The notes under the pieces are model-generated. The model was not told the origin of the DNA, made no database searches, and was given only the letters and a program-made list of their open reading frames with translations. Source: Gammaproteobacteria bacterium (GTDB lineage: Bacteria; Pseudomonadota; Gammaproteobacteria; Natronospirales; REEB76). From it: a stretch of DNA of 64,000 nucleotides. The stretch spans positions 12,065 to 76,064 of the forward strand of contig JAGWOR010000006.1 in NCBI GenBank assembly GCA_028870845.1, read 5' to 3'. Shown here in pieces: positions 1 through 64,000 of the stretch (its first letter is position 1; the number at the start of each line of letters is the position of its first letter). The position numbers and the translations under genes were made by a program.

Positions 1-249
1 GCGGGCAATCCCCAGTTTGCGCGCGGCGTCAATCACCTGTGACGCCTGTCGCTCCACTACCGAGCGCGCGGCTGCCACGTCCTGGCTGGTATCGCCGACA
101 GACAGCGAAACATGCGCCATATCCGGAACAACGCTGATGGAACCGTGACCCTGCACCTGTATATACGGCGCTGCTGGCAGGGAATCTGCAAGCAGCGTGG
201 CCGGCATCAGCAACCACGGCAGGGCAATGAACAGACGCAGGCATGACAA
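1..249 (-). CDS. SIMPL/DUF541-like periplasmic protein, N-terminal part (gene runs off the window start)
   Basis: My own translation of a minus-strand frame absent from the ORF track: (L)SCLRLFIALPWLLMPATLLADSLPAAPYIQVQGHGSISVVPDMAHVSLSVGDTSQDVAAARSVVERQASQVIDAARKLGIA. It shows a signal peptide followed by a V.G.G...V.PD.A pattern typical of SIMPL proteins. Start presumed to be TTG at 249-247. Confidence 0.5.
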   Translation of the reverse strand, partial: MSCLRLFIALPWLLMPATLLADSLPAAPYIQVQGHGSISVVPDMAHVSLSVGDTSQDVAAARSVVERQASQVIDAARKLGIAR

Positions 250-259
250 GATGCGTTGC

Positions 260-1264
260 TCAGTCGGCGAGTACATAGGCAAACACCAAAGGCGCCACGA
301 TGGTGGCATCTGATTCGATAATAAACTTGGGCGTGTCCGCGCCCAACTTGCCCCAGGTGATCTTCTCATTGGGAACGGCGCCCGAATAGGAGCCGTAGCT
401 GGTGGTGGAATCACTGATCTGGCAAAAATACGCCCAGAGCGGCGTCTTCTGCCGCAAATCCTGCTCCAGCATGGGCACCACACAAATCGGGAAATCACCC
501 GCGATGCCGCCGCCGATCTGGAAAAACCCAACACCCTTGCCGTCGGCGTTTTTCTGATACCAATCCGCGAGATACATCATGTATTCGATGCCGGTGCGCA
601 CCGTATGTACATTCTTGATATCGCCCTTGATGCAATGAGCCGCGAAGATATTGCCGAGCGTCGAATCTTCCCAGCCTGGCACGATGATGGGCAGGTTTTT
701 TTCCGCCGCCGCCAGCATCCAGGAATCCCCAGGATCAATCTGGTGATGCTTTTGTAACGCGCCGCTGCGGATCACCCTGTAAAGAAACTCGTGGGGGAAA
801 AACCGCTCGCCTTTTTTGTCCGCGGATGACCACTCTTCCAGCACCGCATTTTCAATGCGCCGGATAGCCTCACCTTCGGGTATGCAGGTATCAGTGACGC
901 GGTTCAAATGCCGGGCCAGGAGTTTCTGTTCCTCGGACGGGGTTAATTCACGATATTTGGGAACGCGCACATAGTGGTTGTGGGCCACCAGGTTGAAGAT
1001 GTCTTCCTCGAGATTGGCGCCGGTACAGGTGATGATGCTCACCTTGCCACGCCGGATCATCTCGGCCAGCGACAAACCCAGCTCCGCCGTGCTCATGGCG
1101 CCAGCCAGCGTCACCATCATTTTGCCGCCGGCGGCGAGGTGCGACTTGTAGGCCTTGGCGGCGTCGATCAGGGTAGCCGCATTGAAATGCCGGAAATGCT
1201 GCTGGATAAAACTGGCTACTTCATTGAAATACTTGGATTTTGTGCGGTTCTGCTGGTCGAGCAT
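260..1264 (-). CDS. Deoxyhypusine synthase family protein (bacterial DHS-like, possible homospermidine synthase)
   Basis: 334 aa. Motifs GAMSTAELG, IITCTGANLEEDIFNL, GWEDSTLGN and FQIGGGIAGDFPICVVP are characteristic of the DHS fold. Confidence 0.85.
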   Translation of the reverse strand: MLDQQNRTKSKYFNEVASFIQQHFRHFNAATLIDAAKAYKSHLAAGGKMMVTLAGAMSTAELGLSLAEMIRRGKVSIITCTGANLEEDIFNLVAHNHYVRVPKYRELTPSEEQKLLARHLNRVTDTCIPEGEAIRRIENAVLEEWSSADKKGERFFPHEFLYRVIRSGALQKHHQIDPGDSWMLAAAEKNLPIIVPGWEDSTLGNIFAAHCIKGDIKNVHTVRTGIEYMMYLADWYQKNADGKGVGFFQIGGGIAGDFPICVVPMLEQDLRQKTPLWAYFCQISDSTTSYGSYSGAVPNEKITWGKLGADTPKFIIESDATIVAPLVFAYVLAD

Positions 1265-1338
1265 GGTGCGTCCTCACAGGCAGGAATTCGTGGAAGCAAA
1301 CGCAGATTGTAACGGCTGCGACACGGCCGTGGTACGTT

Positions 1339-1566
1339 TCAGTCTTTGGTTTTCGATCCGGAAGATCCCGCTTCCCGGGCCACGGCCTCCAGATCCAGCC
1401 TTTGCATCGCATCCAATGAGGCCTCCATTGCGCCGGCATGGCACAAGCCGCTCAAGGCTGCGGCCTCATAGCCCTCGCGGGCGGCTTTCATACAAGCTGC
1501 ACGCACAGCTGCCGCCAGGTGTTTATCCGCGCTATTCAAGGGTGTTTCATGCCCTCTAACCGCCAT
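1339..1566 (-). CDS. Small conserved hypothetical protein (75 aa)
   Basis: ATG-initiated ORF in the gap between the DHS-like gene and the antiporter. The EGYE..A..GLCH.GA.EA motif resembles a small conserved proteobacterial family of unknown function. Confidence 0.45.
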   Translation of the reverse strand: MAVRGHETPLNSADKHLAAAVRAACMKAAREGYEAAALSGLCHAGAMEASLDAMQRLDLEAVAREAGSSGSKTKD

Positions 1567-1673
1567 CCGCTGTTAATTTTATGTAGCGAGGTATCTGACC
1601 AGTATAGCCGGGCCCGGCAGCGCCATGATTCCGATACAATCGCTGCGGTTATCACACTCATGGATAGGCGCCC

Positions 1674-3002
1674 ATGCAAAATCAGCGCAGTCTCGGCCTG
1701 GCCACCACCACGTCCATCGTGGTCGGCAATATGGTGGGCTCCGGCGTATTCCTGCTGCCCGCCTCGCTCGCCGTGTACGGTATCTACAGCCTGTGGGGCT
1801 GGGGGTTCAGTACGGTTGGGGCATTGCTGCTCGCCTGGGTATTCAGCAGCCTGTCACGGCGCCTGGCCAAGGCCGGCGGTCCCTACGCTTATCCTCGCGA
1901 AGCGTTCGGCGATTTTGCCGGCTTCCTGATTGCCTGGATCTATTGGCTGAGCATATTCGGCACCAATGCCGCCATCGCCGTGGCCTTCACCAGCTACCTC
2001 AGCACTTTCATTCCGGTGCTGGCCGCAGTACCTCTGGCGGGTGGTCTGGCGGCCATCGCCGCGGTCTGGGTGTTGACCGGTATCAACATATGGGGAGTGC
2101 GCGCCGCCGGCAGCCTGCAATTGATCACCGTGATCCTAAAGCTCGCGCCATTGCTGGCATTGGCGATATTTGGACTGTTTCATTTCGATCCTAAAATACT
2201 TAACTCAGGTCATCCCAGCGGCTCGGCTTTTCACGCCATCAACACGGCAGCCGCCTTCACCATGTGGGCCTTTTTGGGCCTGGAATGCGCCACGGTACCC
2301 GCCGAACACGTCAAAGATCCGGAAAAAACCATCCCGCGTGCCACCATTCTGGGCACGGTGATCGCAGCGGCTTTCTACATCGTCTGCACTACCGTGGTGA
2401 TGGGCATAATTCCCAGTGCCACGCTGGCACACTCCAACGCGCCCTTTGCCGATGCCGCCAAGATTATCTGGGGCAACTGGGGCGATTACATCATCGCCGC
2501 CACCGCCATGATCTCCTGTTTCGGCGCGCTTAACGGCTGGATCCTGATGCAGGGCCAGTTCCCCCAAGCGGTGGCCGAAGATGATCTGTTCCCCAAATTT
2601 TTCGCCCGCCAGTCACGCCGCAATACGCCAGCCGTGGGGCTGCTGGTTTCCAGCGTGCTGGCCAGCCTGCTGATCCTGATGAATTACAGTAATGGTTTGG
2701 TGGCCATGTTCAATGTGATCCTGTTGCTGGCCACGTTTTTCGTGCTGGTGCCATACATGTTTTGTGCCATGGCGGAAATTGTCCTGAGCCGTAAACAGAA
2801 GGGATCAAATAAACGCCCATTATTCAACTTGATGCTCGCCTGTCTGGCTTTCGCTTTCGCGCTGTGGGCCGCGGCCGGCACCGGCCGTGATTCCCTCTAC
2901 TGGGGAACACTGCTGCTGCTGGCGGGGATACCAATTTATGTCTGGCAGAAACGCCGGCAGTCCACGCTCGGCGGCCCCCAGGAGGCATCGAGCCGGTCCT
3001 GA
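1674..3002 (+). CDS. APC-superfamily basic amino acid/polyamine antiporter (AdiC/PotE/CadB-like)
   Basis: 442 aa, about 12 TM segments. The N-terminus LGLATTTSIVVGNMVGSGVFLLPASLA is typical of the APA antiporter family. Confidence 0.8.
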   Translation: MQNQRSLGLATTTSIVVGNMVGSGVFLLPASLAVYGIYSLWGWGFSTVGALLLAWVFSSLSRRLAKAGGPYAYPREAFGDFAGFLIAWIYWLSIFGTNAAIAVAFTSYLSTFIPVLAAVPLAGGLAAIAAVWVLTGINIWGVRAAGSLQLITVILKLAPLLALAIFGLFHFDPKILNSGHPSGSAFHAINTAAAFTMWAFLGLECATVPAEHVKDPEKTIPRATILGTVIAAAFYIVCTTVVMGIIPSATLAHSNAPFADAAKIIWGNWGDYIIAATAMISCFGALNGWILMQGQFPQAVAEDDLFPKFFARQSRRNTPAVGLLVSSVLASLLILMNYSNGLVAMFNVILLLATFFVLVPYMFCAMAEIVLSRKQKGSNKRPLFNLMLACLAFAFALWAAAGTGRDSLYWGTLLLLAGIPIYVWQKRRQSTLGGPQEASSRS

Positions 3003-3033
3003 TTGCGAGCGGACTGGCTCGATACGGGAGTCT

Positions 3034-3678
3034 TCAGGCCACGTTCCAGCCGAAGCGCCCAATCTGCGGGCTTTCAATTTCGATACGATCGCCGGCGATC
3101 AATGGCCCGACGCCGGCCGGAGTGCCTGTATATATCAGGTCGCCCGGCAGCAGCCGCCAGTGACGGCTGAGAAAAGCGATGATTTGCGCCACCGGGAACA
3201 GCATGTCGCGGGTGTTGCCCTGCTGGCGCAGACTGCCGTTCACCCGGCATTGCATGTCGATATTCTGGATGTCCGACTGTCGTGGCCATTCGATGAAGTC
3301 ACCGATTACGGCGCTACCGTCGAAGGACTTGCATAATTCCCAGGGATGGCCGGCTTTTTTCAGCCGGTTCTGCACATCCCGAAGGGTCAGATCGATGCCC
3401 AGAGTTACTTTAGCCACATGCTCGCGCGCCGACTGTACGGGAATTTCGCTGCCCTGCCTGCCCAGCATCACCACCAGTTCCATCTCGTGATGCACAAGGC
3501 CCTGGGCTTTGGGCACTTTCAGCGGTTCGCCCACGCCCACCATGCTGCTGGCGGGTTTCATGAAAATTACCGGCTCCGACGGTATGGCATTTCCCATTTC
3601 TTTGGCGTGTTCGGCATAGTTGCGGGCAATGCAGAATATGCGCGCTGCCGGCCGTAGGCTGTCATTCGATTCTGACAT
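3034..3678 (-). CDS. Fumarylacetoacetate hydrolase (FAH) family protein
   Basis: 214 aa. Motifs CIARNYAEHAKE, HHEMELVVMLG and GDLIYTGTPAGVGP. Confidence 0.85.
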   Translation of the reverse strand: MSESNDSLRPAARIFCIARNYAEHAKEMGNAIPSEPVIFMKPASSMVGVGEPLKVPKAQGLVHHEMELVVMLGRQGSEIPVQSAREHVAKVTLGIDLTLRDVQNRLKKAGHPWELCKSFDGSAVIGDFIEWPRQSDIQNIDMQCRVNGSLRQQGNTRDMLFPVAQIIAFLSRHWRLLPGDLIYTGTPAGVGPLIAGDRIEIESPQIGRFGWNVA

Positions 3679-3775
3679 CTGCTTTCCTCACAACCGCGTG
3701 GTTAAAACATCGATGCAGGTGCCCAGTATAAAACTTGTGGTCCTGCGTTGGGATGGCCGCGGAAATGTGTTCCGG

Positions 3776-5026
3776 CTAGAACCACAGCCACAGTAAACCA
3801 CCCCACGCCGCAACCATCATCACTACCGCCACCGCGGCAAACGACAGCGCAAACCGCCAGCCGCCACTCACCAGGGCGGCCAGCATTTTACTGATGGCGT
3901 TGCTGCTGAAGGCGCTGAGAATGGCCACCAAGGCGAAAGTCTGGGGAAGTTCGCCGTTCAGCGCCAACTGGGCCACCGAGGCGGCGGCGGCATGGGTGTC
4001 GGCGAACCCAGCGAGTGTCGCGGTCAACACCAGCGCGCCAGCGCCAGCCGCGCGCCCGGCGGTATCGGCGATCCACAATAGCCCGCCCACCAGTACAGCA
4101 AAAATCAATGCCTCGCGTGGACTGAACAGCCGCGCGGAGGGTGCCACCGGGCGCGCAGTGTATTGCCGGGACCGGCTTCGCCAGTGCGTCCACAGTGCAC
4201 TGACCAAGGCCACCAAACCGGCCAGCACCAGTGACGGCGCCAGCCGCAGCAACAAAGCAGGCATCAAAATGCCAACCAGCAGCGCCAGCTGCAGCACCGT
4301 GGCGATATTGGACATATAGGCGCCCGCCAGGCTGGCGGCGAACCGCACCGGCTCGGTGCGTGCGCGTTGCCCCATGGCTGCGATGGTAGCCACACTGGAG
4401 ATGAAGCCACCGGCGAGACCAGCGAGCGCCAAACCGTGTGACGGCCCGAGTACGCGCAGGAAAACATGTCCCAGTGTCTGTATGCCCATCACCAGTATGG
4501 CCAGTAACCATAAGGTGCGCGGGTTCAAGCCACCCAATATGGCCAGGGGATGGTCCGGCAGCAACGGCAATACGATCAGCACCGCCGCCGCCAGCAGCAA
4601 GCCGTCGTTTACTTCCTGGGCACTGAGAACACGCCGAACAAAGTGGTGCAACGGTACCTTGCCGGCCAGCGCAATGGCTATGAACACAGCCAAGGCCGCT
4701 GCGAAAGCACTGTCGCGCATGGCCAGAGCGCCAAGCAACAGTGTGGCAACCAGCGCCATTTCCGTTGTGATGCCCGGGTCAGTACCCCGGGTACGCCAGT
4801 AACTGACGACCGCCAGTGCTCCCACCGCCAGGATCGCAACCACCAGCGCCGCCGGTCCGAGCTGCATGCCGATGGCGCCGGTCAAAGATACCAGCAGGAA
4901 ACTGCGCAGGCCGGCCTGTTTACGCGTGCTACCACGGCCCTTGTGACGCTCACGTTCCAGCCCGATCAGCAGTCCGATGCCGATGGCAGTAATCCAGCCC
5001 AGTATCGCCGAAAATTCCATTTTCAT
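3776..5026 (-). CDS. MgtC/SapB-family membrane protein with DUF4010-type C-terminal domain
   Basis: 416 aa polytopic membrane protein. The N-terminal GLLIGLERERHKG motif is typical of the MgtC family. Confidence 0.7.
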   Translation of the reverse strand: MKMEFSAILGWITAIGIGLLIGLERERHKGRGSTRKQAGLRSFLLVSLTGAIGMQLGPAALVVAILAVGALAVVSYWRTRGTDPGITTEMALVATLLLGALAMRDSAFAAALAVFIAIALAGKVPLHHFVRRVLSAQEVNDGLLLAAAVLIVLPLLPDHPLAILGGLNPRTLWLLAILVMGIQTLGHVFLRVLGPSHGLALAGLAGGFISSVATIAAMGQRARTEPVRFAASLAGAYMSNIATVLQLALLVGILMPALLLRLAPSLVLAGLVALVSALWTHWRSRSRQYTARPVAPSARLFSPREALIFAVLVGGLLWIADTAGRAAGAGALVLTATLAGFADTHAAAASVAQLALNGELPQTFALVAILSAFSSNAISKMLAALVSGGWRFALSFAAVAVVMMVAAWGGLLWLWF

Positions 5027-5139
5027 TCACGCACCATGAAACCGCGCATTGCAGACTGAATGCAGCCAGAGTCTTTCAGAATCAAGCCTGCCGTTAGCCC
5101 GTGGAAGCACGGGATTAACCAGTCAGACCCACGTCTGTT

Positions 5140-6189
5140 TCAGCTGTTCAGGAAATATTCCCGGAAAGCCTCAAGCACAGATTCAATATCCCGCGCGCTT
5201 ACATCCAGATGCGTCACCAACCGAAGCTTGGCACTGGCGAGTATTTTGATGCCGCTGGCTTGAAGCTGGCGGGCCAATGGCTGCACGTGTTGTGCGTCAA
5301 TGCCGGCAAACACCATGTTGGTCTGCACCGTCGCCGGATCAATCTGAATCTGGCTGATGTCTGACAAGCCGGTGGCCAGCTTTTTCGCGTTGGCATGATC
5401 TTCCGCCAGGCGCTCAATATTGTGTTCCAGGGCAAATAAACCGGCAGCCGCCAGCATGCCAGCCTGGCGCATGCCGCCGCCAAGGACCTTGCGGGCACGA
5501 TGCGCGCGCTTGATGAAGTCGTGGTCGCCCACCAGCACCGTGCCCACCGGGCAGCCCAAGCCCTTGGACAGGCATATGGAAACACTGTCGAAATGCCGGG
5601 TAATTTCACCCACCGGCACACCCAGTTTGACCGCTGCATTGAAAACCCGCGCGCCATCCAGATGCAGCTTCAAGCCATGTCCACGGGTAAAAGTACGCGC
5701 CTGTTTCAGGTAGTCCAGCGGCAGGACCCGGCCGTTCTGGGTGTTCTCCAAAACCAGCAGCCGGGTGTGGGGGAAATGCGCATCATCGGGTTTGATGGCG
5801 GCGGCGATTTTATTCAAGTCGAGGCTGCCATCCACCTGGTATTCGATCGGACAGGGCCAAAGGCTGCCAAGCACCGCCGCGCCGCCTGCTTCATATTTGA
5901 AGCTGTGACCCAGGCTACCGATCATGAACTCCTCGCCGCGCCCGCAATGTGACATGAGCGCTGCGAGGTTTGACTGGGTGCCGCTGGGAAAGAAAAGACC
6001 GGCCTGGTGGCCGGTCATTTCAGCAAGCTTTTCCTGCAGGCGGTTTACACTGGGGTCGTCACCGAACACGTCATCGCCCACCTCGGCGGCAGCCATGGCG
6101 GCGCGCATGGCGCTGCTGGGACGGGTCACCGTGTCGCTGCGCAGGTCGATCATAGGAGCGCTGCTGCCCTTCACACCTGTTTGCGACAA
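5140..6189 (-). CDS. ltaE: Low-specificity L-threonine aldolase
   Basis: Motifs IDLRSDTVTRP, GDDVFGDDPSVN and FPSGTQSNL. The start may instead be the internal Met at 6153 (MIDLRSD). Confidence 0.85.
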   Translation of the reverse strand: MSQTGVKGSSAPMIDLRSDTVTRPSSAMRAAMAAAEVGDDVFGDDPSVNRLQEKLAEMTGHQAGLFFPSGTQSNLAALMSHCGRGEEFMIGSLGHSFKYEAGGAAVLGSLWPCPIEYQVDGSLDLNKIAAAIKPDDAHFPHTRLLVLENTQNGRVLPLDYLKQARTFTRGHGLKLHLDGARVFNAAVKLGVPVGEITRHFDSVSICLSKGLGCPVGTVLVGDHDFIKRAHRARKVLGGGMRQAGMLAAAGLFALEHNIERLAEDHANAKKLATGLSDISQIQIDPATVQTNMVFAGIDAQHVQPLARQLQASGIKILASAKLRLVTHLDVSARDIESVLEAFREYFLNS

Positions 6190-6210
6190 ACCAGTACGCA
6201 GATTTAAGTC

Positions 6211-6789
6211 TTACTGGCCCCCGCCTGGCGGGGATTTCTGGCCGCCCTTGGCAGCCTGCGCCTTCTTCATCTTGGCCCAATCCGCATTCAGGGCTTTGGT
6301 GACCGCATCGGTGATGTCGTAGTTGCTGGCTGCAAAGATAGCACCCGCTGCGCCCCGGCTCAGAATGAAGTCGTAATGATGAGCCCTGCCGTAAGCATCG
6401 ATCACCCGCATCATTTCCTGCTCGATGGGTTGCAGCAATTGCTGACGCTGTGCTTCCAGTTCCTGCTGGCCCAGCATGACGAACTGCTGGTACTCGTTTC
6501 TACTATCCTGAAAGCTCTTTTGTAGAGTCGCATAATCCTTGGATTTGCTGTCCGCTGTCTTTATTTGATCCTGAAGCACTTTCAGCTTCTGTTCCTTGTC
6601 GTTGGCCTGCCCCTGCAATTTATTCCGGAGAGCCACCATATCTTTTTGGGCGTCCTGTCCAGCCGTGGAATCGCTGAGGACCTGTTGCAAATTGACCGTC
6701 GCGATGCGCGGGGCATTCGCCGCTTGTGTCGTGGAAATTGCTAGGAACCCTGCCGCCAGCAGGCTGGCGGTGATAAATACATGACGCAT
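6211..6789 (-). CDS. OmpH/Skp-family periplasmic chaperone
   Basis: 192 aa. Signal peptide, then IATVNLQQVL and a long charged coiled-coil region (KLQGQANDKEQKLKVLQDQIK). Confidence 0.7.
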   Translation of the reverse strand: MRHVFITASLLAAGFLAISTTQAANAPRIATVNLQQVLSDSTAGQDAQKDMVALRNKLQGQANDKEQKLKVLQDQIKTADSKSKDYATLQKSFQDSRNEYQQFVMLGQQELEAQRQQLLQPIEQEMMRVIDAYGRAHHYDFILSRGAAGAIFAASNYDITDAVTKALNADWAKMKKAQAAKGGQKSPPGGGQ

Positions 6790-6912
6790 AATGGAATACT
6801 CCTGGGAAAGGTATATTGCTCCGCCGGGAAGCGGATATCATTTGTAAAGAACACCCGTGCCTTTAGGATAACGCACCGGCAGCTCCGCCGACCACTGTTC
6901 AGTGGCTGGGGT

Positions 6913-7317
6913 TTAGTCTTGCACGTGTATATTCACAAACAGGTTAATGGTAAACAGCGCTACCCCCAGTACTATCACGGCGGACGCCGCAATGGCGAGC
7001 TTCTCCAGCTGCGGATGGCCTGCCAAGGTAAAAAACAGGGAAAGCATGGCCACCGGCAGTGCCAGGTTATGCAGCCAAAAATGCCACAGCCCCAGGCGGC
7101 TGCCACCGGCCCGAGGAAACAGGTGGTAAATCACCCCAGCGAGGGCCATGCTGGCCCAGCCCAGCAGGTTGATATGGGCGTGAACCGGTATGAACTCAAA
7201 ATGCCTGCTGGCGGCCAAGGCCATGCCGAAAACCACCCCCACCAGCAGATACAGCACCGCCAGCTTGATCCAGAGTTGCGCCATGTGAAGACCGCGTGAT
7301 TCGATCGTGGTAGTCAT
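6913..7317 (-). CDS. Small 4-TM membrane protein with conserved His motif (HAHINLLGW)
   Basis: 134 aa with four hydrophobic segments. The His-rich helix is reminiscent of heme-copper-oxidase-like helices. Function unknown. Confidence 0.5.
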   Translation of the reverse strand: MTTTIESRGLHMAQLWIKLAVLYLLVGVVFGMALAASRHFEFIPVHAHINLLGWASMALAGVIYHLFPRAGGSRLGLWHFWLHNLALPVAMLSLFFTLAGHPQLEKLAIAASAVIVLGVALFTINLFVNIHVQD

Positions 7318-7478
7318 TCTAACTCCTTATAAAGCATGGCTTTTTAGTCCTGTACGGGCTTCTTGGTAACACCCGTTCTGCACGAATTCAATCTCCATCA
7401 CGGATTTCGCACTTAATGTTTGCCCTGCAGCGATGTCATACTGGGGGTCTGCCTGAATCATCCCTTTAGGAGTCTTTC

Positions 7479-10400
7479 ATGAACTGTCGCTGGTTTTCCC
7501 CAAAGTGGACTGGGCTTTTGCCGATGCTCGCCATGCTAGCCCTGTTGGCAGGCACCGCCCGCGCAAACGACACCCTCATGCGTTACCCGACCCTGCATGG
7601 AAATTCCGTGGTTTTCGAAGCCCATGGGAACTTGTGGAAAGTCAGCCGCAGCGGCGGTGAGGCCACCAGGTTAACCACCGATCCGGGCTTTGACATCATG
7701 CCGCGCTATTCACCGGACGGAAAATGGATCGCATTTACGGGCCAATACCAGGGAAATACCGACGTCTATATCATCCCGGCTGACGGCGGTAACGCCCGGC
7801 GCCTGACATACCACTCGGACGTGGTCGCAAGCGCGCCGCTGCGCTGGGGTCCGGACAATATGGTGGTGAGCTGGACGCCGGACGGCAAAAACATCGTGTT
7901 CCTGTCGCGCCGCACCACTTTCAACTCCTGGTTCGGCCAGCTGTTCGAGGTGCCGCTCAGCGGCGGCCTGCCGACCCAGCTGCCGATACCCAAGGGCGGC
8001 ATGCTCACCTATTCGCCGGACGGGAACTCCATCGCCTATAACCGCATTTTCCGCAATTTCCGCAGCTGGAAGCGCTATCACGGCGGCCTGGCCCAGGATG
8101 TGTGGCTGTACGATTTCGCCACCAAGAAAAGCACCCGCATCACCGATTATCCGGGCACGGACTCCGACCCCATGTGGTACGGTCACCTGATCTATTTCCT
8201 CTCGGACCGCGGTCCGGAGCAACGCAAAAATCTCTGGGTATATGACCTGGATAACAAGCAATTCCGCCAGGTCACGCATTTCAAGAATTACGACATCGAC
8301 TGGCCGAGCCTGGGGGATACCGGCATCGCGTTCCAGTGCGGCGGCAGTCTGTACGTTATGGACCTGCCGTCGGAACAATTGCACCGCATCAGTGTGGATG
8401 TGCCGGACGACGGTACGCGCACCGGCAGGCGCTGGGTGGATGAGTCCAAGTACCTGCAGACGATGGATACCGCCGGCGACACCAACCTAGCGCTATCGCC
8501 CAACGGCAAGCGCGCACTGCTGCAGGCGCGCGGCGACATCTGGTCGCTGCCCCGCGAGCATGGCCCGAGCCTGGATCTCACCCATACCTCAGACGCGGAG
8601 GAGGAATACCCCTCGTGGTCGCCGGACGGCAAATGGATTGCCTATGCCACCGATGCCAGCGGTGAGGACCAACTCGCCATCCGGCCCGCAGACGGCACCG
8701 GCAGCCAGCAAATCCTCACGGATTTCAAATCCGGCTATTTCTACGGCCCGAGCTGGTCTCCGGGCAGCGACAAAATGGCGTTCTCCGATAACCAGCACCG
8801 GTTGTGGATCCTGGACGTCAAGAGCCGCAAGCTCACCGACGTGGCCCAGGACAAATACAACGAAATGCATGATTTCAGCTGGTCACCGGACGGCCGCTGG
8901 CTGGCCTACAGCATCACCGCGCCGAACCAGATGCGCCAGATATATCTGTACAACCTGGCGCAGGGCAAAGCCACGCTCGTCAGCTCACCCATGGACAACG
9001 ACATGAACCCGGTATTCGATCCCGAGGGCCAATACCTGTACTTTGTGTCGGCGCGCCACGAGAACCCGACATTCAGTGAATCTGAATTCAACATCGCCAC
9101 GCTCAAGATGCTGGGTGTGTACGTGACCACGCTGCGCAAGGATGAGCCCTCGCCGTTCGCGCCCCGCAACGACGAAGGCACGCTTTCCGCAAAGAAGCAA
9201 GCGCAACCCGGCGAATGGAAACCGGGCAACAGCAAGCCCATCCAGATTGACCTCGACGGGTTGATGGGGCGCGCGGTGCCGCTGCCGATCCCGGCGGCCA
9301 ATATCAGCGGCCTGGCCGCCACCCCCGGCCAGGTGTTCTACAGCACCGTGCCCAATCAGATGATCGACGGTCCCTTGCCGGGCACGCAGCCGGAGCTGCA
9401 CGTCTATGCTCTCGCCAAGCGCGAAGACAAAGTACTGGGCAGCGGATTCTATGGCTGGACGCTGTCAGCCGACGGCTCGACCATCCTCTATAGCACTCCC
9501 GATAACAAACTGTTCACCATGGACGCCAAGCCCGACGCCAAGCCCGCACCGCTCGACACATCACACATGTGGGCGGGAATCAATCCGGTCCAGGAATGGA
9601 ACGAGATGTACCAGATGACCTGGCGTCTGTACCGGGATTTCTTCGTCAACCGCGAGATGAACGGCGTGAACTGGAACGCGGTGCGCGCCCAATACGCCAA
9701 GCTGCTGCCGCTCATGGGCTCGCGTGAGGACCTGAACTATCTCATCGGCCAGACCATCGGCGAGCTGTCCAACTCCCACACTTATGTGGGGGGTGGCGAC
9801 GTGGGCTACGATGTACACCGCACGCCCACCGGGCTGTTGGGCGTGGACTTCGGCCTGGACAGGAACAGCGGGCGGTATTATTTCGCGAAGATTTATCCCG
9901 GCGACAATACCCGTGAAAACTATCGTTCGCCCCTGACCGAGCCGGGAGTGAACGTTAAGGCCGGCGATTACCTGCTGGCGGTGAATGGCCACGAACTCAG
10001 GGCGCCCACCAACCCCTACAGCCTATTCGTGGGCACCACCAACCAGGATGTATGGCTTACGGTGGCCGATGACGCCGGCGGCAAAAACCTCCGCCGTATC
10101 CTGGTAAGGACCATCCCCAACGAGCTGGACATCCGCCTCAAGGCCTGGATCGACCATAACCGCGAGGAGGTCAACCGGCTATCGGATGGCAAGGTCGGAT
10201 ACATCTACCTGTCCGACATGGAAGCCCAGGGCATGGATCAGTTCATCCGCCAGTTCTACCCGCAACTCACCAAGCAGGGCCTGATCATCGACGATCGCTG
10301 GAACGGCGGCGGCTTCATCGACCAGATCGTGCTGGAACGGCTGCGGCGCATCCTCATCGGCATGAACAGCAACCGCGAACGGGTGGCTTCGCCCATACCT

Positions 10401-10808
10401 CAGCAGGTAAGCGACAGCTACAAGGTGACGCTCATCAACCATTACTCGGCGTCCGACGGCGACATCTTCCCGTATTTCTTCCGGCAGTACGGACTCGGTC
10501 CGCTGATCGGCACCCGCACCTGGGGCGGGGTACGGGGCATACGTGGTTACTGGCCGCTGCTGGATAACGGTTACATCACCATACCCGAGGGCACGCTTTA
10601 CGGCCTCGACTCCCAGTGGGTCATCGAGAATCACGGCGTGGATCCCGACATCAAGGTGGACGACCTGCCGGAAGACGTGATGCGCGGCCATGACGCGCAG
10701 CTGCACACGGCGGTCAATTACCTGATGCAGAAAATCAAGGCGCATCCACGCACGTTGCCGCCACCACCGCCGCTGATTCCGGCCTATCCGCCACCCGGCC
10801 ATCCCTAA
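7479..10808 (+). CDS. Tricorn protease homolog (beta-propeller plus PDZ plus S41 peptidase), secreted
   Basis: 1109 aa. Signal peptide, RYPTLHGNSVVFEAHGNLW, repeated TolB-like SPDG.WIA(F/Y) blades, and a C-terminal S41-type GYIYLSDM...DDRWNGGG...SASDGDIFP. Confidence 0.85.
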   Translation: MNCRWFSPKWTGLLPMLAMLALLAGTARANDTLMRYPTLHGNSVVFEAHGNLWKVSRSGGEATRLTTDPGFDIMPRYSPDGKWIAFTGQYQGNTDVYIIPADGGNARRLTYHSDVVASAPLRWGPDNMVVSWTPDGKNIVFLSRRTTFNSWFGQLFEVPLSGGLPTQLPIPKGGMLTYSPDGNSIAYNRIFRNFRSWKRYHGGLAQDVWLYDFATKKSTRITDYPGTDSDPMWYGHLIYFLSDRGPEQRKNLWVYDLDNKQFRQVTHFKNYDIDWPSLGDTGIAFQCGGSLYVMDLPSEQLHRISVDVPDDGTRTGRRWVDESKYLQTMDTAGDTNLALSPNGKRALLQARGDIWSLPREHGPSLDLTHTSDAEEEYPSWSPDGKWIAYATDASGEDQLAIRPADGTGSQQILTDFKSGYFYGPSWSPGSDKMAFSDNQHRLWILDVKSRKLTDVAQDKYNEMHDFSWSPDGRWLAYSITAPNQMRQIYLYNLAQGKATLVSSPMDNDMNPVFDPEGQYLYFVSARHENPTFSESEFNIATLKMLGVYVTTLRKDEPSPFAPRNDEGTLSAKKQAQPGEWKPGNSKPIQIDLDGLMGRAVPLPIPAANISGLAATPGQVFYSTVPNQMIDGPLPGTQPELHVYALAKREDKVLGSGFYGWTLSADGSTILYSTPDNKLFTMDAKPDAKPAPLDTSHMWAGINPVQEWNEMYQMTWRLYRDFFVNREMNGVNWNAVRAQYAKLLPLMGSREDLNYLIGQTIGELSNSHTYVGGGDVGYDVHRTPTGLLGVDFGLDRNSGRYYFAKIYPGDNTRENYRSPLTEPGVNVKAGDYLLAVNGHELRAPTNPYSLFVGTTNQDVWLTVADDAGGKNLRRILVRTIPNELDIRLKAWIDHNREEVNRLSDGKVGYIYLSDMEAQGMDQFIRQFYPQLTKQGLIIDDRWNGGGFIDQIVLERLRRILIGMNSNRERVASPIPQQVSDSYKVTLINHYSASDGDIFPYFFRQYGLGPLIGTRTWGGVRGIRGYWPLLDNGYITIPEGTLYGLDSQWVIENHGVDPDIKVDDLPEDVMRGHDAQLHTAVNYLMQKIKAHPRTLPPPPPLIPAYPPPGHP

Positions 10809-10835
10809 CGGAGTACGGCCTATTCAATCTACTTC

Positions 10836-10863
10836 GCGGCGGCCGGCAGGCCGCCGCTTTTTT
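10836..10863 (+). terminator. Rho-independent terminator after the tricorn protease gene
   Basis: GCGGCGGCC-GGCA-GGCCGCCGC (9-bp GC stem) followed by TTTTTT. Confidence 0.7.
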
Positions 10864-10944
10864 AGCGGCAATTGCTAACCACGAGAATCAATTTCAGCCG
10901 CTGCCGCTGAACACCCAATCGGGATAACACGGACTCGAGCTGCA

Positions 10945-11838
10945 TCAGGCGTGGGTTTCCGACAACAGTTGCCCGATCATGCGTTCCGCGCCGCCGAGAT
11001 AGCCACTGCCGAACAAGTTCAGGTGGTTGAGTACGTGATACAGCTGGTACAGCATGCGACGTAAAGCGTATCCCGCATCCAGTGGCCACTCGTGCTCATA
11101 GGCGGCATAAAACTCCGGTGGAAATCCGCCGAACAGCTGCGTCATCGCCACGTCCGCCTCCCGGTCGCCGTAATACACCGATGCATCGAAAATCACCGGT
11201 ACACCGTTTTTCAATACACCCCAGTTGCCGCCCCAGAGGTCGCCATGCAGGAGCGATGGCGCCGGGGTATAACCTTCAAAAAAAACCGGCAGCTTCTCCA
11301 GTAGTCGTGCCCCTGCGGTCTGCAAACTTCCGCGGAAACCGTTTTCTGCCGCCAATTGCAACTGAAACTGCAGGCGATAATCGCGTAAAAAGCTAACCCA
11401 GTTTTCCGAAGGGGCGTTGAATTGTGGCGTGGCGCCGATAAAGTTACTGCGCCACCAGCCAAAATGCTGGCCCGTACAGCGATGCTGGCGAGCCAAGCCG
11501 CTGCCCAGAAGGGACGCCGAGACATCCTTGATCTGACCAAGCTCGAGCCATTCCATTACCAGAAAGGCATCCGTTTCCTGTTCACCGCAGCCCAACACCC
11601 GCGGCACACGCACAGCTCCACAATCCATGAGCGCCTTGAGTCCGTCGGCTTCCGCAGTGAAGATGTCCAGGGCGTCTTTTTGCGTCTTCACAAACCATGC
11701 CGAGTCGCCGCAGGTAACCCGCCAAGTGGTGCCGCCGACACCGTGCCCGAGTGATCGCCATGCACATGGGCCCCGCACGCCGGTATCATGAATTAACGAT
11801 TCAATCGCAGAATGACTGGTACTCACAAGCAATGCCAA
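10945..11838 (-). CDS. Fructosamine/ketosamine-3-kinase family protein
   Basis: 297 aa. Motifs FVKTQKDALDIFTAEADGLKAL and LLHGDLWGGN. Confidence 0.8.
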   Translation of the reverse strand: MALLVSTSHSAIESLIHDTGVRGPCAWRSLGHGVGGTTWRVTCGDSAWFVKTQKDALDIFTAEADGLKALMDCGAVRVPRVLGCGEQETDAFLVMEWLELGQIKDVSASLLGSGLARQHRCTGQHFGWWRSNFIGATPQFNAPSENWVSFLRDYRLQFQLQLAAENGFRGSLQTAGARLLEKLPVFFEGYTPAPSLLHGDLWGGNWGVLKNGVPVIFDASVYYGDREADVAMTQLFGGFPPEFYAAYEHEWPLDAGYALRRMLYQLYHVLNHLNLFGSGYLGGAERMIGQLLSETHA

Positions 11839-11951
11839 TTTGCGGCAGGGCTGTTAACAAGCCTGGCCGTGGACCAGCGGGGATATTCGAAGCAGTTGCC
11901 GGATTCCAGTGGCGGGCGGCCTATGCATGCCGCAATGCAATCATTGCCAAC

Positions 11952-12650
11952 TCAGGCAAGCATTTGCGAGATGCGTTTGTGCAGCGGGCTGGTGCGCGGG
12001 AAATGCGCCAGCAGGAATTCCATCTGGTCAGCAAGGATCCGCCGCCCCTTGAGGAAAATATACTCGGCATGGTTGGGAGTGAATGGCACCGCCAGCAGCT
12101 GCATGCCCGATTCTTCCGGTGTGCGCCCGGCCTTGTGGTTGTTGCAGCGCTTGCAGGCCGCCACCACGTTGTTCCAGGCATCCGTGCCGCCACGACTCAA
12201 TGGCGTCACGTGCTCGCGCGACAATTCACGCGCGGAAAAGCGCTGTCCGCAATACATGCACAAGTTAGCATCACGTTTGAATAAGGTATGGTTGTTGAGC
12301 GGCGGTACGTAATGTTCACGGGCTTTGGCGAGCGCATGATTGTTGCCGTAGGTGGCAATTATGGAATTGACATCGACGCTACTCTGCCGCCCGGTTATCG
12401 CGCAGATGCCGCCGTGCAGCCGGTACAGGAGTGTGCCGCAACTATAGGCAACCTGTTCGAGGTAATACAGCTTGACGGCGTCTTCATAACCGATCCACTC
12501 CAGCGGCATGCCGGCAGCATCGGTGCGCAATACATCTTGAGAAAGGTCGTACACAAAGGCCGCCACTAAAGCATTGCAAGGGGCAAATGTTATTGCAGAA
12601 TTTATCTTAAAAAGCAACGCTAACCCTTTCGGGTTATAGGTTTTACTCAT
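11952..12650 (-). CDS. HNH endonuclease family protein
   Basis: Motif CMYCG...SREHVTPLSRGG.DAWNNVVAACKRCNNHK. I prefer the internal ATG at 12650 (MSKTYNP) to the track start at 12701. Confidence 0.7.
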   Translation of the reverse strand: MSKTYNPKGLALLFKINSAITFAPCNALVAAFVYDLSQDVLRTDAAGMPLEWIGYEDAVKLYYLEQVAYSCGTLLYRLHGGICAITGRQSSVDVNSIIATYGNNHALAKAREHYVPPLNNHTLFKRDANLCMYCGQRFSARELSREHVTPLSRGGTDAWNNVVAACKRCNNHKAGRTPEESGMQLLAVPFTPNHAEYIFLKGRRILADQMEFLLAHFPRTSPLHKRISQMLA

Positions 12651-12763
12651 GTGAAGACTGGCAAAAAACAGGCTGCGCGCATACACTGCACGCGGTCCCA
12701 AGCCTACGCCGGGCCGCGCAGGACGTGGCCGGGCGGCCCTTAGCCCGATTCCAGAGAGACGAC

Positions 12764-13885
12764 ATGGCCATCAAGCTTTTCGTACCCAAAGAACAGGCTG
12801 CCGGTGAGTGCCGGGTGGCCATCTCCCCGGCGGTGGCGGCCAAGCTTAAAGCCCAGGGCGTGGAACTGTACCTGGAAAATGGCGCCGGGCTACAGGCCGG
12901 TTTCCCCGACAGCATGTTTACCGATGCACACTTTGTCAGCGCTACTGAAGGCGCCGCCAGCGCTGATGTGGTATTCAAGGTGCAGGCGCCTGCACCCGCC
13001 AACATCGCGCGCATGCATGCCGGCTCGATTGTCATCGGCCTTCTCAATCCGCATCGCAATCTGGATGCGGTCAAGGCGCTGCGGGACGGCAAGATCACCA
13101 GTTTCTCCATGGAACTAGTGCCGCGCATTTCGCGCGCCCAAGCAATGGATGCCTTGTCATCCCAAGCCGCCGCTGCCGGATACGAAGCAGCACTGATGGC
13201 GGCGGGTAAACTGGCACGCTTTTTCCCCATGCTTACCACCGCTGCCGGCACCATCCGGCCGGCAAGAGTACTGGTGATCGGCGCGGGTGTTGCCGGCCTG
13301 CAGGCAGTCGCCACTGCACGCCGCCTCGGCGCCATGCTGGAAGGTTATGACGTCCGCGCAGCAGCACGTGAACAGGTGGAATCCCTGGGCGCCAAGTTCG
13401 TTGACATAGGCGTTTCCGCCGAAGGCAGCGGCGGCTACGCACGCGAACTCACCGATGAGGAGAAACGCAAGCAACAGGACATCCTGGCCAAACACGTGGC
13501 CCAGGCGGATGTCGTTATCACCACCGCGGCCATTCCCGGACGCTCGGCACCGCGCATCATCAGCCGCAGTATGGTGGAAGCCATGAAACCCGGCGCCGTG
13601 ATTGTGGATCTGGCGGCGGAGTCGGGCGGCAACTGCGAACTCACCAAACCAGGCGAAGATGTCCAGCATCAGCACGTGCATATTTGCGGCCCCACCAACC
13701 TGCCGAGCCTGTTGGCGGAACATGCCAGCGAAATGTATGCGCGCAACCTGCTGAATTTTTTCTCGCCGCTCGTCAAGGACGGCAAGCTAGCAATCGACTG
13801 GAATGACGAAGTCTATGCCAAGAGCGTGCTCACTCACGAAGGTATGGTCAAACACGAAGCCACACTTAAACTCATGAACAGCTAA
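12764..13885 (+). CDS. pntAA: NAD(P) transhydrogenase subunit alpha part 1
   Basis: MAIKLFVPKE start and the Rossmann motif VLVIGAGVAGLQA. Followed by pntAB and pntB. Confidence 0.9.
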   Translation: MAIKLFVPKEQAAGECRVAISPAVAAKLKAQGVELYLENGAGLQAGFPDSMFTDAHFVSATEGAASADVVFKVQAPAPANIARMHAGSIVIGLLNPHRNLDAVKALRDGKITSFSMELVPRISRAQAMDALSSQAAAAGYEAALMAAGKLARFFPMLTTAAGTIRPARVLVIGAGVAGLQAVATARRLGAMLEGYDVRAAAREQVESLGAKFVDIGVSAEGSGGYARELTDEEKRKQQDILAKHVAQADVVITTAAIPGRSAPRIISRSMVEAMKPGAVIVDLAAESGGNCELTKPGEDVQHQHVHICGPTNLPSLLAEHASEMYARNLLNFFSPLVKDGKLAIDWNDEVYAKSVLTHEGMVKHEATLKLMNS

Positions 13886-13898
13886 CCGGAATGCAACC

Positions 13899-14204
13899 AT
13901 GATCGATGGATTTATAGCTTTGTATATCTTCATGCTTGCGGCTTTCACTGGCTACGAAGTGATCTCCCGTGTGCCGGTGATTCTGCATACACCGCTGATG
14001 TCAGGTTCTAATTTCGTGCATGGCATCGTGCTGGTGGGAGCCATGGTGGCGCTGGGAAACGCCCATAACCTGGCGGAACAGGTGATCGGTTTCATCGGCG
14101 TGCTGCTGGCAGCCGGCAACGTGGTGGGCGGATATGTTTCGACCGAACGCATGCTGGCGATGTTCAAGACCAGTCGCGACACCAAGCAAGGGCCGCAGAC
14201 ATGA
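13899..14204 (+). CDS. pntAB: NAD(P) transhydrogenase subunit alpha part 2 (membrane)
   Basis: 101 aa, 3-TM protein (GYEVISRVPVILHTPLMSGSNFVHGIV) between pntAA and pntB. Confidence 0.85.
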   Translation: MIDGFIALYIFMLAAFTGYEVISRVPVILHTPLMSGSNFVHGIVLVGAMVALGNAHNLAEQVIGFIGVLLAAGNVVGGYVSTERMLAMFKTSRDTKQGPQT

Positions 14205-15601
14205 GCGCAGTTCTGCCTTCGTCATTGACAGACATTCTGATCCAGGCGGCCTACTTTGTCGCTGCACTGCTGTTCATCATCGGCTTGAAACGCATGAGTT
14301 CGCCCAAGGGCGCCAAGAACGGCATCGTCTGGGCCGGACTCGGCATGCTCATCGCCGGCCTCATCACTTTCCTGTGGCCCGGAATGCACAATTTTGTGCT
14401 TATCATCGTCGCCATCTTCATCGGTGGCCTGCTGGCGTGGTGGAGCGGACGGCGCGTGCCCATGACTGCCATGCCGCAGATGGTGGCGCTGTACAACGGC
14501 ATGGGCGGCGGCGCAGCAGCGGCCATCGCAGCCGAGGAGTTGGTGCGTGGCGAACCCCTGGCATGGGCACCGGCGATTCTGGCGGTGCTGGGCGCCATCA
14601 TCGGCGCGGTGTCTTTCTCGGGCAGTCTGATCGCTTTCGCCAAGCTTCAGGGCATCATCAATAAATCCCTGCGTTATGGCGCCCAACAGATCGTCAACGC
14701 CCTGGTGCTGCTGGGCACCGTGGCACTCGGCCTGTGGATCGTACTGCTGCACGGTGCCGCGCCTGTGCCCGTGGTCATAGTGTTCTTCGTATTGGCACTG
14801 TTGTTCGGCGTGCTGGTGACGCTGCCGATCGGCGGCGCCGACATGCCGGTGGTCATCTCCCTGTACAACGCCTGCACCGGCCTGGCGGTGGCGTTCGAGG
14901 GTTTCGTGATCGGCAACGCCGCCATGATCATCGCCGGCATGGTGGTGGGCGCGGCCGGCACGCTGCTGACACAGCTCATGGCCAAAGCCATGAACCGTTC
15001 CCTGGCGAATGTGCTGTTCAGCAATTTTGGCGAGACCGCGACCGGCAGTGCGGATGAAGTCACCGGCAGCCTCAAACCCATTGATGCCGCCGATGCCGGC
15101 GTGATGATGGCTTATGCCAATAAGGTCATCATCGTCCCGGGCTATGGCATGGCCGTGGCCCAGGCGCAGCACAAGGTCTGGGAGATGACCCAGTTGCTGC
15201 AAAACCGCGGCGTCACCGTGAAATTCGCCATCCATCCGGTGGCCGGCCGCATGCCCGGCCACATGAACGTGCTGCTGGCGGAAGCCGGCGTGCCCTACGA
15301 CCTGATCGCCGACCTGGAAGACATCAATCCTGAATTCGCCACCGCCGATGTGTCGCTAATCATCGGCGCCAACGACGTGGTGAATCCTGACGCCCGCAGC
15401 AAAACGGACAGCCCCATCTACGGTATGCCCATCTTGAACGCCGACAAATCCCGCAATGTGATCGTCATCAAGCGCGGACAGGGCCGCGGATTTTCAGGCG
15501 TGGAAAACAGCCTGTTCTATATGGACAACACCCGCATGCTGTACGGCGATGGCCAGGCGGCCGTGACGCAGTTGATCCAGAACATTAAAGCCATCGAATA
15601 G
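14201..15601 (+). CDS. pntB: NAD(P) transhydrogenase subunit beta
   Basis: 466 aa. Motifs PGYGMAVAQAQH, HPVAGRMPGHMNVLLAEA and IGANDVVNP. 4-nt overlap with pntAB. Confidence 0.9.
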   Translation: MSAVLPSSLTDILIQAAYFVAALLFIIGLKRMSSPKGAKNGIVWAGLGMLIAGLITFLWPGMHNFVLIIVAIFIGGLLAWWSGRRVPMTAMPQMVALYNGMGGGAAAAIAAEELVRGEPLAWAPAILAVLGAIIGAVSFSGSLIAFAKLQGIINKSLRYGAQQIVNALVLLGTVALGLWIVLLHGAAPVPVVIVFFVLALLFGVLVTLPIGGADMPVVISLYNACTGLAVAFEGFVIGNAAMIIAGMVVGAAGTLLTQLMAKAMNRSLANVLFSNFGETATGSADEVTGSLKPIDAADAGVMMAYANKVIIVPGYGMAVAQAQHKVWEMTQLLQNRGVTVKFAIHPVAGRMPGHMNVLLAEAGVPYDLIADLEDINPEFATADVSLIIGANDVVNPDARSKTDSPIYGMPILNADKSRNVIVIKRGQGRGFSGVENSLFYMDNTRMLYGDGQAAVTQLIQNIKAIE

Positions 15602-15657
15602 CCATACGGACTCCGCGCAACCGCCGTTGCGGGATGCATTCAGGCGAATTCAATTAT

Positions 15658-16200
15658 TTATGGCCGGTATCGCGGCGGATGCTGCGTGCGCCAGCGTTCA
15701 CGGAAACGCTGACGCTCTTCCGGCGTCATGCTGCGCCAGCGCTGGCGTAATTGCTGACGCTCCTCAGGAGACATCTGCTGGAATCTCTTGAATAGCTGGC
15801 GTATGCGTTGCTGTTCCGCAGGCGGCAGCTTCTGGAAAGCCTGGTAACGCTGACGGATCACGTCACGTTGCTGCGGCGTCAACCGGCGCCAACGCTGCAG
15901 TCGCTGACGCGCACGTGCGCGCTGTTCGGGCGTCATCAGCGCCCAGCGGGCGGCGCCGCGCTGCAGTCGCTGCTGGCGTTCAGCAGGCAGAGCTGACCAT
16001 TTGTTCTTGAGCGGGGCGAGTATCTGTTGCTGTTGCGGCGTCAGGCTGGACCAGGGAACCGGGGCGGCCGGAGCAGTGCCGGCAGGGACGTTCGGTACAG
16101 ACGCTGCGGGTGGATCCCCCAGCGCCAGGGGGGTGATCACAATCAGCAGGCTCAACGCCAGAAACTGCGGCCAACGTCGCTTCATGGTTGCAGCCCCCAA
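15658..16200 (-). CDS. DUF3106 domain protein (secreted, Arg/Gln-rich repeats)
   Basis: Signal peptide followed by tandem (R)WR.(M/L)TPE(E/Q)R(Q/A) units. Last gene of the ECF sigma operon. Confidence 0.7.
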   Translation of the reverse strand: MGAATMKRRWPQFLALSLLIVITPLALGDPPAASVPNVPAGTAPAAPVPWSSLTPQQQQILAPLKNKWSALPAERQQRLQRGAARWALMTPEQRARARQRLQRWRRLTPQQRDVIRQRYQAFQKLPPAEQQRIRQLFKRFQQMSPEERQQLRQRWRSMTPEERQRFRERWRTQHPPRYRP

Positions 16201-16448
16201 ACCTCCATTGGCTCATTCGGCGGTTGCTTTACCGATGGCACAGGCTTTGCCGGTTTCTGGGTCTTATTGCGGGAGATATTTTTTGGATCAATGCGCGCGA
16301 ACATCATGGGGTCGACCCCACCGCCGTCGCTACCTTGCCAGCTACCCAGAAACTCCAGCAGTTCAGGATCCACCTTCGGCACAGGAGCGGCAGGTTTATG
16401 GTCGGCGGCATACACCCCGGCGGCCCATAACAGACCCAGCATCAGCAT
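16182..16448 (-). CDS. Small secreted hypothetical protein
   Basis: From the internal Met at 16448: MLMLGLLWAAGVYA signal peptide, then a Pro/Lys-rich region. Its position inside the ECF operon supports it as a gene; the upstream part of the track ORF looks non-coding. Confidence 0.4.
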   Translation of the reverse strand: MLMLGLLWAAGVYAADHKPAAPVPKVDPELLEFLGSWQGSDGGGVDPMMFARIDPKNISRNKTQKPAKPVPSVKQPPNEPMEVWGLQP

Positions 16449-16458
16449 CCAGACTGAT

Positions 16459-16875
16459 TTAGCCACTTTTGTCGTCACCGGGATTGCTAGGCTGGGATTT
16501 TTGCTGCTCTTGGAGCTGAAGCCAGTTGTAAAAATCCAGGTCGGCGTACATGTCCAGATTGTCGTTACCCAGGACAATGGACATATCTTCGTTGTTTGCG
16601 GTAGTGAATGGCAGTACCGGCTGGCTGTTGAGTTTCCACCAAAACATGCCGGTGGCGACCGCTATCAGGATTGCGGCCGTGGCTCCGGCAGGCAAAGCCC
16701 AGGAATGCCTGCGCCAGGCCGGACGCGGCCTGGATAGCGACTCCACCGCCAGCCTGCGGGCATTCTGCAGGCGCGCGATGGCCTCGCGGTCAATATGGCG
16801 CAGGCTGTTCAAGAAAACAGCGCGGCTCTTTTGTTGAAAGGCGGTTTCCGGGTTATTTTGCATACCACTTACCAA
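16459..16875 (-). CDS. Putative anti-sigma/membrane partner of the ECF sigma factor (DUF3619-like)
   Basis: 138 aa with a single TM segment (ALPAGATAAILIAVATGMFWW). Overlaps the sigma gene stop. The call rests on position. Confidence 0.5.
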   Translation of the reverse strand: MVSGMQNNPETAFQQKSRAVFLNSLRHIDREAIARLQNARRLAVESLSRPRPAWRRHSWALPAGATAAILIAVATGMFWWKLNSQPVLPFTTANNEDMSIVLGNDNLDMYADLDFYNWLQLQEQQKSQPSNPGDDKSG

Positions 16876-17381
16876 TGATCCCCCAGGCTCTGCCGCAGGC
16901 TGTGCACGGCCCGCGATAGATGGGTCTTCACACTGCCTTCCGAGCAGCCCATGGACTTTGCCGTCTGGGCAACATCCAGTCCCTCCAATATACGCAATAT
17001 GAAGGCTTCCCGTTGACGCCCCGGCAAGGCCGCCAGCGCTGATTCCAAAGCCTGCATGGCCATCCCCTGGGCCAGTTGTACAGAGGGATCCCGCCCCCCG
17101 GGGTCTGCGGCCGCCTCAATGGGGTCCGGAGGATCGTCATCGGCCTCCCGCTGGCCGCCGAAAAAACTCATGATGCGGTTACGCACCGCCCGGCGGCGCT
17201 GGCAATCGCGGATCCGGCTTTGCAGGATCCGGTAAAATAGCGGCGGCCATTCTTCCCGCGGGCGCTGCGCATAACGCCTGGCCAGCTGCAGCATGGCGTC
17301 CTGGACCGAGTCCAGCGCATCTTCCCGGTGGCGCAGTGCCATTTGCGCGATGCGAAAAGCGCGATGTTCCACGCTGCTCAA
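16869..17381 (-). CDS. ECF (sigma-24 family) RNA polymerase sigma factor
   Basis: 170 aa. Region 2 (ALDSVQDAMLQL...LFYRILQSRIRD) and region 4 HTH (LDVAQTAKSMGCSEGSVKTHLSRA). Confidence 0.85.
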   Translation of the reverse strand: MSSVEHRAFRIAQMALRHREDALDSVQDAMLQLARRYAQRPREEWPPLFYRILQSRIRDCQRRRAVRNRIMSFFGGQREADDDPPDPIEAAADPGGRDPSVQLAQGMAMQALESALAALPGRQREAFILRILEGLDVAQTAKSMGCSEGSVKTHLSRAVHSLRQSLGDHW

Positions 17382-17420
17382 GAATGCATTTAGCTCGGCT
17401 GCTGTATCCAGATATCCCTC

Positions 17421-17448
17421 ATTGTAGACAGCTGAATAGGGCTCACAA
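17421..17448 (-). promoter_or_regulatory. Candidate sigma70-type promoter for the ECF operon (TTGTGA-N16-TACAAT on the minus strand)
   Basis: Read from the reverse complement. The -10 lies about 40 nt upstream of the ATG at 17381. Motif match only. Confidence 0.3.
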
Positions 17449-17668
17449 TCACCCGGCGCCAGTATCAGCCCGATGACCGGATGCCAAAGGTTATCATGCT
17501 GTCCAGCCGCGTGGGCGCGGCTTCAGCCCGCGTGATTCAATTCCAGACAGCCCGCATGCGGGCTTGGGTTATCCAGGATACTGCCTGATGGAAATTCACC
17601 ACGTACAAAAATTACCCAATCCGAAATGCTGCTGCCAAGTCTGCTGGATGCGCCCCGATCCTGACAAT

Positions 17669-17703
17669 ACATCCACAAGCTTATCCACAGAATATGTGGA
17701 TAA
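17669..17703. promoter_or_regulatory. DnaA-box cluster: two perfect boxes in inverted orientation plus one degenerate box
   Basis: TTATCCACA at 17681-17689 and TGTGGATAA at 17695-17703 (a perfect TTATNCACA on each strand, 5-nt spacer). ACATCCACA lies at 17669-17677. All are 13-47 nt upstream of the priA GTG. Confidence 0.55.
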
Positions 17704-17715
17704 AAAAAACAGCCT

Positions 17716-19923
17716 GTGAAATCCACGCCACAAATATTTTTACGCGTGGCGGTGCCCTCCCCCCTGCACCGCCAGTTTGACTATCTGCCTCCGGCTGGAG
17801 GCGAACAAAACTCGCTGTGCCCGGGCATGCGGGTGCGGGTTCCGTTCGGCAAACGGCACATGGTCGGCGTGCTTACCGGGATCACCAGCAATCCGGGGAT
17901 CGCGGCCGACCGCCTGAGGCACGCATCCCAGGTACTGGACGCCTCGCCAGTCATCTCGGAGGATATGCTGGCCCTGGCCGGCTGGGCGGCCGACTACTAT
18001 CACCATCCCATCGGTGAAGTACTGCAGCTTCTGCTGCCAGCGAGCTTGCGCCAAGGCCGGCCTTGGAAGCCAACGCAAAACGGAAAGTGGCGGCTCACGG
18101 ACGCCGGTAGGCAGGCCGACGCCCCACAGCCCCATCGCGCCCCCCGGCAGGCTTGCTTGTGGAATCTCCTGGCGCAACACGCCGAGGGTGTGGATACCAC
18201 CGCTCTGGCTACCCATCTGCAGAATTGGAAGGCGCCGCTCAAGCTCCTGGAAAAACGCGGCTGGGTGGAATTCGTGGTTCCGCCTGTCCTGGCGGCTGGC
18301 GCTCGTGCGGTTGCTGCCGGACCCAGACTGAATGCGGCTCAACAGCAGGCGATTGAGAATATTTGTGCGGCGCTGGACAGCTTCCGGCCATTTCTACTGG
18401 ACGGCGTCACCGGCAGTGGTAAAACCGAGGTATATCTGCAGGTTATCGTGGAATCCCTGCGGCTTGGAAAACAGGCGCTGGTACTGGTCCCTGAAATCGG
18501 CCTCACCCCGCAGTTAGTGGAACGATTCCGGATGCGCCTGGGAAGCGTGGCGGCGTTCCATTCCGGATTGAGTGGTGCGGAACGGCTGGAAACCTGGCAG
18601 GCGGCCAGCGATGGCCGCATACCGGTGGTCATCGGCACACGCTCGGCGGTATTCATGCCCCTGAAGAACCCCGGGGTGATTGTGGTTGACGAGGAACACG
18701 ATGCTTCATTCAAACAGCAGGACGGTTTCCGTTACTCGGCACGGGACATCGCTGTCATGCGCGCCCGGCGCCGATCCATTCCCATCGTGCTGGGTTCCGC
18801 CACTCCTTCCCTGGAATCGCTGTATAACGTACGGCAAGGACGTTACGCACAACTGCATTTGCCGGAGCGCGCCGGCAATGCAAAGCATCCGCGCATGCGC
18901 CTGCTGGACATCCGTAGCCGGCGCATGGAGGAAGGTTTGTCGGATCTGCTGTTGGATGCTATGCGCCAACATCTCGGTGCTGGCGGCCAGGTGCTGCTGT
19001 TCCTCAACCGGCGCGGGTACGCTCCCACGGTTATGTGCCATGCCTGCGGAACCACGCTGCAATGCGCGCGCTGCGATGCGCGCCTGACCCTGCATGCCGA
19101 CCAGCGTCTGCAATGCCATCATTGTGGTGCACAACGCCCATTACCCGAGCGTTGTCCGCAGTGCGGCGGCACGGATTTCGGACAGTACGGCCTGGGTACC
19201 GAGCGCGTGGAGCGGGCCTTGCAACGCCTGTTTCCGGATACCGGTATCGCGCGCATCGACCGGGACAGCACCCGCCGCCGGGGCAGCCTGAATGCACTGC
19301 TGGATACGGTGCGCAGCGGCGAGTCCCGGATCCTGGTGGGCACACAGATGTTGACCAAGGGACATGACTTTCCCGATGTCACGCTGGTGGGCATTCTGGA
19401 TGCGGACCAGGGCCTGTTCGGCGTGGATTTCCGCTCCAGCGAACGCATGGCCCAGCTGATCGTGCAGGCCGCCGGCCGCGCCGGCCGGTCACTGCGGCCC
19501 GGTGAGGTGCTGATCCAGACGCACCACCCGGATCATCCGTTACTCAGGCATCTGGTCGCTGACGGTTATGCAAGCTTCGCTGCTGCCGCACTCATTGAAC
19601 GCCGGCAGGCGGGCCTGCCGCCCTATGCCGCCATGGCATTGCTGCGCGCCGAGGCCACCGCTCCATCCGCGCCAATGGCTTATCTGCAAGCCGCAAAAAC
19701 CGTGCTTACAGCCTGCTTGGGCAATGACATCCAATTGCTGGGCCCGGCACCCGCGCCCATGGAGCGCCGTGCCGGACGTATCCGTGCTCAGTTGCTACTG
19801 CTGGCAAACCAGCGTGCACGGCTGCAGCAGGTCCTGGGCACCGCCATGCCTGAACTGATTGCACTCAAGCAGGCACGCCGTGTCCGGTGGTCGCTGGATG
19901 TGGATCCAGCCGATATGTACTGA
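17716..19923 (+). CDS. priA: Primosomal protein N' (replication restart helicase PriA)
   Basis: 735 aa. Motifs GVTGSGKTEVY, DEEHDASFKQQ, the Cys-rich Zn region (CHACG...CARCD...CHHCG...CPQCG) and GTQMLTKGHDFP. Confidence 0.9.
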   Translation: MKSTPQIFLRVAVPSPLHRQFDYLPPAGGEQNSLCPGMRVRVPFGKRHMVGVLTGITSNPGIAADRLRHASQVLDASPVISEDMLALAGWAADYYHHPIGEVLQLLLPASLRQGRPWKPTQNGKWRLTDAGRQADAPQPHRAPRQACLWNLLAQHAEGVDTTALATHLQNWKAPLKLLEKRGWVEFVVPPVLAAGARAVAAGPRLNAAQQQAIENICAALDSFRPFLLDGVTGSGKTEVYLQVIVESLRLGKQALVLVPEIGLTPQLVERFRMRLGSVAAFHSGLSGAERLETWQAASDGRIPVVIGTRSAVFMPLKNPGVIVVDEEHDASFKQQDGFRYSARDIAVMRARRRSIPIVLGSATPSLESLYNVRQGRYAQLHLPERAGNAKHPRMRLLDIRSRRMEEGLSDLLLDAMRQHLGAGGQVLLFLNRRGYAPTVMCHACGTTLQCARCDARLTLHADQRLQCHHCGAQRPLPERCPQCGGTDFGQYGLGTERVERALQRLFPDTGIARIDRDSTRRRGSLNALLDTVRSGESRILVGTQMLTKGHDFPDVTLVGILDADQGLFGVDFRSSERMAQLIVQAAGRAGRSLRPGEVLIQTHHPDHPLLRHLVADGYASFAAAALIERRQAGLPPYAAMALLRAEATAPSAPMAYLQAAKTVLTACLGNDIQLLGPAPAPMERRAGRIRAQLLLLANQRARLQQVLGTAMPELIALKQARRVRWSLDVDPADMY

Positions 19924-20007
19924 AGCAAGCGCAGCCGCGCTTCTACCTGTATACAGCAGACGTTAGAATCATGCGCCGTCTGCGCGACTCCAGCGCCGGG
20001 GATTTTC

Positions 20008-21693
20008 GTGAAACAACAGCTTGAAAACCTATTGCGCTCAACCCTCGCCCTCCAGGCGGGTGAATTGTTTGCGACAACCAAATTGCCACCTGGGCCGCTG
20101 CTGGAACGCACTCGCGATCCGACCCACGGCGACTTTGCCACCAACGTTGCACTGCTGCTGGCCAGACAATCTGGGAAAAAACCACGGGAACTGGCCCAGG
20201 AAATCGTTGCGGCGCTGCCCGCCTCCCCGTTGGTTGCCAGGACCGAAATTGCCGGTCCCGGGTTCATTAATTTTTTCCTCAGTGCATCCACCTATCACGA
20301 TGAGCTCAACAGCGTGCTTGCCGCCGGCAAAAAATACGGCTGCAGCGACACCGGCAAAGGCCATCGGGTCGGTATCGAATTCGTGTCCGCCAATCCCACC
20401 GGTCCATTGCATGTCGGTCATGGCCGCAACGCCGCCATCGGCGACACACTGGCGCGTTTACTGGAAGCCACCGGCTGGAATGTTACCCGGGAGTTCTATT
20501 ACAACGATGCCGGAGTACAGATTCAGAACCTGGCGCTCTCAGTGCAGGCCCGTGCCCGCGGACTGAAACCCGGCGACTCCGGTTGGCCGGAAGATGGCTA
20601 TCGCGGTGAATATATCGCAGATGTGGCACGGGCCTTTATGCAGCGCGAACCAGTCACGGCCGATGGCCGTACGGTAACCGGCAGCGGCGACGTCACGGAT
20701 TTGGAGGCAATCCGCCATTTTGCGGTGGCCGCACTGCGTCACGAACAGGACCTGGACCTGAAGGCATTCCGGGTCCACTTCGACGTGTATTTCCTGGAGT
20801 CATCCCTATACACGGACGGCAAAGTGGAAGAAACCGTACGGGAACTGGTGGCCCATGGCCATACCTATGAGGAAGGTGGTGCATTGTGGTTGCGAACCAC
20901 AGATTTCGGTGACGACAAAAACCGCGTCATGCGCAAATCCGATGGCACCTATACATACTTCGTACCGGATGTGGCATATCACCGTTCAAAATGGCAACGT
21001 GGTTACGAGCGCGCCACCACCATACTGGGGGCAGACCACCATGGTTCCCTGGCCAGGGTGCGCGCCGGCCTGCAGGCGCTGGATGCCGGCATCCCCAAAT
21101 CGTACCCGGAATACGTGCTCTACCAGATGGTGACCGTGATGCGCGGCGGTGAGGAAGTCAAACTTTCCAAGCGTGCCGGCAGCTACGTGACTTTGCGTGA
21201 CCTTATCGACGAAGTCGGATGCGATGCCGCCCGTTACTTCCTGATCGCGCGCAAGTCGGATTCACAATTGGTGTTCGACATCGACTTGGCGCTGTCCCAG
21301 ACCAACGAGAATCCCGTGTACTACATCCAGTACGCACATGCACGCATCGCCAGCGTATTCCGCCAGCTCGGCGAAAAAGGCCTGGCATGGGATGCCAAAA
21401 ACGGCGGGGTCAGCCTGGCGATGCTCACCCAGCCACACGAACAGGCATTGATGGTGTGTATTTCACGCTTTCCGGAAATCGTGGATGCCGCAGCGCGCAC
21501 CCTGGACCCCCACCTGGTCGCCCAATACCTGCGAGAGCTAGCCAACAGTTTTCATACCTACTACGACGCCCACACCTTCATCACGGAGGACGCAGCGTTG
21601 CGCGATGCGCGACTTATGCTGGTGGCCGCCACCCGCCAGGTGCTGCGCAACGGCCTGGCGCTGCTGGGGGTATCCGCACCGGAGAGCATGTAA
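20008..21693 (+). CDS. argS: Arginine--tRNA ligase
   Basis: 561 aa. The HIGH-type motif [19 protein letters not shown] and a C-terminal DALR domain. GTG start. Confidence 0.95.
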
Positions 21694-22271
21694 TGGCCAA
21701 GGATTACAAACACTCGCCCAAGCCCAAGGACAAACCGCGCAAACGCGCCATGGGCCTGCCGGGCTGGGCTGGTTTCGTCATCGGCGCGCTGGTAGCGTTG
21801 GTGATCCTCAAGGGCGCACCCGTGGTGTGGGGCAAACTGCAACGCAGATTGCACCCGGCAGCCGCGCAATCGGCGAAGTCACCGGCAAAACCAGCCGCCC
21901 AGGCCGGCTCCGCCAGCAGCTCGGCAGCCACGCCGCATTTCGATTTCTACAAGCTGCTGCCTTCCTTCCAGGTGGTGATCCCCAGCCAGGACAAGGAAAC
22001 CCGTTCCGGGGATGTGCCCGGTCCGGTCAGCCAGCCGGGAACCTATATCCTGCAGGTGGGTTCATTCCAGAGTTATGCCGAAGCCGACCGGCTCAAGGCC
22101 AACCTGGCGTTGCTGGGCGTGGAATCCAGCATCCAGCAGGTCAAGGTCAGCAACGGCGCGGTCTGGAACCGGGTGCGCATCGGCCCGATCCAGAGCCTGA
22201 ACCAGCTCAACGCCCTGCGCGCCAAACTTGCCCAGAACCATATCGAACCCCTGGTGATCAAGACCAATTGA
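21693..22271 (+). CDS. SPOR domain-containing cell-division protein
   Basis: ATG overlaps the argS stop (TAATG). MAKDYKH..., one TM segment, a low-complexity linker, and a C-terminal SPOR (YILQVGSFQSYAEADRLKANLALLG...WNRVRIGP). Confidence 0.8.
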   Translation: MAKDYKHSPKPKDKPRKRAMGLPGWAGFVIGALVALVILKGAPVVWGKLQRRLHPAAAQSAKSPAKPAAQAGSASSSAATPHFDFYKLLPSFQVVIPSQDKETRSGDVPGPVSQPGTYILQVGSFQSYAEADRLKANLALLGVESSIQQVKVSNGAVWNRVRIGPIQSLNQLNALRAKLAQNHIEPLVIKTN

Positions 22272-22288
22272 ATGTCAGGCAGTGCCGC

Positions 22289-23665
22289 CTAAGCGTCGTT
22301 CTCATCTCCGCCCAGGCTGCGAAAATCAATTCCCAATGAATTGAGCTTGCGGTACAGGTGGGTGCGCTCCATACCGACGCGTTCTGCGAGCTTGCCGACT
22401 TTGCCGCCGCACAACTGCAACTGCTGCTGCAGATAGGCGCGCTCGAAATGTTCGCGCGCCTCACGCAGAGGCATGGCCAGCAGATCCTGTTTTACCAACG
22501 GCTCTTCGGCGGTGTAGGGCGCGAGCGCGCCTTCCACCTCCTCCAAGGATACTTCGCTTTCATCACCGAGCATCAGGCAACGCTGCACCAGATTCCGCAG
22601 TTCCTGGAGATTGCCCGGCCAGGGATAATTGCGCAGCCGGTTTTGGGCTGCGACGCTGAAGCGCCGGTATTTGAGATCGCCGCTGTCCGCCAGTAGATCC
22701 GTGTAATAACGCAGCAACTCCGGAACATCTTCCCGGTATTCACGCAGCGGCGGCACTCGTATCGCCACTGCAGCAAGCAGCGCGTACAGATCGCTGCGGA
22801 AGCCGCCGTCGGCCAACCGGGTTTCGATCTCTGGGCGTGCCGAGACCAACAGCCGAACGTCCAGGTTCTGGTCGATCTGCCCGCCAACGTGTGCATAGCG
22901 TCCCTGTTGCAGAACTTTTAACACCAGATTCTGTGTTTCCGGCAGCATATCAGTGACATCGTTCAGATACAGGCTGCCTTGCCGGGCCTCGTCCAGACAG
23001 CCCTTTTCCAGGCGCCCTTCGAGTTCACATCCCAAAAACTTTTTTTCGCATTCGCCGGTACTCAGACCCGTGAATACCATGTTCACGAACGGCCCTGCGG
23101 CGCGCGGGCTGAGTGCGTGGATGTGCCGGGCGATGCTCTCCCTGCCGCTGCCGGGTTCCCCCACCAGCATGACCATGGATTCATGCGGCGCCACCCGTCG
23201 GCATTGGTCACGCAGTACCTGCATTGGCCGGCTTTTGCCCATCACATCCAGCGGCGACTGCGTTCCGCCCGCGATGCGTTGTGCGCGCGCCTGCCGGCCC
23301 ACTTCGATGGCGTGCCCGACGGTGCGCAGCAGCTTGGCGAGCGACAGGGGTTTCTCCACGAAATCCAGCGCCCCGAGCTTGGTAGCCTCAATGGCGGTTT
23401 CGACGGTGCCATGCCCCGACATCATCACTACCGGAAATGACAGCGGGTTTTCCCGGTTCCATTCCTTGAGCAGGCTGATGCCGTCCATGTCGGGCATCCA
23501 GATATCCAGCAACACCAGATCCAGATCCTGCTGGGCGCGGATGGCACGCGCTTCCGCGGCATTGCTGGCCACACGCACTTCATATCCTTCCTCGGTCAGG
23601 ATTTCCTGGACCATGTCACGGATATCCGCTTCATCGTCGACTACCAGGATTTGAGAAGCTCGCAT
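22289..23665 (-). CDS. ntrX: Sigma-54-interaction-domain response regulator, NtrX-like
   Basis: Receiver domain (ILVVDDEADIR...DLVLLDIWMPDMDG), AAA+ domain (LVGEPGSGRES) and a C-terminal Fis-type HTH. Downstream of the ntrY-like kinase. Confidence 0.75.
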   Translation of the reverse strand: MRASQILVVDDEADIRDMVQEILTEEGYEVRVASNAAEARAIRAQQDLDLVLLDIWMPDMDGISLLKEWNRENPLSFPVVMMSGHGTVETAIEATKLGALDFVEKPLSLAKLLRTVGHAIEVGRQARAQRIAGGTQSPLDVMGKSRPMQVLRDQCRRVAPHESMVMLVGEPGSGRESIARHIHALSPRAAGPFVNMVFTGLSTGECEKKFLGCELEGRLEKGCLDEARQGSLYLNDVTDMLPETQNLVLKVLQQGRYAHVGGQIDQNLDVRLLVSARPEIETRLADGGFRSDLYALLAAVAIRVPPLREYREDVPELLRYYTDLLADSGDLKYRRFSVAAQNRLRNYPWPGNLQELRNLVQRCLMLGDESEVSLEEVEGALAPYTAEEPLVKQDLLAMPLREAREHFERAYLQQQLQLCGGKVGKLAERVGMERTHLYRKLNSLGIDFRSLGGDENDA

Positions 23666-23674
23666 GCTGTTCTC

Positions 23675-25882
23675 CTAGCCGTGTGAATGCCGTTGCAGGC
23701 CGCCGAGCAGGGCGTTGGTTCGCCCGGTTTCGGTAACCGGCAAGCGAATAATAAGCCGGGCTCCGCCTTCAACATTGTTGTTGGCCCGGATGCTGCCACC
23801 GTGTTCTTCGACGAGTTTCTTGACGATCGCCAGTCCCAAGCCGGTACCTTTGGGCTTGCTGGTTACATAGGGCTCAAAGGCTTTGCCAAGGATGCTGGCA
23901 TCGAATCCAGGCCCATTGTCCTCCACCACGACTTCGGCGGCCTGTTCATCGCCACGGTGGTAGTAATGTGTGGTAATCATCACCCAACCGTCTTTACGCG
24001 CCTCAATCGCTTCTTGAGCGTTCTTGAGCAGATTATGCAGCATCTGGCGAATTCGGCCCGCATCCGCGTACACCTGCGGCAATGATTCGTCCAGCTTAAG
24101 CTGAATCGCCATGCCGGCTTCTCGCGCGCGGTACAGTTCCACCACCTCTCCGATCAGCTCATTGAGATCCAGCGGCTTGAATTCCAGCGCCGGTGTACGC
24201 GCATATTCACTGAAGGCATTGACCATGGATTTCATGGCTTCCACCTGCTGCACGATGGTGTGGGTGGCGCGATCCAGCACGGCGTCATCCGTATCCTTGA
24301 GCCGGCCCAGGTACTTGCGCCGCATGCGTTCCGCCGCCAACTGAATCGGGGTGAGCGGATTTTTGATCTCATGGGCCAGACGCCGCGCTACCTCGCCCCA
24401 GGCGGCATCGCGCTGCGCTTCGATAAGCACCGTCAGATCATCGAACACGATCACGTGGCCGGGTGGTGATTCACCGCTGCCAGGCAGCGTGGCACAACTC
24501 ACCATCAGCATGCGCCGTCCACTCGCGCCGTGCAGCAGCATTTCCTCGCGCCACTCGGTTTCACCGGCATCCAAATGCGCGCGGCAGGCGCTGACGAACT
24601 GGCCGAAGAGTGAGCTGTCACCGCTCACGGATGTCAGGGATCTGTTCAGCAGCTGCTGCAATTCCACCCCCAGGATGGCGCTGGCTGCGGGGTTGGCGGT
24701 CTTGAGCGCCAGACTGGCGTCAATCGAGATCACCCCGGAGGACAGCCGCGTCAATACTGCGCCCAGATAGCTGCGTTCGTTCTCAACCTGAGCCCGGCTG
24801 CGGCGCGCGGCTTCCTGGGCGAGCGACAGTCGCTGTGTCATTTCATTGAACGATGAAACCAGGTACCCGACTTCGTCACGCGAAGGCAATGGCAGTCGGG
24901 TGCTGAAATCACCGCGTGCCACGTTGCGGGTGCCTTCCACCAGATTCTGGATTGGTTCCACCAGCTTGCGGGCCGCCACGAACGCCACCCACACGGCCAT
25001 GAGCACCGACAACAGCAAGACCAGCGACAACGTCAGCATGAAACTGTACTTGAGCGGCTGGCGCAGTACGGTGAGCTCGCGATAATTGGAATAGGCGGCC
25101 TGCACCCGGTTGGCGAGATCACTTTGCTGGTCCGCCACAGGGTATATCGCCTGCAGCACTTCCGGGCGCCACCAGGTACCGTTGACGATCACCGGCACCA
25201 AAGCGCGAATGTGCAAGCCGTTATCGCCCGCGGGATCCAGGCCCACGTACACGTTGCCGCTGCGCACCCGCATCAGCATCACCTGATCGGGCAGGTCCGG
25301 AATCAGCTGCATGGACATGTTGGAGCTGGTGGCAATGATGTGGCCATCCTCGGCGTTCAGGAGTGTCAGCTCGGCGGCGCCGCTGCGCCGGCGCAGCAGA
25401 TCCAGCTCCACTGCCACATCTGCCGATCTGGTGATTGCCAGGGTGTTGCCGATCTGCCGGGTGCGTGTCAATAAATCCCTGACGCGCATCTGCAGCGCGG
25501 TGCGCGACAGCTCAATGGCATCGCCCAGCGCGCGCTCCACCCGCACATCGAACCAGGAATCTATGCCGCGGCTAATGAACTGCACCGAGAAGTAATACAC
25601 CAGCACCACCGGTACAATGGCCAGGGCAACGAACATCATGACCAGGCGCGTGGTGAGGCGGGAACCGGTGACGTTTCGGCGATACTGAATCACCAACCGC
25701 ACCAGATTGAACCCGATAATCACCAACAAGATCGCCACGGCAATCGCATTGAGGACCAGCAAACCTTCGTGCAGGCGGTCGAAATCCATGGAGTTCTGCG
25801 TGCTCTTGCTGAGCAGCACCAGGGATATCAGCATGACCACCATGCCGGCCGCGATCACCAGTGGCATGAGATAACGCTTCAT
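23675..25882 (-). CDS. ntrY: Sensor histidine kinase, NtrY-like (TM-HAMP-PAS-HisKA-HATPase)
   Basis: 735 aa. N-terminal TM block, H-box RLAHEIKNPLTPIQL, N-box HNLLKNAQEA and G-boxes DNGPGF / GTGLGLAIV. Confidence 0.8.
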   Translation of the reverse strand: MKRYLMPLVIAAGMVVMLISLVLLSKSTQNSMDFDRLHEGLLVLNAIAVAILLVIIGFNLVRLVIQYRRNVTGSRLTTRLVMMFVALAIVPVVLVYYFSVQFISRGIDSWFDVRVERALGDAIELSRTALQMRVRDLLTRTRQIGNTLAITRSADVAVELDLLRRRSGAAELTLLNAEDGHIIATSSNMSMQLIPDLPDQVMLMRVRSGNVYVGLDPAGDNGLHIRALVPVIVNGTWWRPEVLQAIYPVADQQSDLANRVQAAYSNYRELTVLRQPLKYSFMLTLSLVLLLSVLMAVWVAFVAARKLVEPIQNLVEGTRNVARGDFSTRLPLPSRDEVGYLVSSFNEMTQRLSLAQEAARRSRAQVENERSYLGAVLTRLSSGVISIDASLALKTANPAASAILGVELQQLLNRSLTSVSGDSSLFGQFVSACRAHLDAGETEWREEMLLHGASGRRMLMVSCATLPGSGESPPGHVIVFDDLTVLIEAQRDAAWGEVARRLAHEIKNPLTPIQLAAERMRRKYLGRLKDTDDAVLDRATHTIVQQVEAMKSMVNAFSEYARTPALEFKPLDLNELIGEVVELYRAREAGMAIQLKLDESLPQVYADAGRIRQMLHNLLKNAQEAIEARKDGWVMITTHYYHRGDEQAAEVVVEDNGPGFDASILGKAFEPYVTSKPKGTGLGLAIVKKLVEEHGGSIRANNNVEGGARLIIRLPVTETGRTNALLGGLQRHSHG

Positions 25883-26514
25883 GACGCCAGTACCCAGGCA
25901 TACCAGTCGCTGGAAAGATCCCAGCCTTTGAACCAGGAGGCGATGAGCTTGAGTGGACCTGGAAAGTCGGTGATGTCGAGCACTGCCCGCATGCGGATGT
26001 TGTAGCGTGTATCCGGCTCCAGCAGGCTGGCGTCAATTACCGGCAGATCATTGACCTGACCCAGGGTGGTAATGGCATCCCGGTAACTCGCAAAGTTCTG
26101 CTGTTCGCCACTGTTCAGGTTTTTAATGATGAAACGGCGCGTCAACGGATGATAGCTGATCTGGAATCTTTCAGTGAGGGTGGCTACGGTCTTATTCCAG
26201 AGGAAACTGCGATGCTTGATGACCTCAATCTGCCATTCGACAGTCAACGGCACGCCATTTACGAGTGCGTTGAGCGCCTCCTGGCTCATGCCCAGGTCAA
26301 CGTCAGCGTTCAGGTAATAGACACCGTTTAACAGCTCGGTGTAGGCGGTTCTGATCACAAAACCGCCCTGGGAATTATCGGCCAGCGCAGCGGGTGCCAC
26401 AACGTACACACTCACCAAACAGCACAACATCACAGCCGTGAGGCGGCGGGTTGTTGCTGAGACACCGGCGGGATGCATCATATGAGCGAATCTTAGGCGC
26501 GCTTCTCTAGGCAA
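25879..26514 (-). CDS. DUF4390-like periplasmic protein
   Basis: Signal peptide plus conserved position between rsmB and ntrY. The start may be the Met pair at about 26481. Confidence 0.5.
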   Translation of the reverse strand: MPREARLRFAHMMHPAGVSATTRRLTAVMLCCLVSVYVVAPAALADNSQGGFVIRTAYTELLNGVYYLNADVDLGMSQEALNALVNGVPLTVEWQIEVIKHRSFLWNKTVATLTERFQISYHPLTRRFIIKNLNSGEQQNFASYRDAITTLGQVNDLPVIDASLLEPDTRYNIRMRAVLDITDFPGPLKLIASWFKGWDLSSDWYAWVLAS

Positions 26515-27812
26515 GCATAAAAGAATCCGTCCATACCTTCCTGGCCGGTCAGCACCTGCCGGCCTGCAGGGGTATCAACACCCCAAGCAGCCTGCCCTGA
26601 AAAAGGCGAAAGTTTTGCATCACTTTGAGTCTCCAGAAACGCCAGTATGCAATCGTCATTTTCTCTCCGGAATACCGAACAGGTGGCGTACAGCAGCTTA
26701 CCGCCACTGGCCAGCAGCGGCCATAGTACCGCCAGCATCCGTCGTTGCAGCGCCGCAGCGGTCTCCAGGTCCCGGGGACGGCGCCGGGATTTTATGTCGG
26801 GATGCCGCCGGATAACGCCGCTGGCACTGCAGGGCGCATCCAACAGGATGCGCTCGAAACACTCGCCATCCCACCAGTCATCGGGTTGCAACACGTCCGC
26901 TTGCCTGACTTCTGCGGCCAGCCCCAGGCGCTGCAGGTTCTCATGGATTTTCCCAACCCGATTTGCGTCGATATCCAGAGCCATGAGCCGGCCGATTTCC
27001 GGTTGATGTTCCAGGAGATGGCAGGTTTTGCCGCCCGGTGCTGCGCAGGCATCCAGCAACCGCATCCCGGGATGCACATCCAGCAGGTTTGCCGCCAGTT
27101 GGGCTGCTTCATCTTGCACCGAAAATTCACCGTCACCGAAACCCGGCAGTAACCGGACATCCACAGGAGTCGTCAGCACCAGTCCATCCGCGGAATGCCG
27201 GCAGGCCTGTGCAGCAATCGCATGGCTGGTGAATTTCTCAATCAATGCATCGCGCGCAATCAGGCGGCGGTTGGCGCGCAAGGTCATCGGCGGGCGCTGG
27301 TTATTGGCGAGCAAAAGCGCCTGCCACTGCGTCGGCCAGTCCGCCTGCACACGTTCGATGAACCATCTCGGGTGGGAATACTCGGCTACCGGATTAGCGC
27401 CCACATTGGATTCAAGTGCTGCCCGCTGGCGCTGGAAACCGCGCAACACCGCATTCACAAGTTTGACCGCCCAGGCTTTGTGCAGATAACGGCAGGCTTC
27501 CACGGTCTCCTTGACAACCGCGTGCGCAGGTATGCGCATGCAGGTAAGTTGGTACAGCCCCAGCAGCAGCAATGCCTGAAGATCAATGTCACGCGTGCGT
27601 AATGGCTGCTGCAGTAAGCCGGCAAGCCAGAATTCCAGCCTGGATTGAAATCTCAGTGTGCCGTAGCACAATTCCTGCAACAGTGCAGCGTCACGCGCCG
27701 CATAGGTTCGGGCTGCATTAATTTGCAGTGCATCGCCCAGGTAGGCGCCATCGCGCATGACCTCGGCCAACACCCTGGCCGCCAGCGCCCGTACCGGTAT
27801 GGGTTGCGTCAT
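26493..27812 (-). CDS. rsmB: 16S rRNA (cytosine967-C5)-methyltransferase
   Basis: 439 aa. NusB-like N-terminus, SAM motif DACAAPGGKT, and catalytic DAPCSASGVIRRHPD...YATCS. Confidence 0.85.
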   Translation of the reverse strand: MTQPIPVRALAARVLAEVMRDGAYLGDALQINAARTYAARDAALLQELCYGTLRFQSRLEFWLAGLLQQPLRTRDIDLQALLLLGLYQLTCMRIPAHAVVKETVEACRYLHKAWAVKLVNAVLRGFQRQRAALESNVGANPVAEYSHPRWFIERVQADWPTQWQALLLANNQRPPMTLRANRRLIARDALIEKFTSHAIAAQACRHSADGLVLTTPVDVRLLPGFGDGEFSVQDEAAQLAANLLDVHPGMRLLDACAAPGGKTCHLLEHQPEIGRLMALDIDANRVGKIHENLQRLGLAAEVRQADVLQPDDWWDGECFERILLDAPCSASGVIRRHPDIKSRRRPRDLETAAALQRRMLAVLWPLLASGGKLLYATCSVFRRENDDCILAFLETQSDAKLSPFSGQAAWGVDTPAGRQVLTGQEGMDGFFYACLEKRA

Positions 27813-28744
27813 TAGCTGAAGCGTTCGCCTACCAAAGCATGGCTATGGGCAAAATCAGTCGCCGCAACCCGGCGCCGGCCGGCGGCCTGCAGCTGCTTGA
27901 TTCGTAACACCGCTTTGCCCGTCACCACATCAATGCCATCCCGGCCTGCAGCGATCACCGTGCCGGGTGCTTCGCTCACGGCCACGGACACAACCTGAGC
28001 ATTCCAGATTTTCAGCCAGTCGCCGCGCCATCGGGTATGCGCCACCGGCCATGGATTAAAAGCACGCACCGCCCGCTCAATGTCAACAGCCGACGAAGTC
28101 CAGTCAACACGCGCGTCAGCGCGAGTGAGTTTGGCCGCATAGGTCGCCGCAGCATCACGTTGAACTGTGCGGTGTACTTCGGGGATCACAGCCAGCAGAT
28201 CGACAATGGCTTTTGCGCCCAGTGAGGCCAGCCGGTCATGCAGGCTTTGGGCGGTATCGTCAGCATGAATGGCGGTTTTACGCACCAACAGGATGTCGCC
28301 ACAATCCAGATCTTTGCTCATCTGCATCAATGTGATGCCGGTTTCCTTGTCGCCAGCCAGGATCGCACGTTGAATGGGCGCAGCACCGCGCCAGCGTGGC
28401 AGTAGCGATGCGTGGATATTGATGCATCCATAGCGGGGTATGGCCAATACTGCTTCCGGCAACAACAATCCGTAGGCCGCTACCACCATGACATCGGGAC
28501 GCAACGCCGCCAGCTGGTTTTGCGCGACTCCCGACCTGAAAGTGGCCGGTTGGTAGATCGGCAACGAGTGCGCCTGTGCGTATTGCTTGATAGGCGATGC
28601 GCGCAGATTGCGACCCCGGCCCGCGGGACGGTCCGGCTGAGTCCAAACACCCAATATTTCGTGTCCGCTTGCCCGCAGGGCCTGCAAGGCCGGTAGTGCA
28701 AAATCAGGTGTGCCTGCAAAGGCGATGCGCAGATTTACGGTCAT
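27812..28744 (-). CDS. fmt: Methionyl-tRNA formyltransferase
   Basis: Motifs IAFAGTPDFA, QPDRPAGRG and INIHASLLPRWRGAAPIQRAI. Confidence 0.9.
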   Translation of the reverse strand: MTVNLRIAFAGTPDFALPALQALRASGHEILGVWTQPDRPAGRGRNLRASPIKQYAQAHSLPIYQPATFRSGVAQNQLAALRPDVMVVAAYGLLLPEAVLAIPRYGCINIHASLLPRWRGAAPIQRAILAGDKETGITLMQMSKDLDCGDILLVRKTAIHADDTAQSLHDRLASLGAKAIVDLLAVIPEVHRTVQRDAAATYAAKLTRADARVDWTSSAVDIERAVRAFNPWPVAHTRWRGDWLKIWNAQVVSVAVSEAPGTVIAAGRDGIDVVTGKAVLRIKQLQAAGRRRVAATDFAHSHALVGERFS

Positions 28745-28790
28745 TTATGGACGGCGGGCAGCTGCAAATCAATGGCTGGTTGGCATACGT

Positions 28791-29324
28791 TCAGATTGCG
28801 GGCGCAGCGGTGTTCACGCCCGCGCATTCATCGCGCTGTTCTTTTTCCAGTTTTCTGCGGATCCGCTGCCGTTTAAGCTCCGAAAGATAGTCCACAAACA
28901 GCTTGCCATCGAGATGATCAATTTCATGCTGGATGCACACCGCCAGCAAACCCTCCGCTGCAAATTCCAGGGGGGTCCCGTCACCATCCAGTGCGCGCAC
29001 CCGGATGCGTTCGGCGCGCTCCACATCCTCGAAAACTCCCGGCACCGACAAGCAGCCTTCCTGCATTTTCTCCTTGCCCTGACTTTCGAGTATTTCCGGA
29101 TTGATAAAGACTTGCGGGTGATCACCATGCTCGGAGACGTCCACCACGATCAGCCGCTGATCGACACCCACCTGGGTGGCAGCCAGGCCGATGCCCGGGG
29201 CCGCGTACATGGTAGCCAACATATCTGCTGCCAATTGCCGGATCTCGGCTGTCACGCCCGCGACTGGCCGGGCACGGATTCGCAGACGGGGGTCTGGATA
29301 ATGCAGGATGGTGAGGGTAGCCAT
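28791..29324 (-). CDS. def: Peptide deformylase
   Basis: From the ATG at 29324: [32 protein letters not shown] and HEIDHLDG. Confidence 0.9.
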
Positions 29325-29391
29325 AATCCAAGACACTCTGGGCGGGTAAGCCCTGGTTTTCAAGGGGAGCCGGTTAAATCCTCATGCACTT

Positions 29392-29419
29392 TTGCATAAA
29401 ATGCTGCTAAAGTTATGAT
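29392..29419 (+). promoter_or_regulatory. Candidate sigma70 promoter TTGCAT-N16-TATGAT immediately upstream of the intron 5' end
   Basis: -35 at 29392-29397 and -10 at 29414-29419. The -10 overlaps IBS2/IBS1, and the predicted start site falls at about the first intron nucleotides. Motif match only. Confidence 0.35.
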
Positions 29420-30041
29420 GCTAGTGCGACGAGAGTCGCGTGGGCAGTTGGCCCCATCCGCAACAGCGGGATAGCCATCTGAGCATGCGGTGCAAGCCGT
29501 GTAGGTAATTGTCTGGCAGCAGCAATTGGCTGTCCAGACCCGCCGTGCTATCGGCGGTAGCTGAGGGAAAGGTGCGTGGTGAGTAATCGCCAGGTGCCAA
29601 GCTTTCCTAAATGTAGCCATCCTGCGGGATACAGTCTGTCCCGCGAGGGATAGTGCTGTGCGACTGGTAGCCACAAGCCGGTCAAGGCGCTAGGCTTCGG
29701 TATGTGGGGAAAGTATTGAACTGCTGTTAAATGTCGTTATAACTAACGGGCCCAAGTGGCTGTTAGGCCCGACCCAAAACGGGAAGTGAACGAGATGCAT
29801 CCTTTAGCATTGGGTGCACATAGCTAAATATAGTTCACCGGCAAAAAGGCAGTCCCCAACAACTGGCGTTACCTATACGGAACTCGGTAAAAAAAAATGC
29901 TGAGGGTAATCCGCAGCGCTATTGGCTGGACCGGGTGATCCACCGCTATGGGGAAACCGTCCTGGGTGAGTATGCCGTCAAGGGGGCCCTGGTGACGGAG
30001 CTCACGTTAGCTGGCCCGGCAGGCCTTGAAAAGTGATCTGG

Positions 30042-30050
30042 TGATACAAT
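30042..30050 (+). promoter_or_regulatory. Candidate extended -10 promoter (TGATACAAT) inside the intron, upstream of the small-ORF cassette
   Basis: TGnTACAAT match. TTGAAA at 30026-30031 is too close (13-nt spacer) to be a proper -35. About 155 nt upstream of ORF1. Confidence 0.35.
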
Positions 30051-30206
30051 ATGTTTTATAAAGGCTGGCCCGGCTGAATGCGTAAGTATAAACAGGGCAT
30101 AGTGCATGGCCCTCTGGGGATCTTTCGGTCCCGCAGAGGGACTGAACGGTACTCCGAGCCATGGTCAATCAATGGCCCCGCCGATGGCGGGAATTAGGAG
30201 CGCCAA

Positions 30207-30401
30207 ATGAGGCTAAATAAGGCCCAGCGAGAAACGATGGCGAAAGCGGCGGAAAATATCGGCACACTGTTGATAGGCGCTGTTTTCGTTCAGGAGTTAT
30301 TTGGGAAGAAACCTATTGGGGCATGGTCTGCAGTAATTGGTGTTGGAATGGCGATTATTTCTTATGTTGCAGCAATCTGGTTAAGGAGGAAAGAGTCATG
30401 A
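30207..30401 (+). CDS. Small membrane protein (64 aa, about 2 TM), cargo ORF1 inside intron domain IV
   Basis: AGGAG lies 6 nt before the ATG. Sequence MRLNKAQRETMAKAAENIGTLLIGAVFVQELFGKKPIGAWSAVIGVGMAIISYVAAIWLRRKES. AT-richer than its surroundings. No family recognised. Confidence 0.6.
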   Translation: MRLNKAQRETMAKAAENIGTLLIGAVFVQELFGKKPIGAWSAVIGVGMAIISYVAAIWLRRKES

Positions 30402-30517
30402 GTTTTACTGCACTGACAATATTAGTCGGCTGTCTCGTGATTGCCGGAGCAGTGGTGGTTGACTACCTCTCTCGTCCCCATGGGCACAAAGAGCAAAACG
30501 AACGGCACCAGCATTAA
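30398..30517 (+). CDS. Small membrane protein (39 aa, 1 TM), cargo ORF2, translationally coupled to ORF1
   Basis: AAGGAGGA lies 7 nt before the ATG at 30398, and an ATGA overlap joins it to the ORF1 stop. Sequence MSFTALTILVGCLVIAGAVVVDYLSRPHGHKEQNERHQH. Confidence 0.55.
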   Translation: MSFTALTILVGCLVIAGAVVVDYLSRPHGHKEQNERHQH

Positions 30518-30934
30518 ACAGACCGTTTCGTAATCAAAACAAACCCGGCCGCCGAAAGCGGCCGGGTTCTTATGAAGGGTTTATGGCTGTTTTCGGCCAG
30601 TCGAACCCCAATCCGGCGCCATCGGAAGATCATGGGGGAGGCTAACCCCTTTGATCCGGCTTGGACTGCATACTTTGAGGCCCGTAATGGGGCGAATATG
30701 CAAAGGGTTCTGGCCCACCGGCCCAGGCACCTGTACCTTTGGAAACGGCAGGCGGGGCGATGCCCACAATGTCGGGCCCTGATCACTCAGGCGACCGGCT
30801 GGCACCGACACCACCTGCTGCCCAAGGGCCAGATGGGCAGGGAGGCATTGGCCAATCAATGCCTTCTCCACCCCAACTGTCACAGGCAATGGCATATACT
30901 TACGCGAGAAAGCTGCGGTATAACCTTAAGTTAG
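30518..30934 (+). pseudogene. Remnant of the group II intron reverse transcriptase/maturase (C-terminal DNA-binding/HNH endonuclease tail only)
   Basis: The open frame reads ...KGLWLFSASRTPIRRHRKIMGEANPFDPAWTAYFEAR...CPQCRALITQATGWHRHHLLPKGQMG...LLHPNCHRQWH, typical of the extreme C-terminus of an intron-encoded protein. No RT motifs occur anywhere upstream. The stop is 20 nt before domain V. Confidence 0.8.
30542..30573 (+). terminator. Hairpin terminator after the cassette
   Basis: AACCCGGCCGC-CGAAA-GCGGCCGGGTT (11-bp stem) followed by CTTAT. The U-tract is weak. Confidence 0.55.
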
Positions 30935-30953
30935 GTTATGCTTAGAGCGGCTT

Positions 30954-31028
30954 GAGCCGGATGCGGGGTAACCCGCATGTCCGGTTCTTAGGGGGGAGGG
31001 CAGCCATGAGGATCCCCTCCTACCCGAC
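30954..31028 (+). ncRNA. Group II intron domains V and VI
   Basis: DV is GAGCCGGATGCGGGGTAACCCGCATGTCCGGTTC (34 nt), with the AGC triad, a GUAA tetraloop and a 2-nt GU bulge on the 3' strand. DV folds exactly as the canonical structure. In DVI, GGAGGG pairs with CCCTCC and there is a single bulged A 6 nt before the 3' end. Confidence 0.9.
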
Positions 31029-31128
31029 TTAACAAGTTGCCCGGCAGCTCCGCCATCACAGGAGACCCGCCACCGCGGGAGGGCCTGGAAACCGTGGGGA
31101 TTTGTCAGGCGAGTCGTGGAGAGCTCCA

Positions 31129-32295
31129 ATGAAAGATTATAACGCGACCCGCTGCTTCACCGCCCTGTGCTTGGCAGGCATGCTGGCGGCTTGCGCCAGC
31201 GCGCCGAAAAAGCCGCAACCTGCTCCAGCAGCGCCGCCGCCTCCGGCACCCGCTCCGCAGGCCCAAGTCCAGCCTGCCCCGCCTCCACCACCGCCAGTGA
31301 TCCTGCCGCAGGCGCCCAAAACCTACGTGGTCAAAAAGGGCGACACTTTGTGGGGCATTGCTTCCATGTATCTCAAGGATCCCTGGCGTTGGCCAGACAT
31401 CTGGTACGCCAATCCAGCCATTAAAAACCCGCATCTGATTTACCCGGGAGACCAGTTCATATTGGGCTATATCAACGGCCGGCCGACCATCACGGTTGTA
31501 CGTAACGGAAAAGTTGTGAATGAAGCGGTAGCCGCACCGAGTCTGCCGGTGGAAACGCTCAAGCCTGAGATTCGCATCACTCCCATCATTCAGGCAATTC
31601 CTACCATACCCTTAAACGCTATCCGGCCTTTCCTAAGCGGCACCCGCGTGGTCAGCAAGGATGAGCTGGAAAATGCCGGTTACTTGTTGCAGGCCATCGA
31701 TGGTCGTCCGATTATGGGGGTCGGTAACGATGTGTATGCTCGTGGCCTGAAACGCGCCGATGGCGACCGCTATAACCTCTTCCGGCTGGGTCAGAAGTAC
31801 GTGGATCCGGAATCCGGTGACACCCTGGGCTACCAGGCCACCTACATCGGGGACGGCTCGGTGGTGCGTTGGGGTGATCCGGCAAAAGTCCTGCTTACCG
31901 CCACCACCCAGGAAGCCATGCCTGGTGACCGGTTCCTGCCGGTGGTGGCCGAAAAGCTCAATCAGGATTTCCTGCCGCATCCGCCTGTAAAACAGGTCAA
32001 GGGCGACATCATCGCCGTGCTGGGGGGAGTTGCCGAAATCGGTCAGTATCAGGTGGTGGTACTGGATCGGGGCACCAATGAGGGTCTCGACTCTGGCACG
32101 GTGCTGGGAATCTACGGACGCAAGAAGAAAGTCAGTGATCCCTATGCATTCGACGGCTTGAGCGGCTCGGTGTACCTACCGGGTGAGCGTGAGGGCATAC
32201 TGCTGGTGTTTCGCGCCTATCCCAAGGTTAGTTACGGACTGGTGATGGAAGCCACGCAAGAGATTCATCTTCTGGACGCGGTCAAGAATCCATAA
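31129..32295 (+). CDS. LysM peptidoglycan-binding lipoprotein (TsaP-like by domain and synteny)
   Basis: Lipobox LAGMLAAC, a Pro/Ala-rich linker, and LysM (YVVKKGDTLWGIASMYLKDPWRWPDIW..NP.I.NPHLIYPGD). Its position between def and dprA matches Pseudomonas PA0020. Confidence 0.75.
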   Translation: MKDYNATRCFTALCLAGMLAACASAPKKPQPAPAAPPPPAPAPQAQVQPAPPPPPPVILPQAPKTYVVKKGDTLWGIASMYLKDPWRWPDIWYANPAIKNPHLIYPGDQFILGYINGRPTITVVRNGKVVNEAVAAPSLPVETLKPEIRITPIIQAIPTIPLNAIRPFLSGTRVVSKDELENAGYLLQAIDGRPIMGVGNDVYARGLKRADGDRYNLFRLGQKYVDPESGDTLGYQATYIGDGSVVRWGDPAKVLLTATTQEAMPGDRFLPVVAEKLNQDFLPHPPVKQVKGDIIAVLGGVAEIGQYQVVVLDRGTNEGLDSGTVLGIYGRKKKVSDPYAFDGLSGSVYLPGEREGILLVFRAYPKVSYGLVMEATQEIHLLDAVKNP

Positions 32296-32308
32296 CCCCC
32301 AGGGGGAT

Positions 32309-33427
32309 TTGGAAATAGAGGCACAGGAAGCTAATTATTGGCTGGCGCTGATCCGGACACCCGGTCTTGGCGTCGCTGGTTTGCCGGCATTACTGGCGCG
32401 CTGTGGCTCGCTGGCAGGCATTTTCACCGCTTCATCCCATAAGCTGTCCGGCCTAGCGGAAAACACCCGTCAATGGCTGGAGAATCCCGACTGGGATACC
32501 GTGGCTCAGGATCTGCGCTGGCTGGAAGACACCGGCGTCCACATGCTGGCCTGCACCGATCCCGCATACCCGCCGCTGCTCAGGCAGATATCCGACCCGC
32601 CCATGGTGCTGTTCGTGCGTGGCAATTTGCAGGCACTAAGTCTGCCTCAGCTGGCCATGGTGGGCAGCCGCAACCCTAGTACCGAAGGTCGCCGCAATGC
32701 TGAGGAGTTCTCCGCCTATTTATCAAATTGCGGGCTCGGTATCACCAGCGGCATGGCCATGGGCATTGACGCTGCCAGTCACCGGGGTGCGCTCAGGAGT
32801 CGCGGCACCACGATCGCCGTATGGGGTGCGGGCCTGGATAAACCTTACCCGCCAAGCCACCGGGAACTTGCGGAAGAAATCGCCGAGCATGGCGCACTGG
32901 TGTCGGAATTTCTTCCAGGCACGCCGCCGCTGCCGCACAATTTCCCGCGGCGTAATCGCATCATCAGCGGCCTGTCGGTGGGCACCTTGGTGGTGGAAGC
33001 AGCCCAGACCAGCGGCTCACTCATCACTGCGCACCTTGCCAGTGAACAGGGACGCGAGGTATTCGCAATACCCGGTTCCATCCATAATCCGATGGCACGT
33101 GGTTGCCACCGTCTGATCCGTGAGGGTGCCAAGCTGGTGGAATCCGCAGGCGACATTCTCGAGGAACTGGCACCACTGCTGAAGCTCGAGCCTGTAAATG
33201 CCAGTGTGGAATCGCCAGTCCCTGAGCCAGACGTGGAGGATCCGGAATATCGCCTGCTCTTGAATTCAATGGATCACGCACCCATTTCCGTCGACTTGTT
33301 GGTTGAGCGTACTGGATTGACGCCCGACGTGGTTTCCTCCATGCTGCTGATGTTAGAGCTTCAAGGCCAGGTGGAAGCGACGCCGGGCGGGCATTACTCC
33401 CGGGTAACAAAGAGGCCGACGTCATGA
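32309..33427 (+). CDS. dprA: DNA-processing protein DprA (Smf)
   Basis: Motifs VGSRNPS, GMAMGIDAASHRGAL and FPRRNRIISGLS. The TTG start in the track is uncertain. Confidence 0.85.
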   Translation: MEIEAQEANYWLALIRTPGLGVAGLPALLARCGSLAGIFTASSHKLSGLAENTRQWLENPDWDTVAQDLRWLEDTGVHMLACTDPAYPPLLRQISDPPMVLFVRGNLQALSLPQLAMVGSRNPSTEGRRNAEEFSAYLSNCGLGITSGMAMGIDAASHRGALRSRGTTIAVWGAGLDKPYPPSHRELAEEIAEHGALVSEFLPGTPPLPHNFPRRNRIISGLSVGTLVVEAAQTSGSLITAHLASEQGREVFAIPGSIHNPMARGCHRLIREGAKLVESAGDILEELAPLLKLEPVNASVESPVPEPDVEDPEYRLLLNSMDHAPISVDLLVERTGLTPDVVSSMLLMLELQGQVEATPGGHYSRVTKRPTS

Positions 33428-33906
33428 TGAAAGAGAACGTGTTGGACGTGCTCATGTACCTGTTTGAAAATTATCTGGATGATGATGAAGCCGAGACCAA
33501 AACCGATCGTGAATCCCTGACAGTGGAACTGGAAGAAGCCGGTTTCCCCAAGTCGGAAATCAACAAAGCCTTCGACTGGCTGGAAAATCTGGCACAGAAC
33601 CCTCCGGCATCGGATGCTTCGCTCAATCGCCATGACGGTTTTCGGGTGTACGCGGAACCGGAATTTGCACGTCTGACCACCGAATGCCGGGGCTTCATCC
33701 AGTACCTGGAAAACATCGGTATCCTGGAACCTGTGCAGCGCGAAGTGGTCATTGACCGTATCATGGCCCTGGAGAACAGCGAGATTGACCTGGAACAGGT
33801 TAAATGGATCATTCTCATGGTGTTGTTCAATCATCCCGGCCAGGAAGATGCCTACTCACGCATGGAAGACCTGGTTTTCGACGATACCTTTGGCGTGATG
33901 CACTAG
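33424..33906 (+). CDS. smg: Smg protein (DUF494)
   Basis: MMKENVLDVLMYLFENYLDDD. ATGA overlap with dprA. Confidence 0.85.
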   Translation: MMKENVLDVLMYLFENYLDDDEAETKTDRESLTVELEEAGFPKSEINKAFDWLENLAQNPPASDASLNRHDGFRVYAEPEFARLTTECRGFIQYLENIGILEPVQREVVIDRIMALENSEIDLEQVKWIILMVLFNHPGQEDAYSRMEDLVFDDTFGVMH

Positions 33907-34010
33907 GCGTTGCTGTTGGCGTCGCGGCGGCTAACACTGGCGCCTGCGATAAGCGCTTGAGCCCCCCGGACTTGCCGTCGCGATACGGTTTGTAGTATTG
34001 CTGGATATAT

Positions 34011-36332
34011 ATGAGTGAAAATCTAGTCATTGTTGAGTCTCCGGCAAAAGCCAAGACCATCAAGAAATACCTCGGCAAAGGCTTCGAGGTGCTGGCTTCC
34101 TACGGCCATGTCCGCGATCTGGTGCCCAAAGAAGGCGCGGTGGACACCGAACACGGCTTTACCATGAAGTACGCGCTCATTGAGCGCAATGAAAAACACC
34201 TAGACGCCATCGCCAAGGCCCTCAAGAAAGCCGGGGCCCTGTACCTGGCCACAGACCCGGATCGCGAAGGCGAAGCGATTTCCTGGCACCTTAACGAGAT
34301 TCTCAAGGAACGCGGCGCCCTCAAGGACAAGGACGTGCATCGCGTGGTGTTCCATGAGATCACCCAGCGGGCTGTAAACGAGGCCGTGGCCCACCCGCGC
34401 CCGCTGTCCACCGAGCTGGTGAATGCCCAGCAGGCACGCCGTGCACTCGACTACCTGGTGGGCTTCAACCTCTCGCCCCTGCTGTGGAAAAAAATCCGCC
34501 GCGGCCTTTCCGCCGGCCGCGTGCAGTCACCTGCGCTGCGCCTGATCTGTGAGCGCGAGAACGAAATTGAGAAATTCAAAAGCGAGGAATACTGGAGCAT
34601 TGCCGCCAATGTGGATAAGGATGGGCAGGGCTTCAGTGCCCGGCTGTACCAATATGCCGGCGAGAAAGTCGAGCAATTCACCTTCCGGGATGAAAAATCC
34701 ACCCGCGCCGCAGAAGCGGCGCTGCTCAAATCAGCGGATGGCAAACTGCTGGTGGGTCAGGTGGAGAAAAAACAGCGCAGGCGCAATCCTTCGCCGCCGT
34801 TTACCACCTCCACTTTGCAACAGGAAGCTTCGCGCAAGCTGGGCTTCGGGGCGCAGCGCACCATGCGTACCGCCCAGCAGCTGTACGAAGGTATAGACCT
34901 GACCGGCGAAGGCGCAGTGGGGCTGATCAGCTACATGCGCACGGATTCCGTAAACCTGGCGGACGAGGCGCTAGCGGAAATCCGTGAGGTAATCGCCAAG
35001 CGTTATGGCGAGAACTATCTACCGGAATCTCCGCGTGCCTACAAAACCAAATCAAAGAATGCCCAGGAGGCACACGAAGCCATTCGCCCCACTTCGGCGG
35101 CGCGTGCACCCGAAGACATTCATGGCAAGCTCACTGAGGACCAGCGCAAGTTATACGATCTCATCTGGAAGCGCACGGTTGCCTGCCAAATGGAACAGGC
35201 GGTGTTCGATACCGTTACCGCCGACTTGGAGGCCGGCCAGGCTGGCAGCTTCCGCGCCAGCGGCTCGGTGCTGGTGGTGCCCGGCTTCATGGCGGTGTAC
35301 CAGGAGGGCCAGGACGACAGCGTCAATGATGACGAGGAGCACTTGTTGCCAGCACTGACGCAGGGGGAAACCATCGCCCTCAAAGACATCCAGTGTGAAC
35401 AGCATTTCACCGAACCACCGCCGCGGTATACCGAAGCCAGCCTGGTAAAGGCCCTGGAAGAATTCGGCATCGGCCGGCCCTCGACCTACGCCGCCATCAT
35501 CTCCACGTTGCAGCAGCGCGAGTATGTGGAGATGGACCGCAAGCGCTTCAAACCCACGGATGTGGGCCGGGTGGTCAATAAATTCCTGACCGAACATTTC
35601 ACCCAGTACGTGGATTACGATTTCACCGCGAAAATGGAGGATGAGCTGGACGCAGTGTCACGTGGCGAGAAGGAATGGGTGCCGGTGATGCATGAATTCT
35701 GGGATCCGTTCAAAAAGCTGGTGGACCACAAGGAGGAAAATGTCTCGCGCAAGGACGTGACCACCGAAAAGCTGGATGAAAAATGCCCGAAATGCGGCAA
35801 GCCCTTGTCCATCCGTTTGGGACGGCGCGGGCGCTTCATAGGCTGTACCGGATATCCGGACTGCGATTACACCCGCAACCTGGATGAAACTGCCGAACAG
35901 GCTTCACAACCGGAAAAAATCGAAGGCCGGCAGTGTCCGCAATGCAGCTCGGATTTGATCATCCGCCGCGGCCGTTACGGCAAGTTCATCGGCTGCACCG
36001 GCTACCCCAAGTGCAAGTACATCGAACCGCTGGAGAAACCCCAGGACATGGGGGTCGAATGCCCGGAATGCCATCAAGGCACGTTCCTCAAGCGCAAATC
36101 CCGCTACGGCAAGGTGTTCTACTCCTGTTCCCGCTACCCGGACTGCAAGTATGCGGTCTGGAATCCACCGCTGGCGCAACCCTGTCCGAAGTGCGGCTGG
36201 CCGATACTCACCATCAAAACCACCAAACGCAAAGGTACTGAGCGCGTATGCCCCCGCAAGGAATGTGGTTTTGCCGAACCCGCCCCGGAACTCGCACCGC
36301 CACAGGAACAGGAAGCGGCGGTGGCAAACTGA
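34011..36332 (+). CDS. topA: DNA topoisomerase I
   Basis: 773 aa. TOPRIM (LVIVESPAKAKTI, ATDPDREGEAI), active-site region ISYMRTDS, and four C-terminal Cys4 zinc ribbons. Confidence 0.95.
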   Translation: MSENLVIVESPAKAKTIKKYLGKGFEVLASYGHVRDLVPKEGAVDTEHGFTMKYALIERNEKHLDAIAKALKKAGALYLATDPDREGEAISWHLNEILKERGALKDKDVHRVVFHEITQRAVNEAVAHPRPLSTELVNAQQARRALDYLVGFNLSPLLWKKIRRGLSAGRVQSPALRLICERENEIEKFKSEEYWSIAANVDKDGQGFSARLYQYAGEKVEQFTFRDEKSTRAAEAALLKSADGKLLVGQVEKKQRRRNPSPPFTTSTLQQEASRKLGFGAQRTMRTAQQLYEGIDLTGEGAVGLISYMRTDSVNLADEALAEIREVIAKRYGENYLPESPRAYKTKSKNAQEAHEAIRPTSAARAPEDIHGKLTEDQRKLYDLIWKRTVACQMEQAVFDTVTADLEAGQAGSFRASGSVLVVPGFMAVYQEGQDDSVNDDEEHLLPALTQGETIALKDIQCEQHFTEPPPRYTEASLVKALEEFGIGRPSTYAAIISTLQQREYVEMDRKRFKPTDVGRVVNKFLTEHFTQYVDYDFTAKMEDELDAVSRGEKEWVPVMHEFWDPFKKLVDHKEENVSRKDVTTEKLDEKCPKCGKPLSIRLGRRGRFIGCTGYPDCDYTRNLDETAEQASQPEKIEGRQCPQCSSDLIIRRGRYGKFIGCTGYPKCKYIEPLEKPQDMGVECPECHQGTFLKRKSRYGKVFYSCSRYPDCKYAVWNPPLAQPCPKCGWPILTIKTTKRKGTERVCPRKECGFAEPAPELAPPQEQEAAVAN

Positions 36333-36335
36333 TGC

Positions 36336-36902
36336 ATGTGCATGAATGCGCTGCGCTGGCCGCTGCGGCATGCGCGTCAAGCAGTCTGGGGCGGTGGTGT
36401 CATCGCCTATCCCACCGAAGCCGTGTTTGGTCTGGGCTGCGATCCACTTAACCCGGAAGCCGTCGCCAGACTGCTGGCGATCAAGCACCGGGATTCCGCC
36501 AAAGGTTTCATCCTCATCGCAGCTGACATCATCCAGCTGGAACCATTCATGCAACTGACCACTGGGTTGCGTGAACAGCTGCTTAACACCTGGCCCGGCC
36601 CGGTCACCTGGGTGGTACCCGCAGCCGCTGGCGTACCCGCATGGCTTACCGGCGGCCGTGATACGCTCGCAGTACGTGTTACTGCCCATCCGGTAGCGGC
36701 CATGTTATGCCGCGCCACCGGTTTGGCACTGATATCCACCAGCGCTAACCTGGGCGGTCATCCACCGCTGCGTTCCGCGCTGGCGGTGCGCCGAATGCTG
36801 CGGATGCGTCTGGATTACATCCTGCCGGGAAGGGTCGGAGCCAGGCGTAAGCCCACGGAAATTCGTGACGCAACCAGCGGTGCGCTACTGCGCCAGGGTT
36901 AA
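36336..36902 (+). CDS. tsaC: L-threonylcarbamoyladenylate synthase type 1 (YrdC/TsaC)
   Basis: 188 aa. Motifs [13 protein letters not shown] and STSANLGG. Confidence 0.8.
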
Positions 36903-36904
36903 AC

Positions 36905-37813
36905 ATGCAAGACAGCGAGTTCCAGAATGTGGCGACCTATCTGCATGCGCTGCAGGATCGCATCACCCAGGAACTGGAAAAACTGGACGGCAAGCAGCAC
37001 TTCCAGCGTGATTCCTGGAAACGCGCGGAGGCGGGCGGTGGCGACACCCGTGTCTTGCGTCATGGCGGAGTGTTCGAACAGGCAGGCATCAATTTTTCCA
37101 GCGTACAGGGAACCAGCTTACCGGCTTCGGCCACAGCCCACCGGCCACAGCTGGCGGGGCGCAACTGGCAGGCCATGGGGGTCTCGCTGGTGCTGCACCC
37201 ATGGAATCCCTATGTGCCCACCAGCCACATGAATGTGCGGTTTTTCGCGGCCTCCAAGCCAGGCCAGCAGACCATTTGGTGGTTCGGTGGCGGGTTTGAC
37301 CTCACGCCCTATTACGGATTTGAGGAAGATGCACGACATTGGCACCGCACGGCGAGGGCCGCCTGTGAACCTTTTGGTGCCGAGGTATACCCGCGCTTCA
37401 AAAAATGGTGTGATGAGTATTTTTACATCCGCCACCGCAATGAAGCCCGCGGCATCGGCGGCCTGTTTTTCGACGATCTGAATGCCTGGGGTTTCGAACG
37501 CAGCTTCGAATTTCTGCGCAGCATCGGCGATCACTTCCTGCCGGCCTACCTGCCGATCCTGGAAAAGCGCAAGCTCACCCGCTACGCTGAACGCCAGCGT
37601 GAGTTTCAGCTCTACCGTCGCGGGCGCTACGTGGAATTCAATCTGGTATACGACCGCGGCACGCTGTTCGGACTGCAGTCCGGCGGCCGGACTGAGTCCA
37701 TACTCATGTCCATGCCACCACATGCGTGCTGGCAGTATGCTTTTAAACCTGAAATTGGATCACCGGAAGCTGAACTTTATGAAAAGTTTCTGCCACCCAG
37801 GGACTGGCTGTAA
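36905..37813 (+). CDS. hemF: Oxygen-dependent coproporphyrinogen III oxidase
   Basis: Motifs [25 protein letters not shown] and [10 protein letters not shown]. Confidence 0.9.
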
Positions 37814-37852
37814 TGTTGCTTTTAAGGTGTGACACAGCGAGGCTGGCGCGAC

Positions 37853-38275
37853 ATGAATAAAACTCCGCCGTTCCATTTGGCATTTCTGGTCACAGACCTG
37901 GAAGAGGCGCGAAAATTTTACGCAGACCTGTTGGGCTGCCCCACGGGGCGGGAATCCGAGCGCTGGATCGACTTCGACTTCTACGGCCATCAGCTCGTGG
38001 CCCATCTGGCATCATCAGAACCCGCCATTGCCACCAATCCGGTGGACGGCAAACAGGTGCCGGTACCGCATTTCGGCGTGATCGTGGAGTGGCACGAATG
38101 GCATAGACTGGCTGACCGGCTTAAGGCTGCCGGCATCCATTTTCTGATTGAGCCCGGAATTCGTTTTCAGGGCCAGGCAGGCGAACAGGCGACCATGTTT
38201 TTCAAGGACCCCAGCGGCAACGCCCTGGAATTCAAGACCTTTCGCGACCCTGCACAGATATTCGCGCGCGGCTGA
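37853..38275 (+). CDS. VOC/glyoxalase-family protein
   Basis: From the Met at 37853: [28 protein letters not shown]...PSGNALEFK. The beta-alpha-beta-beta-beta signature is visible. Confidence 0.6.
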
Positions 38276-38305
38276 GATTCCCGCATCGATCTGTTGGCCG
38301 GGGTT

Positions 38306-38671
38306 TCAGATCCCAAACTGACCGGCGATCACGCCGGATACCACCAGCGCCAGCACCAGCAGGCCGATGCCGGCATACAGCCAGTCTCGGGCACGGGCAC
38401 TGACATACACGCCGGCCAGGAGCCGCGCCATGGGCGTGAGCAACAGCACCACGATAGCCACATCCAGGAATGCATCGCTGTGCAGGCGGACGCCGCGCCT
38501 GATGGCCTGTCGCAGGATTTCCCACAGCGAGCCGCGCGGAGGTTCCGGCAGGCGGACGCCGTGCAGGAAAAACATCGCCAGCCCGACCATGATCAGCAAC
38601 AGGCAGGCGCCGATACTGGTGCGCAGAATCCAGGTATTCAACAGACGGCGTTCACGCACCAGCTGGTTCAT
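38306..38671 (-). CDS. DUF1634-like membrane protein
   Basis: 121 aa, 3-4 TM segments. Overlaps the stop of the upstream TauE/SafE gene, the usual pairing. Confidence 0.5.
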   Translation of the reverse strand: MNQLVRERRLLNTWILRTSIGACLLLIMVGLAMFFLHGVRLPEPPRGSLWEILRQAIRRGVRLHSDAFLDVAIVVLLLTPMARLLAGVYVSARARDWLYAGIGLLVLALVVSGVIAGQFGI

Positions 38672-39504
38672 AGATTAAATACTCCCTTGAGCAGCATTTG
38701 CAGGGCCACCAGCAGGATCACTGCGGCGAACACCTTGCGCATGATGGCTACCGGCAGGCTCTTCACCAGGTGACTGCCTACGTAGCCGCCGGTGATCATG
38801 CCCAGGATCACCGCACCGGCCGTCACCGGCTGCACGTCGCCATGGGACAGATAAAAGCCCGCACTGGTGGCGGCGGTCACTCCGATCATGAAATTGGAGG
38901 TGGCGGTGGACACCCGGAAGGGCAGTTTCATTACCCGGTCCATGGCTAAGACCTTGAAGGCACCCGAACCGATGCCCAGCAGCGCCGACAGAAATCCCGC
39001 GCCGATCATGATGCCAAAGCCCGGAATCACGCCCACTACCTGGTAATCAATCCGCTCGCCGCCGAACTTGTAGCTGCTGGCCAGGCGCAGTCGTTTTGCC
39101 AGTGGCGAGCTGTAGCGCGCGCCGGCGAAATCGCTGTGCTGCGGCATGAAGGCCATGATCGCCGAATAGCCGAGCACGATGCCGAACACTGCAAACAGCA
39201 AGCGAGCCGGCAGATGATGCGCCACCATGGCACCGGCCAGCGCGCCGCTGGAAGCGGCGATCTGCAGGAACAGGGCGGCACGCATGTTGCTCAGGCCGGT
39301 ACCCACAAAGCGCGGCGCGGAACCGGTGGAGGTGGCGATGATGCCCAGCAGGCTGACGCCCACTGCTTCCGAAATGGGGATATGGAACACCAGCGTGAGC
39401 AGCGGCACGATTACGAATCCGCCGCCGAGTCCGGTGAGTGACCCCACAACACCGCCGGCCAGGCCCCCCATCAGGATCACTGCAACAATCAGAGTCACCG
39501 ACAT
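38668..39504 (-). CDS. TauE/SafE (DUF81) family sulfite/anion exporter
   Basis: 278 aa, about 8 TM segments, with Gly-rich repeats (LTGLGGGFVIVPLL). Confidence 0.75.
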   Translation of the reverse strand: MSVTLIVAVILMGGLAGGVVGSLTGLGGGFVIVPLLTLVFHIPISEAVGVSLLGIIATSTGSAPRFVGTGLSNMRAALFLQIAASSGALAGAMVAHHLPARLLFAVFGIVLGYSAIMAFMPQHSDFAGARYSSPLAKRLRLASSYKFGGERIDYQVVGVIPGFGIMIGAGFLSALLGIGSGAFKVLAMDRVMKLPFRVSTATSNFMIGVTAATSAGFYLSHGDVQPVTAGAVILGMITGGYVGSHLVKSLPVAIMRKVFAAVILLVALQMLLKGVFNL

Positions 39505-39563
39505 TGTGGAATTGGAATCAGGGGCGCGAAAAAGGAGCGCGGATTATACAATGCTGAAGGGCT

Positions 39564-40145
39564 TCAACGGCGCACTCTATGCACGAAGCAGGATTCAAGG
39601 TGATCATTGACCAAGCCGGTAGCCTGCATGAAAGCGTAGCAGATGGTGCTACCGACGAATTTGAAGCCGCGGTTTTTGAGATCCTTGCTTAAGGCGTCCG
39701 ACAGTTTTGTGCGTGCCGGTATCTGCCGCAGGCTGCTGCGCCGTTTATGGATCGGCCTGCCGCCGACGAACTCCCAGATGTAGGCATTGAAACTGCCAAA
39801 TTCTGCCTGTACCCGGAGAAATGCCCGGGCATTGATGACGGCGGCCTCGATCTTGAGTCGGTTGCGCACGATGCCGGCGTCCTGCAGCAGGCGTCGCCGG
39901 TCACGTGAAGTGAAACGCGCAACTTTGCGCGCATCAAACCCTGCGAAGGCCCGGCGGTAATTCGCGCGTTTGTGCAGGATCGTGGACCATGACAGGCCCG
40001 CCTGGGCGCCCTCCAGTATCAGGAACTCATACCAGCGTCTGTCGGTGCGCACCGGCACGCCCCATTCGCGGTCATGGTAGTCACGGTACACGGGATCGCT
40101 GTCCAGCGCCGCCCAGGTACAGCGTTTAAGCGGCTTGCGCTTCAT
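39564..40145 (-). CDS. tag: DNA-3-methyladenine glycosylase I
   Basis: CTWA...YRDYHDREWGVP and EGAQAGLSWSTIL. Confidence 0.85.
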   Translation of the reverse strand: MKRKPLKRCTWAALDSDPVYRDYHDREWGVPVRTDRRWYEFLILEGAQAGLSWSTILHKRANYRRAFAGFDARKVARFTSRDRRRLLQDAGIVRNRLKIEAAVINARAFLRVQAEFGSFNAYIWEFVGGRPIHKRRSSLRQIPARTKLSDALSKDLKNRGFKFVGSTICYAFMQATGLVNDHLESCFVHRVRR

Positions 40146-40630
40146 GCTGGCAAGGTCGGGGGCTTGCCGCCCACTTGCACACCCAGATACCAGCGCTCAA
40201 ACGCTGAAGCGTTTGCGTGACCTTCAGGCGGCGCCCAGCTTGCATAGTCCCGTTCAAAGGTTGGCAGGTAAGGGCCGCACTTCACTTCCAGCACCACCGT
40301 GGCTGGCGACAGGCTGGCCACCGCGTGCCAGCTGCCGGCGGGGCTTTCCACGCCGGCGACTTCACCGCTGGCCGCCAGCCGCGTGCGCGCCAACACGCTG
40401 CCATGCTCGTCGAAACCCAGCACCAGCATTTCACCCTGGATGATCAGCAGCAATTCCCATGTATTTGGGTGGCGATGAGGACGAACGTAGGTGCCAGGCT
40501 CCATGGCCATGCACATGCGCTGCACGCTTTCCTGGTGCGAGGCGTGCAGATTGTAGTGCGTACGCAACCGCGGTGAGGCGAGCGCGCGTGAATGCAGGCT
40601 GGCAAGCAGTGTACGGTCAAGCATTTTCAT
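40142..40630 (-). CDS. Cupin-fold metalloprotein (WbuC-like)
   Basis: 162 aa. YVRPHRHPNTWELLLIIQGEM and GSWH are cupin motifs. 4-nt overlap with tag. Confidence 0.55.
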   Translation of the reverse strand: MKMLDRTLLASLHSRALASPRLRTHYNLHASHQESVQRMCMAMEPGTYVRPHRHPNTWELLLIIQGEMLVLGFDEHGSVLARTRLAASGEVAGVESPAGSWHAVASLSPATVVLEVKCGPYLPTFERDYASWAPPEGHANASAFERWYLGVQVGGKPPTLPA

Positions 40631-40746
40631 GCTGGATGGCCTCGGGGAAAAGACGAACGGCCGGTATTATAGATGCAGCCCCGGCATGGCCTGCGCGCCA
40701 GTCACTCAATTACCGCCGGGTGGCACATTATCCGGCCGCATGCATC

Positions 40747-41460
40747 TCAGGTAACCCACTGCACCATGGACAGGATGTGCTGTTCCATGTCGTTCATGGG
40801 CATGCCGGTACTGGCGAGGATGGCGATACTGCCGCGACCCATGGGCTCAATCATGCAATGGTAGCCCTGGGTGTCCATCTGCATGCGTTTGTCCACATGC
40901 ACATGCGGCATAAGCAGCAAGGTTACCGCACCATGCGGCGTCATCATGACCAAATGCGCGCCCATGTGGTCATGCATGCGGAAGGTGCCGGCATAGGTGA
41001 TTGGCCCCATGCTGCCCTGCAGCCTGGCACCCACGCGCTCCAGTACTGCGTTAACGGCATCAGCATCCACCGGCGTGGTGCTGGCGATTTCCGGTGACTG
41101 CTGTATGACGTGTTGCACCATAGCCTCCGCCAGCGGCATTTCACTTTGCCGGGGAAGCATGCGCCAGGCACCAACTCCGAGGCCGACTGCAAGCACCAGG
41201 CCCGCGGCGGCGGCCAGCCAGCGGTAAGCGGGGCGGGGCGCGTGTCGGAAGGCGGTATTGAACACAATGCGCGCTTCCAGCCCCTCCGGCACCTCCATAT
41301 CCAGCGCCGGTTTCAAGCGCGCATCCAACTCCAGCATTTCTTTCATGAAGGCCGCGCAACCGGCACATGCCTTGCAATGTTCCACCACCGCCGGGTCGCG
41401 GCAATGCGGCTCGGCGCCCAGGGTGCGGCGCACTTCGAGGCAATTGATGGCGGCGCTCAT
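40747..41460 (-). CDS. Anti-sigma factor (zf-HC2 N-terminus, one TM, DUF3379-like periplasmic domain)
   Basis: N-terminal C...H.C..C..C motif and TM segment WLAAAAGLVLAVGLGVGAW. Overlaps the upstream ECF sigma stop. Confidence 0.65.
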   Translation of the reverse strand: MSAAINCLEVRRTLGAEPHCRDPAVVEHCKACAGCAAFMKEMLELDARLKPALDMEVPEGLEARIVFNTAFRHAPRPAYRWLAAAAGLVLAVGLGVGAWRMLPRQSEMPLAEAMVQHVIQQSPEIASTTPVDADAVNAVLERVGARLQGSMGPITYAGTFRMHDHMGAHLVMMTPHGAVTLLLMPHVHVDKRMQMDTQGYHCMIEPMGRGSIAILASTGMPMNDMEQHILSMVQWVT

Positions 41461-41969
41461 GCGGTTCCCTCCCCCATACGGGCGGTATTTCCGTCCAGCA
41501 GCTCACGCAGTTGCTGACGGGCTCGGTACAGGCGCGTCAATACGGTCGCCTGGGTCAGCTCAAGTTGTTCGGCGATTTCCCCGGTGCTGCAACCCAGGAG
41601 CACCTGCAACACCAGCGGCTCGCGGTACTCGGGCGCAAGCTTGAGCATGGCCCGGCGCACGTCGTGCATGTCGGTGTCGTCGCCGCCCAGGCTGGCGCGA
41701 TTATCTGCCAGCGCCTCTTGCTCGATATCCACTGTGTCCTTGCGCTTGGAGAGCTCTCGTAAGAACTCACGCCTTACAATCGTGATCAGCCACTGGCGGG
41801 CGGCATTTTCATCGCGCAACTGATCCAGGGAGCGCCAGGCGCGCAACAGGGTTTCCTGCACCAGGTCCTCGGCCAGGGTCTTGTCGCGTGACAGCCAGTA
41901 AGCATAGCGGTACAGGCTGGGCACCAGGGCGCGCGCCAGAAGCTCGAAGCGGTGTTGTCGTACCGGCAT
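41457..41969 (-). CDS. ECF (sigma-24 family) RNA polymerase sigma factor
   Basis: 170 aa. Region 2 (AEDLVQETLLRAWR...WLITIVRREF) and region 4 (STGEIAEQLELTQATVLTRLYRAR). Confidence 0.85.
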   Translation of the reverse strand: MPVRQHRFELLARALVPSLYRYAYWLSRDKTLAEDLVQETLLRAWRSLDQLRDENAARQWLITIVRREFLRELSKRKDTVDIEQEALADNRASLGGDDTDMHDVRRAMLKLAPEYREPLVLQVLLGCSTGEIAEQLELTQATVLTRLYRARQQLRELLDGNTARMGEGTA

Positions 41970-42156
41970 GTAGTAAAGACCCTTCTAAGCTTGGTTTTAT
42001 TACCCGACAGGCCGAGCGGCCGGCAACCCAAGCAACCAGTATAATCAAGACCCTGGAACATCCGGGTCGCCGCCACCCGTATTCAAGGCCTGTGAGCGGA
42101 GCCGGCCTGGATTTCAAGCTTGCAGAGGACAGCAGCATGTTACAGAGGACATCTAG

Positions 42157-43170
<1,014 letters not shown>

Positions 43171-43249
43171 AGCCACAACTCAAACCGGGACCACAACCAA
43201 GAATATCGGCAGCACGAATTGCTGCTGGTGGAATTGCCGGGGAAGTTCA

Positions 43250-44071
43250 ATGTCACAGGCAGCTGCGCGTTACGCCATCATCGGTCATCCGGTAGCCCAC
43301 AGCCGATCACCGGAAATCTTCGCGGAGTTTGCCCGCCTTACCGGCCAGTCCGTCCAGTACACGCGCATCGATGCCGATCCCCATGGTTTCACCGCGGCGC
43401 TGCGGGAATTTCTCGAAACCGGTGGCCTGGGCTTGAATGTCACCGCGCCTTTCAAGGAAGAAGCCTTCGCCATTTGTCATGCGCACACCTCCAGAGCCAG
43501 GAAATCCCGTGCCGTCAACACCATCTCGGTGCGCGATGGCGGCAAGCTCCTGGGTGACAATACCGACGGGGTCGGGCTGGTTAAAGATCTCAGGGACAAC
43601 CACCGGGTGGCGATGAAGAATGCCCGCATTCTGATGCTGGGCGCGGGTGGCGCGGCACGCGGGGTGCTGCCGTCCTTGCTGGCGGAAAAGCCGGCCCTGG
43701 TGCATATCGCCAATCGCACCGCAGCGCGCGCCGTGAAATTGGCCAACCAGCATTCCGCCGAGCGCGTTATTGGCAGTGGCTTTGATGGGCTTCGCCGGCT
43801 GGGCTTTGATCTGGTTATCAACGCAACTTCTGCGAGTCTCGGCGGCGAACTGCCGCAACTGCCGCATGACTGCCTGAATCCCAGCGCAGTTTGCTACGAC
43901 CTCACCTACAGTGACCGTCCTACCCTGTTTATGCACTGGGCCGTGCAGGAAGGCGCTGCCACGGTTCTGGATGGCTGGGGCATGCTGGTGGAACAGGCTG
44001 CGGAAACTTTCTACCTATGGCGCGGGGTACGGCCATCAACGGCGACGCTGCTGGCTGTGCATCTGACCTAG
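43250..44071 (+). CDS. aroE: Shikimate dehydrogenase
   Basis: Motifs YAIIGHPVAHSRSPEI, LNVTAPFKE, NTDGVG and LGAGGAARG. Confidence 0.85.
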   Translation: MSQAAARYAIIGHPVAHSRSPEIFAEFARLTGQSVQYTRIDADPHGFTAALREFLETGGLGLNVTAPFKEEAFAICHAHTSRARKSRAVNTISVRDGGKLLGDNTDGVGLVKDLRDNHRVAMKNARILMLGAGGAARGVLPSLLAEKPALVHIANRTAARAVKLANQHSAERVIGSGFDGLRRLGFDLVINATSASLGGELPQLPHDCLNPSAVCYDLTYSDRPTLFMHWAVQEGAATVLDGWGMLVEQAAETFYLWRGVRPSTATLLAVHLT

Positions 44072-44072
44072 C

Positions 44073-46706
44073 GTGGGCAAATCCAGTTTCGTCATCGCCA
44101 TCGCCACCGCCGCACTGACCGTGGGTGTCTGGGCATGGCTCAACCAGCCGGAGCATGAACCGCCGTGGCCGGCGACCATACAGGGATTTGCTTTTTCACC
44201 TTTCCGCGCCGGTGAAGATGCGGTTACCCACAAACTGCCGACGGATGCGGAAATCGCTGCCGATCTGAAGCTGCTGGCCGGAAAAACCTACGCGGTGCGC
44301 ACCTACACCGTGGAAGGCACACTGGCCGACATTCCGGCATTGGCACGCAGATACCACATCAACGTGGCTTTGGGCGCCTGGATCGACAAGGACCAGAAAC
44401 AGGACGCGGCCAATGTCGCCCGCGCCATCGCCATCGCCAAATCCAATCCCAATGTAGTGCGCGTCATCATCGGCAACGAAGCGGTGCTGCGCGGTGACGT
44501 TTCCAGTGAAGAACTGATCCCCTACCTGGATGAAGCGCGCGCGGAAATACAGCAGCCGGTGAGCACCGCCGAGCCCTGGTACACCTGGCTCCAGCACCCG
44601 GAACTGGTGGCGCATGTGGACTATATCGCGGTGCACATGCTGCCTTATTGGGAAGGCATAGGAGTGAATCAGGCCGTGCCCTATATCGCGGCACGCATGC
44701 GTGACCTGAAAAAGACCTATCCGCACAAGCCCATCGTCATCGCCGAAGTCGGCTGGCCCAGCGACGGCCGTTCGCGGCATGCAGCCGTGGCGTCCACTGC
44801 CAATGAAGCCGCGTTTCTGCGGCGTTTCCTGGCCTATGCCGCATCCCAGCACTGGACCTATTACATCATGGAGGCTTTTGATCAGCCCTGGAAGCAGCAA
44901 ACCGAGGGCGCGGTGGGCGCCTACTGGGGTGTGTACAACGTCTATCGCCAGCCCAAATTCACTTTCACCCGGCCAATTGTGCGCATCCCCCACTGGCAGT
45001 TGCTGGCGGCCGTCTCGGTGGTCATCGCGGTGCTGCTGCTGACCTTGCTGTATTGGGATAGCCGCACGCTCAAGAAGCGAGGCCGGAGTTTTCTGGCAAT
45101 CATTGTGTACACAGTGACCACCGCCATCGTTTGGGTGATCTACGACTATTCCCGCCAATACCTCACCCTCACCAGCGTGGCGGTGGGATTACTGGTTTTC
45201 CTGGGCATGCTCGGGGTCATCCTGGTGCTGCTTGCCGAGGCCCATGAATGGGCCGAGGCCCACTGGATCACCATGCGACGACGCCTGTTCGAACCACCCC
45301 AGCTGCACGACGACGAATTGCCGCTGGTGTCCGTGCATGTACCGGTCTATAACGAACCGCCGGAAATGCTGAACCAGACCCTGGATGCGCTGGCGGCGCT
45401 GGATTATCCGCGCTTCGAGGTGCTGGTGATCGACAACAACACACGGGATGAAAGCGTATGGCGCCCGGTACAGCAGCATTGCCAGAAACTGGGGCGACGT
45501 TTCAATTTCTTCCACGTTGCGCCGCTTAGCGGCTTCAAGGCCGGCGCGCTGAATTTCGCCCTGCGGCATACCTCGGCGGATGCCAGAGTGATCGCTGTGA
45601 TCGACAGCGATTACCAGGTGGATGCCTGCTGGCTGAGGGAATTGGTGCCGTTGTTCAGCCATGCAAATATCGCCGTGGTCCAGGCACCCCAGGATTACCG
45701 TGATGCCGACCTCAACGCCTTCAAGGCCATGTGCTATGCCGAGTATCGCGGGTTTTTCTATATCGGCATGATCACCCGTAACGAACGCAACGCCATCATC
45801 CAGCACGGCACCATGACCATGATCCGCAGGCAGGAGCTGGATATCCTGCATGGCTGGGCGGAATGGTGCATCACCGAGGATGCTGAATTGGGTTTGCGCG
45901 TGTTCGCGGACGGCCTGGAGGCTGCCTATATACCGCGCAGCTACGGCAAGGGGCTGATGCCGGATACTTTCCTGGACTTCAAAAAACAACGTTTCCGCTG
46001 GGCCTATGGTGCCGTGCAGATATTGCGCCGGCACGCCGGGTTACTGCTGGGAGGTTCCGGCCGGCTCACGCCGGGCCAGCGGTATCACTTCCTCGCCGGC
46101 TGGCTGCCATGGCTGGCGGACGGGCTCAATCTGCTGTTCAACCTGAGCGCCCTGGTCTGGTCGCTGGCCATGATCGATTTCCCGCATAAGATCGATCCGC
46201 CGATGCTGATGGTCTCGGCGCTGCCTTTGGCCCTGTTCACCTTCAAGATTACCAAGCTGGCATACCTGTATCGCACACGCGTCGGTGCCAACGTGCGCCA
46301 GACTCTGGCAGCCGCGCTTGCCGGGCTGGCACTGACCCATACCATCGGTCTGGCGATACTCAGCGGCCTGATTACAAGAAATCGGGCATTTTTCCGCACC
46401 CCCAAACAGACGCACACTCATGCACTATTACACTCCCTGAGCGCCAGCCGCGAGGAAATCCTGCTGATGCTGGCGCTGTGGTTGAGTGCAGTGGCGGTTT
46501 TCATCCAGGTGGGCACCGGCATGCGCGATCTGACGCTCTGGGTGATCGTCCTGCTCATTCAGTCGATCCCCTATTTCGCCTCGTTGCTACTGGCGATATG
46601 TTCCGCGTTACCGGCCCTGCCGGCCAGGATCATCGGCCGCGCGGACGACATGGAATTGCTGGCCCAATCGGTGCTCGAGTCGGAAACCCTGGAACTCAGA
46701 AACTGA
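44073..46706 (+). CDS. Fused glycoside hydrolase family 17 / glycosyltransferase family 2 membrane protein (NdvB-like beta-1,3-glucan synthase)
   Basis: 877 aa. GH17 motifs (VIIGNEAVL, IAEVGWPS), central TM segments, GT2 motifs (VSVHVPVYNEP, IDSDY, VQAPQ, QRFRWAYG) and C-terminal TM segments. The architecture matches P. aeruginosa NdvB. Confidence 0.75.
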   Translation: MGKSSFVIAIATAALTVGVWAWLNQPEHEPPWPATIQGFAFSPFRAGEDAVTHKLPTDAEIAADLKLLAGKTYAVRTYTVEGTLADIPALARRYHINVALGAWIDKDQKQDAANVARAIAIAKSNPNVVRVIIGNEAVLRGDVSSEELIPYLDEARAEIQQPVSTAEPWYTWLQHPELVAHVDYIAVHMLPYWEGIGVNQAVPYIAARMRDLKKTYPHKPIVIAEVGWPSDGRSRHAAVASTANEAAFLRRFLAYAASQHWTYYIMEAFDQPWKQQTEGAVGAYWGVYNVYRQPKFTFTRPIVRIPHWQLLAAVSVVIAVLLLTLLYWDSRTLKKRGRSFLAIIVYTVTTAIVWVIYDYSRQYLTLTSVAVGLLVFLGMLGVILVLLAEAHEWAEAHWITMRRRLFEPPQLHDDELPLVSVHVPVYNEPPEMLNQTLDALAALDYPRFEVLVIDNNTRDESVWRPVQQHCQKLGRRFNFFHVAPLSGFKAGALNFALRHTSADARVIAVIDSDYQVDACWLRELVPLFSHANIAVVQAPQDYRDADLNAFKAMCYAEYRGFFYIGMITRNERNAIIQHGTMTMIRRQELDILHGWAEWCITEDAELGLRVFADGLEAAYIPRSYGKGLMPDTFLDFKKQRFRWAYGAVQILRRHAGLLLGGSGRLTPGQRYHFLAGWLPWLADGLNLLFNLSALVWSLAMIDFPHKIDPPMLMVSALPLALFTFKITKLAYLYRTRVGANVRQTLAAALAGLALTHTIGLAILSGLITRNRAFFRTPKQTHTHALLHSLSASREEILLMLALWLSAVAVFIQVGTGMRDLTLWVIVLLIQSIPYFASLLLAICSALPALPARIIGRADDMELLAQSVLESETLELRN

Positions 46707-48375
46707 TGATGTTGCCGATCACGATCTCGTGGCCGCTCACACCCGGGGCATTCTTCAGCGGCCATGCGATCGTGAAATAGAAAGTGTTGTCGTATGCGCT
46801 GCGGATGCTGCCGATGCGGAAACCCAGGCCGACATCGCTGTAGGTGGGACTCCAGCCGGAAGGCGAGAGTTGATGTATTTGCCCCGCGTCCGCATAGCCG
46901 ACGAATCCCAGCTGGAACAGGTTCAGGATCTGCACCGGGGTGACGATCCGGTCTTCAAAGGTGGCCTGCCAGCGGCGATCGCCGATCGCATAGTAATTCG
47001 GGTAGCCGCGCAGTCCCTGCAGGCCGCCGAGATACAGATAACTTTCCGGGTCTGGCCGCAGCACCGAATCCCACTGCACATGCCCCACCAGTGTCTGCCA
47101 GGGAAAGTATTGAGTGTAGGAAGTGAGTGCCAGGTTAGTTTGCAGATTGTGACTGACGCCATCCTGTTGACGACCATCGGCGTATGCCGAGGCCAATAAA
47201 ATGCTGTCCGCAGGTAACCGCGTGCCCCAGGAAGCCGTGACGCCATAAAACGGCGCTGACACGCTGCCACCAAAACCTCCGCCGTAATGACCAGCCTGCA
47301 GGTCCAGCTGCCAGCCCAGGTTGTAATCCTCAGTACGGTCGATATAGACCATATTGGTAAAACTGGCATACTGATCCTGAAAATATTCCCAGCTCAAACC
47401 GAGACCAGCGAGCCTTCGCGGCGCTAGCGCGGGAGGCGGCAGCAAACCAGGTGTTTGCTCCTGCAGCTGGCCATAACCGTAATCAATGTCGTTGTACAGG
47501 ATTCCGGCCCGCATGCCGCTGCTGTCGGCGGCATCCCAATATAGTAGGTGCGCCCATGACAGGTAGCGCTGATCCTGGGTGCTGGGGGTATACCAGGCAA
47601 GAGTCCCCTGGTTGTAAAAATTGAGGTTTTCCTCCTGATCATAAAAGCTGGCGGCCACCGACCACGGGGTTTGGTCCGCATAGAACGGCTGGCCGGCGGT
47701 TACGTACTTGAGATGCCCATCGGACAGATCCGCATAGGTGGCCGCCAGGTTCCAGTAACTGCCGAATAACGATGGGTCCTTGTAACTCACCAGATTGGCG
47801 CTGCGCTGCGGATCGCTGGTGTGCCCGATACTTAAAGCTTTTCCAGTACCCAGGAAATTGTCATCGGTGGCCTCGAACTGCAGGGTGTTCTGGCCGCCAA
47901 TGTGTGCAAAAGCGATGTCCAGTTTAAGCGTCCAGGCATCCTTGACTTGCACGTTGACGTCCACCACATGGTCATGACAGTTCTCCGGGCGGATGCTGGA
48001 AGCACGCAGGTACAGCAGCGCGTGCAGCCGCCGTTCACTTTCATAGATGATGAGCGGATCCACAGGATCACCGCTTTTGAACAGCAGCTGTTCACGGATG
48101 GCCCGGGGATGGGTTTCGATGTGCAGCTTGTTGGCCAGACGCGCATACCAGGTGTCCTGCTGCGGGTCGCTCAGCTCGAATACGTTATCCACGAAGATAT
48201 GCACTTGGCCGATACGATAGCCCCGGGCAGCGAGTTCGTCCCAGTCAGCGGCATCCTGCCATGGATTTGCCGAGGAAGTCAGCGGAGCCGGACAGGTGCC
48301 GGCCTGAACCAAGCCGCTGGCCAGTAATGCCAGCGCCAATAACACCACCTGCAGGCAGCCGCCGGGTAGCCGCAT
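46696..48375 (-). CDS. Omp85-superfamily outer-membrane beta-barrel with an N-terminal POTRA-like domain
   Basis: 559 aa. Signal peptide, a POTRA-like segment (YRIGQVHIFVDNVF...REQLLFKSGDPVD), alternating-pattern beta strands and a C-terminal ...GNIISF. Confidence 0.55.
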   Translation of the reverse strand: MRLPGGCLQVVLLALALLASGLVQAGTCPAPLTSSANPWQDAADWDELAARGYRIGQVHIFVDNVFELSDPQQDTWYARLANKLHIETHPRAIREQLLFKSGDPVDPLIIYESERRLHALLYLRASSIRPENCHDHVVDVNVQVKDAWTLKLDIAFAHIGGQNTLQFEATDDNFLGTGKALSIGHTSDPQRSANLVSYKDPSLFGSYWNLAATYADLSDGHLKYVTAGQPFYADQTPWSVAASFYDQEENLNFYNQGTLAWYTPSTQDQRYLSWAHLLYWDAADSSGMRAGILYNDIDYGYGQLQEQTPGLLPPPALAPRRLAGLGLSWEYFQDQYASFTNMVYIDRTEDYNLGWQLDLQAGHYGGGFGGSVSAPFYGVTASWGTRLPADSILLASAYADGRQQDGVSHNLQTNLALTSYTQYFPWQTLVGHVQWDSVLRPDPESYLYLGGLQGLRGYPNYYAIGDRRWQATFEDRIVTPVQILNLFQLGFVGYADAGQIHQLSPSGWSPTYSDVGLGFRIGSIRSAYDNTFYFTIAWPLKNAPGVSGHEIVIGNIISF

Positions 48376-48807
48376 TCAGGCCGGTACCCCGGGAAAAACC
48401 GCGGGAGTCCAGTTTTTTTCACGCCGGGCGAGACGTTGCGACATGTTTTCGCCGGAATAATCCACAGCCTGCGCAGGCTGTTGCAGCAAATGGCGTACTT
48501 CCAAAACATTGGCATTGATGCTGGCGTATCCCATACCTTTGATCTGCAACACCGCGGCCACATAAATGCCGCATTCAACGCACAGCAGGAAATCCGTAAT
48601 CCCAAGTCCAAAGCGGTAGCGCTGCAGGTGTTGCGGGGAATCTGCGCGGATGACCGCCCTGCCGCGGGCATCCGTGGCGCTGACTACCCCGTGCATGCGG
48701 CAAAAGGAACATTGGCAGGCTCGCAGCGGCAGGTTTGCGGGCTCGAAACCGGTTACAAAAGCGAGCTGCAGACTACCGCAGTGACATCGGCCGCTAAACA
48801 GGCTCAT
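48376..48807 (-). CDS. GFA/CENP-V family (glutathione-dependent formaldehyde-activating-like) Zn protein
   Basis: 143 aa. Motifs CHCGS...CQCSFCRMHG...C.ECG. Its stop abuts the Omp85-like start with no spacer. Confidence 0.55.
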   Translation of the reverse strand: MSLFSGRCHCGSLQLAFVTGFEPANLPLRACQCSFCRMHGVVSATDARGRAVIRADSPQHLQRYRFGLGITDFLLCVECGIYVAAVLQIKGMGYASINANVLEVRHLLQQPAQAVDYSGENMSQRLARREKNWTPAVFPGVPA

Positions 48808-48960
48808 GACGCTGAAATCATGGTTTTAAATCCGCTCCGCGTGGATGCCGGCAGCTGGCTGCCGGTTCTGTTCGCATATGGCACTTACTATACGGATTTA
48901 CGCCGTCACCAATATACCGGTTTACCCTCGTTGTTCCACAGGTGACGGCAGGCGCTTAGT

Positions 48961-50352
48961 GTGGCAGTCTGCTGCGCCATGGTCGCTTCTCCAGACGCCA
49001 AATCGTCCCGATTACCTCGCAAGCTGGGCGCCTGGACGGGTGCCGCCGTGGTGGTGGGCGTCATCATCGGCAGCGGCATTTACAAAATCCCCTCTGACGT
49101 TGCACACCTGACCGGCAGCCTCAGCGGCGTGGCGCTGGTCTGGATACTGGGCGGCTTGATCTCGCTGTTTGGTGCGCTTTCCATCGCCGAGCTGGCGGCC
49201 ATGTTCCCGGATGCAGGCGGCCCCTATGTCTATCTGCGCGAGGCCTTCGGCCGCCCGCTGGCCTTCATGTTCGGCTGGATGTGGCTGATCACCACGCCGA
49301 ATGCCTGGGCCGCCCAGGCAGTGACCTTCGCCGACTACTTCGGCACCTCGGTGGCATTCACGGCCTTTGAGAAACAGCTGCTGGCGGCTTTGCTCATCAC
49401 CTTGCTGTCGGCGGTGAGCTACTGTTCCGTGAATCTGGGTGCCTGGGTGCAAAACCTCTCCACCGGCACCAAACTCGTGGCCCTGGCAGGCCTGGCGGTA
49501 GCATTGTTTGCTTTCGCACCCCACACCAGCTCCAGTCTTACCGCCCTGGGCTCCGGACACATCATCTGGTCTGGTATCGGCGTGGCCCTGATCGCATCCC
49601 TTTGGGCCTACGATGGCTGGGTAAACATCACCCCGCTATCGGGTGAAATGAAACAGCCCCAAACGACGCTACCGCGCGCCCTGATCTACGGTACGCTGGT
49701 AACGCTCGCGGTCTACCTGATCATGAATGCGGCTTTTGCAACCGCCCTGCCGTTCCATGCGCTGGCCTCATCCAAGGCCGTGGCCAGTGACGCGTTGACT
49801 GCCGTGCTTGGGCCTGGAGCAGCCGTGGTAATCGTGATTCTGGTGATGATCTCCACCTTCGGCTCCATGAATGGCAGCATCCTTTCAGACCCGCGGGTGT
49901 TCTACGCCATGGCCGAGGACGGTCTGTTCCTGCGTTCCGTGGGCAAGGTTCACCCCCGCTTCCAGACTCCATATGTGGCCATCGTGTTCAGCTGGGCGCT
50001 GGCCATGGTGTTCCTGTTCTTCCGCAACTTCCTGGATCTGGCTGAAGCCTATGTGCTCGGCATCTGGCCGTTCCTGGCGCTGTCTACCATCGGCTTGTAC
50101 GTGCTGCGCCGGCGCCGGCCTGAGCTGGCGCGGCCTTACAAGGTATGGGGCTATCCGGTCGTACCCATGTTGTTCGTGCTGGGAACTTTCCTGGTGATCA
50201 GTGACACTTATTATGAGCATTTTCGATTGCACCCCCTGGATACCGGCTTCAGCCTGGCACTGATCCTGGTGGGATTGCCGGTCTACTGGATCTGGACCTG
50301 GTACCAGCGGCGCACGCCTGACTCCGCAAACCGGGCAGCCGGCCTGGAATAA
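48961..50352 (+). CDS. APC-family amino acid permease
   Basis: About 12 TM segments. Motifs VVGVIIGSGIYKIPS and ELAAMFPDAGGPYVYL. The start could be the ATG at 48979. Confidence 0.8.
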   Translation: MAVCCAMVASPDAKSSRLPRKLGAWTGAAVVVGVIIGSGIYKIPSDVAHLTGSLSGVALVWILGGLISLFGALSIAELAAMFPDAGGPYVYLREAFGRPLAFMFGWMWLITTPNAWAAQAVTFADYFGTSVAFTAFEKQLLAALLITLLSAVSYCSVNLGAWVQNLSTGTKLVALAGLAVALFAFAPHTSSSLTALGSGHIIWSGIGVALIASLWAYDGWVNITPLSGEMKQPQTTLPRALIYGTLVTLAVYLIMNAAFATALPFHALASSKAVASDALTAVLGPGAAVVIVILVMISTFGSMNGSILSDPRVFYAMAEDGLFLRSVGKVHPRFQTPYVAIVFSWALAMVFLFFRNFLDLAEAYVLGIWPFLALSTIGLYVLRRRRPELARPYKVWGYPVVPMLFVLGTFLVISDTYYEHFRLHPLDTGFSLALILVGLPVYWIWTWYQRRTPDSANRAAGLE

Positions 50353-50394
50353 AACTCGCCGCAGCCCGCGAATCCGATACTGGCATTTACAGCG

Positions 50395-51741
50395 ATGCTT
50401 TGCTTGAAATTACCCGCAGCCATTGCCATCCTGCTGCTGCTTGCCGCGGGCGCGGCTGCAGCAAATGACAACCCGTTACAGGAATTACTCGCACAGTACG
50501 TCAATAAGCCCGATCCGTCATACAACTGGCATGTGCTGTGCGCGACTCGCTATGCCGGCGGCGATTATGCGGAGCTGCTGATGGCCTCCCAAACCTGGCA
50601 TGGCCTGGTCTGGCGACACCATTTATACATCATCCGGCCTGACAGCACGCCCGCCAGCATCCATTCCGCGGCTTTGTTCATCACCGGCGGGCACTGGCGC
50701 CCACAGGATGAAACGCCCGCGACAGTGGGATGCCGGCATAATCCGGACGCAGGCGTCTACCTGGGCCTGGCTGCCAGCTTGCACATGCCGCTGGCGGTCT
50801 TGCAGCAAGTGCCGGAAGAGCCGCTGTTCGGTGGCAAAACCGAGGATGCACTCATCGCTTACAGTTTTCAGAAATATCTCGCCACCCGCGATCCCAGCTG
50901 GCCACTGTTAATGCCCATGGTTAACAGCGCGGTGCGCGCCATGGATACGGTGCAGTCCTACACCCGGGAACGCTGGCAGGAGAACATCCGGGATTTCCTG
51001 GTCTTCGGAGTTTCCAAACGCGGCTGGACCACCTGGCTTACCGCCGCGGTGGATCCACGCGTCAAAGCCATCGCCCCCATGTCCTTCAGCATGCTGGATA
51101 TCCCGCAGCAGTTGCACCTACAGCAAACCCTGTGGGGCAGACTTTCGAATCAGATCGCCGACTACAGCCGTACCAACCTGACCGAAAAAGTCCAGGCGGG
51201 CCAGGCCCATGGTCTGATGCAGCTGGTGGACCCCTGGAATTACCGCAACAAAATCCATCAGCCCAAACTCGTGGTAGACGGCACCAACGACCCCTACTGG
51301 CCGGTGGTGTCAGCCAACATCTACTGGCCATCTTTGGCGGGAGACAAATACCTGCTGTATCTGCCCAACAATGGCCACGATCCCACGGACTACCGGCGGC
51401 TGTTCGCCGATCTCGCGGCTCTGGCATGCCAGATGAACAATGGAACACCACTGGCGAAACTGCACTGGCGGTTCATACGCCACGCTGGACACATCCAGCT
51501 GCGCTTGTGGTCCAACGTGGCGCCTGACCGGGTGCGCATCTGGCGCGCGTATTCCACAACCCATGACTTCCGCAATTCACTGTGGCTGAAGACCCCGGTG
51601 TTTTGCCGCCAAAAGGCATGCGACTACAGCCTGAAGATTCCCAAAAACCTGCACATGGCGGTTTTCGGTGAAGCACAGTATCCAGGGCCGGGGCACCACG
51701 ATTATTACCTGTCCACCCAGGTGTGGGCTGGTGGTCCCTGA
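50395..51741 (+). CDS. PhoPQ-activated pathogenicity-related protein (PqaA family), secreted
   Basis: Signal peptide, WRHHLYIIRP, and VSKRGWTTWLTAAVDPRVKAIAPM, which is typical of this alpha/beta-hydrolase-like family. Confidence 0.65.
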   Translation: MLCLKLPAAIAILLLLAAGAAAANDNPLQELLAQYVNKPDPSYNWHVLCATRYAGGDYAELLMASQTWHGLVWRHHLYIIRPDSTPASIHSAALFITGGHWRPQDETPATVGCRHNPDAGVYLGLAASLHMPLAVLQQVPEEPLFGGKTEDALIAYSFQKYLATRDPSWPLLMPMVNSAVRAMDTVQSYTRERWQENIRDFLVFGVSKRGWTTWLTAAVDPRVKAIAPMSFSMLDIPQQLHLQQTLWGRLSNQIADYSRTNLTEKVQAGQAHGLMQLVDPWNYRNKIHQPKLVVDGTNDPYWPVVSANIYWPSLAGDKYLLYLPNNGHDPTDYRRLFADLAALACQMNNGTPLAKLHWRFIRHAGHIQLRLWSNVAPDRVRIWRAYSTTHDFRNSLWLKTPVFCRQKACDYSLKIPKNLHMAVFGEAQYPGPGHHDYYLSTQVWAGGP

Positions 51742-51796
51742 GCATCCATGCAGACCGGCGGCTGCTGATGGCAGCCGCCGGTTTCGGTTCATGACA

Positions 51797-54700
51797 TCAA
51801 GTCTGCGGCAACTGTGGTGCCTCGAACGCCGCAGGTTTGCCCACCAATAAGGTGGGGACTCCGCCAGCATAAGCCGCCTTGTTGAAGGCAGGGATGTCCT
51901 GCTGCAAGAGCTGATTGAAGCGCGCCAGGTAAGCGTTCAGGCGATTTTGCAAGTCCGCCACTTTGTTTTTAAACGCTGCGCTGGGCGCCTGCGCGAAGCC
52001 GCCGAGGAAAAAGCCGTTCCACTGCAGTTCACCTTGGAAATGCGGTAGATCCTTGAGGAAATCCTCATCGACGTTGTGCTGGAAACCCGGATCCCATAAT
52101 TCATTTTTCAGATCCGTGATCTTGGCGTTGAGCTTTTTCGCGGCCGCCGCCAGCCCGGCGTTGGCTTTGTTGTCGCCCGCCTGTTTGAGCTTCCCGTCCA
52201 TGCCATCAAGCTGCTGCTGCCAGGCCGTCAGCCGGTTCAACATGCCGTTCACGGCACTCATCTGGTTGCGCAGGGTCAAGGCCATCCACAGGCGCGCCCG
52301 ATAGTCCGCCAGGCTGACCTTTACATTCGGATCCATGCGTACGCTGATGCTTTGGGTGAGCGTGTGGCCGTCCGCGTCGAACGTCGCGGTGTAGCCGCCC
52401 GGCAGTACCTGCGGGCCGCCGCCGCGTTCTTCACCGGCGCCCTTGAGGAAATCAATGGGCCTGGGTCCGGCGTAATCCAGATCCCAGACGAACTGGTTCA
52501 GGCCGGCTTTGCCCGGTGCATGCAGGGTGTTTACGGTATGTCCATCAGCGTTCTTGATCACAATCTTGACCGGTCCCTTGTGGTCGTGCTTGTGCTTGGC
52601 TTGGATACCGGCTTTCAGGTAATAGCTGAATTCCACGCCTTCCGGGGCATTTGGAGCCGAGTAGGTCCACTGCTGGCCTTCGTCGGTGGACCAGTGGTTA
52701 TACAGGGTGCCTGGCTGGGGGCTGAACAGATGCAAGTCGCTGGTGCGCAGCGTATCGCTCCATTCCTCCAGCGGCCGCAGGTTGTCCAGCACGAACAGGC
52801 CGCGGCCATGGGTGGCCACCGCCAATGAATGCGTGGCGGGCACGAATTTGAGATCGAACACGGGCACAGTGGGAAAATTACCCTTGAGTGGCCGCCAGTG
52901 GCCGCCGTCATCCATGGAGTAGTACAGGCCGGTCATGGTGCCGGCAATCAGCATGCCCCGGTGGTTGGGGTTCTCGCGCACCACCAGCACCGGCGTGTGC
53001 TGCGGCAGACCGTCGGTGATGCGGGTCCAGCTGCGCCCAAAATTGCTGGTGCGGTATACATACGCCTGGTCGTCGTTGAGCATATGGGCATCGAAACTCA
53101 CGTAGGCGGTGCCGGCATCAAACGGTGAAACCCCGACCTGATAAACCCGCGCCCATTGCGGCGCCCCCCGCGGGGTGACATTCTGCCAGTGCGCCCCGGC
53201 GTCACGGGTGACCTGCACCAGGCCATCATCGCTACCCACCCAGATCACCTTGTCCGGGTCTGTAGGTGCGAGCGTGATGGAAAGCAGGGTGTCGTAATTT
53301 TCAGCGGTACTGACATCGTGATAAATCGGGCCGCCAGGGATTTGCTGCTTGCTCTTGTCATTGCGTGTCAGATCCGGGCTGATGACCTGCCAAGTGGTTC
53401 CGCCATCATTGCTCTTGAACAGCACATCGGCGCCGATATACACGGTATTGGCATCGGTAGGCGAGACCGCGATGGGCGAGGTCCAATTGAATCGATATTC
53501 GGATTCCGCCAGAGTCTTGGCAGTGTTCTGCAGTCCATAAGAAGTGGAAGGACGGATCATCCGCGAGAGATGCGTGCGCGTGTCATAACGCACCGTATAT
53601 CCGTCCTCCAGATCGGCATAAATAATGTGCGGATCACTGGGCGCAATCACTGCATATTCGCCGTCACCGCCAACGGTGGTGAACCAGTTCTTGCCGGTCA
53701 CCCCCCTCTGGTTCAGGGCGCTGCTGGGTCCGCACCAAGCGCTGTTGTCCTGCAGTCCAAGGCAGGCATGGAAAGGCGATTGGTCATCCACCGACACCGT
53801 ATAGGCCTGCTCGATGGGCAGGGTGTCAAGGAAGCGCCAGTTCTTGCCGCCATTAACGCTTAAAAACACGCCACCGTCGTTGCCCTGAATGATGCGTTGC
53901 GGATTCATTGGATCCACCCATACGGCGTGGTGATCCACGTGCACGCCGCGATCGATGGGATGCGCAGTCTTGCCGCCGTCGTCCGATTCCATGAGATTCA
54001 ATGAACTGAAATAAATCCGGTTTTGGTCATTGGGCGCCACCACCATGCCGGCGAAGTACCAATTGCGCACCGCCAGCGCATGATCATTGCTGGCCATGGT
54101 CCAGCTGTCACCCAGATCAGTGGATGACCAGAGCATGCCTTGTTTGGTGGGGATCAGCGCATAAACATGTTCCGGATTGGACATGGCCGCAGCCAGGGTA
54201 ATACGGCCGGTATCGCCATCAGGCAGGCCTTTGCTGAGCTTGTGCCAAGTGCTGCCGCCATCCGTGGAGCGCCACACGCCGCCTGAGGAGCTGCCATTGA
54301 TCAGTGTCCAGGGATAACGTCGCACGCTCCACATGCCGGCAAACAACACCTGGGGATTACCCGGCTCCATAATGATGCTGGAGGCGCCGGTGCGATCATC
54401 CACAAACAACACCTTCTGCCAACTCTTGCCGCCATCGGTGGTGCGGAACACTCCGCGTTCCGCATTGTCCCCCCATGGATTGCCCAATGCGGCCACAAAC
54501 ACGATCTCCGGATTCTTGGGATCGATGACGATCGCCGAGATCTGGCCGGCTTGCCTAAGGCCTTTAAATTGCCAGCTTTTACCGCCGTCCGGCGAGTAGT
54601 ACACACCGGCACCAGTCAGCGTGTCATTGCGCACGTTGGCTTCACCCGTGCCGACCCAGACCAGGTTCCGATTGGAGGGCGCCACAGCAACTGCGCCTAT

Positions 54701-55006
54701 GGATGCGGTATCCGCGTGGGAAAAAACCGCTTTCCAGGTATCGCCGCCATCGGTGCTTTTCCATACGCCTCCGGCAGCGGCACCCACGTAATATATGTTG
54801 GGATTGCCCGGAATGCCGACCACCGAGGTCACGCGACCTCCGGCCGCCGCCGGGCCGATATCGCGGAATTTGAAACTGGAGGTGAATTCCGGAGTCGAAG
54901 CCGCAGGTTCCGCCAGGGCTGGCAGCATCGGCAATACCGTAAGGCAAGCCGCTAGAGCCAGACCCAAGGACATGTGGGATTTAACGGACAGGAATTTGTT
55001 AGACAT
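51797..55006 (-). CDS. BNR/Asp-box repeat protein, sortilin/VPS10-like double beta-propeller, secreted
   Basis: 1069 aa with a signal peptide and at least 10 Asp-boxes (S.DGG.TW variants: KSTDGGDTWK, SPDGGKSWQ, TTDGGKSWQ, STDGGSTWH, SNDGGTTWQ and others). Confidence 0.8.
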   Translation of the reverse strand: MSNKFLSVKSHMSLGLALAACLTVLPMLPALAEPAASTPEFTSSFKFRDIGPAAAGGRVTSVVGIPGNPNIYYVGAAAGGVWKSTDGGDTWKAVFSHADTASIGAVAVAPSNRNLVWVGTGEANVRNDTLTGAGVYYSPDGGKSWQFKGLRQAGQISAIVIDPKNPEIVFVAALGNPWGDNAERGVFRTTDGGKSWQKVLFVDDRTGASSIIMEPGNPQVLFAGMWSVRRYPWTLINGSSSGGVWRSTDGGSTWHKLSKGLPDGDTGRITLAAAMSNPEHVYALIPTKQGMLWSSTDLGDSWTMASNDHALAVRNWYFAGMVVAPNDQNRIYFSSLNLMESDDGGKTAHPIDRGVHVDHHAVWVDPMNPQRIIQGNDGGVFLSVNGGKNWRFLDTLPIEQAYTVSVDDQSPFHACLGLQDNSAWCGPSSALNQRGVTGKNWFTTVGGDGEYAVIAPSDPHIIYADLEDGYTVRYDTRTHLSRMIRPSTSYGLQNTAKTLAESEYRFNWTSPIAVSPTDANTVYIGADVLFKSNDGGTTWQVISPDLTRNDKSKQQIPGGPIYHDVSTAENYDTLLSITLAPTDPDKVIWVGSDDGLVQVTRDAGAHWQNVTPRGAPQWARVYQVGVSPFDAGTAYVSFDAHMLNDDQAYVYRTSNFGRSWTRITDGLPQHTPVLVVRENPNHRGMLIAGTMTGLYYSMDDGGHWRPLKGNFPTVPVFDLKFVPATHSLAVATHGRGLFVLDNLRPLEEWSDTLRTSDLHLFSPQPGTLYNHWSTDEGQQWTYSAPNAPEGVEFSYYLKAGIQAKHKHDHKGPVKIVIKNADGHTVNTLHAPGKAGLNQFVWDLDYAGPRPIDFLKGAGEERGGGPQVLPGGYTATFDADGHTLTQSISVRMDPNVKVSLADYRARLWMALTLRNQMSAVNGMLNRLTAWQQQLDGMDGKLKQAGDNKANAGLAAAAKKLNAKITDLKNELWDPGFQHNVDEDFLKDLPHFQGELQWNGFFLGGFAQAPSAAFKNKVADLQNRLNAYLARFNQLLQQDIPAFNKAAYAGGVPTLLVGKPAAFEAPQLPQT

Positions 55007-55202
55007 GCGGTTGAATCTCCCGTGACTACGGGCATCCCTGCCGTGTGACGATCAGGCAATCTTGTTCGGACTAGGTTGTGTTGGTTGCTGGCTGGATTAG
55101 CGGCCAGGCTCGGCATCCTACACCTCATGCATGCTTGCAGACAGTTCTTCTTAAGCCGGCGCCGGCACCGTGGTAAGTGGAGCGATAACAGCTGCCCGCG
55201 TC

Positions 55203-55230
55203 TTGACAAACCAAGAACCAGTGTTATAGT
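55203..55230 (+). promoter_or_regulatory. Candidate strong sigma70 promoter TTGACA-N16-TATAGT
   Basis: Consensus -35 at 55203-55208 and -10 at 55225-55230, 32 nt upstream of the DUF4097 gene ATG at 55262. Confidence 0.45.
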
Positions 55231-55261
55231 GAATTACATCACCAATTTACATAGGTGCCCT

Positions 55262-56515
55262 ATGTCCATCCGCCGTCTTCTCGCTGGTCTCCTCATCACG
55301 ACTGTGTTGGCCTTCCCAGGCTTGGCCACAGCAGGCCCGTCAGAAGGCGATGCCGCCCGTATCCAGGCCAACCTGAACTATGCCGGGCCGCTGCCGGCGA
55401 GCACCTCCAGGATCAAATTAGAAAACCTAGTGGGCCACCTGAGCGTAACCCAAGGCAGCAGCTTCCGGGTGACCGCCACCGTGGTGGCCGGCGGCAGTAA
55501 TCAAGCCGATGCCCAGGCACTCGCCCAAAGCGTGCACTTCGATACCAGCCAGTCAGGCAATGAATTTACCCTGCATGTGCATTACCCGGTGGACCGCTAT
55601 ACCAGCTACAGCTACCCGGAGCGCAGCGACAACGGCAACAAGAATTATTGCTTTGTGGGCATTTTCTGTGTCGATGCGAGCGGCAGCAGCCTGAGTTATC
55701 AGGATACGGATGTCCGCGTATATCGCAGTGGCCGACGCGGCGTACCGTTGCATGTGGATGTGGCCGTCCAGCTGCCGGCCGGCATGTCCATGTCTCTGGT
55801 CAACTACGTGGGTCTGGCGGAGGCCAGCGGCATACACAACGATTTGCGCATAAAAACCTCGAGTGGCAACGTGCAAGTCAGCAAAATGCAAGGCCGCCTT
55901 TCGGCGGATACAGGTTCAGGTGACGTGCATGTGGCAGATCTCACCGGTAATTTAAGCGTGGATACCGGCAGTGGCGACGTCTTCGCCGAACGCCTGCGCG
56001 GCAACCTGCACGCCGATACCGGCTCCGGCGATGTACACGTATCTGATTCACAAGGGCAGACGCTGTATGCCGACACTGGATCCGGCGACGTGCTGTTATC
56101 CGAAGTGAAGGGCGACATGAAATTTGACACCGGTTCCGGGGATGTGAAACTGGAAGGCGGCAAGGGTTCATTGCATGCCGATACCGGTTCCGGAGATGTA
56201 ATCGCCAGAAACTATGCTGCAGGCAGCAGTGTATGGGCGGATACCGGTTCCGGCGATGTCAGCCTGTTTGGTGACCTGTCCGCGGTGCGCAATCTTTACA
56301 TCGATACCGGTTCCGGTGACGCCACTATCAAAACCAGTACAGGCCTATCGATGCATCTGGATGCCCATTCGGACAGCGGGGATGTCAACATCAATCTACC
56401 GGAGATGCATAACGTGGTCATGCACCGTGGAAAATTCGTGGCCGATTTCGGCAAAGCCGAAGGACAGGGAACCATTTCCACTGGCAGCGGCGATATCAAT
56501 GTAACCCGGGGGTAA
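55262..56515 (+). CDS. DUF4097-family beta-strand repeat protein, secreted
   Basis: From the ATG at 55262: signal peptide MSIRRLLAGLLITTVLAFPGLATA, then about 10 tandem units of roughly 19-20 aa built on DTGSGDV. Confidence 0.75.
   Translation: MSIRRLLAGLLITTVLAFPGLATAGPSEGDAARIQANLNYAGPLPASTSRIKLENLVGHLSVTQGSSFRVTATVVAGGSNQADAQALAQSVHFDTSQSGNEFTLHVHYPVDRYTSYSYPERSDNGNKNYCFVGIFCVDASGSSLSYQDTDVRVYRSGRRGVPLHVDVAVQLPAGMSMSLVNYVGLAEASGIHNDLRIKTSSGNVQVSKMQGRLSADTGSGDVHVADLTGNLSVDTGSGDVFAERLRGNLHADTGSGDVHVSDSQGQTLYADTGSGDVLLSEVKGDMKFDTGSGDVKLEGGKGSLHADTGSGDVIARNYAAGSSVWADTGSGDVSLFGDLSAVRNLYIDTGSGDATIKTSTGLSMHLDAHSDSGDVNINLPEMHNVVMHRGKFVADFGKAEGQGTISTGSGDINVTRG
55907..56500 (+). repeat. In-frame tandem coding repeats (about 57-60 bp period) encoding the DTGSGDV units
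   Basis: Recurring GA(T/C)AC(C/A/T)GG(T/C/A)(T/A)(C/G)(C/T/A)GG(N)GA(T/C)GT cores, for example at 55907, 55963, 56020, 56077, 56131, 56181, 56241 and 56303. Confidence 0.7.
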
Positions 56516-56519
56516 AATC

Positions 56520-57251
56520 ATGCGACTGCATACCAGGCTGGTTGTTTACGGTAGCTTGATGGTCGTTGTGGCGCTGCTGCTCACGGGCTGCAATGTCAAC
56601 AAGAACATTGATGTGCCCAGCAACGCGCATTGGTCCAACGGCAGCAGCACCATTAACGGCGAAATCACCGTAGGCGCGGGCGCCACCGTGGATGGCGGAT
56701 TGCGCACCATCAATGGCGCAATTCATCTGGAGGCCGGCGCCCATACCGGGGACCTGGCCATCGTAAATGGCGGCATCACCCTGGCCGACGGCGCACACGC
56801 AGGGAAGCTGGCGGGCGTCAACAGCTCGGTCACGCTCGGCAAGAACGTGCTAATCAGTTCAGACATTGCCGTAGTAAACGGCAACCTGCGCAGCGCTCCC
56901 GGCACCCGCATTCAAGGTTACGCGGCCGTCGTCAACGGCGACATGGCATTGTGCGGCACAGTGGTATCCGGTCATCTGCGCTTCGTGAACGGCAGCATTT
57001 GGCTGGCTGACGGCAGCACGGTGCAGGGTGATATCACTGCTAAACAGCCAAACGGCAGCCGCAACAACCCTCCGCCGGTGGTGGTAATCGGGCCGCACGC
57101 CAGCGTGGGCGGCAGCATCATTTTCGAACGCCCCGGCCAGCTTTATGTAAGCGATAGCGCCGTGATCCACGGCGTGCAGGGCGTCACCGCCACGAAATAC
57201 AGCGGCGACGCACCTACCGGCGTGATGCTGCTGAAATGTCCGACTGACTAA
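56520..57251 (+). CDS. Lipoprotein with beta-helix type repeats (bactofilin-like / polymer-forming fold)
   Basis: Lipobox LLLTGC, followed by periodic (I/V)NG.(I/V).(L/V) units (TINGEITV, TINGAIHL, IVNGGITL, GVNSSVTL, VVNGNLRS, VVNGDMAL, FVNGSIWL). Confidence 0.55.
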   Translation: MRLHTRLVVYGSLMVVVALLLTGCNVNKNIDVPSNAHWSNGSSTINGEITVGAGATVDGGLRTINGAIHLEAGAHTGDLAIVNGGITLADGAHAGKLAGVNSSVTLGKNVLISSDIAVVNGNLRSAPGTRIQGYAAVVNGDMALCGTVVSGHLRFVNGSIWLADGSTVQGDITAKQPNGSRNNPPPVVVIGPHASVGGSIIFERPGQLYVSDSAVIHGVQGVTATKYSGDAPTGVMLLKCPTD

Positions 57252-57374
57252 TTAAGGAATAAGCGTATGTCCCGTCAAATTCCGCACTGTACCTCGCCGC
57301 CCTAGGCATCGCTGCGACGCTCAGCCGTCGCGACGCATCTGCATTAAAACCCATTTCATCCCGGAGGAAGTATC

Positions 57375-59570
57375 TTGCTTCGCTTCAACAGACCCGCTTT
57401 GTCACTGATGCTTGCCGCACTATCGTCACCTGCCGCCTTTGGCCAGCCGCCGCGGTTTGTCCCGCCAACGGTAACAGCCGGCGTCAAAACCGGACCAATC
57501 ACTTTGGACGGCAAGCTTGATGAGCCGGCCTGGAAAACCGCGCCGGTGATCACGCTCACCCAGCAAAATCCGCACCCTGGCGAGCCGACGCCTTTCAAAA
57601 CCACGGTACGCATCCTTCGCGGTCGGCATCACCTGTATTTCGGCATCGTCTGCCAGGATCCCCATCCAGACAAGATTGAAGTGCACACCTTGCAACGCGA
57701 TGGCGATCAATCAAGCGACGACAACGTCATGATCGTACTCGACAGCTTTGACCAGCATAAACTCGCCTATGCCTTTCAGGTAAATGCCGGCGGCGCCATG
57801 GCCGATGGCCTGATTTCACCCGGCTACTACAACGGCAACAGCAACACTCCCACGGTGGATTACAGCTGGAACGGCTATTGGCGGACCGCCGTCGGACATA
57901 CTTCGACGGGTTGGACGGCTGAAATCGCCATCGATACCCAGAGCCTGCAGTTTACCGACCGCCATGCCAGCTGGGGACTTAATGTCAGCCGCTATGTGCC
58001 CCGCAAACAACTCACCCTGGCCTGGTCAGGCATCAATCTCAATGCCACAGCCACTAATCTCCAATGGGAAGGCACCCTGAACGGCATCCAGCACCTGAGC
58101 CAGGGCAGTGGTCTGGAATTCGACCCCTATCTGGTGACCGAATACAGCGACACCAAGCATGACACCGCGAGCTGGACGGGTTTTGACCTGAAATACAATT
58201 TCACACCCGAACTGGCCGGCCGCTTCACTTACCACACGGATTTTTCAGAAGCCCAGGCGAACTCACAGCAGATTAATGGCTCTCCCTATCCGCAAACCAT
58301 CCCGGAAACACGCGCGTTCTTCCTGGATGGAGCGAATATTTTCACTTTCAGCCATAACCTGGGCCAGAATTTCATACCCTTCTATTCGCGCAACATCGGC
58401 CTCATCAACGGCGAAACCGTACCGCTTAATGAAGGCGTCAAGCTGCTGGGCCACACCGACGGCTGGACCCTGGGTCTGTTGGACACCCAAATGGCGGGAA
58501 CTCCATATTCCGACGCCACCAACCTGTTTGCCGGGCGCGCGGTATACAACGTCAATAACCAGTGGCGCGTGGGCACACTCTTTACCCATGGCGATCCCTT
58601 GGGGCAGTCCAGCAATACGCTCGCCAGCTTCGATACCACCTGGAGCACTTCCAGCTTCAATAGTGACAAGAATCTGAATGTGTCCGCCTGGGGCGCGCGT
58701 TCCTACGGCAACCTGCCGTCCGGCACCCCCAACGGCTACGGCTTTGACCTGGAATATCCCAATGACCTGTGGTACGCGGACATCAACTACAATTATTTCG
58801 GCGACGCGCTGAACCCGGCCCTGGGGTTCATCCAGCGTCCCGGCACCAAACAAACCTACATGGATGCCACATACCAGCCGCGCCCTGATGCCGGCAGCAT
58901 CTTCTCCTGGGTGCGGCAGTTCTTTTTCAACGCCAATTGGTATTACGTGTCCGGCCTGGATGGCGGCATGCAAAGCAACGACTGGTCATTCACACCCATT
59001 CAATTTACAACTCAAACAGGCTGGACAGCGCAATATCGCGTGCAACCCAGCTATGAGGTGCTGGCCACTCCTTACCAGATTCTGCCCAGCGTGACCTATC
59101 CCGCAGGCGCCTACTACTTCACCACCAATCATGTGGCTTTTTCCACCCCCGCATCGGACCCGCTGGTGTATTCCATGTCGGGAGAATTTGGCGGGCTATA
59201 TGATGGCCACTATCACGACCTCGTGCCGCAGTTATCCTGGGCCACACCCGGCGGCCACTTCAATGCGAGTATCGCCCTCGGCACCATCTGGCTTTACACG
59301 CCGGGCGGCAACGGCATCCTGAGATTCGGACAGATGAACCTGGGCTACTCATTCACGCCGGATCTGACGCTCTCGACCCTCACCCAGTACAACAACATCA
59401 GTCACAACGTGTCTGAAAACGCCATTCTCCAATGGAATATCCTATCCGACCGCATCCTGTATCTGGTCTGGAGCCATGGGCTCACGCTGAATCCCAACCT
59501 GCTGCAAGGTGGCCAGCAGACAGTTAGCGGCAATACCTTGGTGTTCAAGATAATTTGGGGTTTCTATTGA
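57375..59570 (+). CDS. Outer-membrane protein with an N-terminal CBM9-like domain and DUF5916-type barrel
   Basis: GGAGGA lies 6 nt before the TTG start. Signal peptide, ITLDGKLDEPAWKTAP (CBM9-like), a long beta-rich region and the C-terminus ...KIIWGFY. Confidence 0.6.
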   Translation: MLRFNRPALSLMLAALSSPAAFGQPPRFVPPTVTAGVKTGPITLDGKLDEPAWKTAPVITLTQQNPHPGEPTPFKTTVRILRGRHHLYFGIVCQDPHPDKIEVHTLQRDGDQSSDDNVMIVLDSFDQHKLAYAFQVNAGGAMADGLISPGYYNGNSNTPTVDYSWNGYWRTAVGHTSTGWTAEIAIDTQSLQFTDRHASWGLNVSRYVPRKQLTLAWSGINLNATATNLQWEGTLNGIQHLSQGSGLEFDPYLVTEYSDTKHDTASWTGFDLKYNFTPELAGRFTYHTDFSEAQANSQQINGSPYPQTIPETRAFFLDGANIFTFSHNLGQNFIPFYSRNIGLINGETVPLNEGVKLLGHTDGWTLGLLDTQMAGTPYSDATNLFAGRAVYNVNNQWRVGTLFTHGDPLGQSSNTLASFDTTWSTSSFNSDKNLNVSAWGARSYGNLPSGTPNGYGFDLEYPNDLWYADINYNYFGDALNPALGFIQRPGTKQTYMDATYQPRPDAGSIFSWVRQFFFNANWYYVSGLDGGMQSNDWSFTPIQFTTQTGWTAQYRVQPSYEVLATPYQILPSVTYPAGAYYFTTNHVAFSTPASDPLVYSMSGEFGGLYDGHYHDLVPQLSWATPGGHFNASIALGTIWLYTPGGNGILRFGQMNLGYSFTPDLTLSTLTQYNNISHNVSENAILQWNILSDRILYLVWSHGLTLNPNLLQGGQQTVSGNTLVFKIIWGFY

Positions 59571-59967
59571 AACTTGCACTGCTTGCGCCGCAGTTGGCCG
59601 ATTAATTCACATCTGACCACGGCATTCGTTCACTGCAAACTAGCCGGACAGCGCATGCAGCCGGAAGCCAGGTATTTCGGATACCTGCGCCCGGTTTAGA
59701 CGCCCGCCTGTCGAGATCATTAATGACATCACAACTAATACGCCATCCCTGTGGCGTAGCGTGATCGGCAAACCTTAGCCCATCTGCCGGACCGGCTGCG
59801 GGACGGTGAAAATCCTGGTGCGGGCCTCGAAATAAGAAATGAATCGGAGTTATTTCAAGCGCATGCCGGAATAATTGAGCTATACAGTCATCATGTATAA
59901 GACACGGGCCGTTGGCGGGCATTGCTGTTATGCCACACGGTCCTGGAATCACCCTAGGAGCATGAAC

Positions 59968-60735
59968 ATGACTTACGTACAAATACAATCGATACCAACA
60001 CTGCATAAATGGCTACTGCCATTGCTGGGCGCGCTGCTGTTCGCCGCTGTTGCGCCGGTCCGCGCGGATCATCTGCCTCCGGGCATATTGGTCATCCATT
60101 TCCGCACCCCGCCCGATTACATGGAAAAGCCCGCAGGATCCGGTCCCTACACCAAACAGGACATCCAGGAAGCAATGCAGCTTGCCAAAATCGGCGATGC
60201 CGAAGCCCAATCCAATCTTGGCGTCATGCTGGCGAGCCGCGGTGAATATGCGAAAGCCGCGTACTGGGAAGAACAGGCCGCCAATGCCGGGCTGGACACC
60301 GCGGCCTACAACCTGGGCACCCTGTACTTCAATGGCCAGGGGTTTCCCAAGGATTACGTGACGGCACACCACTGGTTCATGCAGTCTGCGAATCGCGGAA
60401 ATATGTACGCAGAGTTCCAGCTGGCCATGACCTACAACACCGGACAGGGCGTGCAAAAGGATGCCGCCAAGGAAATCTACTGGTATGAAAAGGCCGCCCA
60501 CCAGGGACTGGCGCCCGCGCAATACAACCTGGCGGTGATTTACCACAACGGCGATGAGACTGCGCGTGATGATGTGAAAGCGTACGCCTGGATGCTGCTG
60601 GCGAAGAAAGGCGGTCTGGATGCCGGAGATGCCGTGAAAATCATTTCCCAGGGTATGTCACCCGCACAGATCCAGGCGGCGGAAAAGCTCAGCCACGACC
60701 TGGCGTCCGCGTCTGTTCAGGACATGCGGAAGTAA
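59968..60735 (+). CDS. Sel1-like (SLR) repeat protein, secreted
   Basis: Signal peptide LLPLLGALLFAAVAPVRA, then 4-5 SLR units (A.(Y/S)NLG..Y..G.G..KD...A..W(F/Y)..AA). Confidence 0.75.
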   Translation: MTYVQIQSIPTLHKWLLPLLGALLFAAVAPVRADHLPPGILVIHFRTPPDYMEKPAGSGPYTKQDIQEAMQLAKIGDAEAQSNLGVMLASRGEYAKAAYWEEQAANAGLDTAAYNLGTLYFNGQGFPKDYVTAHHWFMQSANRGNMYAEFQLAMTYNTGQGVQKDAAKEIYWYEKAAHQGLAPAQYNLAVIYHNGDETARDDVKAYAWMLLAKKGGLDAGDAVKIISQGMSPAQIQAAEKLSHDLASASVQDMRK

Positions 60736-60749
60736 GCCAGGCTGCTGGT

Positions 60750-62675
60750 TTATTTGTTCGGCGTGCACCCCGGCTGGTTCAGGTTTTGGGTCATTTCGAG
60801 GAACTGATGGTCGTCGCAAAGCGGATGCAGGCTGGGCCACACGCTGATGAACGGTATCAGGATACTGACGGCATGTTGTGTAACAGCGTTGCGCAGGGTC
60901 TCGAATGCTTGTTGGGGTTGCCCAAGGTGCATATACACATCGGCAACAAAAACCGCCCTTAACTTGTCAGTGGAAGACTGGGATGCGTTCGCGCCCGTAT
61001 ACCAGCGGAAATACCTGATCAGGGCCCGCTGCTTGCCGCCGGTGACTTGGGCGATGGCTGCCGGAGTTGCGCCGGAAACGCGCATTTCCTCAACTGCTTG
61101 CCGGCTGGCATCTGCATAACGACCCTCTCCCAACAGCGCGAGTATCAGCACATGGCGCGCGAATTCATCGTCTGGCATGAGATTTACCGCCGTGTGTGCG
61201 TACTGCACGGCTTTGTCGTATTGGCGGTCGATGAAAAACAGCAGGGCGGAATTCGCGGATAAGCGGATGGATACCGGGTCCAGGCTTTGCGCCATGGCCA
61301 TGGCCTGGCGCATCTCCTGGTTTTCACCCATGGCGGCGTAATAAGCAGCCTGTGCCTGCCAGGCCGCCGCACTCCCCGGATTATGCCGCAGTGCCTGTCT
61401 GATTTCGCCAGCGGCAGCAGTGAGATTCCACCGGTAAAACATGTCGAGTACGCCCTGCAGTAAATGTGCTTCCGAAGAATTGGCGTTCAATTTCAGCGCT
61501 TGATTCACAAGCTCGCTGGCGGTTTTAACCTGTACCTGGGATATGGTGGGTAGTGCCAGCAACGAACGTGCGCTGCACTCATAAGCAGCGCCGAATGATG
61601 GATCCAACTGCATGGAATGACGGCAATAATCGCCGGCCTTGTCGGCATTCCCCTGGACCAGCAGGTAACGGCCAAGCTGGTAGTCCAGGGCGGCTTGCCG
61701 GTTACTGGTGTATTCCAAAGGCTTGATGCTGGCTTCAGGATCCAGAATCCCCGTAACCTGATTGGCGATCTGCACGATGATTTGCTGAAACGCGGTATTC
61801 TGGAATTTACTGTCAAGATTGTAGTTGTTGCCCCATACATAGCTCTGATCAACGGACCGGATCAGGCGTGCGGAGATGCTCAAAATCCCCTGATTTTCTG
61901 TGATGCTGCCTTCCAGAACATACGAGGCGCCCAGTTCCTGGCCTATGGTTTTGATGGTTTTATCGCTGTTGACAAAATGCATGGTCGAAGTGTCTGCGAT
62001 TACCCCCAACCGGTCGGGTGATACCGGGCCAAGGAGATCGATTAAATCGCTGGCAATGGAAGCCCCAAGCACAGTATTGGTTGAGTTGGTTGAGAGATTG
62101 GCAAATGGCAGTACAGCAATCACCGGAATCTGCCTGGCTGGCGGTTTTCTGGAGAACATTTCCAGGGGGCTGCGCAGATAGGCAAACACCAGGGCCGCGA
62201 TGATTACCGCCAAAATCGCCCCGGCCGCCAGGGGATACTGCCAGCGCGATCCCCGGCTGGCCGCCGGCGGCGATTGCTGTGGTTGGGAAGCATGCTCCGC
62301 AGCCTCGTGTTTGACGACCGGTCTGCTGGCGTCGGCGGCGCTTACCGGATACACAAACTTGTATCCGCGCCGCGAGATCGTCTGGATGTAGCGGGTGCCG
62401 GTGGTGCCGTCATTCAGCGCGATGCGCAACTGCCGCATGCAGGCGCTGATGCCCTCTTCGAATTCCACCACCGTATGCGTGCCCCACAGACAGTGTCGGA
62501 TCTCTTCCCGTGACACGATGATGCCGGCATGGCTCAAAAGCAGGTTCAGCAGCTTGGCGACCTGCGGGCGCAATAGCTGGGTTTTTTGGCCGTCAAAGAG
62601 TTCGCCGCTGCGTGCATCGAACTCGAAATCGCCAAATACGAATCTCGTTTGTTGCGTGTCCAGGGCGTCAACCAT
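60750..62675 (-). CDS. ToxR/CadC-like membrane-anchored winged-helix transcriptional regulator with periplasmic TPR domain
   Basis: N-terminal OmpR/PhoB-type DNA-binding domain (FGDFEFD...LRPQVAKLLNLLL...IQTISRRGYKF), one TM segment (AAGAILAVIIAALVFAYL) and a periplasmic region with TPR-like repeats. Confidence 0.75.
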   Translation of the reverse strand: MVDALDTQQTRFVFGDFEFDARSGELFDGQKTQLLRPQVAKLLNLLLSHAGIIVSREEIRHCLWGTHTVVEFEEGISACMRQLRIALNDGTTGTRYIQTISRRGYKFVYPVSAADASRPVVKHEAAEHASQPQQSPPAASRGSRWQYPLAAGAILAVIIAALVFAYLRSPLEMFSRKPPARQIPVIAVLPFANLSTNSTNTVLGASIASDLIDLLGPVSPDRLGVIADTSTMHFVNSDKTIKTIGQELGASYVLEGSITENQGILSISARLIRSVDQSYVWGNNYNLDSKFQNTAFQQIIVQIANQVTGILDPEASIKPLEYTSNRQAALDYQLGRYLLVQGNADKAGDYCRHSMQLDPSFGAAYECSARSLLALPTISQVQVKTASELVNQALKLNANSSEAHLLQGVLDMFYRWNLTAAAGEIRQALRHNPGSAAAWQAQAAYYAAMGENQEMRQAMAMAQSLDPVSIRLSANSALLFFIDRQYDKAVQYAHTAVNLMPDDEFARHVLILALLGEGRYADASRQAVEEMRVSGATPAAIAQVTGGKQRALIRYFRWYTGANASQSSTDKLRAVFVADVYMHLGQPQQAFETLRNAVTQHAVSILIPFISVWPSLHPLCDDHQFLEMTQNLNQPGCTPNK

Positions 62676-62897
62676 ACGCTTGTCGGTCAGTACCTTAGCT
62701 GATGAAGCCAGAAAATAACCACATCATAACTCCGGATCATTTATAACTATCCGGGCCGGTAACAGTCTTATGCTGTTGCTGTCTGGTCCCACGGGAAGAC
62801 CATGAGCTTCTTTATAGCCCAAGCATCCGGTGCGTTCCTTGAATCAGCAATAATTTATAAATGAATAATAAAAGCCGCGGCGGATTGCATGGATGCA

Positions 62898-64000
62898 TCA
62901 CGCCCAAAGATGGATGTGCTTCAGTGGCGTGCCGGTATTGAACAGCACCACGGTTTCATCTCGTCCTATCCAGCCGCTGTCCAGCAGTTGTACCTGGGCA
63001 GCAAGCGTGGCGGCCCCTTCCAGACCCGGAAATACGCCGCTGCCCGCCGCCATGACACGGGCATATTCAAGCATCTGTCCGTCGTCTACGCTCACCCCGG
63101 TACCGTGGCTGTCACGCAGCACCTGCAGCATGAGGAAGTCACCAATCGCGGCCGGTACCCGCAGTCCGTCGGCGATGGTGCGGGCATTGCTCCAGGGTTC
63201 CGCACGCGTTGCATTTTCGCGCAGGGCCTTGACGATGGGTGCGCAGTTTTCCGCCTGCACACACACCATGCGCGGCCGTTCAGGCCCGATCATTCCCAAT
63301 TGCTCCATTTCGCCGAACGCCTTCCACATGCCGATCAGTCCGGTGCCGCCTCCGGCCGGGTAGATGATGACATCCGGAAGCCGCCAATCAAGTTGCTCAG
63401 CCAGCTCATAAGCCATGGTTTTTTTGCCTTCGACACGATACGGTTCCTTGAGCGTGCTGACATCGAACCAGCCGTAGCGTTCCACTCCCTCTCGCACCCG
63501 GCGTGCGCAATCGGTAATCAGACCATCCACCAAATCCACGCGCGCTGCGTAGCTGCGCGCTTCGGCGGCAAACGCCTTGGGTGCATCACTGGGAATGAAT
63601 ACGTGAGCCTGGAGTCCGGCGGCAGCGGAATAGGCGGCCAGGGCACTGCCGGCGTTGCCGGCACTGGGGATTGCCAGGGTCTTTGCTCCCAACTCCCAGG
63701 CCCGGCTGACGGCCATCGCCAGTCCGCGGGCCTTGAAACTTCCGGTGGGGTTCAGCGACTCATCCTTGATGTAGGTGGATGGACAGCCGATGCGCTCCCC
63801 GAAACGGGCCTTCAACAACGGCGTCCAGCCCTCGCCCAGCGCCAGCATGAAATCGTCATCCTGAAGCGGCAGCATTTCCTGGTACCGCCACATGTCGGCG
63901 CGCCGGCACGAGAGTGCGGCGCGGGTGAGGGTGCTGGCGGCCCTGGCGGTGTCGTAGCGGGCGAGCAGCGGCATGCCACAGGAGCTGCAAAGCTTCTGCA
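62898..64000 (-). CDS. thrC: Threonine synthase (PLP-dependent), 5' end outside the window
   Basis: Motifs NPTGSFKARG, PSAGNAGSALAAYSA and EGKKTMAYE. The frame stays open upstream of the Met at 63974 (...QKLCSSCGMPLL, a Zn-ribbon-like N-terminus), so the gene continues past 64000. Confidence 0.8.
   Translation of the reverse strand, partial: QKLCSSCGMPLLARYDTARAASTLTRAALSCRRADMWRYQEMLPLQDDDFMLALGEGWTPLLKARFGERIGCPSTYIKDESLNPTGSFKARGLAMAVSRAWELGAKTLAIPSAGNAGSALAAYSAAAGLQAHVFIPSDAPKAFAAEARSYAARVDLVDGLITDCARRVREGVERYGWFDVSTLKEPYRVEGKKTMAYELAEQLDWRLPDVIIYPAGGGTGLIGMWKAFGEMEQLGMIGPERPRMVCVQAENCAPIVKALRENATRAEPWSNARTIADGLRVPAAIGDFLMLQVLRDSHGTGVSVDDGQMLEYARVMAAGSGVFPGLEGAATLAAQVQLLDSGWIGRDETVVLFNTGTPLKHIHLWA

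Follow-up and report, generated by a model that had tools for sequence, protein, structure and literature searches.

A group II intron in the def/lysM-dprA intergenic region

The window analysed here, a 64-kb stretch of DNA from a gammaproteobacterial draft assembly (G000, 87.6% complete), carries a genuine group II intron at 29424-31028 on the forward strand (Table 1). An earlier note on this DNA had proposed such an intron; Rfam matches to domain I and to domains V-VI, together with empty sites in relatives, bear it out, and every sequence element that the note listed lies at the coordinates it gave. The termini, GTGCG (29424-29428) and AC (31027-31028), agree with the GUGYG/AY rule. Both Rfam matches cover the full model: RF02012 (group-II-D1D4-7) at 29539-29689, with 94.6 bits and an E-value of 2e-19, and RF00029 (domains V-VI) at 30952-31028, with 64.5 bits and an E-value of 2e-11. 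The 34-nt domain V carries the AGC triad and a 2-nt bulge. A branch A bulges from domain VI, and domain I offers two 6-bp EBS/IBS pairings with the 5' exon.

Table 1. Features of the intron, its foreign interior and its flanks (window coordinates)
Feature	Position	Strand	Basis or remark
Putative sigma-70-like promoter, TTTGCA-17-TATGAT	29391..29419	+	consensus scan; conservation
5' exon target: IBS2 AGTTAT 29411-29416, IBS1 ATGCTA 29418-29423	29411..29423	+	complementary to EBS2/EBS1
Domain I, complete, GUGCG start	29424..29890	+	RF02012; homology to the G000:C22 copy
EBS2 ATAACT 29739-29744; EBS1 TAGCAT 29805-29810	within domain I	+	pairing with IBS2/IBS1
3' end of domain I, family-conserved GGAACnCGGTAA	up to 29890	+	
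Six-A filler, left junction	29891..29896	+	three-way junction alignment
Foreign 675-nt cassette, intron-sense orientation	29897..30571	+	identity to non-intron contigs
Upstream-ORF remnant, last ~46 codons	to 30036	+	inside cassette
Extended -10-like TGATACAAT	30042-30050	+	inside cassette
Cassette leader	30060-30206	+	inside cassette
ORF1, 64 aa, hydrophobic	30207..30401	+	homologues keep frame
ORF2, 39 aa, hydrophobic; ATGA overlap with ORF1	30398..30517	+	present after ORF1 elsewhere
Intrinsic-terminator hairpin AAACCCGGCCGC-CGA-AAGCGGCCGGGTT, then CTT	30541..30571	+	donor homology stops in U-tract
IEP remnant, 120-codon open frame	30572..30934	+	Pfam HNH; homology to P0001
Domain IV 3' strand and linker to domain V	30935..30953	+	conserved with full-length copy
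Domain V, 34 nt, AGC triad, GUAA loop, 2-nt bulge	30954..30987	+	RF00029 alignment
Domain VI, bulged branch A 31022, 3' end ...CCCGAC	30990..31028	+	RF00029; empty-site junction 31028/31029
3' exon start TTA	31029..31031	+	same in 3' exon of full-length copy

A second copy of the intron, full-length at 2513 nt, occurs on another contig of the same genome (G000:C22:26209-28721) and encodes an intron-encoded protein (IEP) with RVT_N, RVT_1, GIIM and HNH domains. Homology between the two copies begins exactly at intron nucleotide 1, and their domains I (nt 1-467) are 83.6% identical with only 1-2-nt indels. In the C22 copy, EBS1 reads AACTGG, sits at the same register within a 9-nt loop and pairs with that copy's own IBS1, CCAGTT; the stem closing the loop shows compensatory changes between the copies. 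The EBS/IBS assignment of the earlier note is right, and EBS1 and IBS1 covary between the two introns.

The note had placed a precise insertion at 29423/29424 and 31028/31029, in the conserved block between def and lysM-dprA, and had suggested a comparison of orthologous loci. When this was done, the empty site was found in six related published genomes (G005, G015, G018, G010, G016 and G004), so that the unoccupied homing site and the precise insertion can be set side by side. In all six, the left and right flanks abut or lie no more than 2 nt from each other, the left one ending at window position 29423 (29421 in G015) and the right one starting at 31029 (31030 in G010 and G004). Since the flanks are joined at 29423/31029, the insertion boundaries are exact. 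The IBS target is unchanged in the empty sites of two of these genomes (L006 and L008), while each of the remaining four differs by one base from the target AGTTATGATGCTA followed by T. Exact empty sites, homology from nucleotide 1 and EBS1/IBS1 covariation together put the intron beyond chance.

The insertion point coincides with a promoter-like block whose sequence, CCTCATGCACTTTTGCAYAAAATGCTGCTAAAGTTATGATGC, is invariant across the six related genomes while the intergenic DNA next to it varies. Consensus match and conservation suggest that the block at 29391..29419 functions as a promoter. Its -10 box overlaps IBS2/IBS1 and its predicted start falls on the first nucleotides of the intron; transcription from it would begin within the intron and lack the 5' exon. 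As the intron separates the -10 box from the start site, transcription probably leaves out the 5' exon. This is a clear case of an intron that landed in that interval of a conserved core promoter-like block, and the landing site probably makes it impossible for the intron ever to splice out. The lysM-dprA-smg-topA genes are cut off from the conserved upstream block by the 1.6-kb insertion. A replacement promoter for lysM was sought downstream of the cassette terminator, and no sigma-70-like site of at least 8/12 was found from there to the lysM ATG.

Missing domains and a foreign interior

The earlier note had implied a whole, readable ribozyme, and this expectation fails. The copy has lost domains II and III, the 5' part of domain IV and about 445 codons of the RT/maturase; it retains domain I (nt 1-467) and, at the 3' end, the HNH tail of the IEP followed by the domain IV 3' strand, domain V and domain VI. 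The covariance scan that the note had called for does return RF02012 and RF00029, as described above, and a model of domains II-III finds nothing in the window. That model, R1, was built from nine family sequences, the C22 copy among them; it scores held-out relatives at 114-166 bits and the C22 copy, as a training sequence, at 132 bits, and it gives zero matches over the 64-kb window at E<=10. The motifs of domain II, J2-3 and domain III, conserved in nine family members, are likewise absent from the window. The note had said beforehand that its reading would be refuted if domains I-III did not fold into a group II consensus, and domains II and III do not. The intron therefore departs from the six-domain fold, and equally from the complete ribozyme that would mark an intron without an IEP as competent to splice.

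Of the intron-encoded RT/maturase, only an HNH tail is left. The last 116 of the 120 codons of the remnant match a D/En (HNH) tail (Pfam HNH, E 3.5e-5); nothing remains of the RT and maturase domains. The remnant is 72% identical, gap-free, to residues 447-562 of the 562-aa IEP P0001, encoded in the same genome, which is its nearest full-length protein; a closer parent IEP was sought and none nearer was found, and an exact look-up of the remnant returned no record. A best full-length match of only 72% indicates that the parent lineage is unsampled. Descent of the window copy from the C22 copy by deletion is ruled out by the divergence of the common IEP tail (dS ~1.7, dN/dS 0.13). The chimeric derivative is single-copy in the assembly. 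Metagenome contigs were searched for the EBS1 hairpin specific to the window copy, as a mark of the intact parent, and for the exact left junction pattern, with 0 matches each. At 87.6% completeness, the assembly may lack a helper or parent copy that is present in the genome.

As to class, the base 5' of EBS1 is U and does not pair with the exon +1 T in either copy, which speaks against IIA, and an En+ IEP rules out classes C-F (PMC4424553). RF02012 also hits M. acetivorans and B. thetaiotaomicron, and a literature link from this model to a structural class was not found. The lineage is probably an HNH-endonuclease-bearing (En+), IIB-like one that Rfam models as D1-D4-7.

The middle 681 nt (29891-30571) consist of six A's and a 675-nt cassette, neither of which is intron sequence. 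The cassette shares 97.9% identity with L115-L118 and 99.0-99.3% with L119/L120, all of them metagenome contigs, where it lies 3' of hicA-hicB and a 114-aa ORF, outside any intron. From 30060 on, its identity to L102-L104 and L107 is 96.9%; there, lexA and hipBA flank it. Core genes around the cassette in a related genome share only 73-79% identity with their G000 counterparts. Judged from sequence, the middle of the intron is foreign in origin. Its interpretation as diverged domains II-IV was rejected, given 98-99% identity to non-intron DNA and no score with the domain II-III model. The six A's (29891..29896) have no counterpart in the intron family or in the donor cassette. At the other end, donor homology breaks off inside the terminator U-tract, and the donor loci stay mutually homologous beyond it. 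Capture of the transcript alone, as suggested by an edge of L102 homology near the transcription start, was discarded, as the L115 match runs 163 nt further upstream.

Elsewhere, mosaic islands that also contain IS fragments and toxin-antitoxin genes house the cassette, in all in at least five different contexts, which implies that it recombines often. ORF1 has homologues of 64 aa (95% identity) and 71 aa (56% identity) that keep the frame, and a 39-aa ORF follows it in every other cassette context; the C-terminal HQH of ORF2 is conserved. No significant Pfam, PHROG or NCBIfam match was found for ORF1. Family assignments for the two ORFs were dropped, the candidates being sub-threshold (19 bits for the geobacillin-26 C-terminus, for which the cut-off is 40, and E 0.09 for holin phrog_20). 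The leader is predicted to be structured: an alifold of three distinct sequences is conserved with almost no covariation, and there is no Rfam match at E<=1. The terminator hairpin was found by the scan on the opposite strand too. Most likely, the cassette is self-contained, with two genes for small membrane proteins and a promoter-like element and terminator of its own. Such an accessory unit has reached a core-genome locus inside an intron shell.

Present state and origin of the chimera

The explanation that best fits the present state, and in which we place high confidence, is that of a retrohomed intron that is now a gutted copy with a cassette inside and most likely neither splices nor moves. 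An En+, IIB-like intron would have retrohomed into the top strand of the intergenic region after recognising AGTTAT-G-ATGCTA, followed by T, via EBS2, EBS1 and a presumed EBS3. Its interior is lost, and the six A's and the 675-nt accessory cassette from outside the intron stand in its place. Domain III is a catalytic effector and domain II makes tertiary contacts. Lacking the former, the contacts of the latter and its own maturase, and with the 5' exon bypassed, the intron has little prospect of splicing or mobility. The element is chimeric and non-autonomous, and very probably a non-splicing relic. In vitro, a reduced form of domains II and III, or their supply in trans, can be enough, so that residual 5' hydrolysis or trans-assisted splicing is conceivable here. 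The present effects of the element are most likely those of a 1.6-kb insertion, in that it sets lysM-dprA-smg-topA apart from a promoter-like block and brings in a two-gene unit. It is very improbable that the element still works, splicing and perhaps moving with the C22 maturase/RT in trans as bacterial ORF-less introns do. In favour of this, both splice sites and domains I, V and VI have survived intact, and the genome also encodes a related IEP; bacterial ORF-less introns usually co-reside with related IEP-encoding ones (PMC4424553). Against this, domains II and III are missing, the C22 lineage has long been separate (dS ~1.7; the tails are 72% identical in amino acids), transcription probably misses the 5' exon, an intrinsic terminator lies inside the intron, and the derivative is single in the genome, its junction not having been found in metagenome contigs.

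An RNA-level origin is compatible with a gutted copy and concerns how that copy arose. A single retrohoming event, in which template switching by the intron RT built the chimera, has slightly less than an even chance in our estimation. A reverse-spliced intron RNA would have been broken in J1/2 and in the IEP ORF. The intron RT would have copied the 3' fragment (target-primed reverse transcription on nuclease-damaged RNA), then jumped to the 3' end of the terminated cassette mRNA from a host transcription unit, and finally to the domain I fragment at its oligoadenylated 3' end, this fragment being still joined to 5' exon DNA. Such a course would account for a foreign piece that stops in the U-tract of its own terminator and lies in sense orientation, and for a domain I fragment whose end coincides exactly with the DI/DII boundary and precedes six sense-strand A's. 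One event would also account for perfect EBS/IBS pairing and exact boundaries despite the absence of domains II and III. Non-templated addition by LtrA reportedly gives T's, not A's, on the top strand (PMC3280974; 10.1101/2021.05.13.443781), so the A-run is better explained as the tail of an acceptor RNA. However, some of the A's could be parental, as relatives carry GGAAAACCCG at that point; the assembled 87.6% of G000 holds no further copy of the cassette to serve as mRNA source; hairpins are also hot spots of illegitimate recombination at the DNA level; the junction signatures were spotted after the fact; and no natural bacterial precedent appears in the literature looked through. To see in the chimera a natural fossil of template switching in vivo, carried out by a group II intron RT, is a tentative reading, just short of an even bet. 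The competing account, for which the chances likewise fall a little below one half, is that an intact intron came first and had its interior swapped in situ, through illegitimate or microhomology recombination or through insertion and deletions, the replacing DNA coming from a variable accessory island. Rearrangement of DNA is generally the commoner process, the cassette resides in mosaic islands and often recombines, and the captured piece is no tidy transcript, as it takes in 46 upstream-ORF codons and a promoter-like element. Yet two independent events and two non-homologous junctions would be required, and nothing in such a course explains a junction in a U-tract or an A-run at the DI/DII boundary. 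Two junctions that resemble RNA 3' ends make in vivo mRNA capture by a group II RT directly testable.

Comparison with known introns and chimeras

The closest known systems are the mobile RT-X-D-En introns of IIB type, including the C22 copy and relatives in Spongiibacter, Halomonas, Photorhabdus, Xenorhabdus, Duganella and Cupriavidus. In common with them, the window intron has GUGCG/AC ends, EBS1/EBS2-IBS1/IBS2 pairings, domains V-VI, an HNH tail, a D1-D4-7 domain I and a site-specific insertion; unlike them, it has foreign DNA in place of domains II-III, the 5' part of domain IV, RT and maturase. As a very probably inactive intergenic relic near important genes and a source of structural variation, it resembles the fragmented, RmInt1-related FRE652 of Sinorhizobium (PMC4181065). 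Remnants of the FRE652 type reportedly decay through loss of a terminus, typically the 3' end (PMC4181065), whereas the window intron keeps both termini and splice sites and has a foreign transcription unit as its interior. Bacterial group II decay described so far is loss of ends, and an interior swapped between perfect splice sites with target pairing is rarely documented.

Like ORF-less introns (PMC4424553), the window intron has no functional IEP and shares its genome with a related IEP-encoding intron. Known bacterial ORF-less introns apparently keep a six-domain ribozyme and still splice (PMC4424553), and the window intron, unlike them, is without domains II and III. It is also like introns with cargo in domain IV, in that foreign coding sequence stands in the usual place of the RT ORF. 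Engineered cargo has been carried in domain IV of Ll.LtrB. In fungi, LAGLIDADG-encoding introns carry a non-RT gene there (PMC4424553). The ribozyme of such introns is whole, whereas the cargo in the window is unrelated to mobility and came at the cost of domains II-III.

A last parallel is with template-switch chimeras. The U6-L1 chimeras of mammals are template-switch retrocopies made by non-LTR RTs. Group II RTs, for their part, switch templates end-to-end in vitro (PMC3280974). The window intron would share with these the sense joining of unrelated RNAs at their 3' ends, with few or no junction bases in common, a reading that comes from two junctions. Should RNA capture prove wrong, it would be an ordinary dead intron with an unusual damage pattern. 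If true, RNA capture would provide a route for introns to move host genes and would make the element a bacterial equivalent of L1-mediated chimeric retrocopies.

The intron and its insertion site

The 1605 nt between def and lysM-dprA are confirmed as a genuine group II intron insertion with precise bounds, and the intron is a gutted, non-autonomous and, as judged from its sequence, very probably non-splicing chimera. The 5′ end, the EBS/IBS pairs and domains V and VI reported in the earlier note were each found in place, and the covariance-model scan that it had proposed returned matches for domain I and for domains V-VI (see table). Its interpretation therefore stands for a genuine, precisely bounded intron but not for a complete ribozyme, since domains II and III have been lost.

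Features of the intron and its surroundings (window positions)
Feature	Position	Strand	Basis
IBS2 AGTTAT	29411-29416	+	sequence reading
IBS1 ATGCTA, flush with junction	29418-29423	+	sequence reading
5′ GTGCG	29424	+	sequence reading
RF02012 (group-II-D1D4-7), 94.6 bits, full model length	29539-29689		Rfam covariance model
EBS2 ATAACT	29739-29744	+	sequence reading
EBS1 TAGCAT	29805-29810	+	sequence reading
Foreign cassette, 675 nt	29897-30571		
Leader of cassette ORF1	30060-30206		
IEP-related frame with HNH motif	30572-30934		
RF00029 (domains V-VI), 64.5 bits, full model length	30952-31028		Rfam covariance model
Domain V, 34 nt	30954-30987	+	sequence reading
Domain VI, bulged A; 3′ end AC	31022; 31028	+	sequence reading
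Promoter-like TTTGCA-17-TATGAT	29391-29419	intron/lysM strand	consensus scan
Promoter-like TGGACA-17-GACAAT in domain I, directed at def	29508-29536	-	
lysM 5′ leader	31029-31129		

In a search with window positions 28800-31700, most of 40 related genomes proved to have the def and lysM flanks. For genomes of the same genus, the match on the left stops no more than a few bases from query position 624 (window 29423), and that on the right starts at about 2230 (window 31029). The two matches are directly adjacent or separated by up to 2 nt in G005, G018, G015, G010, G004 and G016, the six genomes on which the boundary claim rests and none of which is flagged unpublished; G007, G001, G011 and G017 show a like pattern but are so flagged and were not relied on. 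The six empty sites align collinearly through the junction with the window minus 29424-31028, which makes the 1605 nt an insertion. Thus, the orthologue comparison suggested earlier recovered the empty site and ruled out the ancestral alternative. In G016, one of the genomes with an empty site, a contig terminates in a same-family DV-DVI that is 88% identical to the 3′ end of the window intron (C37:21254-21374; L018 2257-2333).

The target is a block of ~60 nt, with CCTCATGCACTTTTGCAYAAAATGCTGCTAAAGTTATGATGCTA and TTAAMAAGTTGCCCGGCA on either side of the insertion point, that hardly varies among six related genomes, unlike the remainder of the 200-nt intergenic region. The previous description of the site as an unusual, core-genome promoter region is a fair one. 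The block contains a promoter-like sequence on the intron/lysM strand (see table), whose -10 box overlaps IBS2/IBS1 and leaves 4 nt before the intron start. If this is the lysM-dprA promoter, as consensus and conservation would suggest, the intron would separate the -10 box from the start site, so that transcripts would start in the first intron nucleotides, without IBS1/IBS2, and would cross domain I and the cassette to reach the cassette terminator. No σ70-like site of at least 8/12 was found from that terminator to the lysM ATG (31130). The antisense promoter-like site in domain I might now contribute to def transcription. The lysM leader contains blocks common to the six related genomes (TTAAMAAGTTGCCCGGCA, then CCCGCCRC..CGCGG..GAGGGCCTG.AAACCGTGGGGA..TGTCAGGCGAGTCGTGGAGA) and is possibly a structured 5′ UTR.

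The second intron copy and the missing parts

Exactly two group II introns are present in the assembly of G000, the window's own genome (2.42 Mb in 78 contigs, with 87.6% completeness). The second is full-length (2513 nt, C22:26209-28721, minus strand), lies 18 nt past the stop codon of a co-oriented semialdehyde-dehydrogenase gene, and encodes a 562-aa intron-encoded protein (IEP), P0001, with RVT_N, RVT_1, GIIM and HNH domains. Homology between the two copies starts at intron nucleotide 1, with none earlier. Their EBS1 hairpins are wholly different in sequence but preserved in form when aligned: stem UGCAUCC/GGGUGCA with loop UUUAGCAUU in the window, and CAUGCCG/CGGCAUG with loop UUAACUGGU in C22. 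In each, loop positions 3-8 pair with the copy's own 5′ exon (UAGCAU with ATGCTA, and AACUGG with CCAGTT, respectively), giving the EBS/IBS assignment direct comparative support. EBS2/IBS2 is almost common to both (ATAACT/AGTTAT in the window, TAACT/AGTTA in C22), and both 3′ exons start with TTA.

The window intron aligns to the C22 copy only at nucleotides 1-467 (83.6%), 1160-1261 (74%) and 1313-1605 (82%). A family alignment of the stretch between the Rfam domain I match and the IEP start took in the C22 copy plus eight relatives of other genera (IEPs 51-57% identical, RF02012 in all). Strongly conserved motifs follow GGAACnCGGTAAG in this family: a domain II stem CCCG...CGGG, GCGGGTAnAGGAG, GAGAAAGCGAATGCC..CTGTAATGG..GGATAGGG and GAAAG..GCAGACTTC..CTGG. 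The window retains GGAACTCGGTAA and then none of these motifs. A DII-DIII covariance model (alignment A1, model R1), trained on nine sequences that included the C22 copy and left out the window, reached 166, 156 and 114 bits with three relatives kept out of the training, and 132 bits with C22, itself a training sequence; it found no match at E<=10 in the whole 64-kb window. The only IEP-related frame in the window intron aligns gap-free over its last 116 residues with P0001 447-562, at 72% identity. Therefore, domain I, the D/En tail, the 3′ strand of domain IV and domains V/VI have been kept, while domains II/III, 5′ domain IV and ~445 RT/maturase codons have been lost. The frame of the remnant is undisrupted, which would fit a recent inactivation. 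For the shared tail, dN/dS is 0.13 and dS about 1.7, and the two introns have therefore long been separated, diverging while functional; no IEP closer than P0001 to the remnant was found in a collection of 5.8 billion proteins.

An En+ IEP rules out classes C-F (PMC4424553). Class IIA is disfavoured because in neither copy can exon position +1 pair with the base on the 5′ side of EBS1. RF02012 also matches control genomes of Bacteroides thetaiotaomicron and Methanosarcina acetivorans, and the latter carries chloroplast-like CL1 introns. Together, these features would point to class IIB, possibly CL1. A related full-length intron of Piscinibacter sakaiensis (NZ_BBYR01000068.1) carries a tRNA (RF00005, 72.6 bits; L029 1371-1441) between domain III and the IEP start.

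The foreign cassette and its junctions

The cassette, in sense orientation to the intron, shares 97.9% identity with metagenome contigs L115-L118 and 99.0-99.3% with L119 and L120, where it lies outside any intron, downstream of hicA, hicB and a 114-aa ORF whose N-terminus resembles an IS3 OrfA fragment. Its parts are the final 46 codons of the 114-aa ORF, an extended -10-like TGATACAAT, a ~150-nt leader, ORF1 (64 aa) and ORF2 (39 aa) coupled via an ATGA overlap, and an intrinsic terminator. Both ORFs are probably real genes, because their frames and lengths are retained in 56%-identical homologues, and domain and family profile searches gave no assignable match for either. The portion from 30060 on has 96.9%-identical counterparts between lexA and hipBA, in several metagenomes and in another gammaproteobacterial MAG; more diverged versions occur on L108 and in G001 (C101, between ampD and an IS605-type tnpB), the unpublished genome that is the one source of the latter context. 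The G000 lexA locus (contig C58) lacks the cassette, and its flanking genes share only 73-79% identity with their counterparts in the lexA-context MAG; the cassette, at 97%, is therefore horizontally mobile accessory DNA. A second copy was found neither in the G000 assembly nor in 64 of the 65 other genomes searched from the order.

At least five genomic contexts were seen for the cassette, whose two ORFs would encode small membrane proteins, each context beside toxin-antitoxin genes or IS fragments: lexA/cassette/hipBA (L102-L104, L107), hicAB/114 aa/cassette (L115-L118), ampD..tnpB (L017, from G001), L108 and L120. Upstream breakpoints vary by context (window equivalents <=29897, 29994, 30060 and ~30066), and on L017 and L108 the cassette is bounded by an inverted repeat, GTTAAGGTGTTGA ... 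TCAACACTTTAAC. The ORF1 leader (L102 3853-4000, L108 ~92-222, L017 ~1795-1945) is the part best conserved between contexts, with GCATGGCCCTCTGGGGATCTTT invariant. Rfam has no match for this leader, which could act as an sRNA or in cis as a regulatory RNA, covariation being uninformative with 3 distinct sequences. A dispersed repeat of ~35-90 nt (L115 645-785 and G000 contigs C24, C11, C36, C72, C60, C23 and C22) suggests a REP/MITE-like family, and that the donor-type organism and G000 are close relatives. Finally, G000:C64:199-365, at a contig end, matches the IS3-OrfA-like 5′ part of the 114-aa ORF at 94% identity before diverging, and may be the G000 counterpart of the donor island, split by assembly.

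At the left junction, the intron runs through ...GGAACTCGGTAA to 29890, followed by AAAAAA (29891-29896), unlike either junction partner, and then by the donor match, starting ATGCTGAGGG... at 29897. Mapped on the R1 structure, the intron breaks off at the first nucleotide of domain II, in J1/2. At the right junction, the donor match stops at ...GCGGCCGGGTTCTT (30571), within the U-tract of the cassette terminator; mutual homology of donor contexts L102 and L115 goes on past the equivalent point. Another 5-11 unassigned nt precede IEP-tail homology, which begins at ~30576-30583.

Origin of the chimera

Two origins appear about equally probable. One is a single event of RT template switching at the RNA level, an activity of group II RTs that is proposed to aid cDNA synthesis over damaged templates (10.1101/2021.05.13.443781; PMC3280974). 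Reverse-spliced intron RNA would have been cut in J1/2 and within the ORF; the RT would have copied the 3′ intron fragment, jumped to the 3′ end of a terminated cassette transcript, and moved on to that of the domain I fragment, still attached to 5′ exon DNA. Both acceptor ends would then look as such jumps should leave them, one being the U-tract of a terminator and the other an oligo(A) tail like those that bacteria add to RNA decay intermediates. Non-templated addition by LtrA places A's on the cDNA, i.e., T's on the top strand (PMC3280974), so the sense-strand A-run is better matched by a tail on the acceptor RNA. One event would also account for flawless EBS/IBS pairs and exact ends despite the missing domains II/III.

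The other origin is insertion of an intact intron and its later illegitimate replacement, at the DNA level, from a mosaic, IS-rich island. The donor island is clearly subject to frequent recombination, illegitimate events have hot spots at hairpins, and the donor is absent from the G000 assembly. Moreover, the A-run could be partly native to an unsampled parent intron, as relatives show GGAAAACCCG, and the RNA-type signatures of the junctions were noticed only after the fact.

No description was found in the literature of an intron that had kept both splice sites intact while a foreign transcription unit took the place of its interior. Relics of bacterial introns, and introns without an ORF, are already known (PMC4181065, PMC4424553), and the main value of the chimera lies in its being a possible, testable record of in vivo mRNA capture by a group II RT.

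Follow-up and report, generated by a model that had tools for sequence, protein, structure and literature searches.

A Probable Relic Group II Intron Holding a Foreign Two-Gene Module of Small Membrane Proteins

This work deals with a group II intron found at one locus, the def/LysM-dprA spacer, between positions 29424 and 31028 of the window, that is, the whole stretch of 64,000 nucleotides of gammaproteobacterial DNA that was analysed. Probably, this intron is a relic holding a foreign and independent module of two genes, for which a toxin-like function may be proposed. In one replacement event, the intron would have lost domains II and III, domain IV in its 5' part, and about 460 codons for the intron-encoded protein (IEP), while 674 nt of foreign mobile-element DNA came in. 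The insert would comprise the tail of a plasmid-type small gene and then a complete transcription unit with promoter, leader, ORF1, ORF2 and terminator, the intron being merely one landing place of the module. The features of the locus are as follows.

29424 to 29890, + strand: 5' end of the group II intron, with GTGCG, and its domain I; full-length relatives are collinear through ...GGAACTCGGTA
29889 to 29897, + strand: nine consecutive A at the left junction, including about six filler residues that neither parent sequence contains
29897 to 30036, + strand: 3' fragment comprising about 46 codons and the stop of a small foreign gene, ending ...NPQRYWLDRVIHRYGETVLGEYAVKGALVTELTLAGPAGLEK, recognised by homology to an ORF of locus L022
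30042 to 30050, + strand: predicted extended -10 promoter, TGATACAAT (L022 has TGCTACAAT)
30057 to 30206, + strand: structured 5' leader with GNRA, CAUGG/CCAUG and pre-Shine-Dalgarno hairpins, and two alternative helices pairing the Shine-Dalgarno sequence of ORF1
30207 to 30401, + strand: ORF1, 64 aa, helical hairpin membrane protein by its AlphaFold model, from a family of 14 clusters
30398 to 30517, + strand: ORF2, 39 aa, with a single transmembrane (TM) segment and a His-rich tail ending ERHQH, ATGA-coupled to ORF1
30542 to 30571, + strand: intrinsic terminator hairpin with a shortened U-tract, ending with the foreign segment at 30571
30572 to 30934, + strand: C-terminal IEP remnant, with the end of the DNA-binding region and the HNH endonuclease domain, lacking the reverse transcriptase (RT) domain
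30952 to 31028, + strand: intron domains V and VI (RF00029, 64.5 bits) and 3' end (...CCTACCCGAC)

Retained and Missing Parts of the Intron

That a group II intron is present, as the original prediction had it, is borne out by two Rfam models, RF02012 for domain I (29539-29689, 94.6 bits) and RF00029 for domains V and VI, and Rfam matches within the intron are limited to these parts. The canonical 5' GUGYG and 3' AY ends are in place (GTGCG at 29424, ...GAC at 31028), and both are precise. We compared the locus with 53-80 full-length relatives (53 in an IEP profile, 80 in blastn searches). Collinearity with three of them, L054, L051 and L059, breaks at approximately 29890, from where about 270 nt of ribozyme are missing, corresponding to domains II and III together with the 5' part of IV. 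The lost sequence forms covarying helices that are conserved in all close relatives, and the Shine-Dalgarno sequence and start codon have gone with it, leaving a ribozyme core that is incomplete for domains II and III. Because the replacement also took these conserved 270 nt, the intron is, judged from its sequence, a dead relic, and from the absent domains we infer that it has lost splicing.

The IEP frame restarts at 30572-30575, directly 3' of the terminator hairpin, in agreement with the prediction, and encodes an HNH domain (Pfam E = 3.5e-5) in a remnant that is 55% identical to the relative P0004. Against the profile of 53 full-length relatives, the window matches only positions 477-602 of 621; about 460 codons of reverse transcriptase are lost, and about 115 last codons, the HNH part, are kept. 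RT motifs appear in none of the six frames, either by tblastn with the RT part of a relative or with the 53-sequence profile, and since both searches return the C-terminus only, the suspicion that 30040-30570 might be a decayed RT frame can be laid aside. The cassette does occupy the former coding place of the RT, as was predicted; what has to be added is that ribozyme domains II and III and the 5' part of IV were removed as well, so the more specific idea of cargo replacing the IEP of a working intron fails, about 270 nt of ribozyme being gone from what appears to be a relic. Elsewhere in the window there is no second copy of the intron, the cassette or the foreign small gene. The chimeric intron is known from one locus, of which L011 is the counterpart in a sister assembly that breaks off within ORF1.

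The Foreign Segment and Its Junctions

The foreign segment in the intron gap spans 674 nt, 29897-30571. Its left part (29897-30075) is about 90% identical to L022, where an IS3 OrfA fragment lies upstream. The small-gene fragment with which it begins shares 84% amino acid and about 90% nucleotide identity with the ORF of L022, which has a non-intron context, and on plasmids, tblastn finds homologs of this gene (E down to 6e-10) located after genes for SNF2/DEAD helicases. The right part (30060-30571) is 96.9% identical to L001, a copy located between lexA and hipBA in another genome, without an intron. The window copy is a mosaic that resembles L022 up to about 30060-30075 and L001 from there on, and its border with L001 at 30060 reads as a recombination crossover between cassette variants. 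With respect to composition, the ORFs have 47.6% GC versus 59.3% for the whole window; the module has about 52% and the host flanks range from 53% to 68%. The low GC of the ORFs and the near-identical L001 copy in another genome both sustain the earlier view of the cassette as foreign. It is also self-contained, as had been proposed, although the foreign DNA starts at about 29897 and not at 30042.

The left junction sits exactly at the boundary between domains I and II; relatives read GGGTA/AGCCCG there, L022 reads ...GACCGGG/ATGCTGAGGG. On the right, homology to L001 stops at 30571, where L001 continues with TTCTTTTT, and the junction at 30571/30572 falls where the U-tract of the terminator ends. 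On both sides, the junction of the insert looks like an RNA 3' end. An early notion that the block equals exactly one transcript was dropped, as L022 shows that the foreign DNA reaches 160 nt upstream of the promoter. Because the block borders are sharp, an integron cassette was also considered, and rejected: Instead of an attC site, the 3' hairpin forms a perfect GC stem of a terminator, the changes of which are compensated, and core sites are lacking.

The Operon and Its Two Small Membrane Proteins

The extended -10 motif, both Shine-Dalgarno sequences, ORF1, ORF2, their ATGA overlap and the hairpin all lie precisely where the original prediction had placed them. At the promoter position, L001 has TGCTATAAT and L020 has TATTATAAT. 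ORF1 is preceded by AGGAG at 30196-30200, 6 nt before its ATG at 30207, and its product has an N-terminal amphipathic helix continuing into TM1, followed by TM2; the AlphaFold model (pLDDT 86.7) gives helices 5-32 and 39-61. ORF2 has the Shine-Dalgarno sequence AAGGAGGA (30383-30390), 7 nt before the ATG at 30398, and a His-rich tail, HGHKEQNERHQH. The terminator consists of an 11-bp GC stem (30542-30552 paired with 30558-30568), the changes of which are fully compensated in L009, L020 and L021.

Homology searches with the two peptides, which the prediction had called for, returned a rare ORF1 family of 14 clusters, restricted to uncultured bacteria, and ORF2 homologs in other cassette loci. 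In 6 other loci, from 4-5 lineages, the promoter position and the leader are kept, as are ORF1 and ORF2 with their ATGA overlap and the terminator, so that these features go beyond chance. The length, overlap and C-terminus of ORF2 are identical in L001, L009, L012, L020 and L021, and the distant L015 has the YLSR motif in ORF2. Selection has been purifying: dN/dS is about 0.1-0.25 (0.10-0.22) for ORF1 and 0.08-0.42 (mostly 0.1-0.4) for ORF2, an overall bias of about 0.1-0.4, with saturated synonymous sites, in related loci that bears out the conservation expected of real proteins. On such comparative grounds, the two ORFs are genuine genes forming an operon of tiny membrane proteins.

No named family was found above threshold for ORF1 or ORF2 in Pfam, PHROGs, NCBIfam or PADLOC, where profile searches gave only sub-threshold matches, just as the absence of a recognised family had been reported for both peptides; the matches to the geobacillin-26 C-terminus, MscK, SLATT_3 and holin models were treated as noise from transmembrane segments. 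A Foldseek search with the ORF1 structure found no match below E 0.3 in PDB or BFVD. The LVGC motif of ORF2 was considered as a lipoprotein signal and this reading was rejected because the Cys varies among homologs. Control by LexA was also discarded: The LexA box of L001 is that of lexA itself, about 400 bp off, and none is seen at the cassette promoter.

A Conserved Leader RNA

Conservation is higher in the leader than in the coding sequence. In an alignment of three sequences (window, L001 and L009), a stretch of 31 nt is invariant despite saturated synonymous sites, and the leader core is largely kept across 7 sequences. In these 7 sequences, which represent about 5 lineages, 93-97% of cells are paired and 6 pairs have changed on both sides, with a score that 0 of 500 shuffles reached. 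Two folds are equally supported and mutually exclusive, and in both of them the Shine-Dalgarno sequence of ORF1 is paired in 91-100% of cells. The two anti-Shine-Dalgarno segments are CUCC at about 30150-30153 and CUCU at about 30112-30115. An Rfam scan in E-value mode gave no match for the leader, nothing exceeding about 17 bits or having E < 1, and Rfam likewise found no known RNA family in the leaders of L001 and L009. The leader is a candidate for a new cis-regulatory RNA.

Mobility and Distribution of the Cassette

In four loci (L009, L012, L020 and L021) the operon lies in elements of about 650 bp, with 24-nt terminal inverted repeats (end sequence CTAGCCGTTCAGTTAAGGTGTTGA), target duplications of 9-10 bp and no transposase. 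Inverted repeats and duplications are seen in L020 (duplication AGTAAGCAG) and L021 (duplication GGCTTAAAGC), and at the right ends in L009 and L012. In some lineages the element inserts into terminator hairpins, and in two loci the module stands beside the same gene in opposite orientation. Other members of the family adjoin Tn7-like, IS and plasmid genes, and some cassette versions adjoin an IS fragment and a plasmid-type gene. The neighbouring genes differ from locus to locus and are rich in mobile elements, without conserved genes for transporters or complexes. The copies of the window and L001 have no inverted repeats, so they do not qualify as mobile insertion cassettes or miniature inverted-repeat elements (MITEs); local alignments around the window, L001 and L022 copies revealed no repeat remnants better than those in shuffled sequences. 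A source transposon of the 24-nt repeats was not found in plasmids, viral contigs or the compared loci.

All other cassette loci lack intron RNA; most of the contigs used for comparison are short metagenome fragments. Conversely, when the whole intron region was compared with 80 related introns by blastn, the matches were confined to ribozyme and C-terminal IEP segments, with no similarity to the insert DNA, and Rfam matches on seven of these 80 loci concern intron domains only. Because the operon is also found outside introns, the cassette would be an independent, horizontally moving module and not cargo travelling with the intron. The suggestion that it travels with the ribozyme is contradicted in the relatives checked, by the intron-free 97% twin at lexA/hipBA and by the 80 related introns without the insert. 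Versions of the module would recombine with one another and, in some lineages, be carried in the inverted-repeat element of about 650 bp, as a mobile insertion cassette.

Homologs of the cassette or ORF1 are absent from 72,556 plasmids, 50,697 phages, viral contigs and 185,579 species-representative genomes. The cassette defines a rare, uncharacterised operon family restricted to uncultured bacteria, and offers a tractable candidate for a module of a new kind, toxin-type or small-protein regulatory.

Origin of the Chimera

In evolutionary terms, these observations pose a question: How did the module come to lie between two intron ends? By one account, to which we give an even chance, transposition or illegitimate recombination brought foreign mobile DNA into the intron and one or more deletions then trimmed both, the features of the junctions being accidental. 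Cassette versions clearly recombine at the DNA level, as the mosaic of the window copy indicates, relatives of the cassette transpose as inverted-repeat elements, and truncated and fragmented group II introns are common in bacteria (PMC4181065, PMC4028801). Against this account, the junctions are devoid of inverted repeats, target duplication or transposon ends, and several events would be needed to produce two clean junctions. If true, this ordinary reading would present one more decayed retroelement with nested mobile DNA, and a warning for annotation, in that a match to an ORF-less intron does not imply a working intron.

A different account, to which we give a lesser chance, has the chimera arise from RNA by two template switches of the intron RT during retromobility. 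Synthesis of cDNA would begin at the 3' end of the intron; still within the IEP coding region, the RT would switch to a terminated read-through transcript of the foreign gene and the cassette, entering it at the 3' end, and would subsequently do the same with an oligo(A)-tailed fragment of domain I RNA. In vitro, the RTs of group II introns are efficient at switching templates to the 3' ends of RNAs. The right junction at the end of the U-tract, the approximately six A absent from both parents at the domain I/domain II boundary and the precision of both intron ends are consistent with such jumps. Moreover, in a relative (L071) one intron copy is joined, by its exact 3' end (…CTACCCGAC), to the mid-part of the IEP of the copy that follows, as is characteristic of a jump to the 3' end of an RNA. 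However, the chimera is a single case, the junction features of which may be coincidental: Hairpins and A-runs are also hot spots for illegitimate recombination of DNA, the retained U-tract is short, the read-through transcript would have to include the promoter region, and this analysis found no second example with a non-intron RNA. It seems rather doubtful to us that the larger proposition holds as a whole, namely that natural template switching by RT retro-transduced a complete cassette representing a new class of mobile module, with a membrane toxin-like pair and a new leader sequestering the Shine-Dalgarno sequence. Junctions at RNA 3' ends, if confirmed, would provide natural evidence that bacterial group II intron RTs transduce foreign transcripts; gene shuffling by transcript transduction is so far known for eukaryotic retroelements and retroviruses.

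Possible Function of the Module

Our best guess is that the cassette constitutes a translationally silenced, membrane-toxin-like selfish module. Its leader of about 150 nt would hold the ribosome-binding site of ORF1 base-paired in either alternative fold, and the translation of ORF2 would be coupled to that of ORF1. ORF1 may be a membrane-active, toxin-like effector, the synthesis of which is normally blocked by the leader, with ORF2 as its obligatory partner, either a modulator/antidote or a co-subunit; together they could form a selfish (addiction-like) or a stress/defence module of mobile elements. Hints in this direction come from the Shine-Dalgarno sequence that is always sequestered, the partners of ORF1 that differ between subfamilies, the frameshifted ORF1 in the L015 copy and the sub-threshold matches to 2TM effector/SLATT models. 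The combination of a small hydrophobic protein, the predicted helical hairpin of ORF1, with a leader sequestering the Shine-Dalgarno sequence is that of type I toxin-antitoxin systems. We found neither an antisense RNA promoter nor another antitoxin signal, and a scan of the minus strand inside the cassette gave no promoter-like site; synonymous sites of the 5' region of ORF1 are not conserved. An sRNA antitoxin might be encoded in trans. As for phage holins or antiholins, PHROG holin matches reach only E values of about 0.08-0.09 and no lysin gene adjoins any copy. For SLATT/2TM effectors the best E values are 0.098 (SLATT_3, in 4 of 15 members) and 0.026 (PADLOC 2TM, in 1 of 15), with neighbours that are not conserved. 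The roles put forward in the original prediction, as toxin, immunity, holin or abortive-infection proteins, may still apply.

It is possible, if on balance unlikely, that the cassette is a benign operon with an accessory role, encoding two small membrane proteins, and that its leader is a riboregulator sensing a ligand or temperature. Its very high conservation and two exclusive folds resemble a riboswitch, the tail of ORF2 is rich in His, an antitoxin RNA was not found, and both genes are under purifying selection. Regulators or subunits of transporters or respiratory complexes would be examples of such proteins, and a metal/ion role could be envisaged given the His-rich tail. This possibility is weakened by neighbours that are unrelated between loci and rich in mobile elements, without conserved transporter or complex genes, by the lack of a match to any Rfam family, and by a composition and mobility of the module that suggest a selfish element.

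Returning to the intron, it could be functional but ORF-less, with the cassette as spreadable cargo in domain IV and the RT supplied in trans. We judge this very improbable, and largely refuted: The intron retains intact ends (with GTGCG at the 5' end), domain I and domains V/VI, and the cassette is placed where domain IV and the IEP would be, but domains II and III are absent, as is the 5' part of IV, despite their conservation in all close relatives, the chimera occurs at a single locus (L011 being that same locus), the cassette is intron-free elsewhere and the 80 related introns have no match to the insert by blastn. That both ORFs are chance frames in a decayed RT gene, for which their small size alone would speak, is refuted by the lack of RT similarity in all frames and by non-intron homologs with dN/dS of 0.1-0.4 and conserved length, overlap and Shine-Dalgarno sequence.

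Comparison with Known Systems

The mRNAs of type I toxins (hok/sok, tisB/istR, aapA1/isoA1) encode a small hydrophobic protein behind a long structured 5' UTR that occludes the Shine-Dalgarno sequence. They may have an overlapping or coupled second frame (mok/hok), move horizontally and reside in mobile elements. The cassette is similar in its occluding leader, coupled second frame, horizontal movement and residence in mobile elements, but differs in having no detected antisense RNA gene, an ORF1 of two helices and 64 aa, an ORF2 that is a separate conserved TM protein rather than a leader frame, and no sequence similarity to any known family. With the 2TM effectors of SLATT type (NCBIfam NF033610; PADLOC 2TM effector) it shares an N-terminal helix followed by two TM helices, but its matches are far below threshold (E about 0.03-0.1) and it lacks a sensor or nucleotide-signalling gene.

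Retroelement chimeras produced by template switching, such as LINE-1/U6 retrogenes and retroviral transduction, also have junctions at RNA 3' ends and an embedded foreign transcript, whereas in this intron such a capture is a candidate only. To our knowledge, no bacterial group II intron is documented to have captured a non-intron transcript in nature, and a literature search returned no such natural case. Template jumping has been described in vitro for the RTs of non-LTR elements and group II introns (PMC8857657).

Mobile insertion cassettes and MITEs with passenger genes (PMC4337579, PMC2266710) resemble L009, L012, L020 and L021 in 24-nt repeats, duplications of 9-10 bp and the absence of a transposase. 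Here, however, two tiny membrane proteins under the control of a leader are the passenger, and inverted repeats are absent from the window copy. Engineered targetrons (PMC8524655) similarly carry foreign genes at the position of the IEP ORF in domain IV, but they keep the six ribozyme domains, with the IEP in trans; because domains II/III are gone in the present intron, no retrohoming is to be expected. The literature search found engineered cargo only, and no natural cargo, in domain IV of group II introns. Close counterparts are degenerate or truncated bacterial introns, such as those of RmInt1 type in Sinorhizobium (PMC4181065), which likewise keep their ribozyme ends, have lost the RT and persist as a single immobile intergenic copy in an otherwise mobile family with full-length relatives; truncations of group II introns are indeed frequent (PMC4028801). 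What sets the present relic apart from them is that its interior has been replaced by 674 nt of unrelated mobile DNA with an intact, expressed-looking operon and junctions like RNA 3' ends.

A Decayed Group II Intron

The segment at 29424-31028 appears to be a retroelement in decay, with mobile DNA nested inside it. All the features listed in the original prediction, which placed a two-gene cassette in domain IV of a group II intron, can be seen in the sequence at the coordinates it gave, and the layout is as follows:

29424: 5' end of the intron, GTGCG
Left part of the insert, shared with locus L022: fragment of a small gene, last ~46 codons
30042-30050: extended -10 motif, TGATACAAT
30207-30401: ORF1, 64 aa, with AGGAG 6 nt 5' of the ATG
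30398-30517: ORF2, 39 aa, with AAGGAGGA 7 nt 5' of the ATG and an ATGA overlap with ORF1
30542-30568: GC hairpin of 11 bp (terminator)
30572-30934: remnant ORF of the intron-encoded protein (IEP), 120 aa, HNH domain
31028: 3' end of the intron, ...CCTACCCGAC

The assignment to group II introns is borne out by Rfam, RF02012 matching at 29539-29689 (94.6 bits) and RF00029, for domains V/VI, at 30952-31028 (64.5 bits). The intron occupies a spacer with def (minus strand) on one side and the LysM-dprA-smg operon on the other. The IEP frame does resume right after the hairpin, its product showing 55% identity to the C-terminus of intron-encoded proteins; with this remnant as query, 80 full-length relatives were recovered in a scan of species-representative genomes. 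Nearest in DNA sequence are L054, L051, and L059, each with both RF02012 and RF00029 matches; L054, the relative for which ORFs were listed, has an IEP of 576 aa. These loci are collinear with the window for 467 nt, ending ...GGAACTCGGTA at ~29890. Past that breakpoint they carry ~270 nt that form helices supported by compensatory changes (domains II and III plus the beginning of IV), and then a Shine-Dalgarno sequence (SD) and start codon, all of which the window lacks. Moreover, a profile built from 53 full-length IEPs matches only through its positions 477-602 of 621 in the six frames of 29400-31060, with no trace of reverse transcriptase (RT) motifs in any of them, so that the cassette is not a decayed RT frame.

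The alignment gap, together with a profile match restricted to the C-terminus, shows the loss of ~1.6 kb from the intron, catalytically important ribozyme domains included. Hence the notion of an intron cargo that replaces the IEP does not hold: this copy, without domains II and III, is a relic for which neither splicing nor mobility is expected, and the cassette is its stranded passenger. A sigma-70-like TTGCAT-N16-TATGAT abuts the intron 5' end at 29393-29423; if active, it would start the transcript at the very first nucleotides of the intron or within them, so that splicing would have no 5' exon. The sister assembly L011 (GCA_028869905.1, JAGWQV010000069.1) has the same locus and arrangement, 99.8% identical from 30309 on. 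Its contig starts inside ORF1, at window position 30309, a break that could reflect repetition of the cassette there (e.g., a second non-intron copy) or low coverage.

The Operon and Its Leader RNA

Seven loci, which represent 4-5 lineages, all keep the SD, the ATGA overlap, the 39-aa ORF2 with its ERHQH end, and the terminator hairpin, in which every stem change is compensated; dN/dS (Nei-Gojobori) is 0.10-0.22 in ORF1 and 0.08-0.42 in ORF2, synonymous sites being nearly saturated. This evidence upholds the description of the cassette as self-contained, with real ORFs, and marks it as a genuine operon. Close homologs of ORF1 are present in other metagenomes. When 1.84 billion representative proteins were searched exhaustively with HMMER, 8 representatives of its family emerged, and a profile search of a 5.8-billion-cluster collection gave 14 clusters; all members have 61-72 aa with K.Q.ET.AK..EN.GTLL.G ... 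AIWLRR, and each derives from uncultured bacteria, with no occurrence in sequenced plasmids, phages, or species-representative genomes. The AlphaFold model of ORF1 is a helical hairpin (pLDDT 86.7). As originally stated, no family can be recognized, neither cassette protein having a significant match to a database family, solved structure, or viral model.

At the distant, plasmid-like locus L015 (6001-6312, a JGI contig with type IV pilus/shufflon-like genes), the ORF1 homolog is frameshifted into 63-aa and 47-aa frames, through either pseudogene decay or an error in sequencing, perhaps, and a 37-aa partner ORF downstream of it retains the YLSR motif (…KYLSRDSGEDQAHRSD). No ORF2 is present in a distant subfamily of ORF1 (36-39% identity; L017:2952-3346, L018:5771-6186, L014:2-294); there, a highly charged ORF of 62-72 aa without Pfam family precedes ORF1 by 11 nt, and the sites lie 2 kb from Tn7-like tnsA-tnsB-tnsC-tniQ or adjoin IS transposases.

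The 150-nt leader, which matches no Rfam family, retains long invariant stretches despite saturation of synonymous sites from lineage to lineage: the window, L001, and L009 share a 31-nt run without a single difference, and the core is largely conserved across seven sequences. Their alignment supports about equally two mutually exclusive folds, each with 93-97% of cells paired and six pairs changed on both sides; the observed score was reached by 0/500 shuffles, and slid controls had only 31-47% of cells paired. Three hairpins are common to both folds: one GNRA-capped, one formed by CAUGG/CCAUG, and a pre-SD hairpin that occurs with three different sequences. The SD of ORF1 is paired in both, with a CUCC or CUCU segment as partner. 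Such pairing suggests that ORF1 translation is normally blocked, requiring a signal, processing, or refolding for release; ORF2, which besides the ATGA overlap has its own strong SD inside the end of ORF1, would be co-produced with it.

What do these proteins do? Because the SD is always sequestered, ORF1 is constant while its partners are exchangeable, the cassette resides on mobile DNA and next to hipBA, and the L015 copy of ORF1 is frameshifted, ORF1 might be a toxin-like membrane effector and ORF2 its coupled partner, the pair serving mobile elements as a module of selfish or stress/defence type. This is our preferred reading, held only tentatively, and we give about the same likelihood to a benign operon of small proteins controlled by a riboswitch-like leader. 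No antisense RNA was found for the cassette.

A Foreign, Mosaic, and Mobile Module

The foreign insert spans 29897-30571, L022-like on the left and L001-like on the right. Its foreign nature, suspected from base composition, is substantiated by L001, a gammaproteobacterial MAG carrying the cassette block between lexA and hipBA: identity is 96.9% over 30060-30571, and the rest of the window has no match there. The ORFs have 47.6% GC versus 59.3% for the window, and the module keeps ~52% in hosts with flanks from 53% to 68%. Seven more contigs (L002-L008) are arranged as L001, and no intron RNA was found near the lexA/hipBA copy; with such independent copies elsewhere, the cassette does not travel with the ribozyme. 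In L001 (5452-5467 and 6771-8326, around lexA and the hipBA toxin-antitoxin pair), lexA carries a CTGT-N8-ACAG box of its own, and none can be seen at the promoter of the cassette.

The L022 locus is ~90% identical to window 29897-30075 and then diverges, with ~80% identity in the leader and, for the ORF1 protein, only 55%; an IS3 OrfA fragment, and no intron, precedes the shared part. On plasmids from Thiodictyon, Rhodanobacter, Ralstonia, Xanthomonas, and others, homologs of the small-gene fragment come after SNF2/DEAD helicase genes. The gene and these homologs belong to a family of unannotated ~75-aa hypothetical proteins encoded directly after SNF2/DEAD-box helicase genes, which in Thiodictyon and Rhodanobacter (L023:3001-3180, L024:2977-3204) lie near WGR-domain and PRTRC genes. 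The crossover between the two parts falls in the shared AAAGGCTGGCCCGGC, a mosaic showing that cassette variants recombine with one another.

In L009, L012, L020, and L021, 24-nt terminal inverted repeats (TIRs; CTAGCCGTTCAGTTAAGGTGTTGA) bound the operon at a spacing of about 600 nt:

L021:299-347 / 943-992 and L020:1365-1397 / 1997-2029: ~650-bp non-autonomous element with two-gene operon, 24-nt TIRs, and 9-10-bp target duplication

The duplication in L020 is a perfect 9 bp, AGTAAGCAG; in L021, GGCTTAAAGC flanks the element on both sides, and reconstruction of the target places the insertion in a terminator hairpin, within its loop (GAAGGCCGGCTTAAAGCCGGCCTTC). L012 and L021 have the element in opposite orientation alongside the same DUF4826-like gene. 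A search for the transposase moving this element found none, and no inverted repeats surround the window and L001 copies.

Origin of the Chimera

How did the cassette come to lie within the intron? DNA-level insertion followed by deletion has about an even chance of being the answer, and is at least as likely as the alternative of template switching by reverse transcriptase, which we consider possible but doubtful. The latter draws on the junctions. On the right, the break falls within the U-tract of the terminator, the window having GGGTTCTT joined to A-TGAAGG where L001 continues TTCTTTTT; the left one falls exactly at the domain I/II boundary, with about six A residues found in neither parent. 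Both look like RNA 3' ends. Synthesis of cDNA would have begun at the 3' end of the intron, switched to a terminated read-through transcript at that transcript's 3' end, and then to an oligoadenylated domain I fragment. Template switching is also favored by a junction of the same kind in L071, of the same intron family. In this Pelomicrobium sp. MAG (L071:100-300 and 1420-1600), one intron copy runs to its exact 3' end (...CTGCTACCCGAC) and is there joined directly to the mid-IEP coding region (RPMRASRDA..., RT part) of the next, which is 5'-truncated and ends with the same D5/D6 and then exon sequence. The fusion resembles the product of a template switch onto an excised intron RNA at its 3' end.

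Comparison with Known Systems

Truncated group II intron remnants are already known in the literature, where we found only engineered cases of domain IV cargo and no group II intron that had captured a foreign transcript in nature. What is noteworthy here is the new operon and leader family, together with the possible template-switch origin. The cassette resembles type I toxin mRNAs (hok, aapA1) in how it would work, not in membership; no sequence similarity was found. Its TIR-bounded copies match the anatomy of mobile insertion cassettes, that is, MITEs with passenger genes (PMC4337579, PMC2266710).
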